NCBI GenBank assembly: GCA_001275005.1 | Contig: JWZX01003324.1 | Coordinates: 1-43,614 of the forward strand | Source of the DNA: Chrysochromulina tobinii | Lineage: Eukaryota | Reading direction: 5' to 3' | Length of the DNA stretch: 43,614 nucleotides | Shown here: one piece after another, positions 1-43,614 of the stretch | Position numbering within the stretch: position 1 is the stretch's first letter | How the letters are laid out: each line of letters opens with the position of its first letter | The notes under the pieces: generated by a model | Databases searched by the model: none | The model's input: the letters and a program-made list of their open reading frames with translations, nothing else | Told to the model about the DNA's origin: nothing | Made by a program: the position numbers and the translations under genes

Positions 1-203
1 CTTGGGCCCCATCCGCGATCACCACGGCTTATGGATTTCAAACGACGGTTTTTCGTCCATTTTCGCTCACTTTACCGCTCAGGCGGCCATACAAGATTAC
101 AAGTGTGCCATGAGCCATGCGGGCCCTCCTCGTGCAGCTCCCGGCTCCGGGCGCGGCGCCTGTCCTCGCATGATTATCTTGGTCCACCCGAGGCTCCCAC
201 GTG

Positions 204-893
204 TCAGACGGACATCGCCGCGTTAGCGAGCGCTTCGAGCGCTCGCTCATCGTAAACGTCTCTCGCCGTGCGCTCGTCGGCTCCGCTTTCCCAAAAGGAC
301 TTGATTGCCTCCTCAACGCCAAGGGAGGTCATGTACTGAGCGTGGTCCGGGTTAGCCAGCGCGATTCGCCAAATCGCGTACGGCCCCCACAGCCGCATCT
401 TCGCATCGTCCGTGTGCCTCAAGTAGCTCGACATGACCGCGTCCACAATCGCAACGTACACGTCGGCCCTCAGGCGCACGGCAATTTTGACGTCCACCTC
501 GGGATGCTTGATCAAGACATCGCCCACCGTCTTGCACATGCTGCACGCCAACTCAACATCATCGGCTGCGCGCACGCTCAGAGCAATCGCGTCTGAAATT
601 TTGCCAAACGGCGTGCTCACGTCAAACTCGGAGGATGGGACGAAGCTCATCCTCTTGAGCGACCGTCCCATGGATTTCATCCGCGACATCATGGAGGTGC
701 GCTCATTGGCTGCCTTGGCACTCGCGGACGCGACGTTGAAGCCCTGGCTTGCCATGGCCTCGCGATTCATAGTGGGTGCCTTGAAGAGCTTATTCCTCGG
801 CTGGTTCCGCTTTTGATCCATCTTGTCGAGGGCCGCCTTGCCGAACCGATCGAAGGCCGTGGGTCCTTTCTTCGGGCCGTGCACCCTCTCCAT
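204..893 (-). CDS. Hypothetical protein with C-terminal armadillo/HEAT-like helical segment
   Basis: ORF 204..1046; probable start MERVHG at 893 (an upstream ATG is possible). The C-terminal IVDAVMSSYLRHTDDAKMRLWGPYAIWRIALANPDHAQYMTSLGVEEAI resembles an ARM repeat. Confidence 0.5.
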   Translation of the reverse strand: MERVHGPKKGPTAFDRFGKAALDKMDQKRNQPRNKLFKAPTMNREAMASQGFNVASASAKAANERTSMMSRMKSMGRSLKRMSFVPSSEFDVSTPFGKISDAIALSVRAADDVELACSMCKTVGDVLIKHPEVDVKIAVRLRADVYVAIVDAVMSSYLRHTDDAKMRLWGPYAIWRIALANPDHAQYMTSLGVEEAIKSFWESGADERTARDVYDERALEALANAAMSV

Positions 894-1250
894 CGCCTTA
901 CCCGCGTCTTGGTTGACCAACGGCACACCTGCGAAGCCCCACATTTTGCCGCACGTACGTAGCTTCGCGGATTTGGACCGAACGCGTTGACGTGATTGTA
1001 TGAAACGCGTCTCAAACTTGTCTCGAAAAGGCAGCCGTGAATGCACCGGAGGAGCCGGGACCGATGCTCTCTATCCGGGCAAAGTTTCGTCAATTGTTTC
1101 AGTTCGTTTTTCGGAGCGGCCGAGCTCATCAGACGTCGCGGGCCCCTTCGCATTCTGTGCAACCTCGCGATTCATAGTGGGTGCCTTGAAGAGCTTATTC
1201 CTGGGCTAGGTTCCGCTTCTGATCCATCTTGTCGAGGGCCGCCTTGCCGA
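758..1250. repeat. ~88-bp direct repeat (758-844 and 1163-1250)
   Basis: cctcgcgattcatagtgggtgccttgaagagcttattcct...gatccatcttgtcgagggccgccttgccga occurs twice. The copies differ by two substitutions and a 1-bp insertion in the second copy. Confidence 0.95.
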
Positions 1251-2947
1251 TGAACTCATTCGTTTATGTATGGGCTGCAGCCAAAACCACCATCAGCCAG
1301 CATACGACCACGACTACGGGCTCGTTGAGCGGCGTCATAGTCGACGGTGTCGCCACATACCGGGGTGTCCCCTACGCTCGCCCGCCACTTGGAGATCTGC
1401 GCTGGCGTCCACCAGTGCCCGTCACGCCGTGGTCCGGGGTGAGGGCAGCCGACAAGGATGGCCCCGGCTGCCCGCAGGAGTGCCTACTGCCCGCACTCAC
1501 CTGCCCGCCAATCACTTCCGAGGACTGTCTCTACCTCAACGTGTTTGCTCCGGCCAACGCCACGGTTACCAGTTCCGGCAGTGCAGCGGTCCTCCTCTTT
1601 ATTCACGGCGGCAATTTCATCCAGGGGTATGGTGGCGGGCCGCTCTACGACGGCTCGATGCTCGTGCAATCCCACGGCATCGTCGTGGTGTCCATAAACT
1701 ATCGCCTGGGCGCTCTGGGCTGGCTATTCACGGGCGCGCCCCCGTCGGAGGAGCCCACAGACAATTTGGTCGGCAACTACGGCCTGCTCGATCAGCAGCT
1801 CGCGATGCGCTGGGTGCAGGCGAATGCGGCCCGATTCGGCGGTGACCCATCGCGCATCACCCTTTTTGGCCAGTCGGCGGGCGCCCAATCGATCTCGTGC
1901 CACCTGACGATGCCCTCCTCCAAGGGCCTCTTTGCTGGGGCGATCCTTGAGTCCGCGCCGTTGGGCCTCACCTGGCGCACTGCAGAGCAGTCGCCAAAGT
2001 TCACCGGCCTCGTGGCGAAGCTCGGCGGCTGCATCGGCACAACACCTGGCGAGTATGTGCCGTGCTTGCGCGCGATGCCGGTCGACACCCTCTTGAAGGC
2101 ACAAACGGCGGCCGGCAACAACATCCCGATAGAGGCCGGGACCACCCTTTCGCTGTTCGAGCCGTTCGCTCCGACAGTGGCCACGGCGCTTCTGACTCAG
2201 CAGCCGCTGAACGCCTTCCTGGCCGGCCGTGTGCACGATGTGCCGATCTCACTCGGCTCGGTCGAACAGGAAGGCCTCGTCTTTGTGTACGAGGCCTTCC
2301 CCACCCCGGTAACGCCAGTAGAGATGGACTCGCTGCTACGCCTCGTGTGGGGTGCCGACGCGCCGGCCATCCGTGACGCCTACCCGGTGCCGGCCGCGCA
2401 GCAGGCGGCACACGATGCGCGGAATGTCACGAGCCTCGTCGCGACCGATGGGCTCTTCCACTGTGCCATCCGCGCGGCCGGCCTCGCCCTAGCCGATCAG
2501 TACGCCAAGGGCAGCCGGACGCACCCCACGTACGTATACAACTTCGACCACCTCATCTCTTTCGGGGCGTCGTTTTGGCTGCCGACGAACCCGGTCTGCG
2601 TCGAGGCCGTGTGCCACGGCGAGGAGCTGCCGTTCGTCTTCCAACCGGACGTGTCCATCATCAACGTCTCCTTCACCTCCGAGGAGGTTGTACTCTCGGA
2701 TCTCATGCAGACGCACTGGGCCGCCTTTGCCAGCACCGGCCATGCCGCCGCCTCGGTGGCCTCGGTGGTCCGCAAGCTTGCTCCCCAAGCGGTGACACAA
2801 GCGGCGGCGCTCGACTGGCCGCTCTTCGAGCCGGCCAATGAGAGCTACGCTCTCTTCAGAGCGCCTGACTCGCACATCGTGCCGCATCCCTTTCGCGCCA
2901 AGTGCGCCGTCTGGGACTCGATCGGATGGGACTGGATCGTCGACTGA
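1250..2947 (+). CDS. Type-B carboxylesterase/cholinesterase-like alpha/beta hydrolase
   Basis: Motifs GVPYARPPLGDLRW, SEDCLYLNVF, oxyanion HGGNF, NYRLG, nucleophile elbow FGQSAGA, acid EG and CHGEEL catalytic His. First ATG at 1250. Confidence 0.93.
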   Translation: MNSFVYVWAAAKTTISQHTTTTTGSLSGVIVDGVATYRGVPYARPPLGDLRWRPPVPVTPWSGVRAADKDGPGCPQECLLPALTCPPITSEDCLYLNVFAPANATVTSSGSAAVLLFIHGGNFIQGYGGGPLYDGSMLVQSHGIVVVSINYRLGALGWLFTGAPPSEEPTDNLVGNYGLLDQQLAMRWVQANAARFGGDPSRITLFGQSAGAQSISCHLTMPSSKGLFAGAILESAPLGLTWRTAEQSPKFTGLVAKLGGCIGTTPGEYVPCLRAMPVDTLLKAQTAAGNNIPIEAGTTLSLFEPFAPTVATALLTQQPLNAFLAGRVHDVPISLGSVEQEGLVFVYEAFPTPVTPVEMDSLLRLVWGADAPAIRDAYPVPAAQQAAHDARNVTSLVATDGLFHCAIRAAGLALADQYAKGSRTHPTYVYNFDHLISFGASFWLPTNPVCVEAVCHGEELPFVFQPDVSIINVSFTSEEVVLSDLMQTHWAAFASTGHAAASVASVVRKLAPQAVTQAAALDWPLFEPANESYALFRAPDSHIVPHPFRAKCAVWDSIGWDWIVD

Positions 2948-3350
2948 CACAGGGGCGGGGAGGGCGTGGGGCTTTCGACACTGTGCCAAGCCTTGGAGAC
3001 CGGAGGCGGAGGGTCGGAGGCCGGTGACGGAGGGGGTAGAGCGCAGAGGCCTTGTGAGAGTGTGATCTATCTGATCAGTTCGGTCGTACAGGGGCGAGTG
3101 TTACTCGATCTTGTTTTCACATCTTCCATTCATTGTAACATCGAGTCCAGTGTTGTCCGCGTCGCTGACTCGCGCTCTGTACGAGCCCTCCACAGACCCC
3201 GCCGCGCCGGGGTTGTTCAGAGCACAGAGACGAGGTGCTGGGTGGGCTACTGGGCTTGGGTGGGCACCGCGGGCGGGCGGGTAAGCGAACGGGTGTGCGC
3301 TTAGTGTGCGCGAGGGGTTTCGTGAACAAACGTGTTTTGTTTTGCTAATC

Positions 3351-3514
3351 CTGGAAGTCTCTCAAACGGAACTGGTGAAGTCTCACAACCGGAATTGGTG
3401 AAGTCTCACAACCGGAACTAAACAACTAATAGGTTGTAGAAGAAGGTCGGAATCCGGAAACGGGGCAAAGTATTAGAGAGACGAAGCGGTCGTAATGGGG
3501 AGTCTCACAAACGG
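3351..3514. repeat. Tandem 21-23 bp repeat ((c/t)tggtgaagtctcacaaccggaa) x3 plus one dispersed partial copy
   Basis: Units at 3351-3371, 3372-3394 and 3395-3417; partial gagtctcacaaacgg at 3500-3514. Lies in an AT-richer intergenic segment. Confidence 0.85.
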
Positions 3515-3798
3515 TAGGATTAGGAGTTTGAAGACATAAATTGATGAGGCGAACTCAAGACACACAACCGGGCGAACGAAACTCGTCTCGTCTCGCGCAC
3601 CCTGTGGGAAATCGTCGCCCGTTCCCTGGTTCAGTACAGACCTGTACAGTACTGTTGAGAACGAGGTCGAAGCGTGCGCGCGTGCTCAGGTATGCGGCGC
3701 CGCTTGCGACGCCGCCTGCGCATGCCTCGTATCTGTAGCGCAAGCGTGTGGTCACTTTCGCGAGTTTCGAGTCTCGCAGGCTCCGGTGGGCTCCTCTC

Positions 3799-6700
3799 AT
3801 GTCAACGAAATGGCTGTGGCGAGCGAACGAAGCACTCGCCGCGGAGACAGGGGCTGATGGCAGCGACGAGCGTAAACCAATACTCTTGAAAAGCGATTCG
3901 TTTGGTCGAAAGCTGGATAAGGAGAAGGTTGGAATCCGGAAACGGGTCAAAATATTGAGGAGACGACACCGGGTCTTGATATTGGCACGCATCCTTCTGG
4001 CAGTGCCAGGACCCGTCTTCTTGGTGTACTCAGCCATTCAACACTTTGAGGTCACTACCGCGGGGTGGTCTATCACGCAGGTTGAGACTGGGCGAAGTTT
4101 GGCGTTGGCTGTCGGGCTGATTTTAGCTCCGGTGTGGATTCTTTCGCTTCTCATTGCGCAGATCGATAGGAAACCTGCCCAGAAGTTCGCCATAGGCAGC
4201 CGCGTGTGCGTGAAGCGCAGCAACGGAGATAAGAGCTTTGGCTATGTGAAGGAGTACAATGAGAAGACGCGAGTCTACAAGTTGGAGCTCGCTACTGGTA
4301 CGCTCGAGAAATTCGATGAGGCGGCGATCGAAAAGAAACCGGCTCAAAGGTTCGCGAATGCCCAGAAGTTCGCCAAAGGCAGCCGCGTGTGCGTGAAGCG
4401 CAGCAACGGAGATAAGAGCTTTGGCTATGTGAAGGAGTACAATGAGAAGACGCGAGTCTACGAATTGGAGCTCGCTACTGGTACGCTCGATAAATTCGAT
4501 GAGGCGGCGATCGAAAAGAAACCGGCTCAAAGGTTCGCGAATGGCAGCCGCGTGTTGTTCGTGGAGCGTGGCAGCGAAGATAAGAGCTTTGGCTATGTGA
4601 AGGAGTACAATGAGGAGACGCAAGTCTACAAGGTGGAGCTCGATATTCCTACTGGTACGTTCAAGCAGTGTGGAGAAGACTCCATGCGAGATGCAAGTCC
4701 TGTGATCTCTCGGGAGCGTCTCGTGCGTCTCTGGAAATACTTCCTGAGTCTCTGGAAATGGGACCAACGGATCTGGACATGGCCAAAGGCCTTTGAGGCT
4801 GCTTTGTTTTGGGGCTGTGTCTATGGGTACGTAGTGCTCTACCAATCCAATGCTGCACCTAACTATTTGCTCGGCGCACTCATCTTCTGGGTTGTGTTAG
4901 GCCCGCCCGTGATCGCACTGATTTTGTACACGGTCACAAATATTGTGCGATCCATCATCGACTACCAGGACAACCAAAACGCCGAGTACCATACTTTTGT
5001 GAACTTGCAAGCTGCTCGGCTCAGCATCCTGACCATCTTCGGCGCCTTCCTGACCGTCTATGCTCTGTCGGCAATGTCGCGGGTGGTCATTCCATACAAT
5101 CTGGTGGTACCCTTTGTCGAGCTCGCATACAGAGACATCACCTGTACGGACCGGGACGCGTTCTGGACTGCGTTTAACGCTTCGTTCAAGAGCTTCAATG
5201 CTAGCTGCCATGCCCTGCCCAATTGCGGTTACGCTTCGTTCGAGAGCCTGTGCCAGGCCGTGCAGTACGCACCAATGGTGCAAGCTGAGAGCGTCGACAT
5301 TTTCAAAGTTCTCCTCTTCAATTGCGTAGCGTGGGTGCTCGGCTCGCTGCTCGTCTTTGGCACTGGCCGTGCAAGCCTAAAGAACGGCTACGCGCAACTA
5401 CTCTCCAAACACATGCTCGTCGCCATGGTGCTGGGCCTTGGGCAATCGATGAGTGCGTTCTACTCACTCATGCGCCTTTCTCTTCTCGTGCCAAAGCTGG
5501 GGCTGCCGCGCCCGGCTGCCTACTTTGACAAAACGGGGTTGATGTCTCTGGAGCTACCATTGTACTGCTATGGAAACACGTGCACGTACTACGATTTTGG
5601 CGGCACCATCATTGTGCACGTGCTCATCGTCGTTGCGTTCAACTTTGACTTCCTCAAAAAGTATGCGTCGGCCATCGGCGCCGGAGACCAAGCAGCCATC
5701 AAGAAGCTCAAAGAGAAGATGAGGAAGGAGAAGATTTGGAATGAGGAGATACAGAAGTACGAGTGCAAGTGGAGCGACGAGGCTCCTTATTTCTATTTCA
5801 TTCCAGCAACTTTTGTGAAAGAGTGCGATGACAAAAGGTTGCCTCCCATGCAGGTGCTCGACGACGACGAAATCCTGGAAAAGATACAAATCCGTCTCGT
5901 CGACGCGTTCGAACAGGCGGAGAAGGAGGCACGGATGGCGAAGGAGAAGGTGGCGGCCGAGAAGGCGGCGGCCGAGAAGGTGGCGGCCGAGAAGGTGGCG
6001 GCCGAGAAGGTGGCGGTCGAGAAGGCGGTCAAGGGCATTGACATTGGCAAGGGCATCGACGAGTCGACTCAATCGGACGAGAAGGAAGCGGCCGAGAAGG
6101 CGCCGGCCGAGGTGGCGGTGGCCAAGAAGGAAAATCAAGGCATTAACAAGGCATTGACAGGGCGAGGCATCACGTTCAAAATCAAGGACATCCTCGTCGT
6201 GAGCCATCGTTGGGAAGAGAATGGTCGGCCCGATGTCAACGGGGCGCAGCTGCAGGCCATCAAGGAGTATCTGAAGGAACACCCCGAGATCAAATGGGTC
6301 TGGTTCGACTATTCATCGATGCCCCAGAAAATCGGCCGCATCGACACTCGGTCTAAAGAGGAGAGGGCCGAGTTCCAACTGATGCTCGAATGCATCACCA
6401 ACCTCTACCTGACCGCGCAGGTCCTCATTCTCCTCGATGGGTCGTACGCGTCCAGGTTCTGGACGCTGACGGAGGCATGGTGCTCGATGCAGACGGCCAC
6501 AAAAGACGGGCTTCGGAATTCTATTTCCTCAACGGTGGATGCTGACTTTAAGGGCTCGGATGTGCAAGTCGGGTCGAGATGCACTATCAAGTGCATCCAC
6601 AACGCAGCTAAAGGAACGACAAGCAAGGGTCTTGTGGATCTGGTTGCCACACAGACACCTAAGGCAATGCATGGAATCCTCGAGAAGCCGGACGTGAACG

Positions 6701-6906
6701 TCACCAACGCAAAGGACAAAGAGACCATGCTGCCCAAGATCCTGGAGATCGATAAAGATGTCATTCAGGGCTTTAAGAACGGCTTTAAGAAGCTGCAGAG
6801 CAACCAGAACCCTTCTCCACAGCCAAACTCGGGAAAGCCAGCCAAAAAGGCTCAGGTTGCTCCTGCTGACTCCACCGGTGATGTCACTGCCTTCAACGAC
6901 CAGTGA
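3799..6906 (+). CDS. Polytopic membrane protein with 3 Tudor/SH3-like repeats and a C-terminal HET (heterokaryon-incompatibility/TIR-like) domain
   Basis: Intronless ORF, 1035 aa from ATG 3799, with about 8 hydrophobic helices. Three repeats GSRVCVKRSNGDKSFGYVKEYNEKTRVY. HET-type motifs in order: ILVVSHRW, WVWFDYSSMPQ, ITNLYLTAQVLIL, SRFWTLTEAW. Confidence 0.8.
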   Translation: MSTKWLWRANEALAAETGADGSDERKPILLKSDSFGRKLDKEKVGIRKRVKILRRRHRVLILARILLAVPGPVFLVYSAIQHFEVTTAGWSITQVETGRSLALAVGLILAPVWILSLLIAQIDRKPAQKFAIGSRVCVKRSNGDKSFGYVKEYNEKTRVYKLELATGTLEKFDEAAIEKKPAQRFANAQKFAKGSRVCVKRSNGDKSFGYVKEYNEKTRVYELELATGTLDKFDEAAIEKKPAQRFANGSRVLFVERGSEDKSFGYVKEYNEETQVYKVELDIPTGTFKQCGEDSMRDASPVISRERLVRLWKYFLSLWKWDQRIWTWPKAFEAALFWGCVYGYVVLYQSNAAPNYLLGALIFWVVLGPPVIALILYTVTNIVRSIIDYQDNQNAEYHTFVNLQAARLSILTIFGAFLTVYALSAMSRVVIPYNLVVPFVELAYRDITCTDRDAFWTAFNASFKSFNASCHALPNCGYASFESLCQAVQYAPMVQAESVDIFKVLLFNCVAWVLGSLLVFGTGRASLKNGYAQLLSKHMLVAMVLGLGQSMSAFYSLMRLSLLVPKLGLPRPAAYFDKTGLMSLELPLYCYGNTCTYYDFGGTIIVHVLIVVAFNFDFLKKYASAIGAGDQAAIKKLKEKMRKEKIWNEEIQKYECKWSDEAPYFYFIPATFVKECDDKRLPPMQVLDDDEILEKIQIRLVDAFEQAEKEARMAKEKVAAEKAAAEKVAAEKVAAEKVAVEKAVKGIDIGKGIDESTQSDEKEAAEKAPAEVAVAKKENQGINKALTGRGITFKIKDILVVSHRWEENGRPDVNGAQLQAIKEYLKEHPEIKWVWFDYSSMPQKIGRIDTRSKEERAEFQLMLECITNLYLTAQVLILLDGSYASRFWTLTEAWCSMQTATKDGLRNSISSTVDADFKGSDVQVGSRCTIKCIHNAAKGTTSKGLVDLVATQTPKAMHGILEKPDVNVTNAKDKETMLPKILEIDKDVIQGFKNGFKKLQSNQNPSPQPNSGKPAKKAQVAPADSTGDVTAFNDQ
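4177..4680 (+). repeat. Coding tandem repeat, three ~165-183 bp units (Tudor/SH3-like domain)
   Basis: Units 1 and 2 (from 4177 and 4360, period 183 bp) are nearly identical at DNA level; unit 3 (from about 4543) is more diverged. Confidence 0.95.
5944..6030 (+). repeat. 15-bp coding minisatellite (EKVAA/EKAAA)
   Basis: gagaaggtggcggcc-type unit repeated about 5-6 times. Confidence 0.9.
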
Positions 6907-8241
6907 GTCATACGCAGTGTCGATACGCAGTGTAAATGGCTAGTAAATGGCCCCCACACACCGGTCACCGCGAGTACGCGGCGGACCATGCGGGTATGCG
7001 AAGAACATGCGAGACGGTTGACGCATGACGGTTGACGCGTGACGGCCCAGCCCAAATTGCTCTCGTCAACGAGTGGGCGTCCGAAACGGGGGATGCGGGC
7101 GCTCGGCGACGGCCCGTCGAGCAGGACGACAGCAATTTTGGGCCTGGTGACGGCTAAGCGCGGGCTAAGCGCGGGCGGCGGTTACGCGAAATCCGTTTGC
7201 ACCGTCGGTGCTTGGTCTGCGGGCCAGGCGAGAACAGAGTCAGAGAGAGAGAGAGACGGTGGGACGGTACCGGGCCGCGGGCGCGAGGCGGGCAGAGGCC
7301 AGAGCAGGGACTTCGCTAAGGAGTAAGGACTTTATCTTCGGTCGCGTTGTCGTCGGGCGAAATTCCGGAATGGTTAACAGTAAGTCCCACGCCACGCCGT
7401 GCACGGCACGGCTCCGGTGCCCGGAGGCGCGGATGCGGCACGCATGCCCATGCGATGCCCGGCGGCGCCGCGGCGCGCGCCCGCGTGGAGCGCGGCGAAG
7501 GGCGATGCTCGGCATCTTTCACGTCATGACCTGTGTCGTGTGTGCCGCCTCTAGCTCGGCTAGAGACGACGGTTTTAGAGACGACGGAGACAGTCCCGCA
7601 CGCGCCCCCCACGCCCCCACAGCGGGACATCGTACGTATACAGACATACACACACATACCCGACACCGGACACAGGACCCGGAACGCGATACAAAACCGA
7701 CCCCACCGCCGTCCCCGCACTACTGTGTAGCGTGTGCCTTGCTGTACTCCGGATACCCACATGTGCGCCCACAGAGCTACCTGCTACCAGCCCCAAACGT
7801 ACATTGCCTATGCCCACAAGAGCGGGCACAAAGCCGAACAACCGCAAACCCCCTCGCCTGCGCGGGCCGCCGTGGCCATCCTCATCATTCCGCCTCATGC
7901 GAGATCGTACACCATCGTTGATGGCATCATTGTGGGCATCATCATCGTCATCATCCTCTCGCACGCATCATCATCATGCCTGCCATGCAATCCTCGCCTC
8001 CCTATATGTCCCAACTTCCCGACGCGCTCGCCGCACCATGCAAGTAATACTCTCCAACGCACGCCGGCCCGTTTGGTCATTTGGCCATTTGGTCATTTGG
8101 TCGTCTTTCAGTAGGGCTGTGGGACCCCGTCGCACCTGCCGCTGTATTCACAGGCAGATTCGATTAAGAGGGGGCTGGAGGGGGAGGGGGGCTGCGACCG
8201 GTAGGCACGCGGCCGCCGCGCCTTTTCCTCCTGAGTCCTCC

Positions 8242-8390
8242 TTAGTCCTTGATGATCGATAGCCATGGCCGCTCAGCGCTCGTGAGCAGAGGAGTAGACA
8301 CGGGAATGGACACGGGTGCAAAATTAGGGGGCGACGAGGGTGATCGAGCGTTGAGGGTGCGCGTGTCGAGAGCAAGCGTACGCGTCGCCT

Positions 8391-8424
<34 letters not shown>

Positions 8425-10779
8425 AACCGCGTCTGCCTTGTATTCGGCCGCGCTCTTGCCGCTCGTGCTCCCGTATTGAAAGCGACCAGCGGCCGCAGAG
8501 CCGTTGGAGAAACCACTCGTGTAGGCATCGGAGATGGCCTGGCCAGCGGCTGGAGAGGCCGAGGGTGAGGAGGTCTTCTTAGCGACAGGCGTCTTGTACG
8601 GATACTTTTGGGCCTGCAGATCCAGGTGACGCATGTACGCGGCGTTTGAGGCGGCCGAGAGGAGGAAGGCCCTGGTGGGCTTTGCCCATCCCGCATCACA
8701 CGCCGCACACCGAGGGTGCTTGAGAACCCACTGATGGAGCTCCGCGAGCTGCGCACGCAGCTGGTGGGCTTCTTCGGCCGCCGCGTGTGCCGCCATACGA
8801 TCGATCCCGGCATTGTCGAGCGCGCGCTGCTTCTCATCGAGCGCCGTCTCGAGCGTCTGCACCCGCGCCGAGTGTGCCTGCATCGCCCGTCGCGCATCGT
8901 TCGCGTTTACGCCGTTGAGCTCGGCGAGCGCCTCGCTCATGCGGTCGTTGGCACCGCGCGCCGCGCTCAGCTCCGTTCGAAGACCCTCCACCTCCGCCAC
9001 GGCGCCCTGATGCTTGAGACGGTACTCCTCGTACGAGCCCGTCATCTTTTGGAGCTGCTCCTTCTGGAACTGGAGCTGCTCTTGGTTGAGCTGCAGCTGG
9101 ATCTCGACGCGCGCGAGCTCGGTCGCCGCACGCGTCGCCGTCTCGGTCAGTCGTGTCGTGTCGGCTGCATGCTGCTCCTGCAGCGCCGACAGCCTCGCTT
9201 CGGCTCGCTCGATCTCGACGCCAAGCGCCGCCGCCTCCGCGCGCGCCGTGTGCCCTTCATTGCGCAGCCTCACGATCTCAACCGTCGCCTTGTCCATATC
9301 AGCCTTGAACGCAGCACTCTGTTCTTCGAGCGACTTGCGGAACCGTTGGCCCTGCTCCCGGATGAGCACATCACTCGCGTCCTTGGCTTGAGTGAGCGCC
9401 GCGGTGTGCTCGCGGGTGGTGCGCGCGGCCGCCCGCTCCATGGACGTGATGAGCTCGCGAGCGGCGTTCACCTTCTCCGTCTCGTGCTTGAGCTCGATTG
9501 CAATCTGCGCCACCTTCTCATCGGCACGCCTCTCCACGTCAGCCCGCGCACGCTCATAAGCGATCTGACGCTCTGAGAGGTCCCTCCGCAAGCGCTCAAG
9601 CTCGTCGGTCGTCGATTTGAGGCTCACCTCGAGCGTGCTCACCTTGCGCTCGTACTCGAGAAGCAGTGCGTTCCGCTCCGACATCCACTCGCGCTGCGCC
9701 GTCGTGAGCGCTTGGTCGATGGCGCTCGCCGCTCGCCGCCTCTCAGCGTCCAGCTGCAGCCGGAGGCCCGCCCGCTCCTCGGCAGCGCGCGCCTCAGCCT
9801 TGGCGACCGCCTCAGCGCGCGAGGCACGCGCCTCCTCGAGCACTTGCCGCTGCCGCTCGGCCGCGTGTCTCTCGCGCTCCTTGAGCACCTCCGTGAGCTC
9901 CGCTTGCTGTTCGAGTAGCACCTTCTCTGCCGCGGCCGCCTGCGCCTGCATCGCCCGATCAAGCTTATAGGCCGCGGCAGCCGCCTCCTCGGCCGCCGCG
10001 CTCGCAGCTGCGGCCGCTCCCTCTGCCACCTCAGCCCGGTGCTTCTCGTCCAGGCGCACTGCGCGCTCGCTCCCCAGTTCCGTACGCAGATGCTGCACCT
10101 CGGATCTCCATTTGGCGAGCTCCGCATCGGTGCGCTGCTCCGTTTGCGACTTGAGTGCTTCCGCCGATCGCGCGGCGGCCTCGGCGGCGGCCGCGCGCAT
10201 GCGCGCGCGCTCCGCCTCCGCGACCGCCTCAGCGCGCGCACGCCTCGCCGCCTCCGCGTCGGAGCGCTCGCGCCGCGCAGCCGCGAGCACCGAGTCTGCC
10301 TCGAGCTCCGCGGCGTCGGCGGCCTCGCGCTCGAGGCCCGCCTGCCACCATGCGCTCGCCGCCTCGGCCTCGGCCGCTGAAAGCGCCGCGTTCGCATCAC
10401 GCTGCGTAGCAGCGAGCGTCGCGCGCAGCCGGGCAGCCGCCGATGCAGCCCAGCGTTCCTCATCAGCCCGCTCCGCCCAGCGATCCGCGGCTGTCCGAAG
10501 GTGGTCCGCCGACGACAGCAGCTCGCTCGCGCGCATGCGCAAGCGCGACGCTTCGGGCGAGGGTGATCGCGAGGGCGAGCGCAATGGAGAGCGCGACGGC
10601 CTGTACGCCGTGTCCAATGTCTGGGCAGACGACGGAGGTGAGACCCACACGTTCGACGGCCGGTGACGAGTGTACTCAGCCGTGTGTGGCAATCCCGAGG
10701 TCTCCCTCGGCGAATAGAGACCGCGTGCCCGCGGTGGAGAGGTGGACTTGCGCGGGCTGTCCATGTCGTACGAAGACAT
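8242..10779 (-). CDS. Long coiled-coil protein of unknown function
   Basis: 904-aa ORF; probable start MSSYDMDSPRK at 10779. SP-rich N-terminus, long A/E/R-rich heptad region, a CxxC (RCAACD) and a poly-Ala (gcc)n near the C-terminus. Confidence 0.7.
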
Positions 10780-11179
10780 GAGAGCTCTGAGCGCGTGCAG
10801 GTCGAGCGCGTGCAGAATGCACGCTGGGAGGGCTCTGCTCTGCTCTGACGATCGTTTCGAAACTGCGAAAAACCATGTAACAGACCGCCGCGGTGCTCGG
10901 TTTTCCGGCCCGCGGATCTCGTTTAAAAATGAATGTGGGGGATTATCGGAGTCCACATGGAATGATTGAACCTCAAAGTACCGATGCTCGATGTGAAAAA
11001 TGCGGTCCCGCTCCCGCCGCGCTCAGACGCACATCGTCGGCTGACCCGAGGACGGGGCGTCCTCCCGTTACACCGCGGAATATTCCAAACGCCGCCGCGG
11101 TGTGCGCACCGCTTGCTCGGTGACACGTGCAGTCGTGCCACTGCCACTGCCCCCATGCCCAACCTCCTCCACGGTCGAG

Positions 11180-12217
11180 TCAGCTGACGTCGGGCGCGAG
11201 GGGCGGCGGCTCCGGCGGCAGATCGTCGAGTAAGGGCGGCGGCTCGCTCTCAGGGTCAGCCTTTGCGATGACGGCCTTCTCGAGGGCCTCGGCCACCTGC
11301 TGCGCCGCCGCGTCCAGCGCGGACTCCATTTGCAACGCCGCGGCGTCGCCACTCCCTTTGCCGCTGCCGATCCCGCCAGCCGCGGCGAGCTCATCCAGCC
11401 CGCGCTGCACCACCTGGCTTGCTCGCTCGCAGCCGACGAAGCGGGCGATGGACCAGTCGGTGCCAGTCTGAGAAAAAGGCGCGAGCATTGTCCGCACGAG
11501 CAGGCGCAAGTCGAGCACCTGGAGCGCTCGAGGAGGCGGCCCAGGCTTCCCCACAGCCCTCCAAGTGAGCGTAAGCCCCTCGTGCGTGAAAAAAGCGGGG
11601 AGGACAGTTGGCGACTGAAGCTCCTCGCATAGAATCACCGGGATCTGCCAGTAACTAGGCAGCCCCGCCTTGTCGAGCTGCTGCACAAGGTGCGAGCGCA
11701 TGTCTTTCGTGAGAGCCGCCGATCCGCGGACCACAAATGGATGGTCGCCCTCGGCGTCCGCCCAGCCGACAACGAGCGCGAAGGCGTGCCCAAGCGGCAT
11801 GGCACCGAGAACGAGGTTGAGGTCGGCGCACGCTTGCTGCGCCTGCACTAGCGACCGCTGTGCCTCGTCCGGATCGATGAAGAAAGCACACACCGGCTCT
11901 GGCGACTGGGTACCATCGCTGTCGGAAAAGGTCATTGGCATGAATCGCTTCGCGCCACTCGAGGTGTGGTGGTTCATGATGGCGAACGTGGGTACAACGT
12001 CCAGTTTTGCAACGAGCTCTTGTATGCTCAGCTGCGGCACCTGTACAGCGGCTTGCGGAGCAGACCATGACGGCTTTGCCTTGGCTTTTGTGTTGGTCGA
12101 GCGTTCAGGCTGCGTGCTCCTCGGCACCGCGCGCTCCTCGGCGGCCCTGGCGACGGCAGCCGCGAGCAACAAGTCCTCGTCCTCGGCTACGAGTGAGCTT
12201 TTCGGTTTCTTGCCCAT
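11180..12217 (-). CDS. TIC22: Tic22-family protein
   Basis: Tic22-like motif order: LSIQELVAKLDVVPTFAIMN, FFIDPDEAQRSL, AMPLGHAF, IPVILCEEL, LPAFFTHEGL, LQVLDLRLLV. Probable start MGKKPK at 12217. Confidence 0.65.
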   Translation of the reverse strand: MGKKPKSSLVAEDEDLLLAAAVARAAEERAVPRSTQPERSTNTKAKAKPSWSAPQAAVQVPQLSIQELVAKLDVVPTFAIMNHHTSSGAKRFMPMTFSDSDGTQSPEPVCAFFIDPDEAQRSLVQAQQACADLNLVLGAMPLGHAFALVVGWADAEGDHPFVVRGSAALTKDMRSHLVQQLDKAGLPSYWQIPVILCEELQSPTVLPAFFTHEGLTLTWRAVGKPGPPPRALQVLDLRLLVRTMLAPFSQTGTDWSIARFVGCERASQVVQRGLDELAAAGGIGSGKGSGDAAALQMESALDAAAQQVAEALEKAVIAKADPESEPPPLLDDLPPEPPPLAPDVS

Positions 12218-12466
12218 GTCTCGGCCGTCCGCGTTTCTCCTTCCACGCGCGAGGAGCGAGCGAGGACGCCCGCGGCGGCGTCGATCGATGCGGTGAAACA
12301 CGGAGATACCGGGTATGCATCTCGTTTCCGCGGCACCGAGGTCGTTTTGTATCATACATGTACGAACAAAGGCGCCTCAGAACAGACATCTGAACACATT
12401 CGTGTTTTGTGAAAGTCTGTTCCTGGAACTTCCTCATTGTGCGAGCACGCTTCTCCCGCAACCGCG

Positions 12467-12925
12467 ATGGCGCAGCTCATCCTTGTCTCAGCGAGTTTGA
12501 CCGGCTTCGTGCCCGGCTTTGTGCAGCTGCAGCGATCGTCAGCAGCAGCCCACAAATCGGTGCGGATGCAAGACATGTGGGTCCCACCGAAAGATCTTGG
12601 TCCACTGCCAGATCTCAAAGGCTTGTTTCCCAGTGACGTGCAGTTCCTTGATGTCGATGGCGAGGAGCTCACCTTTCGCAGCAACGAAAACGGTGCAACG
12701 GTGCAGTACTGGGTAAACGGCAAGGGTCGTATGCGATCCGCTTCAATCAGAGAGGTAGACGGTTCGCTACAGATCAGTGGGACCATCAAGAAGCCAGTGC
12801 CACTCTTCTCACTCATCGGATTCAACCTCGAGGATTTTGTGACAGATGTTGCCACTCCGAAGGATCCTGCAGTCATGAAACAGGCTATGGCGCTCGTCGG
12901 ACGTGCGCCGCGAGAGGTCGTTTGA
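12467..12925 (+). CDS. Small unknown protein with a bipartite plastid-type presequence
   Basis: MAQLILVSASLTGFVPGFVQLQRSSAAAHKSVRM gives a hydrophobic signal, a GF-type cleavage motif and an S/A/R-rich transit-like peptide, followed by a globular-looking domain. Confidence 0.55.
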   Translation: MAQLILVSASLTGFVPGFVQLQRSSAAAHKSVRMQDMWVPPKDLGPLPDLKGLFPSDVQFLDVDGEELTFRSNENGATVQYWVNGKGRMRSASIREVDGSLQISGTIKKPVPLFSLIGFNLEDFVTDVATPKDPAVMKQAMALVGRAPREVV

Positions 12926-13405
12926 CGACCGGATGTTGAAGGGAGGGGCGACGCGGCAGACCCGCAGACGAATGGTGTAGTGTGAATGAGTGCACAGCTG
13001 CATTGGATTAAGATGCCGTGCCCATATGGCTGAAGCAGAGTGCGCATCTGTAAAGTGAATGCACATAAAATGAGTACCACCCTTTTTCATAGCATCCGTA
13101 GTATATAACCTAATCCCCGAGATCTCACCGAAAACCAAGCGCCGCAACGGCGCAAGCCAACCGGATCAGCAAGCCGAAGATCCCTGCGAAGATCACGCAA
13201 GCCAAGCTAGCCGTCGTGAGCGTAGAGGCGGCACGCCCGCTCGCCCGCAGGCCCACCCCTCTTCCATTAGACAAGATCAGCCCGGCCCGCGAGCTCCGCC
13301 CTGCCTGCGCCCTGGGCCCTCCACTCTCCGCCCAGAGCGCCTGCTGTCACGAGGGCCCTAGGCTGTCCCATGGGCCGCAATCGCCCGCACAACGAGCGCA
13401 GCTGT

Positions 13406-16172
13406 TCAAGCGACCGCGACGCTGCGCCGTCGCTCGGGCGATCTCGGTGCACGGCGGCTCAGCTGTGACGATGTGGCCGCAGGGGGATGCCCTTTGCCGG
13501 CGGCGGTACCTGCAAGGCTGTGCGCGGCACCGATGAATCGGGCTGCGCGCTCGGCGATCATGTTGGTGGGGAGCGCCAGCTGCGCGCCTGGGATCCGTGG
13601 CATGACGCTTGCGTCGACCACACGCAGCCCGCGGATGCCTCGCACGCGCAATTGCTCGTCCACAACGTGCCCAAGGCAGCAGCCCCCTGAGAGGCCGTTG
13701 GCCGAGTGCAGCGTCTCTCGGATGTACGCGTCCACGGCGGCGTCGCTCTGCACGTGCGCGCCAGGGTACACCTCGTCCAGGCTCACTTCGCCCAGTGCAC
13801 CGGAGGTGGCGAGCTTGCGTGCGAGTTCGATGCCCCGAGCGAGCGTCTGGCTATCCTCCGGGCTTGCGAGGTAGTTACACTTGATCTCGGGGGCCACCGA
13901 AGGATCGGCACAGGTGATGCGCACAGTGCCAGTCGAGCGTGGCCGGCAAGCGATCACCTGCAGGGTGAAGCCGGAATGGCCGTGCTGCACGCCCTTGCCT
14001 AGGAGCTCATACGCTTTCACTCCATCGGGGGATGGGCCAATCCCAGGGACGAAGCGCAGCTGAAGGTCTGGGAGCGCCGCATCCTTGGCGGGGCCGCCTC
14101 GCCCATCGGCCGATTTCCCCACACCATCAGAGCGCACAAAGGCACCATGGTCGCAGAAGGTGGTGCACAGGACGCCGCCGCCGCGCACCGCCCACTTGTA
14201 CAGCGCCAGAGGCGAGATGATGTCGAGCCCTAGCCATCCGAGAGGCTTGATCTCTGACAAGCCGTCGCGGATGGCCGAGTTGAACCCAACGGTCACAGCC
14301 GGGTGATCCTGCAATCCAGCACCAACGGCCGGAAGGGCATGCCGTAGAGGCACACCAGCCGCTGCGAGCACAGACGGAGGGCCGATGCCTGAGAGCTGCA
14401 GCACCTGAGGCGACCCAAGCGCACCCGCGGCCAAGAGCACCTCTCCGCCCGGCGCGAGTCTGATCGTCGAGCAGCTCGTCGAGCTCGCCGTGGTCCGCTG
14501 GCCCACCCCGGCAGGCAAAGCGCCGGCGGCGCTCGCGTGTCGTGCTCCGATGGCGCCGACGGCGCGCAGTGCCGCGCGCATGGCATGCGCCGCGGGCTCG
14601 GGCAGGTCAGGGGTGCGCCCCGGATCCTGGATGGCCGTGGTTTGCATGCGCCGCTCGAGGTACTTTGAGATGGCGACCCAAACGGCCGCCGCTTCGGGAG
14701 TGGCGGGTGCCGGAAGCGTCGTGTTGGGCCAGGCACCCGAGTCCGCGTTTCCAAATAAGGAAGCACCCTCGAGGAGGCACTCCGCAACAGCCAAGAGTGC
14801 TGCATCAACGGCGGTGGCGTCGGAGGCCGAGGAGCGCGCGAGGTCAATCTGCGTCCGCGGCTCTGGATGGACCGCGTCTCGAAGCACATACTCGTGGTTG
14901 CCAATGAGCTTACGAGCGGCAGTTCCCCAGTCTTCGGCGGTGCACCCAACCTCAGCCGTGTGCCAATCGCGTACCTGATTATGGAGGCGATTCGAGACCA
15001 TCACTGACGATTGACGACCATCAGGAGGCAATCAGCGACCCATCCGTGACCATCAGGAGGCATTCAGTCAGGCCAACAGCAGGTAGCCAGCGGTGAGGCC
15101 AGTCGCGTACGATTGCTTTAGAGGACGCGACGCCATTCTGCTGATGCTCGGTGCGCTCGAGACGATTCGCCAGAGCCCGCCAGAGCGGGTCGCTCTTAGC
15201 CAGCGCATGGCGCACGTGCCTATGCGCGCTCTTCAATTTCGCCGCCCGCGACGCGATCGTGACCTCCTTCACAGTCACACCGACCGCCGCGAGCTTTGCG
15301 TCGCCCGCAGCAGCTGAGGCAGCGAGCTCTACGCGTGCGACTACATATCCCGTGAGGATCGTCACATTGGGTCGGGCTTGCGCGATCGTCAAGTACGAAT
15401 TTGCACCCGTCCATCGCGTTCCATTGCGCTGTGAGAGCTCAAAACGACCGAATCCGACGGTGGCGTCGCTCGCGCCTTCTACCGCGGTGGAGAGCGCCGA
15501 ACTCCAGTCATTGAAGCCTGTCGGCTTCGGCTTCAGATCCGGGTGGATGCAGCCACGCGTGTTGTCGCACGTGCGCAAGAAGCGCGCCGAGAGCTCATGC
15601 TGGTAGTTGGGCACCTGCACTTGCATGCCGCACGTCGCCATCGGCTCCTGTTGACGAAGCTCGATGCGATCAAACTCAGCGGCGATCTCGTCCGTCGACC
15701 ACCCATTCCCCCATCCCTCATAGTCCCGCGGCGAGCCGCGAAATGCGAGCTGCGCGTTGAGGCAACTCGAACCTCCGAGCAGCTTGCCGCGGCAGAGGAA
15801 GATTCGTCTGCCCAAGCAGCCCGGCTCAGCCACCGTCTGCCAGCACCAGTCAAAGGCAGGATTTCGAAAGAGCTTGAGAATGGCCCCACTGATGCGTATG
15901 AAAAGGTTGTTGGGCGATGATGTGCCCGGCTCGATGACAAGCACACGCTTCGACGCATCCTCTGAGAGCCTCGATGCCAATACCGACCCGGCCAGGCCGC
16001 CGCCAACTATTATGTAGTCCCACTCGCCATCCGGAATCGTGCTACATGTGCGAATTAGGCTGCGCCGGTTACGCCTGACTACGGCCACTACAAGTGCCAC
16101 CACCAGCAGCGTAAACAGGCCCAGTGCCATCAGCATTGCCGAAGCGAGCTTCGATCTCAACTTTGAGATCAT
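13406..16172 (-). CDS. FAP: Fatty acid photodecarboxylase-like GMC oxidoreductase; exons 16172-15111 and 14974-13406 (876 aa)
   Basis: GMC motifs: DYIIVGGGLAG, RGKLLGGSSCLN, LAPGGEVLLAAGALGSPQVLQLSGIGP, LQDHP. FAP-type motifs: TFCDHGAFVR, LPDLQLRFVPG, PDGVKAY, FTLQVIACRPRSTG, LHSAN, VVDASVMPRIPGAQ. A phase-0 GT-AG intron (14975-15110) joins the two ORFs in frame. Start could be 16172 or 16136. Confidence 0.8.
14975..15110 (-). other. Spliceosomal intron (136 bp, phase 0) in FAP-like gene
   Basis: Minus strand ...gcaatc|gtacgcgactgg...ctccataatcag|gtacgcgattgg. Contains cctcctgatggtc repeats and restores the frame between ORFs. Confidence 0.85.
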
Positions 16173-16352
16173 TCCATTTGAACAGACGAAACTTATATTG
16201 TCGAAATTCTGAGGAGGGCGCAGCTTCCCAGTTCACTGCCCATGGGGAGGGAGCCGACTCCAGCTTGTCCGTAACCACTTTCTCAAGCTTGAGCTTCCGC
16301 GTCGTCGCTTCACGGGGTCGCGAATCCGCGCTGCGGCCGAATAGGTGGAGCC

Positions 16353-19300
16353 ATGCCGGCCATCATTCCCGATGGCGCGGCCGTTTGGATCAAGGATACG
16401 AACAAGGACAGTGTCGAACCCTTTGTCAAGGCGAAGGTAGTCAAATATACCGAGGGCCGTGGCTACACGATGTTCACGTCCGACGGCAAGGAGAAGATCG
16501 TGCGCCCAGTAGACTGTGCGCAGGCCAATCCTGATGGTATGTCGGCGCCCGACAATTGCTACCTGATCCACATTTCAGAGTCGACGATCCTCGCCAACAT
16601 GAAGGCGCGCTTTGCGAACAAGCTCATCTACACGTACACGTCCAACATCCTGATTGTCCTCAACCCTTTCCAGCCGCTTCCCATCTACGGCAACGACAAG
16701 ATGCAGCCGTACGTGAGCAAGCCGCTCGGGATAGCAGAACCGCACACGTACGCCATGGGCGAGGAGGCGTACAAGACGCTCGTCAAGACCCAGCGCAACC
16801 AGGCGCTCGTCGTCTCGGGTGAGTCAGGCGCCGGCAAGACGGAGACAAATAAGCATTTGATGACATTCCTCGCGTGGCGCTCCAAGTCGGAGACGGTGGG
16901 CAACGACATTGCTCAGGTGATGCTGCTGGCCAACCCGGTGCTTGAAGCTGTCGGCAACGCCAAGACCATGCGTAACAACAACTCGTCGCGCTTTGGAAAG
17001 TTCGTCAAGATCGCCATGTCAGAGAGGGGCGGCGTACTCGGCGCGGTGACGAACAAGTATCTGCTCGAGAAGTCGCGCGTGCCCTTCCAGTCGGCAGGCG
17101 AGCGCAACTACCACGTCTTCTACCAGCTCGTCGCGGGGCACAAGGGCAAGGCCGCGCTCGCCCTCGATAAGGGCGCGAGCTCGTTCCACTATCTCAACCA
17201 GTCCGGGACGACCGAGGTCAAAGGCGTCAACGATGCGGCGGACTTTGAGAGGCTGTGCTCGGCGATGGCGAGCACTAATATGGGCGGATCCGACCAGGAA
17301 GACATTTTCAAGCTCTTCGCCGCGCTGCTCCACTTGGGCAACATCAAGTTCAATCCGGGCTCGGATGAGGCCTCGATCTCGAGCGCGACGAGCGCCGCGC
17401 TCGCCAAGGGCGGGAGAGCTCTTCCAGGTACGCACGGACAGCACCCAGTGCACCCGAATCCGGGGGCCGTAGCCCCATCGTCCCTTGAGCGTGCCTCCCA
17501 CACAGCCCGCCGCCACCCGCCCGACCGCCGTCTCCCGATGAGTGCGTCCCTGATTGCGCGCGCCATCCCCGCGTCTTCGCAGGTGTCGAACCTCCAAAAG
17601 TGCCTGTGCGAGCGCACGATGACGACCATGGGCGAGACGATTGCGACCAAGCAGACGCCCGCGAAGGCGGCGCTCGCGCGCGATGCCCTCGCTAAGTCGT
17701 GCTACGCGCGTCTCTTCGATTTTATCGTCGAGCGCATCAACCTCTCCATGCGAGGAGCGGCCAAGGAGACGTCGACGTTCATCGGGCTGCTCGACGTGTA
17801 TGGCTTCGAGTCGTTCGCGATCAATACGTACGAGCAGCTGTGCATCAACTTTGCAAACGAGAAGCTGCAGCAGTTCTTTCTTCGCTTCGTCTTCAAGGCG
17901 GAAGAGGACCTGTACCGTTCCGAGAATGTCGCGTGGACCAAGATCGAGTATCAGGACAACCAGGGGTGCATCGACTTGATCGAGAAGATGCCTACGGGCG
18001 TGATGCGCTTGCTGGACGAGACGTGCAAGAAGCCCAAGGTCGAAGATAGCGCCTTCTGCTTGAGCGTGGCTGAGACGCTCAGGCGAAACGACTTTTTCAT
18101 GGATGCCCGCGGCGCTGGGCACAAGAACTACCGTCCCGACGAGGCCTTCGCCATCCGTCACTTTGCCGGCGACGTGTGCTACGTGGGCGAGGGCTTCTGC
18201 GACAAGAACAACGACACGCTGCATTCGGACTTCGTGGCGCTGTGCTCGGGCTCGGGCCACGGCGTGCTGCGCCAGCTCTTCGCGGAGGATGCGAAGGTGA
18301 AGAAGGCGAACACGTTCAATTCCGTCTCGCGTCGCTTCATCAACGATCTGAACACTTTGATGGAGGACCTCAACTCGACCAAGGCGCACTTTATCCGATG
18401 CATCAAGCCCAACAAGGAGCTCGAGGCGTTCAAGTTCACGCCGTCGCTCGTGCTCACGCAGCTGCGCTGCTCGGGCACCATAGACGCGGTGCAGCTCATG
18501 GCGGGCGCGTACCCGACGCGTATCCCGTACGACTCGATCTACAGCCGATATGCGAGTCAGATGCCCGACTTCGTTCGCAAGCTCGAGCCGCCGCTCTTCT
18601 GCGAGGCGCTCGCGCTTGCGCTAGAGATCTCAAACAAGGTCAGAGCTCTAGCTGACTGACGATCTGTTCAGATGGCCTCTGAAGGCCACTGGCTGCCTCT
18701 GATGGCCTTTGATGGCCACTGGCTGCCTCTGATGGCCTCTGATGACCACTGGCTGCCTCCCCGCTCAGCACTTCGCGCTCGGGCGCACCAAAATCTTCTT
18801 CAAGGCTGGTAAGGGGCAGGTGCTCGAGGAGCTAGCGGAGCGTGATCTCACCGAGGTGATCCCGGTCCTTGTCGCCAAGATCAAGCAGTGGGAAGTGAAG
18901 AAGAAGATGCAGGTTCGGCTGCAGGCGTACGCTCGCATGTTCATCTGGCGCAGGTACTTCAAGAGGGCGCACGTGGCGGTGCGGACTGTGCAGCACCGCG
19001 CGCGTGGACGCAAGATCCGCATCGAGTACCGCAAACGGCATCTCGCGTGGGTCGCGAAACGTGAGCGGGAAGAGGCAGAGCGTCGCAGGAAGGAGGCCGA
19101 AGAGCGAGCGCGCAAGGAGGCTGAGGAGCGGCGGCGGCAGGAAGAGGCAGCCGCGAAGGCCAGGGCCGAGGCCGAGGCAGCCGAAGCGGCCATTCGGGCG
19201 GCCAAGGACGCGGCGGCACGCGCAAAGGCCGAGGCCGAGGCGAAGGCGGCGGCTGAGGCTCAGGCAAAGGCCGATGCGGCGGCAAAGGCCGCGGCCAAAG

Positions 19301-22300
19301 CTGAGGCCGAGTCCAACGCGGCGGCGGCGAAAGCAAATGAGGCGGCGACCAAGAAGGCACCGACGATGGCGGACATCGAGGCGCAGGTGGCGGCCGAGGA
19401 GGCGGCTGCGCGGGAGGCGATCAAAGATACGATGGATTTGGGAGACATCGTCGTCGAGGTCGAGCTTCAACGTGGCCCCAACGGTCTTGGGCTCGATGTC
19501 GACCACTACCGCAGAGGCGCCACGATTGGGTTCATCGCGCCGGATGGCGTGGCGGCGCGCGACAGCCGTCTGCGCGTGGGGGACATGATCCGCGGCGTCA
19601 ACGGCGTCACCTGCGGTACGTACGACGAAGTCATTAATGTGATCCGTGCCTCGGGCGCCACCGTCAAGCTCACCATCTCGCGCAAGCCAGTGACGAAACT
19701 GCTCGAGACCAACATGCACATGGAGCTGGGCGCCTCGTCCCAGCGCACGTGGGACGAGTTCACCTTCCGGCTGTACTCGAACCGCGTGCTCACCTTTGAA
19801 AAGACGGAGCCGCCGGTCGTGACAGGCGAGATCGACGTGCGGCTGGCACTCGAGGTGCGCATGGTCGATGCGCCCAATGGCGGAGGGTTCCTTGAGATCG
19901 AGACCGCGTCGAAGACGTTCATCCTCCGCTCGGGCGACACGGACGTGCTCAACAAGTGGCGTCGCGAGCTGTACGAGCTGCTGCCCTACCTGCGCGCGAC
20001 CGAAGTCAAGTGTGGCTGGCTGCTCAAAAAGGGTGAGACGAGCTCCGCTGGCTTCAAACCGCGCTACTGCGTCCTCTTCTCTTCGTATCGTCTGCTGTAC
20101 TTTGATTCAGAGGCATGCACCAAGCGTAAGGGCGCCGTCGATCTGTCGGTGGCCCAGTCGGTCGAGTCGATCACGACGGCCAAGGGCCCCGGCTTCGAAA
20201 TCTCGACCCCCGGGCGCACGTGGGTCTTCGCGGCGTGCGAAAGCGACGCCAAGTCGACTGCTTCCGAGACGACCGCATGGATGGACACACTGCGCACGAT
20301 GCTCGGTGACATCCGGGAGCGCAAGCGAAAGCAGCAGATCTCCGAGGGCGTGATGCTTCTCAAGGAGGGGTGGGCCGACCTCAAGGACGAGAGCGGCGGC
20401 GGCGAGGGCGCGTGGGTGGGGCACTGGTTTGCGCTCAACTCGGCGGGCGAGCTGCGAATCTTCCCGGACGCGGAGTCGACCCAGGAGCAGATGGTGCGCC
20501 ACTCATGTTCACGGATTGTCACTGATGGTCTCTGAGTGTCCTATGATTGTCACGGATGGACTCTGTTGGTCTCTGATGGTCTCTGATGGTCTCTGATGGA
20601 CAGGTAGTGGACCCTGAATGGCCTGGATGGCCTCTGATCGCCTCTGATGGACTCCCTCAAGCGCCTCTTTGATGGCCTCCCTCATCACAGGTGCTCTCGG
20701 TCGACCTCAAGTTAATCGAGAGGGTCGAGCGCTCGAAGGGCATGGACTATTACGACTTCTGCATCGACCTGTGCTTCTCCGATAAGACGATCAAGATGCG
20801 CCCGATCGACCGCGGCGACATGCAGGCGTGGCTGGGCGTGCTGCAGACGCAACTCGCGAGCAAGCGAGAGAACACCGACAAGGGCTCGGTGATCACCATG
20901 CTGCATCAGGGCTGGATTGAGAAGCGTAGTGAGCGCGGCAAGGGGAGCGACGCGTGGAAGAAACGGTACTTCGTGCTCTGCACCAAGCAGGAGAAGGAGG
21001 GAGATGAGCTTGCGATTCACCATCTGCTCTACTATTTCAAGTCGGAGGAGAGCGCGGGCGACGTGTCAGAGGCGAATGGGTGCATTGACCTGGGCGAGGT
21101 CGAGGAGGTCAAAAAGTGCGAGAACAGGTTGATCGATCTCGTCACCGAGTCACGCGTCTGGCAGCTGCGGGCTGAGTCGAACAGCGACCAAGAGATCTGG
21201 GTCCGCCAGATCCAATCCAACGTTGGCGACGAGGCGGTCAAGAGCGGCGCGCCGGGCGGCGGCTCCAAGGACCAGCTCAAGGCAGCCGCCGGCGTCGTTT
21301 CGATCGCCAAGGCAGAGATGAAGATGCAGGTGCCCGGCCTTGACGGCCAAGCCTGCTGGAAGTCGGCCAAGTTTGACTTACAAAGCGACGGAGTGTTGCG
21401 CTGGTCGTCGAATGAGGCCCCTCCCTGGGACGCGGGAGCCATCGACATCAAGAAGGCGCTCGGCGTGTGGTTGCTCGGCCCGGCGGGATGGCGGCGGCTC
21501 GATATCATCTTGCCCGACCATCGATGGACCCTCGCGGCTGACGACGACAACCTTCTGCAGAAGTGGATCAAACTGCTCGAGAACGCAGCGCCGGAGAAGC
21601 CGGTGAGCGAGATCCGAAACGGCTGGATGGAGAAGAAGGGCGCGATGGGCGGCGGCTGGAAGGTTCGCTTCTTCGTACTCCTCTCGACGCACGAGCTGCT
21701 CTACTTCGAGAGCGATCGCTCGCCCAAGTGCAAGGGCGTCATCGACCTCAAGGAGGCAACCCAATGCACCCGCGTGGCCTCACCCGATTACAATTATGAG
21801 TTCGCCTTCGAGGTGGGCTCGCCCAAGCGCACTTGGATCCTGTGCCCGGATGACGAGCACTCCATGAAGGAATGGATGGCCGACATCAAGCAGCTGCTTG
21901 GCAAGGCGGGCCAGGCGAAGGAGAATAAGAAGCGCGCCTCGGTCCACCAGCACGGCAACCGCACGTACAACACCGAGGGCGTGGGCGAGGACGGCGGCAG
22001 CGCGGCGCAAGGCAACGGCTCGACGCCGTCGCTCAAGGCAGGATGGCTCATGAAGAAGGGCGAGGTGAACACGGCGTGGAAGAATCGTTATTTTGTGCTC
22101 AAGCCCGAGAACAAGTTCCGAGACCAGCCGAAGACACTATGGTATTATAAGGACCAGGACACGGCGCGCATGGGCAAGAATGGCTCGATGATCGAGGTGG
22201 AAGCGTCGGCGTCGATTCAAAAGGAGTCGGTCGAGGAGGCGGGCAAGTCGTTCGCCTTCGCCATCGTCACGCCCACGCGCAAGTATTGCCTGTGCGCCGT

Positions 22301-22736
22301 GTCCGCAGCGGAGCAGCAAGAGTGGATCACGATGCTTCAGAAGCCATCCCAAAATGAGGAGGTCCTCGACGCCAGAGCGACATCGTTCGCAGCGAGCGGT
22401 CCGCTGGTTGAGGTACACTCCGGATGGCTGCGCAAAAAGGGCCAGGGCCTGTTTGGGACGATGCACAAGCGTTACTTTGTGCTGTACGACAACAAGGAGC
22501 TCCATTACTTCACAGGGGAGTCGATGGAGAACATACAGCGCAAGGGCCGCATTAAGGTCGCGGACATCTCGTGCCTCGAGCGCCTCAAGCCCGGCAACAC
22601 GAAAGACTTCACCTTCTGCATCAAGGAGCCCAGCCGCGATTGGATCCTCGACCCTCTTAGCGGCGCGTCTTTGGAGGAGTGGACAAGTAAGCTGAAGCCC
22701 ATGCTGCCCAACTCGTCCAAGATTGTCAACTTGTGA
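16353..22736 (+). CDS. Unconventional myosin (motor-2xIQ-charged helix-PDZ-8xPH); exons 16353-17427, 17583-18638, 18769-20493, 20691-22736
   Basis: P-loop GESGAGKT, switch I NNNSSRFGK, switch II LLDVYGFE, HFIRCIKPN and converter LGRTKIFFK. IQ motifs LQAYARMFIWR and VQHRARGRKIR. PDZ RGPNGLGL...LRVGDMIRGVNG. Repeated PH motifs GWLxKKG...W. The first splice needs a 1-nt correction (see findings). Confidence 0.9.
17428..17582 (+). other. Spliceosomal intron 1 of myosin (155 bp)
   Basis: ttccag|gtacgc...cttcgcag|gtgtcg. Its translation interrupts the conserved motor domain with non-myosin sequence. Confidence 0.75.
18639..18768 (+). other. Spliceosomal intron 2 of myosin (130 bp, phase 0) with internal ~30-bp tandem repeats
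   Basis: aacaag|gtcaga...ccgctcag|cacttc. Repeats of gatggcctctgatggccactggctgcctct. Joins ISNK|HFALGRTK. Confidence 0.9.
20494..20690 (+). other. Spliceosomal intron 3 of myosin (197 bp, phase 0)
   Basis: cagatg|gtgcgc...catcacag|gtgctc. Contains tctgatggtc repeats and splits a PH domain in frame. Confidence 0.9.
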
Positions 22737-23347
22737 CCCCTCCACACAATGTGAGGACCCTCGGTGAGACATGTGTGCTGACACACGCGCATGCGAGGGG
22801 CTCAAGATCCCTGTGGCCACTGGCCATCGGACAGAGCGAGCGACGGCAGCGGCGCGGGCACGCCGCGCCAAGGTGATGGCGCCCCACAGGGCCACTCTCG
22901 AGAGCGCGCGCTCTCGTTACAGAGCATGCCAGAGTACCATCGGGGGATCGTACCGTACAAGTAAGTGGCGGGCAGGGCGCAGGGGGGAAGGCAGGGCAGC
23001 TGATGTGCAGACAACGAAGGATGATGCCGCGCGGTCACCGCCCGCGCCGCGCGGCAACCGGCATGATTGAGGCATGTGTCGTGTCGCGGTTTGACAATTT
23101 GCAGTGTGTCCGTTACGTACCGCGTTATATTTATATATTTAACTATTACGGTCTTGTACGAACGCGGTCAGTAATGCGAGTATAGAGCCGGGGAGGCAGC
23201 GCATTCCTTTCCAATTCCAATTCGTGACTCTCGTCACTCCGTCCACTCGCCGACTCGCCTCCGCTCAATGCCGATGAGCCTCACGCATGAGTCATCGTGT
23301 GCCAAGATCTCGCCCAATCTCGCCCCCGTTTCCAATCTGGCTCCGTT

Positions 23348-24811
23348 TCAGACCGCGCCCCACGAGTTCTTAAGCCGCTCCTCGATGAGCAGCACACACT
23401 CGCCCGCGGATACACCCGCCGCCATGCGCTCCTGCAGAGCCTCCCGCACGCTTGCATACCGTTGTAGCAACTGGCGTGCTTCGGCATACGCCCATCGCAC
23501 GCGCACCTCATCCTCCGAAGCACTCCAGCCGCCCTGGTCGACGTCGACATCGGCCGTGGCCTGACGCCGGCGCACCGCCCCAAGGAACTGCGGTGCGAGC
23601 GTTGGGTCCGCTTGGAGCAGCTCCCCGCGGTACTGGCTCGCCTCGAGCGCCACGGGCGCGAGTAGCCATATGAGGATGCGGTCGACCAGACGCGGCGCGC
23701 CACCAAGCTTGCGACCGTTGCGCCCGAGCATCTCGACCGGCTTGAATGCGGTCGGTGCGAACGCGCAGCAAGGGAGCCCGAGCAAGTACCCGAGTAGGAA
23801 CGAGGCCGACTCGACCGCACTCTCCCTGATGAGGTCACGAGAGAAGAGACGCGTGGAGCCACGCCCAATGAGCCCAAAGAGCTCGCCCGAGCGTGCATAC
23901 CGGTCGGCGCCCCACGCGCCGCCGAGCAGGACGGCCACGAGAGGCAGCGGCGGTGCCGCGACGTCGCCGTCCAGCACGTGCGCCAGCTCGAGGATGAGCA
24001 CGGCGCCAAGCCCGAGGCACAAGGCAGCAGCTGCGCCAACCTCCACCCCACGCTCATCCGAGGGAACTTTGGCGAGCCGCTCGAAATCTCGATTGGAAGA
24101 AGGCCGGTCCGATATGCGTAGCTGCGGCGTCGCAAAGCTGCGGCATGCTCCGTTCTCACGCGCGCCGGCCAATGAATCCGTGAGGACCTCAATGCCGCCA
24201 GCGCCGACGGCAGCATCGACCAACGCCTTGACGGCCGCACCGCTCATCGTGATCTGCTTGGCGCTCATTTCGCTGACGAGCTCGAGGACGTACGCCGCAC
24301 CTTGCAAACCATCCTTTTCTTTCGCGAGCAATGACAAGAGCACTGCATTGTACTTCTCTTCCGCTGGCAGCGATTCGAGGACCTGCTCGAGTGCACTGCC
24401 GCCAAATGCTCCTTGCAGCGCTAAGGCTGGAGGCGGCGAGGGCATCGGTGGTGGTGAAGGCGACGGAGGGCCCGAAGCCAACATTGCGATGGCAGTATTG
24501 TGCCGGCGGCGTCGAGAGGTTGATGAAGGCAGTGCTACTGACGGCGGCATGGACTGCATTTCCATATTTGAGAGCAAGGCCATCCGAGGCTGAAGGCTGC
24601 TGGAGGCTTTTCCGAGAGCGTACTCGGCAGGAGAGCTGGCAGGGCGCGATGATCGATCATCGTAGGCTGCATGTGGCAGGAAACCTGGGCTGCGCACCAG
24701 AGGCACGCAAGGCCCCAAACTGCCGAGCATCCCGAAGCGCAATTGCGGTGTGAGCCAGGTCTGGAGCTCGACTTCCCTTACGCCGGTCCTGTGAATGCTG
24801 ATGTGAAGCAT
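23348..24811 (-). CDS. M41/FtsH-protease-domain-like membrane protein (plant/cyanobacterial VIR3-like family), zinc motif degenerate
   Basis: Two hydrophobic helices, then LFSRDLIRESAVESASFLLGYLLGLP (family consensus HEAGHFLVAYLLGLP) and a C-terminal VRWAYAEARQLL...LQERMAAGVSAGECVLLIE. Start codon uncertain. Confidence 0.6.
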   Translation of the reverse strand: MLHISIHRTGVREVELQTWLTPQLRFGMLGSLGPCVPLVRSPGFLPHAAYDDRSSRPASSPAEYALGKASSSLQPRMALLSNMEMQSMPPSVALPSSTSRRRRHNTAIAMLASGPPSPSPPPMPSPPPALALQGAFGGSALEQVLESLPAEEKYNAVLLSLLAKEKDGLQGAAYVLELVSEMSAKQITMSGAAVKALVDAAVGAGGIEVLTDSLAGARENGACRSFATPQLRISDRPSSNRDFERLAKVPSDERGVEVGAAAALCLGLGAVLILELAHVLDGDVAAPPLPLVAVLLGGAWGADRYARSGELFGLIGRGSTRLFSRDLIRESAVESASFLLGYLLGLPCCAFAPTAFKPVEMLGRNGRKLGGAPRLVDRILIWLLAPVALEASQYRGELLQADPTLAPQFLGAVRRRQATADVDVDQGGWSASEDEVRVRWAYAEARQLLQRYASVREALQERMAAGVSAGECVLLIEERLKNSWGAV

Positions 24812-25197
24812 TCATCACACCAAAATTTCACCAGCGCGATACGCAGCTGCTGTGCTCACACACGCGACGACACATGGGCTCACTTGTAAACAGCTGTAAT
24901 GTAGAGGAACGTGAGGCTCGAGGTTTGCTCGAAGTGCCGGGCGAGCGCGACCGTTTCAGCCACCTCACCCCCGATCGGATGCATCTCACCGGGTTGCTTG
25001 TCTGCGCTCTCATGCGTACACTGCATCGGTGGCGCGGGCAACGGCTAGGCGCCAGTCGCTCGTGCCAACCCTCGCATCATGCTTACACAGTACGTGCGCG
25101 CCAAGGTGGGCGCCCTCGGCCTACTATCGCGCACCCATGCGGCGCCCGCCTCAACGCCACCGGCCCTCCGATGACAAGGATCGAGAGACCAGCTTCC

Positions 25198-28100
25198 TCA
25201 ATCGCTCCCCACGAACTCTGAGTCGTCGTCGTCGTCCTCGGCGAGCACCGCCTTCGCCTTTTGGCTCGCCTTGGCAGCTGCCGCGCGCCCAGGACGCGAT
25301 GAGGCCGCGCGCGGCGCCACCTCCTCCTCATCTTTATAGTCGTCGTCGTCGTCGTCGTCGTCCGAGGCCGCCTTCTTTGCCTTCGGCTTAGGAGGCGCCT
25401 TCGGCTTCGGCGCCGGCTTGGGTGCCACCGGCTTCGGCGCGGCCTTGGGCGGCGCCTTCTTGGCTGCCACGTAGTCCTCTTCGTCGCCCTCCTCCTCGTC
25501 GTCCGAAACATCCACATACTTGGACTTAGGCACGTGCTTGGGTGCGGCCTTCTTGGCTGGCACGTACTCATCCTCGTCGTCTTCGTCGCCGAGCGACGAG
25601 GGCGGCTTCCACACCGCTTCCGTCTCCTTAGGAGGCGCCTTCGGCTTCGGCGCCGGCTTGGGTGCGGCCGGCTTGGGCGCAGCCTTGGACGGCGCCTTTT
25701 TGGCTGGCACGTAGTCCTCCTCGTCATCCTCCTCGTCGTCGTCCAAAACCTCCACATACTTGGACTTGGGCGCCGCCTTTGCCGCTGGGGGCGGCGCCGG
25801 CGCCTTGGGGGCCGTGGGCTTGGGTGCCCCCTTCGCCTTCGCCTTGGGCTTCTCTTCGACGAAATCGTCATCGCTGTCCTCCTCCTCGCTAAACTCGGCC
25901 TCCTCGTCGCTGTCGTCGCTGCCCATCTCGTCGTCGTCCTCCTCCTCGTCCATGCCAGCAAAGCTGGTAACTGCCGTCGCACGCTTGGCGCGCCCGAGAG
26001 CCAGCGCGGGCGACGGTTTCGAGCATGCGCGCTTGACCACCGGACGCGCAGCAGGCGAGGGACCTGCCTCGTCCATCGCGTCCGAAACGTCGCCGCCGTC
26101 GCCGAGCGACGAGGGCGGCCTCCACGCCGCCTCCGCCTCCTCCTTCTTGGCCTTCGAGGCGGCGGGGGCTTTGCGCTTGGGCGCCGCTGCGGGCGCCACG
26201 ACTGGCGCGTCTTCGCCGTCCAGCTCGGCGTCTTCGTCGCTGCCCTCCTCCTCCTTGCCTGCCTTGGCGGCAGTGGGCGCCTTGCGCTTCGGTGGTGGCG
26301 GCGCGGCCGGCACGGGCACGACCACCGACATGGTTGCCGACGGCGGCGGCGGTGGCGGCGTCGGCGCCCTCGATGCGCCCTTGGGTGGTGCAGCCTTCTT
26401 CTTCTTCGGCTTCGCATCCCAGTCGTCGTCATTGTCGTCCTCCATGAAGTCGTCGACCTCCTCGTCCTCCGACAACTTCGCCTTGGACGCTGCCTTGGGC
26501 GCCGGCGCTTTCGCCTTGCCGCCCTTCTTAGGCGCGGGTCCACCCGCCTCTTCGGCGGCGATCTGCGCCTCCCAAGTAGAATACGCCTCCAGGAACGCAT
26601 CGAGGTCCGTCGTCCACAGCTGTTTGGGGGTCGTGGCCAGCAGCGCCTGCAGCTCCGTCTCCTTCGCGCGCAGCTCGTTGCGCAGCTGCTCGACCTTCTC
26701 GGCTGTGAGCGACCAGAGCGGCATCGAAAGCAGGTAGTCGTAACCGCGCGCCGCGCTCGCCTTCGCGGCAGCCGCCGCGCCCGTCTTCTCGTCCACGTTT
26801 ACGGTGGTGTCCTCCTCGTCCTCGTCCTCGTCGTCGCCGCCCGCGCGCTTCTTCTTGAGCACTGGCTCGAAGCGCTTGTACCCCATCTTGTCGAGCGTCG
26901 CGACGAGAACCTCCTTCTTGACGTTCGAGATCTTGAGCTCGCCCGAGATCACGGCCGAGATGAAGCGCGTCCGGTTGTCGAGCTTGTCAAACTCGGCCGT
27001 GAGCTTCTCGGCCAGGTGCAGCTTGCGCTTCTCGTAGTAGCTCAGCCGGAGCTCGTAAAACGACGCGAGGATCGAGGCGACGCTCTCGTGGCGGTGGATG
27101 CGCCCCTGCTCGTCGAAGAGGGTCAGGTTCGTCATCGAGATCGTCGAGCTCAGCTTGAGCTGCTTGTGCAGCTGCCCTTTGGCCTCCGCCTCCTGCAGCG
27201 GCGCCGCCGTGAGGTATCTGAGCGTGAAGGACACCTTCGTGTCCGTGTGGTACTCGCGCACGTCGTCGAGCAGCTGCTCGACCTTGGCGCCCTTGGCGTC
27301 CTTGTCCTTGTCGGCCGCCGCCACGCCGGTGAGCATCGGCTCGAGCACTTTGTCCTTGTACTCCTGCGTCCAGGTGCGCACGGGCAGCTCCGAGATGTGG
27401 AGCACACGCTCGTCGGACGCGTCCTTAGCCACCGTGCCGTACGTGATGAAGGATCCACGATTGTCGGGCACGATGACGCCATTGAAGCCGCGGTACCACG
27501 GGCTCATGAGGTGCGGCTCTTCGCCGGCCATCATGCGCTTCAGGTTGGCGATCACGTCCCTTGGGTTGTGCTGGGGCACCGATGAACTCCAGCCGGTACC
27601 GATGCCGTCCGATCCGTTGATCAGCACGAGCGGCAGGATCGGCACGTAGAACATGGGCTCGATCGACATGCCGTCGTCCTGCAGGTAGTCGAGGAGCGCG
27701 TCGTCGTCGGGGTGGAAAAGCATCCGCGTGAGTGCGGGCAGCTTCGTGAAGATGTAACGGGGCGAGGCAGAGTCCTTGCCGCCCTGCAGGCGAGTGCCGA
27801 ACTGGCCCGCAGGGTGGAGCAGCGGCAGGTTGTTCGAGCCGACGTACGTCTGCGCCATGCCGATGATCGTGCTCGCGAGAGACTGCTCGCCATGGTGATA
27901 CGCCGAGTGCTCCGAGACGTAGCCCGCGAGCTGCGCCACCTTGATCTCGTTCTTGATGAGCGACTTGCCGCGCTTGAAGCACGCGAACATGATCTTGCGC
28001 TGTCCCGGCTTGAGCCCGTCCACCACGGAAGGGATGGAGCGCACGTTGTCCGCGTTCGAGTAGTGGATGAGCTCCTTGTCGACAAAGTCGGAGTACGAGA

Positions 28101-30258
28101 TCGTCGCGAGCGAGTGGTCGACGTACACGGCTGGATTGTACCCGCGCAGCCACTCCTTGCGCTCGTCGGCCTTTGACTTGGCAAAGGCGCGCTCGATGAG
28201 CTCGCTCGCTACCTCGCCTTCCCACTCGAAGGTGAGCTCGTGGCGAGGCAAGTCCGAAAAGTACTCCTTGGCCTCCTGCGAGGTCGAGGTGCCAAGCCCT
28301 TTGTAGTACTTGATCGTGTACGCCGATGCCGCGCCGCCGAGTGAGCGCCGCCACGCCTCGTACTCCATGAGCGTGAAGAAGGGCGTCGACTGCCGGTTGC
28401 GACTTACCTTGACGATGGGCGTGACGAACTCGCGCAAAAAGTCGCCCGAATGGAGCAGCGAGGGCCAGTACACATGCAGAAAGTTGATGATCAGACCCTT
28501 GATGTGCGAGCCGTCGTGGTCCTGGTCGGTCATGATCATCAGGTGGCCGTACCGAAGCGTCTTGCGCGACGCCGGGTCCGAGTAGTCCTTGCCCTGCTGC
28601 AGCCCGATGATCTGCTTGAGCTCGGAGATCTCCTTGTTGTTCATGATCGTTGAGTGCGGCGCGTCGCGCACGTTGAGGAGCTTGCCACGCAGCGGGAAGA
28701 CGCCATAGTAGTCGCGTCCGATGACCGCGAGCCCAGAGACCGCAAGCGCCTTGGCAGAGTCACCCTCGGTGATGATCAGCGTGCACATGTGCCCGTTCCG
28801 GCCGCCCGCCTCGTTGGCGTCGTCGAGCTTTGAGATGCCGGTCAGACGCGCCTTTTTCGCGCCGTCGGTTTTTTTGAGCTCCTTGTTCTGCTTCGACTGC
28901 GCGAAGGCGAGGATCGAGTCGATGACGCCGCAGCTCTGCACATCCTTGAAGAACTTGTCCGAGGGCGCGCACTTGGAGCCGAAGGCGCTCTGCTTGAGCG
29001 TCATGAACTCCTTCGTCTGCGAGTCGAAGGCGGGGTTCTCGATCTGGCAGTTGATGAAGAGCTTGAGGTGGTTCTTGACATGCATCGGCTTGAGCACCTT
29101 GTCCATCCCCTTGTGTTTCTTCTTGATGAACTCGAGCAGCCGGTCGACCACCTGCTCCGCAACGTGGTCAACGTGCTTGCCGCCCTTGGTCGTCGCGATC
29201 GAGTTGACGAAGCTGAATTGCTGGAAGCCGTCGTCACTGGGCGCGATCGCCACCTCCCACCGATCGGACACTCGCTCGAAGACTCGGGGCAGAGCGCCCG
29301 GAACAGATTTGGAGCCGAGAAACAGGTCGACGTAGTTGGAGAAACTCTTGACCGCGAGCTGCTTGCCGTTCAGGTGTACCTGAAGAGGGAGGCGATCAGC
29401 CGCACTCAGGGAGGCGGCCTGAGGCAATCATGAGCTACTTGCCGTGGATGCACTCAGAGTGGCGGCACTCACCTTGACGCGCGCGACGCCCGCCAGGTCG
29501 TAGGCACGCCGTTCGAAGAGCGCGCAGTGATCCTCATCGAGCTCCGACAGGCCGAACTTGGCGAGGTCGGGCGTCCACGTGATGCGTGTAAAGTCAGTCG
29601 CGCCCTCCTTCAGGTCAGTGATCGTCGGCTTGCCCACATCCTTCATGTTGTCCTTGAAGACCTGCCGGAAGAGCTTGCCGTTGGATGTGTCCGCCGTCTC
29701 GACGATGAACTCGGTCGAGAAGATGTTGGCGAGCTTGGCGCCGTAGCCGTTGCGACCGCCGGTGAGCTTCTTCTCGCCGTCGTTGAAGTTCGAGCCCGCG
29801 AGCAGATGGCCGAAGATGAGCGTCGGCACGTACACCTGATGCTCCTTGTGCATGACGATCGGAATGCCTTTGCCATCGTTTTCGACAGACAGGCGACCCT
29901 TATCGCGCTCGACCTTGATCTTGATGTACGTCTGCGAGTCATCGCGCACCTTGTTATCGGCTGCGTTGACCACGATCTCATCGAAGCACTTGTAAAGGCC
30001 CGGCACGTATGTAAGCTTGCGCACCTCCATGCGCTGCGTCTCAGCGTGGAGCACGTGCATCTCGGAGGTGACCGATTCGATGGAGCCGACGTACGTGTCC
30101 GGGCGCTGCAGGATGTGCTGGTGCTGCGTCAGCTTCTGATAAGTGTCCTCAATGGTCGCGTTGCCCGCTGGCGCTTTGGTCGCCGCCGGCGCAGCTGGGA
30201 CTGCCGGCGCATTGACTGAGAGCGTGTCGGCCGGTGCGAGCGCCTTCTTTGGAGGCAT
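25198..30258 (-). CDS. TOP2: DNA topoisomerase II (type IIA); exons 30258-29473 and 29379-25198 (1655 aa)
   Basis: GHKL motifs DEIVVNAADN and GGRNGYGAKL. TOPRIM motifs TEGDSA, PLRGKLLNV and DQDHDG. Also DGLKPGQRK, catalytic ASPRY and a long K/D/E/P-rich tail. Confidence 0.97.
25387..25770 (-). repeat. ~144-bp internal duplication in the TOP2 C-terminal tail (25387-25530 and 25627-25770)
   Basis: Both copies encode PKSKYVxVxDDxEExDEEDYVxAKKAPxKAAPKPxAPKPAPKPKAPPK; period 240 bp. Confidence 0.9.
29380..29472 (-). other. Spliceosomal intron of TOP2 (93 bp, phase 0)
   Basis: Minus strand gtcaag|gtgagt...ccctcttcag|gtacac. Contains an in-frame stop and joins ARVK|VHLNG. Confidence 0.92.
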
Positions 30259-30626
30259 TGGGTTTCACGCGAGCGCAGAGCAGCAGCTGGAGGCGAGCTT
30301 GGCGGAAGGCCCTGCGTGCAATTGGGATGATGGTGAGGGAGTGCACAGGGAGGGCGCGGAAGGAGGGTCGCATAAACACCTTCTCAGTCTGAAGTGTTTG
30401 AGTGAGCGAGGCGCGAAGCCGCGTTCTCGTCTGACATCCAAGTCAAGTCAAGTTAAAAAGGAGGCCCCTAGGCACTCCCTAGGCTGCAGGGTGGGAAAAA
30501 TTAGCTTGCGTGCGTCGGTGGGTCTTTTACGGGCGTACGAGAAAACACATCACTTTGCCACGCCACACTGCAACATTGTTCCGCTTACATGGCTTCACGA
30601 CTACACAATGACATTGTTTCTGGCCT

Positions 30627-31784
30627 CTATCGGCTAAACAGCTCGAACATGCCAAAGGGCACGGGCGGCACCACCGACGCGGAGCTGCCATGGGTAGGCT
30701 CGAACATGCCGCCCAGGCCGATTTTGGTGGCCGCAAAATTGCGCATGACAGCTTCGCGTTCGGCCTGCCGACGATCTAAGACCGCGTGCTGGATCGAGTT
30801 CAACTGCCACGGGTTCGGGAACCACGACTCTTGTTCAACCTTGCGCTCAAAGGGTTGGCGAGTTGCGGTGGTGGTCGGCGCTCTCGGCGGGCCGGCGGGG
30901 GGCATCGGGTGCGGCGGAGGTGTCCGAACATCTCGTTTGACATCTCGTTCATCCTCGGACGCCTCGCTCGCTGAATCGTCGTCGTCCACCTCCCACGGCA
31001 GACCACCGCCGGTGCTCTCGGTCTCTTCGCCCAAGATATCGGCGGCCGAGGGCCACTTTGGCGAGGCAGGGCGAGACTCTTGCGCTTGCTGATCGGCCTT
31101 CCATTTCTGGAACTCGTCCTCGTGCAGCTCCTCGTCGGCAGATGGCCCCCACTCGGACTGGTGGTAACGCCGCAGCCGTGCCTGGAAGCGCTCCTTGTGC
31201 CTCTCCTGCTGCTTATCAGCCCACGACTTGCCTTGGTGCCGCTTGTGCTCGGCCTGTTTGGCTTTCAAGTTGGATTGGTATTCGCGACACTTTTCCATGT
31301 ACGCCTCGCGTCGCTCTCGCTCAATGCGGGCCTCATAGTTACTGCGACCCTCGGCCATGATCCGCCGCTCTGCCTGCTGCTTCTCCTTACGCGCCTTCTC
31401 CTCCGCCTCGCGCATGGCCTCCATCGCCTCCTTCTTCGCCGCCTGGCGCTCATTGTACTCCTTGGCCGCCGCCGCGCGCTCCTCCTCACGCCACTTTTGG
31501 ACATCGCGCCTCCGCGCCTCATACTCGCGCCTGCGCTGCTTCTGCTTGCGCTCAAGCGGGGTCGCTGCCTTCTCGACGCGAAGGCTCTCGTACGCCGATT
31601 GCACGCGCCGAAACGCCGTGCCATCGTCGCCAACCTTGTCTGGGTGATTTTTCAGCACCGCTTTCTTCCACGCAGCACGAATTTCATCAGGGGATGCATT
31701 GCGGGCGACCCCAAGCGTTGCGTAAGGGTCGACCGACGCGTCCGGGTTCTGCACAGGGGGAGTCCAGCCTTTGCGGGGCGCCAT
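30627..31784 (-). CDS. J-domain (DnaJ class C) protein with coiled-coil
   Basis: DPYATLGVARNASPDEIRAAWKKAVLKNHPDK...FRRVQSAYESL carries the HPD motif. First ATG (MAPRKG) at 31784. Confidence 0.88.
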   Translation of the reverse strand: MAPRKGWTPPVQNPDASVDPYATLGVARNASPDEIRAAWKKAVLKNHPDKVGDDGTAFRRVQSAYESLRVEKAATPLERKQKQRRREYEARRRDVQKWREEERAAAAKEYNERQAAKKEAMEAMREAEEKARKEKQQAERRIMAEGRSNYEARIERERREAYMEKCREYQSNLKAKQAEHKRHQGKSWADKQQERHKERFQARLRRYHQSEWGPSADEELHEDEFQKWKADQQAQESRPASPKWPSAADILGEETESTGGGLPWEVDDDDSASEASEDERDVKRDVRTPPPHPMPPAGPPRAPTTTATRQPFERKVEQESWFPNPWQLNSIQHAVLDRRQAEREAVMRNFAATKIGLGGMFEPTHGSSASVVPPVPFGMFELFSR

Positions 31785-32113
31785 TGGTGGTTGTTTTTTC
31801 TTGAAAAGATGTGCTCCGAGGCGCTTTCGCACGTGCGGAGTGGCTGGCACTCGGCTCTGGCAGGAGAGCGCGGGGTGCGGGTGCTCACGATCTTCGTTTC
31901 AAAAGCAAGTTTCGACTGTTTCGCGAAAGTTGGTGAGTAACGGCTTTTTGAACTTTACCTGTTTAACCTCGGGGTCAGTTTCCTGCACTGCCTGCACTGC
32001 CTGCACTCTCAAGGCCGCCCATCTTTGTTTCATGCGCGTTGTCGTGGTGTCGAGCGAGGCAGGAGGCCGATAGTGCGTCGGGCTTGCTGGTGCTGGAAGT
32101 CGGAGCGTCGCAG

Positions 32114-32677
32114 ATGCCGCCCGCTCAGTCACCTTGCTCTATCGGCGCGGTCACCACTCGCCTTACCGTAACCGTGCCGCAAGGCATCAACGGCGGCGAC
32201 CTTGTGCGAGTGGCGGCGCCTGACGGCTCTTATCACAGCATTATGGTGCCAGGCGGGCTGGCATCGGGGCAGCAGTTCAGCGTCGAGCTTCTCGCGACCA
32301 GCAGCAGCTCGGCAGAGGTGCAAAAGCTGAGGGTGCGCTTGTAGACTGTGTGACCCTATCTGCCCAGTGAGTGTCTCTGGGGGCTGACCCGTGTGCCATG
32401 CCTTCGCAGCTCGAGCTGGATGCCGAGCGAGCGCTGCGGAGGGAGACGCAGCAAGAGGCCTTGCGTAACCGATCAGTATGTTATTGCCGCGCCCATGTTG
32501 ACGCGCCTGCCAGCGCCCATCGCCCATCGCCGCCCACCTTGCCGACCCTGCTCGGCGTTTCGTGCTTTGTAGGCGCTTGAGACGCTCCAGATCAAGCGCG
32601 CGGCGGATCATGCCTTCTTTCGGGACGTCATCAAGCGGCAGCGCAGATGCATCGAGGCGCTCGAGGAGCTGATGTAA
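32114..32677 (+). CDS. Small 3-exon protein (129 aa): VPxG beta-repeat module plus short coiled-coil; exons 32114-32332, 32410-32475, 32573-32677
   Basis: LTVTVPQGINGGDLVRVAAPDGSYHSIMVPGGLASGQQFSVEL. Two phase-0 GT-AG introns (32333-32409, 32476-32572) give a continuous frame ending in TAA at 32675-32677. Confidence 0.55.
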
Positions 32678-33185
32678 CGCATGGGCAAGAGCTTGCCGTC
32701 CGAGGTTTTTTTAGCGAGTGCTGTTAGTGTGGCTGCCCTGTCTCGGGGCCACAGTCTCGTCGCGTCGGCGCGTCGGGCCTCGGGCGCTGTCGCGCGCATC
32801 GCGTCCGCGTCGGGCACGTGTGAGGCACGTATCTCCTTTTGACAAAATTCGGTCACAGTACCAATCCGGCGCACAGGGGCGGATGTGACATCTAATGGGT
32901 CCCGTCTCCTCTCGACGCTGAGGGACATGCCCACGGCACCGATGCGTCATGTGATGCCGACGATGGATTAACGATGGATGCACACGCGGCAGCGCCGCGT
33001 GCGCCATCTTCGTAGACTGCGGGGGTGAGTAGACGCGATACCTGTAACACGGAGGTGGACTCCACAGTGCGCGCGCGCCGTCGCGCTTTCGCGCTCGCTC
33101 GCCATTAGCTCGCTCGTGCCGCACCCCCATCGCTCCGCCCCGCTCGACAGATGCTGCTGATGAAGTGATGAAGCTTGCTTGCTCA

Positions 33186-34721
33186 TCAGCGGTCACCTTC
33201 GATCAGGTGATGCTTCGTCAACGCCTCGAGCCGATCGCATGCCTCACGGATGGTATCGTCGCTCTTGCAGAAGGCGAAGCGCACGTAGTTTGCGGCGAGG
33301 TGCTTATTAGGCGGGGAGAAGAAGGGCGAAGTGGGGATGGCAATGACGCCAGCCTCATACGCCAACCAGCGGCAAAGCGCCCAGTCGCGTGTCACCCCAT
33401 CCGGCGCGGCCGGCGTGCGCTCGTCGAGGTACTTCTGCGGAACTAATAGCCGCGACGTATCCCCCATTAAGAAGAAGCCGCCGTGTCCGACCATTGGCCT
33501 GATGCCTGCACGCTCGAGGCCGTCGGCGAGCAGCTTACGCTTCGAGCGGAAGAGCTCCTTGAGCCACTCATAGTAGTTCGCGTGCCCTTCGTAGGGATCG
33601 TCAGCGATCATGAGCGCCTTGGCGAGCGCATGCTGGATAGGCGCCGACACGCAGAACTGAACGAAGGGTAACAGCAGCTGGATGGGCTTGATCAGGCGTT
33701 CGGGGCCGACGCACCAGCCCGCCTGCCAGCCTGTGATCGAGAAGGTCTTACCCGCCGACGAGAGCGTCACCGTGCGTTCGAACATGCCCGGCAAGGCCGC
33801 GAAGTGAACGTGCTCCGCCGCCTCCGCGTACACCGTGTACTTGTACACCTCGTCCGAGATGACGAGCAGGTTCGGATGTCGCGCGACGATGGCGGCAATG
33901 CCAGTCATCACCTCCAGCGGGAATGCCGTGCCCGTCGGGTTGTGCGGCGAGTTGAGCAGCAGCAGCTTCGGCCGGCCTGTCTCGACCGCCTTTTCAAGAG
34001 CATCTAGGTCTATCGTCCATGTGGCGCGCGCCACGTCGACCGCGAGCGGCACGGGGCGCACCACGCCGCCGGCGAGCTTGATCTGGCCGTAGTACAGGTC
34101 AAAACACGGCTCGAGCAGCAGCACTTCGTCGCCCGGGTCGATGAGCGCCTGCAGCGTAAGGTAGAGCGCCTGCGACGCGCCGACGGTGATGGCAACCTCC
34201 TTCAGAGGGTCGATTTTACGATGTAGGTGGCTCGAGTAGCGTTTGCTGAGGACCTCGACGAGGGGCGGGTGGCCTGCGGGGCGAGTATACTGGTGCACGC
34301 CCTCGTCGAGCGCCGCATGGCCCTGGGCGACCACGAAGTCGGGCGGCTTCCAATCCGGGAAACCCTGCCCTAGGCTGACCGCACCCGTCTCGCGCGCAAT
34401 ATCTCCAAATTCGCTCCAGACGGTTGGCTTGTCGAGGCCATTGAGGCGCGCCGAGACCATCGGCAGCGGCGGCGGTGGCGGCGACGGCTCCGGCAGGAGT
34501 GGCAGCGGCGGCAAGGTGGGCACCACTGCTCGACGCAGCTCGTCGGGGCCCGGCGCAAGGCACACCTCGCTCGAAAGGCACACCTCGGCAGAGGGATCTG
34601 CGACCGCTGTCACGCATGCAGCCCGTGCGAGCAGCTGCGCGGTGGCACGCAGCGGCCCGCACGAAGCAACGCTCGTTTGCGCGAGCGCACAGCCGAGCAC
34701 GAGCTCAGTTGAGACGAGCAT
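33186..34721 (-). CDS. Class I/II PLP aminotransferase (kynurenine aminotransferase/glutamine transaminase K-like) with N-terminal targeting extension
   Basis: AVSLGQGFPD, QYTRPAGHP, LNSPHNPTG, SDEVY, PLP lysine motif SAGKTFSITGW, VRFAFCK. Confidence 0.92.
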   Translation of the reverse strand: MLVSTELVLGCALAQTSVASCGPLRATAQLLARAACVTAVADPSAEVCLSSEVCLAPGPDELRRAVVPTLPPLPLLPEPSPPPPPLPMVSARLNGLDKPTVWSEFGDIARETGAVSLGQGFPDWKPPDFVVAQGHAALDEGVHQYTRPAGHPPLVEVLSKRYSSHLHRKIDPLKEVAITVGASQALYLTLQALIDPGDEVLLLEPCFDLYYGQIKLAGGVVRPVPLAVDVARATWTIDLDALEKAVETGRPKLLLLNSPHNPTGTAFPLEVMTGIAAIVARHPNLLVISDEVYKYTVYAEAAEHVHFAALPGMFERTVTLSSAGKTFSITGWQAGWCVGPERLIKPIQLLLPFVQFCVSAPIQHALAKALMIADDPYEGHANYYEWLKELFRSKRKLLADGLERAGIRPMVGHGGFFLMGDTSRLLVPQKYLDERTPAAPDGVTRDWALCRWLAYEAGVIAIPTSPFFSPPNKHLAANYVRFAFCKSDDTIREACDRLEALTKHHLIEGDR

Positions 34722-34902
34722 GGCTGGAGGTGCGGGCTGGGAATGTCAGTGGTAAGTTCTTGTTATTCGGTTGGCACGAAGCCTACTAAACGGGTGTTGG
34801 AGTGCGCGCGGCGCCCATTTTTAGCAGTGCTTTCTCACTCACACCCACTATGGTTCCACTCCGCGCTCGATCTCGCTGATTTCCTAATTCACATCGCCTC
34901 CA

Positions 34903-36432
34903 ATGGCGCTCGGCGTCGTGCTGCTGCAAGTCACGTTGCTCACGAGCGTGGTACTCGACCCGCGCGTGCCGCGGCCGGCTGCACAGCGGCCTCTTCCACT
35001 GCTTCGCTTCGTGGGCGGCGACGACGGCTCGTCGCCCATCACCATACGCGTGCGCACACGTGACGGCCCCAAGCGCGCCACGCTGCCGAGCGCAGACGCG
35101 ACGCTGGCCGACCTGGAGAAGGCGCTGCGGCAGGAGCACCGGCTGCCCGTGCAGCCTGGCCAGCTCTGCCGTGCGCCGGCCGGCGCCGAGCCTCTGAGCG
35201 AGGCCGATGGCGCGCGCAGCCTCCGAGAGCTCGGCATTGTCCACGGCGCAATGCTCCACCTGACGGCAGCCGCGTCAGCGCCGCCACCGCCCACGTCAGA
35301 CGCATCGACGACGTCCACCGGTGCCGCACGCAGCCGGCGCCGGAAGCACACGACGATGGCCAACTTTGAGGCGGAGCGCTCCCAGTATGAGGTGGTGCTC
35401 GACACCCCGAAGCCCGCGAGCTGCTCGTACGTCGCCGTCGAGCGCCAGGCGGCCAAGCGCTTCTCGGATTACCTGCTCGATCTCGAGTTCGAGACGCGCC
35501 GGGTCGCGCTGCTCTTTGGACGCTGGGAGCGCGCCACCAGCCCCGACGGCAAGGGCGGCGTGCACGTTGATGTGGTCTATGAGCCTCCGCAGACGTGCAG
35601 CCCCACGGAAGTGAGCATCGATGACGACGCGGCGGGTACAGATGAGCTCATGCGCGCGCACGCGATCGCAAAGGGACTCGGGCTGAGCCTCGTAGGCGTC
35701 GCCTATGCTCACCCGCCGCGCTTCCATGCCATGGAGGCGCTCGAGCTCGCCTTCCTCGCCCGGCAGCGCGCGAAAGCCATCGAAGCTGACGTGGCCGCCG
35801 CACAGCTCTTCGTGGGGATGAGATTTCGACCGGTGTACGATGATGAGCCGCTCGATGCAGATGTGACGGCGGAGGTCTATCAGCCCACCGAGCAGCTGTG
35901 CCAGCTCGTCCTCGAGCGCGACGTCGTGCGCAACGGCGGTGTCCTTGAGGGCAGCGGCCAGCTACGCCTTGACGCAGCCAGCAAGTTAGTGTTCAAAATC
36001 GGCGCGCAGACGCAGCCGACGGCGGACGCATCGTACTTCTTTGCACGTGTCCACGACCTCGCCAAGCCGTACGCGCCGCCCGCCGCCGGCGCGCTGCGCT
36101 GCGCCTTCCCGGCCGCCAACCGGGGCGCACCACTTCGTAAGTTCCACCTGCGCACCTTCCTTGTGAAGCAGCGCGAGGCCGGCGTGCCATTCGAAAGCAC
36201 GATACGCGACTTCCAGCTCCTGCTGCATGCGAGCACGTTGCTGCCGCGCGAGGTGCTCGAGCGCACGTGCGCCGCCCTCGCCGGGACTGGGACTACGCAG
36301 ACGGTGCGCGAGAAGCGTGCCGCCGCGCTCGAAGAGGTCGAGCGACTGCTCTGTCAGGCTGCTGGGTTGGACGTTGCCGCCGCCGGCGGCGGCGCACAAG
36401 CGAACGCCGTGAGCAAGACGAAGCGTAAGTAG
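34903..36432 (+). CDS. NPL4: NPL4-family (Cdc48 cofactor) protein with N-terminal signal peptide
   Basis: Ubiquitin-like ITIRVRTRDGPKRATL...TLADL...SLRELGIVHGAMLHL. MPN-like RVALLFG...VDVVYEPPQ...IAKGLGLSLVGVAYAH. Also FPAANR and DFQLLLH. Confidence 0.82.
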   Translation: MALGVVLLQVTLLTSVVLDPRVPRPAAQRPLPLLRFVGGDDGSSPITIRVRTRDGPKRATLPSADATLADLEKALRQEHRLPVQPGQLCRAPAGAEPLSEADGARSLRELGIVHGAMLHLTAAASAPPPPTSDASTTSTGAARSRRRKHTTMANFEAERSQYEVVLDTPKPASCSYVAVERQAAKRFSDYLLDLEFETRRVALLFGRWERATSPDGKGGVHVDVVYEPPQTCSPTEVSIDDDAAGTDELMRAHAIAKGLGLSLVGVAYAHPPRFHAMEALELAFLARQRAKAIEADVAAAQLFVGMRFRPVYDDEPLDADVTAEVYQPTEQLCQLVLERDVVRNGGVLEGSGQLRLDAASKLVFKIGAQTQPTADASYFFARVHDLAKPYAPPAAGALRCAFPAANRGAPLRKFHLRTFLVKQREAGVPFESTIRDFQLLLHASTLLPREVLERTCAALAGTGTTQTVREKRAAALEEVERLLCQAAGLDVAAAGGGAQANAVSKTKRK

Positions 36433-36771
36433 GAAGTTCCATGTTCCACTGACCGGGGGTCCATCGTCCAACCAAGAACCTATACCGCGCGCACGCAGGA
36501 GCAGTTCGACCCGCGCTGCCCACCGCATTGGCCCATCAATTGGCCCACCGTGCACGCCCGCGGGTGCCGCTGCCGGGCCCTTCTTGTATCACTCTCCGTT
36601 AAGCCACGCAACACTTCACACCGCGGGGGGCCAGGCTGAGGTCCCCCTCTTGTTGAAGCCCCCCCCATCTCACAATAGTACGATTATCTCTGGACACTGC
36701 GACACTTCGTCGCTCGTGCTTCGCTGCGACGGGCTTGCTTGGCGCGTGCGGTGGCCACAGCGGCCCACAAG

Positions 36772-39700
36772 ATGCAAGCTTCGAAAAGGCCCGTCGCTCC
36801 GCAGGGGCCCGTAGCGCAGCTGCAGCCGCTCGCTTTTCAGCCGCAAGCCGCCGCCGCCGCGGCCTCGGCTGGCGGCGTGGTTGCAACGGAGGGCACTGTA
36901 CCCCCGACTGAATCGTCGCCGCCGACAAAGCTCAACGTCGTCAAAGCCTTGACTATGAAGCTCAGGGATACGTACCGCAAGGCGGATCCATCCCGCCCCG
37001 AGGCGGTAGATGCCGCTCCGCGCCGTGTCCTCACGCACCCCTCGTTTCCCGTCAGCAATGGGTGCGCTGCCGCCCTTAAGCCCAGCTTCCGATCCTAGGC
37101 TGCGACCCTCACGCCATGCATACCGTGCGGCCCACAGCGGCGCCGACAATGAGCTGGGCGACCTGATCGTCGCCGTGTCGGACGCCATCTCTACGGGCAC
37201 TGGCACGGAGTATGAGGTCATCGGTCATCTCGGATCGGGTGCGTGTAGCCTCGCACCCACGGACTCCTCCCCCCTGGCTCATGACCGCACACACGGGGCA
37301 CCTACCTGCCGGAACTCTAGCCGCGCTCTCTGCCTCGCCAGCCCCCGCCTCGCACGCCCCCCGCCTCCTCTTCTTCCTCCTCCTCCCCCTCCTCCGCCGC
37401 CTCTCAGCCTCGGTCCTCGAGACTCGGTCGCCTCTTGCTCGCAGGCACATTCGGGCAGGTGCTCAAGGTGAAGCAAGTGACCAACGGGGCGGTCTTTGCG
37501 CTCAAGGTCATCCGCAACCGCCGTGCCTTCCGGCGGCAGGCACAGACAGAGGTAGAGCTGCTGGAGCGCCTCAGGCTGCCTGCCGAGACCAACGCAGAGA
37601 AAGCGAAGGACAAGGAGAAGGACAAGGAGAAGGCGAAGGAGAAGGCGGCCGCCGTTGTCGACCGCAAGGCCTTCGACGCGCGCGCGCTCGTGGTGCAGCT
37701 GTACGACCATTTTGTCTTCCAGAGCCATCTGTGCCTGCTCTTCGAGCCGCTCGGCGTCAACCTGCTCCAGCTTCTCCAGCAGAACAAGTGCATCGGCCTC
37801 TCCACCTCGCTCATACGTTACTTTTGCAAGCAGTTGCTCCAGGTGCTCACGTTGCTCTCGGACATGGGCATCTGCCACTGCGACCTGAAACCCGAGAACA
37901 TCCTGCTCCAGAACCTGCAATCGCCTGCCATCAAGCTGATCGACTTTGGCTCCGCATGCTACGCGCGACAGACGGTTCACAGCTACATCCAAAGCCGCTT
38001 CTACCGTTCTCCCGAGGTGCTGCTCGGCCTACCCTACGGCTGCCCGATCGACATCTGGTCGATGGGCACGATCGTGGCGGAGCTCTTCCTCGGCCTCCCT
38101 CTCTTCCCGGGCGAGAGTGAGTACAACCAAATTGCGCGCATCATCGCCACCCGTGGCCTGCCGCCCGACGCGATGGTCGAGGGCGCACCGCTGGGCTCAC
38201 GCTTCTTTGTGCGGGTCGCCGACGCCACGCCCACCGCCGAAGCCACGCCCACCGCCGAAGCCGCGCCCACCGCCGCAGCCACGCCCACCGACGGCGAGCG
38301 CGCCGCCGCCGCGCCCGCGTCCGCGTCTCCACCGGCCGTCGCCACTGGCGCCACGGCGGGTGAGGCTGGGGAAGCGACGCGGAGCGACGGTCGGGCGTCG
38401 TCGTGGGCGCTACGGAGCGAGACGGCCTATTGCGCCGAGTTTGGCGGCAAGCCCACGCGCAACAAGCAGTACTTTTACTACACGCAGCTGCGCGACCTGT
38501 TCTCGCACCACCCGCCGCCCAAGCCGCCGGCCACCGAGGCGGAGGCGACGTCCGAGCGTGATCGGCGTCTCGCCATGTGCCATTTCTGTGAGGGGCTGCT
38601 GCAATATCTGCCAACCGACCGTTGGACACCTCGCCAGGCCATCCGGCATCCCTTCATCACAGGGGAGCCGTTCACTGGACAGTTCGTGCCGCCGCCGTCG
38701 ATGCCGCGCAATCTCAGCAGCAACTCATGCACCACTGGCGCCGCTGCCAGGGACGCCGCCGTCGATGCCGCCGTCGCCGCCGCCGTCTCCGCCAGCGCGT
38801 CGCCCGTCGCGACGGGTGCGGGATCGTCCCTTCCACACTCATCGAGCACCTCGCCCTCGGGCGCGTCGCCCGTGCTGCCCCCCTCGGCGGCGCCGCCTGT
38901 GCCGGCGCCGGCGTTGGCGAGCTTGTCGCCGGTCGTCGCCCCCTCATCGGCGGTCTCGCCGCCATCATGCTCATTGGAGCTCGGCAGCGGCGGCGGCGGC
39001 AAGGCGCCGCCGATTTCCATCGCTGTCAACGTGGCGCAGCCGCCGACGCCGTCGCCGCCGCTGCCGCCGCCGAAGCAGCCGCTCGCGCCGACCAGCTCAC
39101 CTGCACCCGTGCCGCCGCCGCTACCGCCGGCGCAGGCTGTATTCACGGCGATGGGCATGCACAGCGGCGCGCCCACGGCCTCCATTGCGATCCCTGTCCA
39201 GATCGGGGCACCGAGCGGCGGCACGCCGTACGGTGGAATGGCCGACGGCTCGCCCCCCACGCACGCGCACGCTGCCATGTTTGCTCAGTCGCCGCCTATC
39301 GGAGTGCCATTTGGCAGCGCCAACGACGGCTACGCGTACTATGGCTCCTCACCGCCGCCTTTTGCCTATTACACCGCGTCGCCGCCGCTCTCGCTCTCGC
39401 CACCCTCGCTGCAGATGCTCCACATGGCTATGGGTGGCTCGTCGCCGCCGCCCCCGGGCTACGGTCATCCCTCCATGGGGTACGGCCACCCGGTGCATCC
39501 TCATGGCATGCCCCCACAGCATCACCAGCATCCGGCGGGCGGTCCGATCCTCTTTGCGCCCTACGGCGGCGGCACGGCGTACGGCGTGCATATGAACGTT
39601 TCGCCGCCTCCCACGTACGGAGCGCCTTATGCGGGCGGTGAGCTGTCGGGAGAGCAGGCACATGACCACTTTGGACAGGAATTTTGGGAGGCACACGACG

Positions 39701-39888
39701 CCAACAGCTCTATGCAGATGGCGCACTACGCCGCCGCCGCCGCCGCCGACGCGCAGGCCGTGTACGCCTATGCCGCTCAACAGGGCGCGCTCCAGGGTGC
39801 CTATTCGCCGCCGCAGTACTACGCCCCGCAGCATGCGCCCAATTCTGCGTATAATACTGCGCCGCCCATGCGCCTCTCGGTCAACATG

Positions 39889-39938
<50 letters not shown>

Positions 39939-40335
39939 CAACAGCTACGGCTCCGAAGCGTTTTGGGTGATGGGTGGCGGAACCGTCGGTGGCGCGCCGC
40001 ACAGTCCCAACAGCGGCAAGTCGTCGCCGCAGTCTTTGCGAAGCGGCCAAAGCGGCGGTGGCCGCCGAAACAGCTCGGGAAAGCGATCGCCGCGCGAGGG
40101 CGTCACGCCGCATTCGCCGCCCCTCGGTGTGGGAGCGACGGGCGCTTCTCCAGGAAGGGTGGACGAGGTGGCGTACGGCGGCACGGGCGGCGGCCACGGA
40201 GGCGGGGCCCCGTCCGGCAGTGAGGCGGCGGCAGCGGCAGGCGCGCGGCCGGCGGATGGCGATCTCAACTTTGACGACCTGTTCTCACGCTCGCCGCCGC
40301 CGCCCGGGACGACGCCCGGAGCGGCGAAGGGGTGA
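36772..40335 (+). CDS. YAK1: YAK1-subfamily DYRK kinase; exons 36772-37061, 37138-37238, 37445-40335 (1093 aa)
   Basis: YAK-type N-terminus PRRVLTHPS..SNGGADNE after splicing. Kinase motifs LGSGTFGQV, ALKVIRN, HCDLKPEN, DFGSAC, SYIQSRFYRSPE, HPFITGEPF. Introns 37062-37137 and 37239-37444 are GT-AG and in frame. Confidence 0.9.
39889..39939 (+). repeat. (GGC)n microsatellite encoding poly-Gly
   Basis: Uninterrupted run of Gly codons, almost all ggc, in the kinase tail. Confidence 0.9.
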
Positions 40336-40612
40336 GGGCGCGCGTGGAGGCACTTCGTTCGGATGGAGCCACGTGGCAGTGAGATACAGATTGAGGTGAG
40401 AGGAGAGAGAGGCAGAGCAGAGAAGCGCCACGCGTGTCAGCGCGGCACCAGTGTGATGACCTCTCGCATCTCGGACAGATCGGGATGCGTTCCGCGTCGG
40501 ACCCAGAACGTAGGAGGGGAGCGCGGACTATACTAGATTCTTGGTCATTTTTCATGTGTTCATAGGGGCCCATCCCGTAAGCTACACCCCCACATTCACA
40601 GGCTCTGCAAGT

Positions 40613-43101
40613 ATGAACACCTGGGTAGAGACGGGCTACATGAGTGAGCCCGCGCCCTCAGAGCCCAAGGGGAAGGCGCGTAAGGAGGCCAAGGCGGGCA
40701 AGGCGGGCAAGGCAATCAAAGAGGCGAAGGAGTCAAATGAGCCAAAGGAGCCAAAGGAGCCAAAGGTCCCGAAGGCCCCAAAGGAGTCCGGTGCATCCAA
40801 GCGCACAGCAGGCGGCGGCGGCGGCGGCTCTTCCAAGCGCAAAAAGGGTGACGATGCCGACGAAGACATAATGCGAGCAGGCACGCCCGATGTCGATGAG
40901 GACGTCGATCTCGTTTCACGCACCAACCCAGCAATCGGCGCCGCGGTGGTTGTCATCCACCCGGGCTCGACGAGCTTGCGCATTGGCCTCGGCGAGGCGC
41001 TCACGCCACGCGTGATCCCGCACTGCATCGCCTACCGCCGCAAGGCCGTTTCTGCGCCGAGCAGCGCCAGGAGCGACGGCAGCGGCACGGCCATCGCGCA
41101 GCGTCTGGAGAGCTCGCTCGCGCCACTCGCACGCCAGCTGCGCCTTGGCGTGCAGTTCGTGGGTGAGGATTATCCACCCGTGGCGCCGAGCGCGCGCGCC
41201 CTTCCGCCATCGCGCCCACACGCATTCCTCGATGCGGCACCGAAGACGGCCGCCGCGGTTGCGGCCGCCGTCTCGACTGCAGCCGCGGCCGTGGCGGCGA
41301 GTGCGTCGGCCGCGCGCGCGCACGCCAAGATCAGCGTCGTTGGCGAGGACCCACCGCCACCGTCGTTTCTGGTTGGTGAGGCGGCACTGCTCGCGGCGCA
41401 CGCGGAGCCTGACGTGTGGGAAGTTGTCTACCCGCTCGCGTGGGGTGCGCTCAACACGCATGGTACCGGCCTGTCGGAGCGGGCGCTCTACTCGGCCATC
41501 GAGCAGATCTGGCGCTGCGCCATCTGCGGCGGCGGTGGCGAGCCAGGTTTAGATGTGCGGCCCGCCGCGCTCGCGGGCACGTGTGCCGTGCTCGCGCTTC
41601 CCGATCTCTTCGACCGCCGTATGGGTGCCGAGCTGCTGCAGCTGCTCCTCGCGCCATCGGGGCTCGGTCTCAAGGCGGCGCTCGTGCATGAAGAGGCGGC
41701 GTGCGCTGCCTTCGGCGCGGGCGTCGGCTCCGCATGCGTGGTGGATGTGGGGAACCAGCGTGCCTCGGTACGCTGCTCCTGACGGCGCTCATGGCCCGTC
41801 TGAGTGCCGCCGAGGCCAACTGAGTGTCCCTCCCAGTGCTTCCGATGGCCTCTGATGACCCCTCCGAATTCCTTCCGAATTCCTCTGATGACTTCCTGAT
41901 GACTTCCTGATGACTTCCTTAATGACCCCTCCGAATTCCTTCTCTTCTGACGAAGTCCTTCCTTCTGCGCTTACCCTTGCAGGTGTGCTGCATCGATGAG
42001 GGCATGCCCATGCCCGGGTGCCGCCAGATTTTGAGCTATGGTGCCGCCGACATGGACGTATTCCTGCACACGTTGCTCCATCGGCACCGGCTGACGCCCT
42101 CGTTGCCCACGGCGCTCGCGGCAGCGCCGTCATACCGTCCCGCCGTAGCGACGCAGTACGCGCTGCGCGCGCTGCGTCACGGCGGCTGCTCGCTCTTGCT
42201 CAATCACGATCCGCAGGAGACGCCGAGTGTCGACCTGCCCAATAGCGGGCTGGCACTCGGCGCGGCCCCGGTGCCCGAGGCCGCCGCCGCCTACGCGCGC
42301 GCGGCCGCCACGGCGCTCGCCACCGCGACGAGCGCCGACGCCGCGCGCAAGGCCGTCGGTGATGCGGCAGATGCAGTGGCCGCGCTCGCGCCTGTCTTTA
42401 ACGAGGGTGCTTTCGCGCCAACGGCCGTTCGCGTACAGCTTGGCTCTCTCGGGCAGCTACCGCCGCTCTTGCTCTTTGCGCCGTCGGTGGCGTGGGCGCT
42501 GCAACGTGCGGTGGGCTTCGAACGGCCGCACGGCGCGACATCCGTAGGCACGCAGGTGGACCATTCCGACGTGTTCGACGATGAATTCCTCAACGAGAGT
42601 GCTCTTGAGCGCGCACTCCCCGCCGGGATGACGCCCGCCCAGCCAAAAGAGACTTTCGTGGGCGCCGCCAACTTTGCGCCGTCGCTCACCTCACTCGGCG
42701 CTCGCCACTCGCGCGGGCTGACGCCCGAGGCATTCCTTGGGTACATGCCGCTCGACGAAGCGATCGTGCGCGCCGTCGAGCGCGGCAAGTCGACTGAGGT
42801 CAAGCGTCGGTTATACGGGACCATCCTTCTGATCGGAGGCGCTGCGCACACCCCCGGGCTGGCAGAATACCTCGAGTGGCGTGTGGCGTGCGGCTGGAAG
42901 CTCGCCGAGGACTCGACCGAGGGCATCGAGCGCATCGAGGTGACGAAACTGCCCCTTGGCACCGACCCCGAGTCCCTCGCGTGGCACGGCGCCGCGACGC
43001 TGCCAGAGCTCGAGAGCGGCCCAGCCCTGTGGATCCTGCGCGAAGAATGGATGCAGCGCGGCGCCCTCGCCGCGCGGGAGGTGTGCGCCTTCTCGTGGTG
43101 A
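40613..43101 (+). CDS. ARP8: Actin-related protein 8 (INO80 subunit); exons 40613-41767 and 41983-43101
   Basis: ARP8-type VVVIHPGSTSLRIG...IPHCIAYRR, VLALPDLFDR, HEEAACAAFGAGVGSACVVDVG, VCCIDEG, ILLIGG, LAWHGA, LWILREEW. K/E/P-rich NLS-like N-terminus. Alternative ATG at 40640. Confidence 0.85.
41768..41982 (+). other. Spliceosomal intron of ARP8 (215 bp, phase 0)
   Basis: gcctcg|gtacgc...cttgcag|gtgtgc. Internal ctgatgacttc and tccgaattcct repeats. Confidence 0.9.
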
Positions 43102-43614
43102 TGTCGGGGCGAGGCATTCTCGACGCCACTGGCTCTCTGATCTACTCTGGCGCCTGCTTGGCGCCTGGGTACCCAGTCGACTGCGGCTGTGCGAGCAGAG
43201 GCTCCGGCTCTCTACGACGCGCCGGATGCGCGGCGTCGCGACAAGCGCCAAGGGTCAATCGGAAATCCACGTGTGCTCGTGTGGGGCGCGGCGAGATGGG
43301 GTAACTCGAGTGCCGCAACTTCCGACGAGGATCATCGCAGCCACTTATCAATCCGACATCGTATCGCCTACGGGATGATTTTTCCTAAGGAATCGCGGGA
43401 ATCCGCACAACCCGCGAGCGGTTTTGTATTTGCGTTCACAGCACGCAGCGGTGAGCGGAGGCCGGGAGGCCGGAGCGGCACCGTGGCACTGCACGGACGA
43501 GGGAAATGTATTACGAACAAGACGCGGGTGACGTGTTGCACGCCGGTGTGAAACGAGATCCGACAAAATTTTCGAACTCCCGCAATGCGGGACCCCACTC
43601 GACTTTTCTCGCGG

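What the first reader, a model, noticed from the sequence alone, without database searches (positions are those of the whole stretch)
3799..6906. Receptor-like membrane protein coupling Tudor-like repeats to a HET/TIR-like effector domain: candidate algal immunity or cell-death system
Seen: the C-terminus has the ordered motifs SHRW / WFDYSSMPQ / NLYLTAQV / SRFWTLTE (Glu codon 6472-6474), matching the fungal HET pattern (SHxW, WxDxxCIxQ, MxxIY, RxWxxQE). About 8 hydrophobic helices give a self-consistent topology in which the repeats and HET domain are cytosolic, and the two Cys-rich loops (one with two NAS sequons) are luminal or extracellular. Established: HET domains are cell-death effectors in fungal allorecognition and are structurally related to TIR domains, which use a catalytic Glu on NAD+. 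Inference: this is a membrane-tethered sensor-effector in an alga, for example against viruses or non-self. I do not recognise this architecture from any named family. The gene is intronless and appears less GC-rich than its neighbours.
Basis: partly seen in the sequence, partly recalled or inferred. Interest (0 to 1): 0.8.

Follow-up and report, generated by a model that had tools for sequence, protein, structure and literature searches.

The report
Eight-helix algal HET/TIR-like receptor family
This freshwater alga (Chrysochromulina) gene encodes a predicted eight-helix membrane protein ending in a strongly diverged HET/TIR-type domain with an invariant glutamate; it belongs to a large, shuffled, mis-annotated family that likely acts in NAD-based immune or cell-death signalling.

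Summary
The ORF (3799-6906, 1035 aa) and its motifs are real. Family hydropathy, an AlphaFold model and sequon placement support eight membrane helices with a cytosolic C-terminal domain. That domain passes no Pfam cut-off. HET is its most recurrent weak hit, its best fold matches are TIR and nucleoside-deoxyribosyltransferase domains (Z up to 5.7, weak), and profile alignment puts Glu892 (invariant, 115 of 115) on the TIR catalytic Glu. The constant unit is membrane module plus HET-like domain (82 of 95 hits). The Tudor-fold repeats are optional: the same loop is empty or carries TIR or SAP in relatives. One assembly holds at least 11 copies with shared identical tracts. The window's copy is a join of two paralogues, probably a mis-assembly; the architecture is unaffected. 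The wider domain family (2,976 clusters) is fused to LRR, ankyrin, WD40, GBP, PARP and lectin domains, and reaches bacteria beside a TPR gene. HET homologues in haptophytes and membrane TIR proteins in Gephyrocapsa were already reported; I found no description of this architecture. NADase activity and an immune role are inferred, not shown.

The parts
3799..6906 (+). Single-exon ORF, 1035 aa: eight-helix membrane protein with C-terminal HET/TIR-like domain
   Evidence: 82 of 95 homologues share the membrane module
3973..4158 (+). N-terminal helical hairpin TM1-TM2 (residues 59-120); skipped by the public gene model
   Evidence: hydropathy peaks 59-77 and 101-119; conserved R64, P70, P72, S116, L118
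4174..4698 (+). Three Tudor/SH3-like beta-barrel repeats in the variable cytosolic TM2-TM3 loop (optional module)
   Evidence: 183-nt repeat; PHF19 Tudor Z 9.6, rmsd 2.0 over 56 residues; loop is -2 to 322 aa long in relatives
4783..5655 (+). Six-helix membrane module TM3-TM8 (residues 329-619), no named family
   Evidence: no Pfam family at cut-off in 40 members; no Atlas hit
5080..5292 (+). Predicted luminal/extracellular loop (residues 428-498): four invariant Cys and N-glycosylation sequons (5176, 5197)
   Evidence: Cys 69 of 69, sequon 66 of 69
5485..5592 (+). Second predicted outer loop (residues 563-598), conserved PRPAxYFD...ELP, two partly conserved Cys
5776..5913 (+). N-terminal part of the HET/TIR-like domain (residues 660-705)
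5914..6168 (+). Low-complexity insert (AEK-rich 15-nt repeats at 5944-6025) splitting the domain; absent from most relatives
6184..6498 (+). HET/TIR-like core (residues 796-900): VSHRW, WxDxxxMPQ, YxxRFWxxxE; Glu892 at 6472-6474
6571..6768 (+). C-terminal subdomain with conserved LxxPDVxVTNxxDK motif, not part of the TIR match
6371..6513 (+). 143-nt tract identical between paralogues, where the window switches from locus A (L001) to locus B (L004)
   Evidence: window 1-6513 identical to L001, 6371-12798 identical to L004

Best explanation
The gene encodes a predicted eight-helix membrane protein whose cytosolic C-terminal domain is likely a divergent HET/TIR-superfamily enzyme that would cleave NAD+ or a related nucleotide when the proteins cluster, likely in immune or cell-death signalling. 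Shown: the architecture, the invariant Glu, family expansion, domain swapping in the TM2-TM3 loop and tract sharing between paralogues. Predicted: topology and TIR-like fold. Inferred: the conserved membrane module with its disulfide-bonded, glycosylated outer loop anchors the protein and senses a surface or membrane cue; optional cytosolic modules (Tudor-fold, SAP, canonical TIR) tune what is sensed or recruited; clustering brings HET-like domains together, as in TIR enzymes, and Glu892 drives N-glycosidic cleavage, giving NAD+ loss or an ADP-ribose-type signal. The trigger (virus, bacterium, grazer or non-self cell) is not identified; virus infection is my first guess.
For: Glu892 115 of 115, W888 115, R886 114. 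Profile-profile alignment to 26 bacterial TIR_2 domains: score 29.8, probability 64%, against a maximum of 17.8 in 25 column shuffles; E892 falls on the TIR helix-C Glu, and again with 14 ThsB domains. Among 48,161 chains the best fold match is the SpbK TIR filament (Z 5.7, rmsd 4.1, 108 aligned); 12 of the top 30 rows are TIR/SEFIR and 7 are deoxyribosyltransferases. HET is the most frequent Pfam hit among divergent members (9 of 67, best E 7.5e-4). Partner domains in the wider family include TIR_2, GBP, LRR, ankyrin, WD40, HEAT, ARM, Roc, PARP, ART, SAM, SPRY, C-type lectin, trypsin and kinase. Up to three tandem HET-like domains in one protein. At least 11 copies in 9 loci of one assembly, patchwork identical tracts, pooled dN/dS lowest in the core (0.35) and 0.4-0.8 elsewhere over 22 copies. 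In Gephyrocapsa huxleyi, 5 rows of the 2,178-row differential-expression table for EhV infection are annotated HET, 4 of them predicted transmembrane; each passes as up in infected samples at one or more time points and none in the uninfected controls (PMC12489294 Table S2).
Against: No member passes the PF06985 cut-off (best 20.3 bits against 22.5), and P0001 has no HET hit at E <= 1. Fold matches are weak: Z under 8, Foldseek no E <= 0.001, and deoxyribosyltransferases tie with TIR. The profile score against TIR_2 is no higher than TIR_2 against flavodoxin (31.2) in the same test. HET enzyme activity is unproven even in fungi (PMC10890737 passage; PMC12881547 table 'ND'). The outer loop is among the best-conserved parts of the membrane module over the whole family (mean conservation 0.70), which does not look like a hypervariable recognition surface. 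The G. huxleyi genes were not shown to be homologues of this family, and no enrichment test was possible. No expression data under infection exist here for this gene.
Confidence: 0.55

Rival explanations
1. The domain is a Glu-dependent N-glycosidase of the TIR/deoxyribosyltransferase class acting on another nucleotide or nucleotide-sugar in a non-immune role, such as surface or scale modification or routine signalling, tethered to a secretory membrane.
For: Deoxyribosyltransferases tie with TIR in the fold searches (Z 5.3 against 5.7; 14 of the first 36 rows). An extra invariant C-terminal motif (D965, T969, N970, D973, K974) lies outside the TIR match. The membrane module is conserved. A 21-residue stretch weakly hits Glyco_transf_34 in 12 of 49 members.
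Against: The profile comparison with 18 deoxyribosyltransferases is at background (score 10.9). The Glyco_transf_34 hit is one strand, best E 0.02 per domain. Copy number, tract sharing and LRR/ANK/WD40/GBP/TIR partners fit conflict systems better.
Confidence: 0.17
2. The membrane module is the effector (a channel or pore), and the HET-like domain gates it by binding or turning over a nucleotide signal.
For: Six-helix unit with a structured loop between the last two helices and invariant polar residues in or next to helices (R559, N615, D617, H538). The module is nearly always with the HET-like domain (67 of 70). Membrane effectors of TIR signals exist in bacteria (10.64898/2025.12.03.692087, passages).
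Against: No recurrent channel or transporter Pfam hit in 40 members. The HET-like domain also occurs without this module in most of the wider family (only 6 of 130 further representatives carry it), which points to it being the output.
Confidence: 0.12
3. The domain is a non-enzymatic TIR-like adaptor that recruits soluble HET-like proteins by like-with-like contacts.
For: Proposed for fungal HET domains (PMC4986451 passage). Many non-membrane partners exist in the same algae.
Against: Strict conservation of Glu, Arg, Trp, His and Asp from algae to bacteria is what an active site shows.
Confidence: 0.1
4. The family is a self/non-self or mating recognition system between algal cells, like fungal het loci.
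For: Divergent versions at one locus: L008 shares flanks with L001 but is 82-90% identical over residues 550-800. dN/dS about 1.0 in the outer loop among 7 close copies.
Against: Unicells with no known vegetative fusion (my knowledge). Only a small share of fungal HET genes act in allorecognition (PMC10890737 passage). Mosaic alleles may be assembly chimeras.
Confidence: 0.06

Closest known systems
Fungal HET domain (Pfam PF06985; Podospora HET-E/D/R and BH1, Neurospora TOL, HET-6)
   Different: Below the Pfam cut-off; C-terminal and behind eight membrane helices instead of N-terminal in an NLR; no NACHT/NB-ARC; low-complexity insert; conserved DVxVTNxxDK subdomain; unicellular host.
Enzymatic TIR domains (TIR_2 PF13676, ThsB PF08937, SpbK, AbTir, SPARTA TIR-APAZ, plant RUN1/RPP1, SARM1)
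   Same: Predicted beta-alpha core superposes at Z 4-5.7; Glu in the helix-C register.
   Different: No TIR Pfam hit for this domain; extra N- and C-terminal subdomains; some relatives carry a canonical TIR in addition (4 of 95 in the loop position); activity untested.
Membrane TIR and HET-annotated proteins of Gephyrocapsa (Emiliania) huxleyi (PMC12489294)
   Same: Haptophyte; extracellular region or several helices followed by a cytosolic TIR with conserved Glu; virus-responsive (section read); HET-annotated transmembrane genes in Table S2.
   Different: The text discusses Pfam-TIR proteins, not HET ('heterokaryon' 0 occurrences). Homology to this eight-helix family was not tested, as the sequences were not at hand.
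Nucleoside 2'-deoxyribosyltransferases (PF05014; TIR-DrHyd-SLOG class, PMC9503650 passages)
   Same: Same fold class; tied in structure searches.
   Different: No sequence-profile similarity; small soluble enzymes.
Bacterial BcTir/BcTpr two-gene anti-phage system (10.1101/2023.05.26.542521; search listing only)
   Same: Bacterial relatives of this domain are followed by a TPR gene in 8 of 10 loci.
   Different: The bacterial proteins here have no TIR Pfam or PADLOC hit; homology to BcTir/Tpr was not tested.

Membership tests
HET domain (PF06985) | Score at or above the Pfam cut-off of 22.5 bits | tested here: not met
   P0001 no hit at E <= 1; best relative P0306 20.3 bits, E 7.5e-4; weak hits in 7 of 49 and 9 of 67
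HET domain (PF06985) | Three conserved blocks matching fungal HET domains | tested here: inconclusive
   Blocks are conserved, but the fungal pattern is recalled; no fungal HET sequence could be retrieved for a direct alignment
HET domain (PF06985) | Sufficient to trigger cell death when expressed | not testable with these tools
   needs a bench assay
TIR superfamily | Pfam TIR or TIR_2 hit | tested here: not met
   none for this domain; TIR_2 hits in relatives are separate domains
TIR superfamily | Flavodoxin-like TIR fold | tested here: inconclusive
   best Z 5.7, rmsd 4.1, 108 aligned (SpbK); tied with deoxyribosyltransferases; Z under 8
TIR superfamily | Conserved Glu in helix C after the third strand | tested here: met
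   E892 aligns with the consensus Glu of TIR_2 and ThsB profiles; invariant in 115 of 115
TIR superfamily | NAD+ hydrolysis or cyclisation | not testable with these tools
   needs a bench assay
Tudor domain | SH3-like beta-barrel fold | tested here: met
   PHF19 Tudor Z 9.6, rmsd 2.0, 56 aligned; Foldseek TM 0.86 by target length; PilZ and KOW barrels score similarly
Tudor domain | Pfam Tudor-family hit | tested here: not met
   only KIF2A-like_1st at E 0.08
Tudor domain | Aromatic cage for methyl-Lys/Arg | tested here: inconclusive
   consensus of 59 repeats keeps few aromatics; cage positions are recalled, not mapped on the model
NLR (NACHT/NB-ARC receptors) | Central STAND NTPase domain | tested here: not met
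   no such Pfam hit in P0001
TRAPPC8 (the public annotation) | Similarity to the TRAPP subunit family | tested here: not met
   no TRAPP Pfam hit for P0001 or for P0081, which carries that name

The most novel reading that the evidence does not exclude
Haptophytes have a previously unrecognised class of multi-pass immune receptors: an eight-helix module wired to an enzymatic HET-like domain, with a swappable cytosolic slot, diversified by gene conversion. They belong to an unannotated branch of the HET/TIR superfamily of about 3,000 clusters that reaches bacteria as a HET-like + TPR gene pair. This branch makes an NAD-derived signal against viruses and gives a simple route to the open question of what HET domains do biochemically.
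Probability: 0.3. Interest if true: 0.85.

Novelty: new variant of a known kind. Interest (0 to 1): 0.62.

Why it matters
Viruses end haptophyte blooms, yet antiviral mechanisms of these algae are barely described (PMC12489294), and how HET domains kill cells is stated to be unknown (PMC10890737, PMC10197012). This family is invisible to Pfam cut-offs and filed in public databases as 'trafficking protein particle complex 8', so counts of algal immune genes miss it. It offers small natural domains, an obvious Glu control and bacterial relatives that can be tested in E. coli.

Tried and rejected
Whole-genome paralogue count: no genome is held, so counts come from the best 80 of 176 metagenome stretches and are lower bounds. 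Direct alignment to fungal HET: PF06985 rang in 0 of 5 and 0 of 401 prokaryotic genomes and in no control, and a motif scan of viral contigs found nothing. A first profile comparison with 8 algal TIR domains was not significant (E 0.44). PDB sequence searches gave nothing meaningful. Viral origin or viral copies: none in viral contigs, plasmids or BFVD at E <= 0.001. PADLOC: no hit for the domain. Membrane module: no Atlas hit; it was not folded alone, and the full-length fold search was filled by the Tudor repeats, so its fold is untested, not new. Recent horizontal arrival at this locus was rejected because paralogues share the low GC3. The A-B junction could not be bridged with public contigs. 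The tree (FastTree, 117 domains) places the 12 membrane-type leaves in about three groups; monophyly was not tested. The bacterial relative is rare: 1 of 401 genomes in one phylum sample, the seed genome itself. dN/dS values are pooled pairwise Nei-Gojobori counts on recombining, possibly chimeric copies, and are descriptive only.
Full report
Observation. Neighbours are ordinary eukaryotic genes: carboxylesterase, GMC oxidoreductase, myosin, topoisomerase II, aminotransferase. Named homologues come from Chrysochromulina parva and C. tobinii, the two best Atlas clusters are commonest in Haptophyta, and RNA runs holding the stretch are freshwater, lake or mixed-culture samples. A public C. tobinii protein (KOO21910.1, P0367) is identical over residues 120-1035 and is named 'trafficking protein particle complex 8'; no Pfam result supports that name. 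Its different first 21 residues can be read by eye from two short upstream exons (about 3495-3513 and 3640-3689, spliced to 4162; sequence printed). The single-exon model is better supported: the skipped helical hairpin is conserved in frame, and two RNA-library contigs (4045-4192, 4071-4223) cross 4161/4162 unspliced, with the caveat that RNA libraries can hold DNA.

Topology. Hydropathy averaged over 69 aligned members peaks at 59-77, 101-119, 331-349, 361-379, 408-426, 501-519, 540-558 and 596-614, matching helices of the full-length model (mean pLDDT 74.6, pTM 0.57). Lys/Arg density alternates: 1.5-2.7 per 10 residues in the segments called cytosolic, 0.5-1.0 in those called outer. The 428-498 loop has four invariant Cys and a sequon in 66 of 69 members, against 0-1 of 69 in five other segments. 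With eight helices, the N-terminus, the repeats and the C-terminal domain fall on the cytosolic side. This is a prediction; which membrane is unknown.

The C-terminal domain. It spans about residues 660-705 plus 790-995, split by an AEK-rich insert that most relatives lack. No Pfam family passes its cut-off. HET (PF06985) recurs below threshold in 7 of 49 close members, where a one-strand Glyco_transf_34 hit was more frequent (12 of 49), and tops the list in 9 of 67 divergent ones (best E 7.5e-4). The model of the domain is confident (pLDDT 83, pTM 0.81). Foldseek found nothing at E <= 0.001. The wide structural search ranked the SpbK TIR first (Z 5.7, rmsd 4.1, 108 aligned) and a deoxyribosyltransferase second (5.3); 12 of the top 30 rows were TIR/SEFIR and 7 deoxyribosyltransferases. 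In the second look, 35 of the first 36 rows were of these two kinds, with many redundant entries. Z under 8 is weak. I therefore built comparison profiles from genome searches and aligned them to 117 cores: TIR_2 scored 29.8 (probability 64%; shuffles at most 17.8), ThsB 20.0 (shuffles at most 14.1), deoxyribosyltransferase 10.9 and flavodoxin 14.3 (both background). E892 fell on the consensus Glu of both TIR profiles. As a caution, TIR_2 against flavodoxin scored 31.2 in the same test, so the score alone shows only fold-level likeness; the Glu register is the more specific point. E892, W888 and F887 are invariant in 115 of 115 non-redundant domains. The domain works like a TIR-class Glu enzyme by these signs, and is HET-like, but fails the PF06985 membership test.

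The repeats. They fold as Tudor/SH3-like barrels (PHF19 Tudor Z 9.6, rmsd 2.0, 56 aligned), but PilZ and KOW barrels score alike and no Tudor Pfam family hits. They are optional. Of 95 hits to the C-terminal domain, 82 carry the six-helix module; 17 of these have 2-4 repeats in the TM2-TM3 loop, 11 have one at the C-terminus, 4 have a canonical TIR in the loop position, and the loop runs from -2 to 322 residues. SAP domains occur there too. Of 70 hits to the membrane module, 67 carry the HET-like core. The conserved unit is membrane module plus HET-like domain, with a swappable cytosolic slot.

The family. A profile search of 1.84 billion representatives gave 2,976 proteins at E <= 0.001 and 620 at 1e-30. 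Of 130 new representatives only 6 carry the membrane module. Others are fused to GBP, LRR, ankyrin, WD40, HEAT, ARM, Roc, PARP, ART, SAM, SPRY, TIR_2, C-type lectin, trypsin, ion-channel or kinase domains, though most have no named partner. One assembly holds at least 11 distinct copies in 9 fetched loci, 10 with the membrane module. Close copies share patchwork identical tracts of 90-911 nt, and pooled dN/dS over 22 copies is 0.35 in the core and 0.40-0.81 elsewhere. Ten prokaryotic loci encode distant relatives with SHRW, WYDYxxMPQ and YxxRxWCxxE; in 8 of 10 a homologous TPR gene follows directly, with no Pfam or PADLOC name.

A flaw in the window. Bases 1-6513 are identical to locus L001 and bases 6371-12798 to locus L004; the 143-nt overlap is shared by several paralogues. 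L001 and L008 keep the window's upstream flank and continue differently; L004 has another 5' half and upstream gene. Among proteins with the same 5' half, P0016 (9 contigs), P0368, P0370, P0373 and P0374 have the A tail, P0371 stops short, and only P0367, which may not be independent of the window, has the B tail. One DNA run holds both downstream flanks without mismatches in the listed pieces. A mis-join is the simplest reading; real recombination is not excluded. Both parents have the same architecture and the same Glu region, so the finding stands, but the natural genes to study are the 1043-aa and 999-aa versions.

Literature. PMC4986451 (passages) reports HET homologues in Haptophyceae, stramenopiles, choanoflagellates, green algae and bryophytes, and HET-TIR similarity up to helix C. 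PMC9153377 (passages) notes the shared Glu. PMC10890737, PMC10197012 and PMC12881547 (passages) state that the HET mechanism or enzyme activity is not established. PMC12489294 (passages, one section, supplement rows) describes virus-responsive TIR genes with extracellular regions or several helices in G. huxleyi. Its Table S2 holds five HET-annotated genes, four predicted transmembrane, each passing as up in infected samples at some time point (for example 373c_6950, log2 fold change 7.6-9.2 in recovery; cogent4737_i1, 3.7 at T0); the passages I saw do not discuss them. I did not read its Table S9. PMC9503650, PMC4580454, 10.64898/2026.10.11.758280, 10.64898/2026.04.20.719644 and 10.64898/2025.12.03.692087 were seen as passages only; supplements of the preprints were not seen. 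Nine searches showed no description of an eight-helix HET-like family in haptophytes; the library omits most subscription papers.

Mechanism and verdict. Most likely (0.55) this is a membrane-tethered HET/TIR-type enzyme activated by clustering, using Glu892 on NAD+ or a related nucleotide in defence or cell-death signalling. The rivals are a non-immune glycosidase, a gated pore, an adaptor and cell-cell recognition. Architecture, conservation, expansion and shuffling are shown; fold and topology are predicted; activity, trigger and role are inferred. It is a new variant of a known kind. Interest 0.62.

Noticed in passing
L078-L085, around 3000-6200 (L083 325-3514): Bacterial 700-770 aa relatives of the HET/TIR-like domain (Actinomycetota, Acidobacteriota, Chthoniobacterales) are directly followed by a homologous TPR gene in 8 of 10 loci; no Pfam or PADLOC name. 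Candidate unnamed two-gene defence system.
   Followed up: partly
window 6371-6513: The contig switches from one genomic locus (L001) to another (L004) inside a tract identical between paralogues, so gene order across this point is unreliable.
   Followed up: yes
window 3438-3484 and 3354-3419: An 85% identical 47-nt copy of coding sequence 3920-3966 lies upstream of the gene, next to a 23-nt tandem repeat (2.9 copies); possibly a remnant of a local duplication.
   Followed up: no
L005 4249-7305 (+) and 9484-12339 (-): Two paralogues in convergent orientation flank a single 359-aa ORF; L065 and L066 also show inverted pairs.
   Followed up: no
L042-L044; proteins P0003, P0004, P0005: Members with two or three tandem HET-like domains in one chain.
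   Followed up: partly
proteins P0081, P0106, P0367, P0368, P0405: At least five public C. tobinii proteins of this family carry the name 'trafficking protein particle complex 8', apparently a propagated mis-annotation.
   Followed up: partly
window 8242-10779 (-) and 11180-12355 (-): Two long ORFs (845 and 391 aa) with no Pfam family at cut-off.
   Followed up: no
protein P0261: C-type lectin domains upstream of the HET-like domain; the same two names are paired in G. huxleyi gene 373c_1032 in PMC12489294 Table S2.
   Followed up: partly

What the first reader, a model, noticed from the sequence alone, without database searches (positions are those of the whole stretch)
13406..16172. Divergent fatty acid photodecarboxylase (light-driven enzyme) homologue with a membrane anchor
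Seen plus recalled Chlorella FAP sequence: this GMC protein lacks the usual GMC catalytic pattern (HxxGTC...GN). It instead shows the FAP pattern: CDHGAF (Cys codon 14153-14155, equivalent to C432), LQLRFVPG (Arg codon 14054-14056, R451), PDGVKAY (G462/Y466), TLQVIACRP (Q486), LHSAN (H572/N575) and PGAQ (Q620); numbering is from memory. Differences from canonical FAP: Phe replaces Gly just before the catalytic Cys (TFC versus TGC), the MALD segment becomes IGPS, and the N-terminus is a strong hydrophobic helix followed by RRNRR (signal-anchor-like) rather than a plastid transit peptide. Inference: a possibly non-plastid, membrane-anchored photoenzyme paralogue with altered substrate range. Natural photoenzymes are rare and of biotechnological value.
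Basis: partly seen in the sequence, partly recalled or inferred. Interest (0 to 1): 0.85.

Follow-up and report, generated by a model that had tools for sequence, protein, structure and literature searches.

The report
Anchored photoenzyme paralogue with phycoerythrin-like insert
A haptophyte alga has a second, intron-split relative of the rare light-driven enzyme fatty acid photodecarboxylase; it keeps the catalytic residues and likely still works by light, is predicted to be membrane-anchored, and carries an inserted 200-residue domain related to phycoerythrin that likely binds a second pigment.

Summary
First, the gene is split by a 136-nt GT-AG intron (15110-14975), supported by RNA contigs, and gives one 876-aa frame. 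Second, about 210 extra residues sit inside the FAD-binding domain; 8 of 13 clade rows spanning the site have them. This insert is a folded helical module without a Pfam family. It is homologous to the C-terminal domain of Iota-class glutathione transferases (profile match 96%, E 3e-9; the solved Synechocystis protein was crystallised with FMN) and, more distantly, to phycoerythrin alpha, without the bilin cysteines. The module has 699 representatives, often in tandem arrays or fused to LOV, BLUF or rhodopsin domains. The enzyme part belongs to a distinct 23-row clade that keeps C432, R451, Y466, Q486, H572, N575 and Q620 and lacks the GMC histidine, with its own changes (G576, L621, F/Y431). 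The same species also has a canonical FAP, 42% identical. Best reading: a membrane-anchored photodecarboxylase paralogue with an accessory, probably flavin-binding module. Activity, ligand and location are untested. New variant of a known kind.

The parts
15111..16172 (-). Exon 1 (aa 1-354): N-terminal anchor, N-terminal half of the GMC fold, first helices of the insert. The real start may be the ATG at 16136
   Evidence: strain copies differ upstream of the second Met and some are called from it
14975..15110 (-). 136-nt GT-AG intron inside the insert, flanked by a 13-nt near-direct repeat (15098-15110 and 14962-14974)
   Evidence: junction contig in 2 of 3 RNA runs laid; the only GT-AG cut among the 9 that fit; TGATGG/CCTC repeats like those between the myosin exons
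13406..14974 (-). Exon 2 (aa 355-876 and stop): rest of the insert, substrate domain, active site, low-complexity basic tail
16077..16133 (-). Hydrophobic helix (aa 14-32), predicted signal anchor; RRNRR follows at 16062-16076
   Evidence: helix 19-40 in the model of relative P0014
15987..16004 (-). FAD-binding GxGxxG motif (aa 57-62)
14465..15263 (-). Insert (aa 304-524, intron included in the span) between two strands of the FAD-binding domain; the module core is aa 313-500 (15236-14537)
14150..14158 (-). Phe627-Cys628-Asp629, equal to Chlorella G431-C432-D433
14054..14056 (-). Arg661, equal to R451
14009..14041 (-). IGPSPDGVKAY segment with G462 (14021-14023) and Y466 (14009-14011) equivalents
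13958..13960 (-). Gln693, equal to Q486
13694..13708 (-). His777 (H572), Asn780 (N575) and Gly781 at the place of the GMC catalytic His (Ala576 in canonical FAP)
13577..13582 (-). Gln819 (Q620) and clade-specific Leu820 (T621)

Best explanation
The spliced gene encodes a second fatty-acid-photodecarboxylase-type flavoprotein that likely still decarboxylates a fatty acid under blue light, is predicted to hang by one N-terminal helix from a membrane outside the plastid stroma, and carries an inserted helical module, homologous to the Iota-GST C-terminal domain and phycoerythrin alpha, that likely binds a second small chromophore, most plausibly a flavin. Shown: exon structure, residues, clade, homology of the module. 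Taken from the established FAP mechanism (PMC12177928, passages): excited FAD takes an electron from the carboxylate, CO2 leaves, back-transfer and a proton from the Arg/Cys/water network give the alkane. Inferred: Phe at 431 and the Gly-Pro turn at 457-458 reshape the acyl tunnel, so the substrate is probably shorter or bound differently; the anchor with its basic C-terminal flank puts the catalytic body on the cytosolic face of the ER or outer chloroplast-ER membrane; the module is accessory, since 5 of 13 clade rows lack it, and would act as a flavin-holding photoprotective or regulatory part rather than in the core chemistry. My odds for the steps: photodecarboxylase 0.7, anchored outside the stroma 0.7, module binds a chromophore 0.45.
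For: Best solved relative and best fold match are Chlorella FAP (Foldseek E 1.8e-50, TM 0.89 on the target for relative P0014, model pLDDT 88.7). C432, D433, R451, G462, Y466, Q486, H572, N575, Q620 in 23 of 23 clade rows; C432S and R451A/K are nearly dead in CvFAP (10.1101/2025.10.10.681628, passage). The GMC His and Asn pair, present in 6 of 6 bacterial GMCs, is Gly and Ala here. Clade plus canonical FAPs 100/100 against 6 bacterial GMCs. Intact frame and expression: junction contigs; 12 of 19 coding differences to another strain are silent and none hits a FAP residue. Module: A2 against Iota-GST C-terminal alignment 96.1%, E 3e-9; top VIA-align rows 9r0w (GST iota with FMN; Z 9.4, rmsd 2.9, 104 aligned) and phycoerythrin alpha (Z 8.7, rmsd 3.9, 111 aligned) among 48,161 chains; all 40 listed Foldseek rows are phycobiliproteins. 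Family-invariant Trp, Asn, Asp, Gln and Arg residues are kept in the window's insert. All 9 clear partner domains among 146 family proteins are light sensors or a flavoenzyme.
Against: No activity, ligand or location was measured. Flavin-proximal positions differ from canonical FAPs: G576 (23 of 23 against 1 of 98), L621 (23 of 23 against 2 of 98), L/M623, and F/Y431 (19 of 23 against 0 of 98) could block the tunnel. The structural scores of the module are middling for a helical protein (the tool warns below Z 13; Foldseek E 0.015 or weaker, TM 0.46). The window's own insert is among the most diverged: below threshold against the Iota-GST profile, 45%, E 2e-4 in hhalign. I could not see where FMN sits in 9r0w. 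One of three RNA runs showed only the unspliced form and unspliced contigs exist in the other two. One clade row (P0022) has no anchor. No background test was run for the partner-domain enrichment.
Confidence: 0.5

Rival explanations
1. It is a FAP-derived flavoprotein that no longer decarboxylates fatty acids: a membrane-bound light sensor or a catalyst of another photoreaction, with the module as a signalling or docking part.
For: Clade-wide changes around the flavin and tunnel (G576, L621, L623, F431, Q172, A/T174); long stem branch of 0.48; the module's other partners are LOV, BLUF and rhodopsin domains; a canonical FAP already exists in the species.
Against: Every residue tied to FAP chemistry is kept in 23 of 23 rows; the basal rows P0021-P0024 keep G431.
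Confidence: 0.22
2. It is a plastid-targeted duplicate FAP whose hydrophobic N-terminus is a signal peptide, and the insert is an inert passenger.
For: In secondary-plastid algae FAPs begin with a signal peptide (10.1101/2020.06.23.166330, passage); a sister relation to the haptophyte canonical FAPs is not rejected (AU p 0.129); 5 of 13 rows lack the insert, which needs 3 changes on the tree.
Against: The helix is longer and more hydrophobic than in canonical FAPs (3.0 against 1.55 for the species' own canonical FAP) and leaves only 17-23 residues before the first strand; invariant polar residues of the module are kept in all inserts.
Confidence: 0.16
3. It is an ordinary dark GMC oxidoreductase, as the public label 'choline dehydrogenase' says.
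For: Public name of the 312-aa fragment KOO21913.1; NCBIfam best family is choline dehydrogenase.
Against: No catalytic His or Asn; scores far under the family cut-off (353 against 605 for full-length P0014); groups with FAPs.
Confidence: 0.04
4. The gene is broken in two or decaying, and the 800 bases in the middle are intron or junk.
For: Two separate ORFs in the DNA; unspliced contigs in RNA runs; databases hold the halves as separate proteins.
Against: Junction contigs restore one frame; intron-less relatives encode the same insert in one 790-850-aa ORF; a profile of 295 non-GMC module copies matches across the junction at 114.8 bits.
Confidence: 0.04

Closest known systems
Fatty acid photodecarboxylase (CvFAP, PDB 5NCC/6YRU; canonical Chrysochromulina tobinii FAP KOO25289.1 / A0A0M0JFC3)
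   Same: GMC fold, C432/R451/Y466/Q486/H572/N575/Q620, no GMC His; 42-43% identity in the C-terminal half.
   Different: Separate clade; G576, L621, G457-P458, F431; predicted signal anchor; about 210-residue insert where canonical FAPs have a short turn; occurs beside a canonical FAP although most algae have one.
Iota-class glutathione transferase C-terminal domain (Synechocystis Sll1902, PDB 9R0W, in complex with FMN)
   Same: Collinear profile match over about 90-120 columns, E 3e-9; best structural match; shared Asn, Arg and D-M motif; an N-terminal Trp helix is present in 46 of 56 GSTI sequences and likely equals the module's first helix.
   Different: No GST catalytic domain; the module is contiguous and has its own invariant D, TQ, R and GR motifs; FMN binding is not shown for it.
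Phycoerythrin alpha subunit (CpeA)
   Same: Same helical arrangement from helix Y on (Z 8.7-9.0, 111-113 aligned); the first 11 PDB sequence hits are phycoerythrin alpha types, best E 2e-4; CpeA 16.1 bits against at most 5.8 for shuffles and 4.6 for ten other phycobiliproteins.
   Different: No Cys at the 82 or 139 equivalents in the window's insert and no invariant Cys in the family; not paired with a beta subunit.
DNA photolyase with antenna chromophore
   Same: Analogy only: a flavin photoenzyme with a second chromophore (PMC12177928, passage).
   Different: Unrelated folds; here the acceptor would be oxidised FAD, for which a flavin donor has poor spectral overlap (own knowledge), so an antenna role is less likely than protection or regulation.

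Membership tests
Fatty acid photodecarboxylase (FAP) | GMC fold with FAD-binding GxGxxG, closest to CvFAP | tested here: met
   (fold on relative P0014, 56% identical to the window protein)
Fatty acid photodecarboxylase (FAP) | C432 and R451 (strictly conserved in 198 putative FAPs, 10.1101/2020.06.23.166330, passage) | tested here: met
   23 of 23 clade rows; codons 14153-14155 and 14054-14056
Fatty acid photodecarboxylase (FAP) | GMC catalytic His absent | tested here: met
   Gly781; His in 6 of 6 bacterial GMCs
Fatty acid photodecarboxylase (FAP) | Ala in place of that His (criterion recalled from Aleksenko 2020, paper not held) | tested here: not met
   Gly in 23 of 23 clade rows, Ala in 97 of 98 canonical rows; so filed as a FAP-like variant, not a canonical FAP
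Fatty acid photodecarboxylase (FAP) | Branches within the algal FAP clade | tested here: inconclusive
   With FAPs at 100/100 against 6 bacterial GMCs, but sister (with P0089) to the sampled FAPs at weak support 81/80; no named red-algal FAP in the set; AU p 0.129 for a haptophyte duplication
Fatty acid photodecarboxylase (FAP) | Plastid targeting | tested here: inconclusive
   Hydropathy and charge favour an uncleaved anchor; no targeting predictor available
Fatty acid photodecarboxylase (FAP) | Light-dependent fatty acid decarboxylation | not testable with these tools
   needs enzyme assay
Choline dehydrogenase / classical GMC | Catalytic His plus Asn/His pair; family cut-off score | tested here: not met
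Phycobiliprotein (insert) | Phycobiliprotein helical fold | tested here: met
   moderate scores, supported by sequence
Phycobiliprotein (insert) | Bilin-linking Cys82/Cys139 and Pfam PF00502 cut-off | tested here: not met
   no Cys at these places in the window's insert, none invariant in 303 family domains; PF00502 only E 0.097 in 1 of 8 rows
Iota-GST C-terminal module (insert) | Sequence homology over the domain | tested here: met
   96.1%, E 3e-9; 98 of 146 family proteins reach 10 bits with the GSTI profile against 1 of 146 reversed; reversed alignment 0.26%
Iota-GST C-terminal module (insert) | FMN binding by this domain | not testable with these tools
   only the PDB title names FMN; the paper was not found

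The most novel reading that the evidence does not exclude
A natural two-chromophore fatty acid photodecarboxylase: a cytosol-facing, membrane-anchored photoenzyme in haptophytes whose inserted phycoerythrin-derived domain binds a flavin and protects, feeds or gates the catalytic FAD. The domain would define an undescribed family of algal flavin-binding modules that also build tandem pigment arrays and join LOV, BLUF and rhodopsin photoreceptors.
Probability: 0.27. Interest if true: 0.92.

Novelty: new variant of a known kind. Interest (0 to 1): 0.78.

Why it matters
FAP is one of three known natural photoenzyme classes, is thought to be one gene per alga and plastid-bound, and its use is limited by photoinactivation and chain-length range. 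A second clade with a different flavin pocket, a predicted anchor and an accessory domain offers natural variants to test for both problems and suggests hydrocarbon formation outside the thylakoid. Separately, the insert exposes a large unnamed domain family linking phycoerythrin alpha, Iota GSTs and algal photoreceptors, in organisms that have no phycobilisomes; small stand-alone members make its ligand easy to test.

Tried and rejected
No whole genome is held, so the canonical FAP was found through cluster look-ups instead. Pfam and NCBIfam give the insert no family. ESM Atlas gave no usable hit for the insert or for a stand-alone member. Phage and plasmid searches with the module found nothing credible; one genome contigs locus (L019) was a 19-residue chance match and its genome had no hit. 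The word-index searches recovered few module proteins (2 and 8), far fewer than the profile search, so they say little about range. Direct profile comparison of the inserts with a single CpeA is weak (3%, E 0.015); the link runs through the family and the Iota-GST domain. A complex prediction of two copies of P0370 with FMN gave no verdict. The idea that the whole 800 bases are one intron was rejected. A bilin-linked antenna was rejected for lack of cysteines. A second read-laying gave no data, so splicing rests on four runs. Three papers were not held. Earlier findings of the scan held nothing.

Full report
Observation. The window is eukaryotic (myosin, topoisomerase II, kinase and actin-like neighbours). 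The finding covers two minus-strand frames, 15021-16232 and 13406-15031. Each half has Chlorella FAP as its best solved relative, about 28 and 8 orders of magnitude ahead of the next GMC. The cluster that holds the C-terminal half contains KOO21913.1, a 312-aa 'choline dehydrogenase' of the haptophyte Chrysochromulina tobinii on a contig of the window's length; that public model is a mis-spliced fragment.

Gene structure. Of 18 runs listed, 14 are RNA runs holding 75-92% of the sampled words. I laid 3 RNA runs and 1 run of unknown kind. In 2 of the 3 RNA runs a 52-base contig matches 15098-15132 with one other letter and has 17 loose letters that equal window 14945-14961. Of 24 cut positions tested, 9 give exactly one mismatch, all remove 136 bases, and only 15110/14975 reads GT-AG; it yields one open frame of 876 aa. 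The tool itself listed no joint. Unspliced contigs also occur (depth 5.1 against 19.2, and 8.2 against 8.4), and the third run shows only the unspliced form, so either DNA or retained introns are present. Against the fourth run, 12 of 19 coding differences are silent, none touches a FAP residue, and six extra bases in the anchor keep the frame. The start may be the second Met (16136), because strain copies differ upstream of it.

A separate clade. A homologue search with the C-terminal domain listed the best 120 of 173 hits: 22 rows at 54-100% identity, then 98 FAP-like rows at 47% or less. With the window, the 23 clade rows all keep C432, D433, R451, D461, G462, Y466, Q486, H572, N575 and Q620. 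They differ from the 98 others at 576 (Gly 23 of 23, against 1 of 98), 621 (Leu 23 of 23, against 2 of 98), 457-458 (Gly-Pro 23 of 23) and 431 (Phe or Tyr 19 of 23, against 0 of 98). Six bacterial GMCs have His at 576 and Asn at 622; the window has Gly and Ala. In a 46-row tree with the insert site removed, the clade has 100/100 support and groups with FAPs at 100/100 against those six GMCs; it sits with the unnamed row P0089 (93/88) beside the other 28 FAPs (81/80). I left 22 of the 68 rows of the quick tree out for run time, and both trees use a subset of the 120 hits. A sister position to haptophyte canonical FAPs is not rejected (p 0.129), so the age of the clade is open. The same species has a canonical FAP, KOO25289.1 / A0A0M0JFC3, the one cloned as ChFAP in 10.1101/640474 (passage); it is 42% identical over the C-terminal half. 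10.1101/2020.06.23.166330 states that most algae have one FAP (passage).

The N-terminus. Ten of 11 clade rows examined (4 are strain copies of this gene) have a hydrophobic stretch of mean 2.0-3.0 followed by a net charge of +2 to +5, ending 17-23 residues before the first strand; 9 of 11 pass 2.2, against 1 of 36 canonical rows with a long enough N-terminus. By the positive-inside rule (own knowledge) this is an N-out anchor with the enzyme on the cytosolic side. P0022 lacks it. A cleavable signal is not excluded.

The insert. Between Chlorella positions 316 and 332 the window has 229 residues. Eight of 13 clade rows that span the site have 195-268; five have 11-38; 81 of 82 canonical rows have 14-24. 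Relatives carry it within a single ORF. The model of P0014 (810 aa, 56% identical to the window protein) has pLDDT 88.7 with a well-formed helical bundle at the insert, and matches FAP best. The window's joined protein itself was not folded. A profile of eight inserts found 699 representatives at E 0.001 or better among 1.84 billion, 150 listed, many with 2-11 copies. A profile rebuilt from 295 non-GMC copies scores the window at 114.8 bits across the splice junction; this is partly circular, since those copies were found with the inserts. Pfam scans of the 146 new proteins show clear partner domains in 9: five PAS/LOV (four with the NCRFLQ motif), two rhodopsin fragments, one BLUF, one GMC; two marginal hits (DUF2114, BssS) had no passing stretch. 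The only named members seen are from Chrysochromulina and a Prymnesium MAG; 10 of the 146 were looked up.

What the module is. The same profile's first 11 PDB hits are phycoerythrin alpha types (best E 2e-4). The folded insert (pLDDT 85.5) returns only phycobiliproteins in the 40 Foldseek rows listed, none under E 0.001. VIA-align over 48,161 chains ranks 9r0w, Synechocystis GST iota 1 in complex with FMN, first (Z 9.4, rmsd 2.9, 104 aligned) and phycoerythrin alpha second (Z 8.7); these are tied and middling for helical proteins. PMC4138524 (passages) says GSTIs end in a 120-140-residue domain that could correspond to phycoerythrin alpha. I fetched 119 metagenome loci with a GSTI motif; one checked matches 9r0w at E 8e-197. 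Their C-terminal domains match the FAP inserts at 96.1%, E 3e-9, and the stand-alone family at 96.0%; the reversed control gives 0.26%. The GSTI profile gives 10 bits or more to 98 of 146 family proteins, against 1 reversed, and aligns CpeA end to end at 17.3 bits; the FAP inserts score only 4-9 bits and the window's falls below threshold, though hhalign still pairs it collinearly (45%, E 2e-4). The bilin cysteines are missing, while Trp, Asn, Asp, Thr-Gln, three Arg and Asp, nearly invariant in the family, are kept in the window. Such a set suggests a ligand pocket (inference). Flavin is the best guess from 9r0w and the partners, but I could not confirm that FMN sits in this domain.

Mechanism. 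The core chemistry is taken from FAP (PMC12177928, passages; 10.1101/2025.10.10.681628, passages). Bulky residues in the tunnel shift CvFAP towards short acids (G462 variants, 10.1101/640474, passages), which makes a similar effect of Phe431 plausible but unproven. The module is dispensable in part of the clade, so it is accessory. Energy transfer from FMN to oxidised FAD has poor overlap (own knowledge), so photoprotection, flavin holding or regulation ranks above an antenna.

Novelty. Ten searches of the held library (listings seen, plus passages of six papers, among them PMC13436692, which had nothing on this) showed no description of this clade, of a FAP with an inserted domain, or of this module family. 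The library lacks most subscription papers, the journal version of the FAP survey and Aleksenko 2020 (recalled only), and the bioRxiv supplement with 198 putative FAPs is closed; it may list insert-less members of the clade. I rate it a new variant of a known kind, interest 0.78.

Noticed in passing
P0184, P0368: A second, non-FAP GMC lineage carries the same module at a different site in the substrate domain (two copies in P0184, which also has an N-terminal hydrophobic helix). By raw spacing P0368 lacks the GMC His and also the FAP Cys and Arg: an independent insertion into another odd GMC.
   Followed up: partly
P0233-P0378: Proteins made almost only of tandem module copies (up to 11 stretches, 1319 aa) and stand-alone 150-270-aa forms, none with a Pfam family; candidates for pigment arrays or polyproteins.
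   Followed up: partly
P0260, P0297, P0250, P0274, P0277, P0285, P0292, P0298: Fusions of the module to double LOV proteins (two look RGS-LOV-like by a recalled motif), rhodopsin ends and a BLUF domain: possibly undescribed algal photoreceptor architectures.
   Followed up: partly
L020-L099: Iota GSTs have a Trp helix near the N-terminus (46 of 56) that seems to complete the C-terminal module, so the GST core may itself be inserted into the module.
   Followed up: partly
P0089, P0095: Unnamed FAP-like rows that share Gly457 and Leu621 with the clade but keep Ala576; P0089 is its sister at 93/88. Their organisms are unknown.
   Followed up: partly
window 16353-22736 +: Myosin gene with PDZ and several PH domains, head to head with the FAP-like gene; the two ATGs are about 180 bases apart.
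   Followed up: no
window 3739-6906 +: 1055-aa frame in a lower-GC stretch (0.53-0.56) with three internal repeats of about 45 aa, several hydrophobic segments and a heterokaryon-incompatibility-like looking tail (recalled); no Pfam or NCBIfam hit.
   Followed up: no
window 11180-12925 and 23348-24811: Three frames without Pfam hits; 11180-12376 resembles Tic22-type proteins by eye (recalled, untested) and 12413-12925 starts like a plastid-targeted protein.
   Followed up: no

Follow-up and report, generated by a model that had tools for sequence, protein, structure and literature searches.

A phycoerythrin alpha-like domain inserted in a FAP-like protein of Chrysochromulina tobinii

A FAP-like gene in the window (the whole 43,614-nucleotide stretch of DNA analysed, contig JWZX01003324.1 of Chrysochromulina tobinii) carries an exonic, in-frame insert of 219 codons, which likely descends from phycoerythrin alpha (PE alpha). 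We see an evenly balanced case for the proposal that the insert is a PE alpha-related module that binds a bilin-type pigment and has a regulatory or protective role for the flavin photoenzyme. Its core is a mobile domain of ~120 aa that often occurs in tandem and is also found fused to LOV/PAS, BLUF and rhodopsin domains.

An exonic, in-frame insert in a FAP-like gene

The gene lies on the minus strand at 16136..13406 and comprises two open reading frames, whose spliced product of 864 aa contains no internal stop. The features of the gene are as follows:
15111..16136, minus strand: exon 1 coding sequence, aa 1-342, with the hydrophobic N-terminus, the N-terminal half of the FAP/GMC FAD domain and the first 51 aa of the insert (CvFAP match, RNA contigs)
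14975..15110, minus strand: intron in the insert, 136 nt, GT-AG, phase 0 (joint in RNA runs X14 and X15)
13406..14974, minus strand: exon 2 coding sequence, aa 343-864 and stop, with the remaining insert and the C-terminal FAP half (CvFAP match, RNA)
14471..15263, minus strand: whole insert, aa 292-510, 219 aa when spliced, in the surface beta-hairpin of the FAD domain that is a short loop around residues 318-326 of CvFAP
15111..15263, minus strand: aa 292-342, the stalk with which the insert starts; it has the family motif W-x-x-L-x-x-x-L and is predicted to form a long helix
14555..14923, minus strand: PE alpha-like (globin-type) core domain, aa ~360-482, from profiles and predicted structure
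14153..14155, minus strand: C616, equivalent of CvFAP C432 by alignment
14054..14056, minus strand: R649, equivalent of CvFAP R451 by alignment
16077..16133, minus strand: 19-aa hydrophobic segment followed by RRNRR, Kyte-Doolittle mean 3.0

The first-pass annotation had placed an insert with its own intron between AAVGVTVKE and (S)TIRLAPGGEV, in what is normally a short loop. Its coordinates and length proved right (793 nt less the 136-nt intron leaves 657 nt, or 219 codons), the flanks and the motifs that it quoted are present in the sequence, and the site coincides with the CvFAP hairpin. The first 8 nt of the intron recur at the start of exon 2. GC3 values of the insert (0.77 and 0.74) are like those of its flanks (0.72 and 0.75).

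CvFAP was the best PDB chain for both halves of the host protein (E 1.7e-34 for exon 1 and 6.7e-63 for exon 2); for the exon 2 half, its lead was wide (E 7e-63 against 9e-34). The GMC N and C domains (Pfam PF00732 and PF05199) and the FAD-binding GxGxxG are present. By alignment count, CvFAP Y466, H572, N575 and Q620, which we take to have functional roles in FAP, correspond to Y664, H765, N768 and Q807. The two residues described as FAP hallmarks in preprint 10.1101/2020.06.23.166330, C432 and R451, also have equivalents (C616 and R649). We conclude from the sequence that the gene likely encodes a light-driven fatty-acid enzyme. It differs from CvFAP (PDB 5ncc, 6yru, 6zh7) in having the 219-aa insert instead of a short hairpin loop, and in its N-terminus, where the hydrophobic segment (aa 2-20) is likely a membrane signal-anchor and the catalytic domain begins at aa ~38, leaving no room for a transit peptide. 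Comparable N-terminal hydrophobic segments (1.96-3.02) were found in all six relatives checked.

The insert is retained in spliced RNA. In run X14, a single 2448-nt contig corresponds to 13555-14966 joined to 15103-16138; it holds both FAP halves and the whole insert and lacks only the intron, which rules out splicing of the insert as a whole. Run X15 has the same 136-nt-skipping joint; among the other RNA runs examined (six in total), X12, X13 and X16 gave junction fragments and X11 gave an unspliced contig only, and no joint skipping the whole insert was found in any of the six. The 136-nt joint was absent from both DNA runs (X1 and X9, possibly the source of the window itself). Intron-retaining pieces occurred in four of the six RNA runs, and retention would end the protein at 371 aa. 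The gap at 16192-16305 had zero depth in all four RNA runs checked, so DNA carry-over in the RNA looks low. The coding status that had been claimed for the insert is thus borne out by the RNA junctions.

We consider it almost inconceivable that the segment is intronic or misassembled. The public gene model KOO21913.1 (C. tobinii, 312 aa) does join ...NQ straight to DHPAV, omitting the domain and the N-terminal half, and five of the six RNA assemblies break near 14.3-14.6 kb, within 14321-14592, a span that includes an 80% GC stretch at 14500-14599. However, the X14 contig runs through the omitted domain and so contradicts that model, the DNA runs span the insert segment without a break, metagenomes hold matches to it at two loci (98.6% and 100%), and orthologues have the insert in one ORF. 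Locus L001 shows only 14 differences, too few for a dN/dS estimate.

A search among FAP homologues, which had been proposed with the original annotation, recovered the same insertion: P0118, P0214 and P0216 carry the insert at the same site, with 32-38% identity in the insert and 61-75% in the core, and P0220 carries its first part, whereas P0217, P0218 and P0219 are without it. In a tree of the core (568 columns and 10 rows, rooted on two other GMC proteins, with characterised FAPs left out), all five carriers of the insert group with P0217 in a single clade (99.7/100), to which P0218 and P0219 are sister. P0217 adjoins P0118 inside this clade (96.9/85), yet has no insert. We conclude that the insert was likely gained once in the ancestor of the clade and later lost once, in P0217, and that it is dispensable, since P0217 is nested among its carriers. 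The FAP-inserted copies form one group of six in a FastTree of 298 domain copies (support 0.887), the sixth member, P0129, being a fragment of the P0118 type. The domain copy of another GMC protein, P0162, lies elsewhere in that tree and at another insertion site, and its host has no FAP Cys/Arg motifs; this is a second, independent insertion into a GMC protein.

In a predicted model of P0214 (pLDDT 72.6, pTM 0.77) the FAP fold is kept (TM to target 0.83), and a hairpin strand, a 40-residue helix (300-339), four helices and a return strand follow in that order. From this model, it is very probable that a long helical stalk carries the folded insert as an appendage and that the FAP core stays intact.

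Fold and relatives of the inserted domain

The predicted model of the insert (pLDDT 90.8, pTM 0.86) resembles PE alpha. In a Foldseek search with the insert alone, all matches listed were phycobiliproteins or their derivatives, with PE alpha at the top (E 0.018), all E-values being above 0.001. A VIA search of 48,161 chains gave only two with Z of at least 8, namely 1b8d_A (PE alpha; Z 10.1, rmsd 2.3, 103 aligned) and 9r0w_A (Synechocystis GST iota 1, residues 278-379; Z 9.6, rmsd 2.2, 95 aligned), followed by globins at Z 7.1 or less, on a scale where Z below 13 can be common for helical domains by arrangement alone. A separate VIA comparison of the model with PE alpha gave Z 10.5. The predicted insert thus shares the globin-type helices of PE alpha (1b8d, 2vjh, 5aqd) over ~103-106 residues, but its G-H loop is longer, it has no PF00502 match, its family occurs in tandem arrays and fusions, and by our reading of the alignments it has no equivalent of the central Cys82/Arg84/Asp85 site.

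The profile and sequence evidence for a link to PE alpha is independent of the structure model. Directly, the link is weak: profile A1 touched PE alpha chains at E 0.026-0.15, and HHalign of the family against PE alpha gave 44-64% in local and 79.5% in global mode. The C-terminal extensions of cyanobacterial glutathione-S-transferases (GSTs) provide a bridge. HHalign of the family against 72 Iota-type (WCPYC) extensions gave 90.9%, with reversed controls below 0.5%. In a blind profile search, 201 cyanobacterial genomes yielded three matches, all of them C-terminal extensions of ~405-aa GSTs with a CPFC motif, and HHalign of the family against 22 distinct CPFC extensions gave 97.7% over 109 columns (reversed control 0.2%). 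The CPFC extension in turn scored 98.7% against PE alpha and 97.7% against the Iota extension, compared with 10.8% against phycocyanin alpha and 0.4% against beta chains, and one such extension found 14 PE alpha PDB sequences (best E 7.8e-9). The lone window sequence reached only 6 bits against the CPFC extension profile, yet this was above all 500 shuffles. Pairwise BLASTP of the insert against GST iota found nothing (E 0.44); the best values for profile A1 were E 0.21 in four cyanobacterial genomes and 12 bits among 120 Iota-type ORFs. Two other candidates were set aside: a GST N-terminal extension as the counterpart of the W-x-x-L stalk was unsupported (HHalign 0.2%), and weakly matching PF00502 proteins of 340-360 aa, considered as a bridge family, were other proteins.

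The possibility that the Iota extension is a PE alpha domain was raised earlier in PMC4138524. The first-pass annotation had likened the insert to the GST extension and proposed domain capture. The likeness holds in the profile and structure comparisons, although not in single-sequence BLASTP, and what was missed is that extension and insert are both PE alpha-like with a bilin pocket. Capture of a domain is likewise supported, but direct capture from a GST is unlikely, given that the near relatives are mostly tandem and that a GST Pfam domain occurs in none of the 149 listed relatives; nor does the window's gene contain one, whereas the Iota extension (Sll1902, 9r0w) is attached to a GST.

A phmmer search of a 1.84-billion library returned 288 homologues (representatives) at E<=1e-3; these, together with the shared site in P0118, P0214, P0216 and partly P0220, indicate that the insert is not chance sequence. 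Partner domains were counted at Pfam E<=1e-4 in 149 relatives among the 150 strongest of the 288 matches: PAS in five, BLUF in one, rhodopsin in two and GMC in two, with three marginal matches (DUF2114, and BssS twice) and no recognised Pfam partner in the other 136. Four of the five PAS-bearing relatives have an NCRFLQ motif, which we take to be the LOV motif and to mark these partners as LOV-type; the fifth PAS cluster includes a member named Prymnesium sp. The family's link to light rests on 8-9 proteins, and the label 'haptophyte family' on two names, Chrysochromulina tobinii and Prymnesium sp. Tandem copies are frequent: 92 of 169 proteins with a profile match hold 2-10 stretches of at least 25 bits, in a set where fragments, and near-copies of the window's gene, are also counted. 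The stalk residues W319, L322 and L326 are conserved in 60-69% of family copies. Profile word searches, which are less sensitive than phmmer, returned 2 and 8 proteins. Pfam, NCBIfam and the ESM Atlas gave nothing for the insert, blanks that prove neither novelty nor absence; PF00502 had no match over cut-off in the insert or in 46 aligned members, none of 600 candidate stretches was confirmed when prokaryote genomes were scanned in tblastn fashion with the insert as query, and tblastn of phages with P0035 found no match.

The candidate pigment pocket and its possible ligands

According to PMC5783998, the alpha-139 bilin pocket of PE comprises Lys43, Asn47, Glu54, Arg137, Cys139, Arg142 and Asp143, with Glu54 bonded to Arg137 and Asp143 to Arg142. 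Counterparts of these residues are found in two motifs of the insert:
14876..14911, minus strand: pocket motif 1, K364, N368 and D375, corresponding to PE alpha Lys43, Asn47 and Glu54 at the same spacing
14606..14650, minus strand: pocket motif 2, R451, Q453, R462 and D465, corresponding to PE alpha Arg137, Cys139, Arg142 and Asp143

K364, N368, D375, R451 and D465 of the insert map directly or through the CPFC-GST bridge, and R451-x-Q453 aligns with the R-x-C of the CPFC GSTs. R462 precedes the Arg142 column by two positions, its loop being longer by 8 residues, and its assignment is uncertain, as the direct alignment of the family with PE alpha places the Arg137-Arg142 loop differently. R451, D375, R462, D465 and N368 rank first to fifth among 147 columns (97.6-99.7% of 296 rows) and outrank all hydrophobic core columns except for one tie. 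Q453 ranks eleventh, and 91% of the 296 rows have Gln at this position, that of Cys139; K364 is conserved in 69% of family rows, and Q384 and R389 are also nearly invariant. Six of the seven pocket positions fall among the 13 columns conserved at 90% or more (P 9e-7), or five of seven without R462 (P 5e-5), these hypergeometric values (1e-6 to 1e-4) being indicative only, since the mapping was partly chosen after conservation had been seen. Eight polar sites are invariant in all four FAP inserts, which are only 40-46% identical; the pocket residues N, D, R, Q, R and D occur in all four, and K in three.

The chief difference from PE alpha is Cys139, which is Gln in the insert: no column of the insert family has a conserved Cys (highest 26%), and the Cys for covalent attachment is absent. 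The CPFC-GST extension (loci L176-L201), the closest prokaryotic relative found, has the pocket residues N, D, R and D in common with the insert, but has not lost the Cys (all 23 loci read R-x-C-x-P-R-D) and occurs as a single copy on a GST. In the Iota extensions, His stands in place of Asn47 and a hydrophobic residue in place of Glu54, where the insert has Asn and Asp; in place of Cys139 they have mostly Asn or Ser (Cys in 5 of 120). We think it probable that the pocket binds a planar dianionic ligand. A bilin, though itself a tentative choice, is a likelier ligand than a flavin, which we think improbable.

If the proposed reading is right, the insert would hold a bilin-type pigment non-covalently in the retained alpha-139 pocket. 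The module would then serve either to sense light or pigment or to take up energy from the flavin of the enzyme. In such a transfer, excited FAD would be the donor and the bilin the acceptor, so that the domain would quench or report the excitation; alternatively, it might sense tetrapyrrole. Haptophytes make bilins, and excited FAD emits where phycoerythrobilin-type bilins absorb. Given this overlap, the domain could plausibly quench or sense but is unlikely to be an antenna for FAD; still, a quencher or sensor role for this insert is doubtful, and the long stalk may hold the domain too distant from FAD for energy transfer. The antenna chromophores of photolyases set a precedent for a second-pigment site on a flavin photoenzyme. 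Here, the site would be in a separate inserted domain, and FAD would pass energy to the bilin instead of receiving it.

Two other functions for a conserved pocket have to be weighed, each of them a minority possibility. The domain might use the former bilin pocket for FMN or FAD, and so provide flavoproteins with a flavin reserve, a loading device or a second chromophore. This would suit 9r0w, the GST iota structure described as 'in complex with FMN', in which residues 278-379 are the part that matches the insert, although that FMN may sit in the GST part. The recognised partners of the family are mostly flavoproteins (LOV-type PAS, BLUF and GMC), the two Arg could stack on the ring and bind phosphate, and the non-FAP GMC host P0162 fits flavin binding better than a light-only role. 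However, the insert has Asn and Asp, like PE alpha and the CPFC GSTs and unlike GST iota, at the Asn47 and Glu54 positions, and a flavin leaves the rhodopsin fusions and the partner-free arrays unexplained. Slightly less credible is a loss of ligand binding, with the domain serving as a protein-interaction or scaffold module and the polar residues as a structural salt-bridge network. Arrays of two to ten stretches, mostly without another domain, are what scaffold repeats look like, and the bonds described for PE (Glu54-Arg137 and Asp143-Arg142) could have been kept for structure; the absence of the Cys also fits. Against this, polar pocket positions make up the top five columns by conservation, which would be unusual for a scaffold, and Q384, R389 and Q453 are nearly invariant too.

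The insert could also be a tolerated passenger in a permissive loop, or the host could no longer be an active photodecarboxylase, but we consider this improbable to a greater degree than either of the functions above. The low identity of the insert relative to the core, its loss in P0217, the intron-retaining RNA and an N-terminus unlike that of plastid FAP would all fit. Yet the pocket residues are kept in four of four divergent inserts, and the protein retains equivalents of all six CvFAP residues considered (C432, R451, Y466, H572, N575 and Q620). A PE alpha-derived module for a bilin-type pigment is the reading that we prefer.

Novelty and significance

The literature searched, outside which lie most subscription papers, contains no description of the FAP clade with the insert, of the tandem family without Cys or of the photoreceptor fusions. 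The accessible parts of PMC13436692 and PMC11673678 hold nothing on the insert clade or the family, and the supplements of preprint 10.1101/2020.06.23.166330 may list the clade. The component folds and the resemblance between the Iota extension and PE alpha were already known, whereas the insert-bearing FAP clade is apparently undescribed. For this gene, the public model, which had missed the domain and the entire N-terminal half, is corrected.

Natural photoenzymes are very few; FAP is among them, and photoinactivation limits it as a target for biotechnology. The insert clade shows a fusion site that is tolerated, and it may offer an example of a device, built into the enzyme, that protects or regulates it. 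The family, for which Pfam and NCBIfam have no model, connects phycobiliproteins with the extensions of cyanobacterial GSTs and with photoreceptor fusions in eukaryotes. To our knowledge, haptophyte-type algae have no phycobilisomes, and the finding makes testable whether descendants of antenna subunits bind bilins in algae without them. It is conceivable, if somewhat unlikely, that such algae shuffle a phycoerythrin-descended, Cys-free pigment module onto LOV, BLUF, rhodopsin and FAP proteins and into arrays of up to ten copies, in which case the FAP clade described here would be the first two-chromophore fatty-acid photodecarboxylase, with a bilin draining or reporting the excitation of the flavin.

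The intron of the FAP-like gene

The first 8 nt of the intron that lies within the insert of the FAP-like enzyme (15103-15110, minus strand) recur at 14967-14974, where exon 2 begins, and the likeness between the two starts continues for about 20 nt. At this site the window protein carries 10-13 residues more than its orthologues. Together, the repeat, the longer similarity and the additional residues suggest an introner-like event in which the intron was gained with a duplication. In the P0005 cluster, which comes from a related strain or species, an additional in-frame stretch of about 31 aa follows GGEVLLAA. Its end repeats VLLAA, and the window lacks it. This stretch is likely a second, unspliced intron, also gained with a duplication. 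Contigs retaining the window intron (14975-15110) were found in four of the six RNA runs, at depths of 4.7-9.2. Retention would bring translation to a stop at 15021-15023, and the resulting protein of 371 aa would lack the pocket domain.

The neighbouring myosin-like gene

16353-20535, plus strand: myosin-like gene, in head-to-head orientation to the FAP gene across a gap of about 215 nt

This gene has introns near 17409-17580 and 18639-18768. The runs disagree with the window sequence at positions 17976 and 18079 (4 of 4), and both DNA runs differ from it by one base at 17408. All three differences are likely assembly errors.

The PE-alpha-like domain in other proteins

P0162, a second GMC oxidoreductase into which the domain is inserted, is not a FAP, and its insertion site differs from that in FAP; this insertion is an independent event. 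Two or three copies of the domain are fused to partial rhodopsin helices in P0112 and P0149/P0210, with Lys (P0112) or Arg (P0149) in the last-helix motif.

L176:1489-2706 and L177-L201: cyanobacterial Cys-GST with a CPFC motif, about 405 aa, C-terminal PE-alpha-like domain

A search of 401 genomes gave 21 full-length matches to this protein and two more distant ones. Among Iota-type GST extensions, Cys occupies the PE alpha-139 position in 5 of 120 (L012, L069, L095 and two more). All 23 CPFC-type loci keep R-x-C-x-P-R-D within the terminal PE-alpha-like domain, and the CPFC-motif protein may be a GST, distinct from the WCPYC Iota class, that has a site for covalent bilin attachment.
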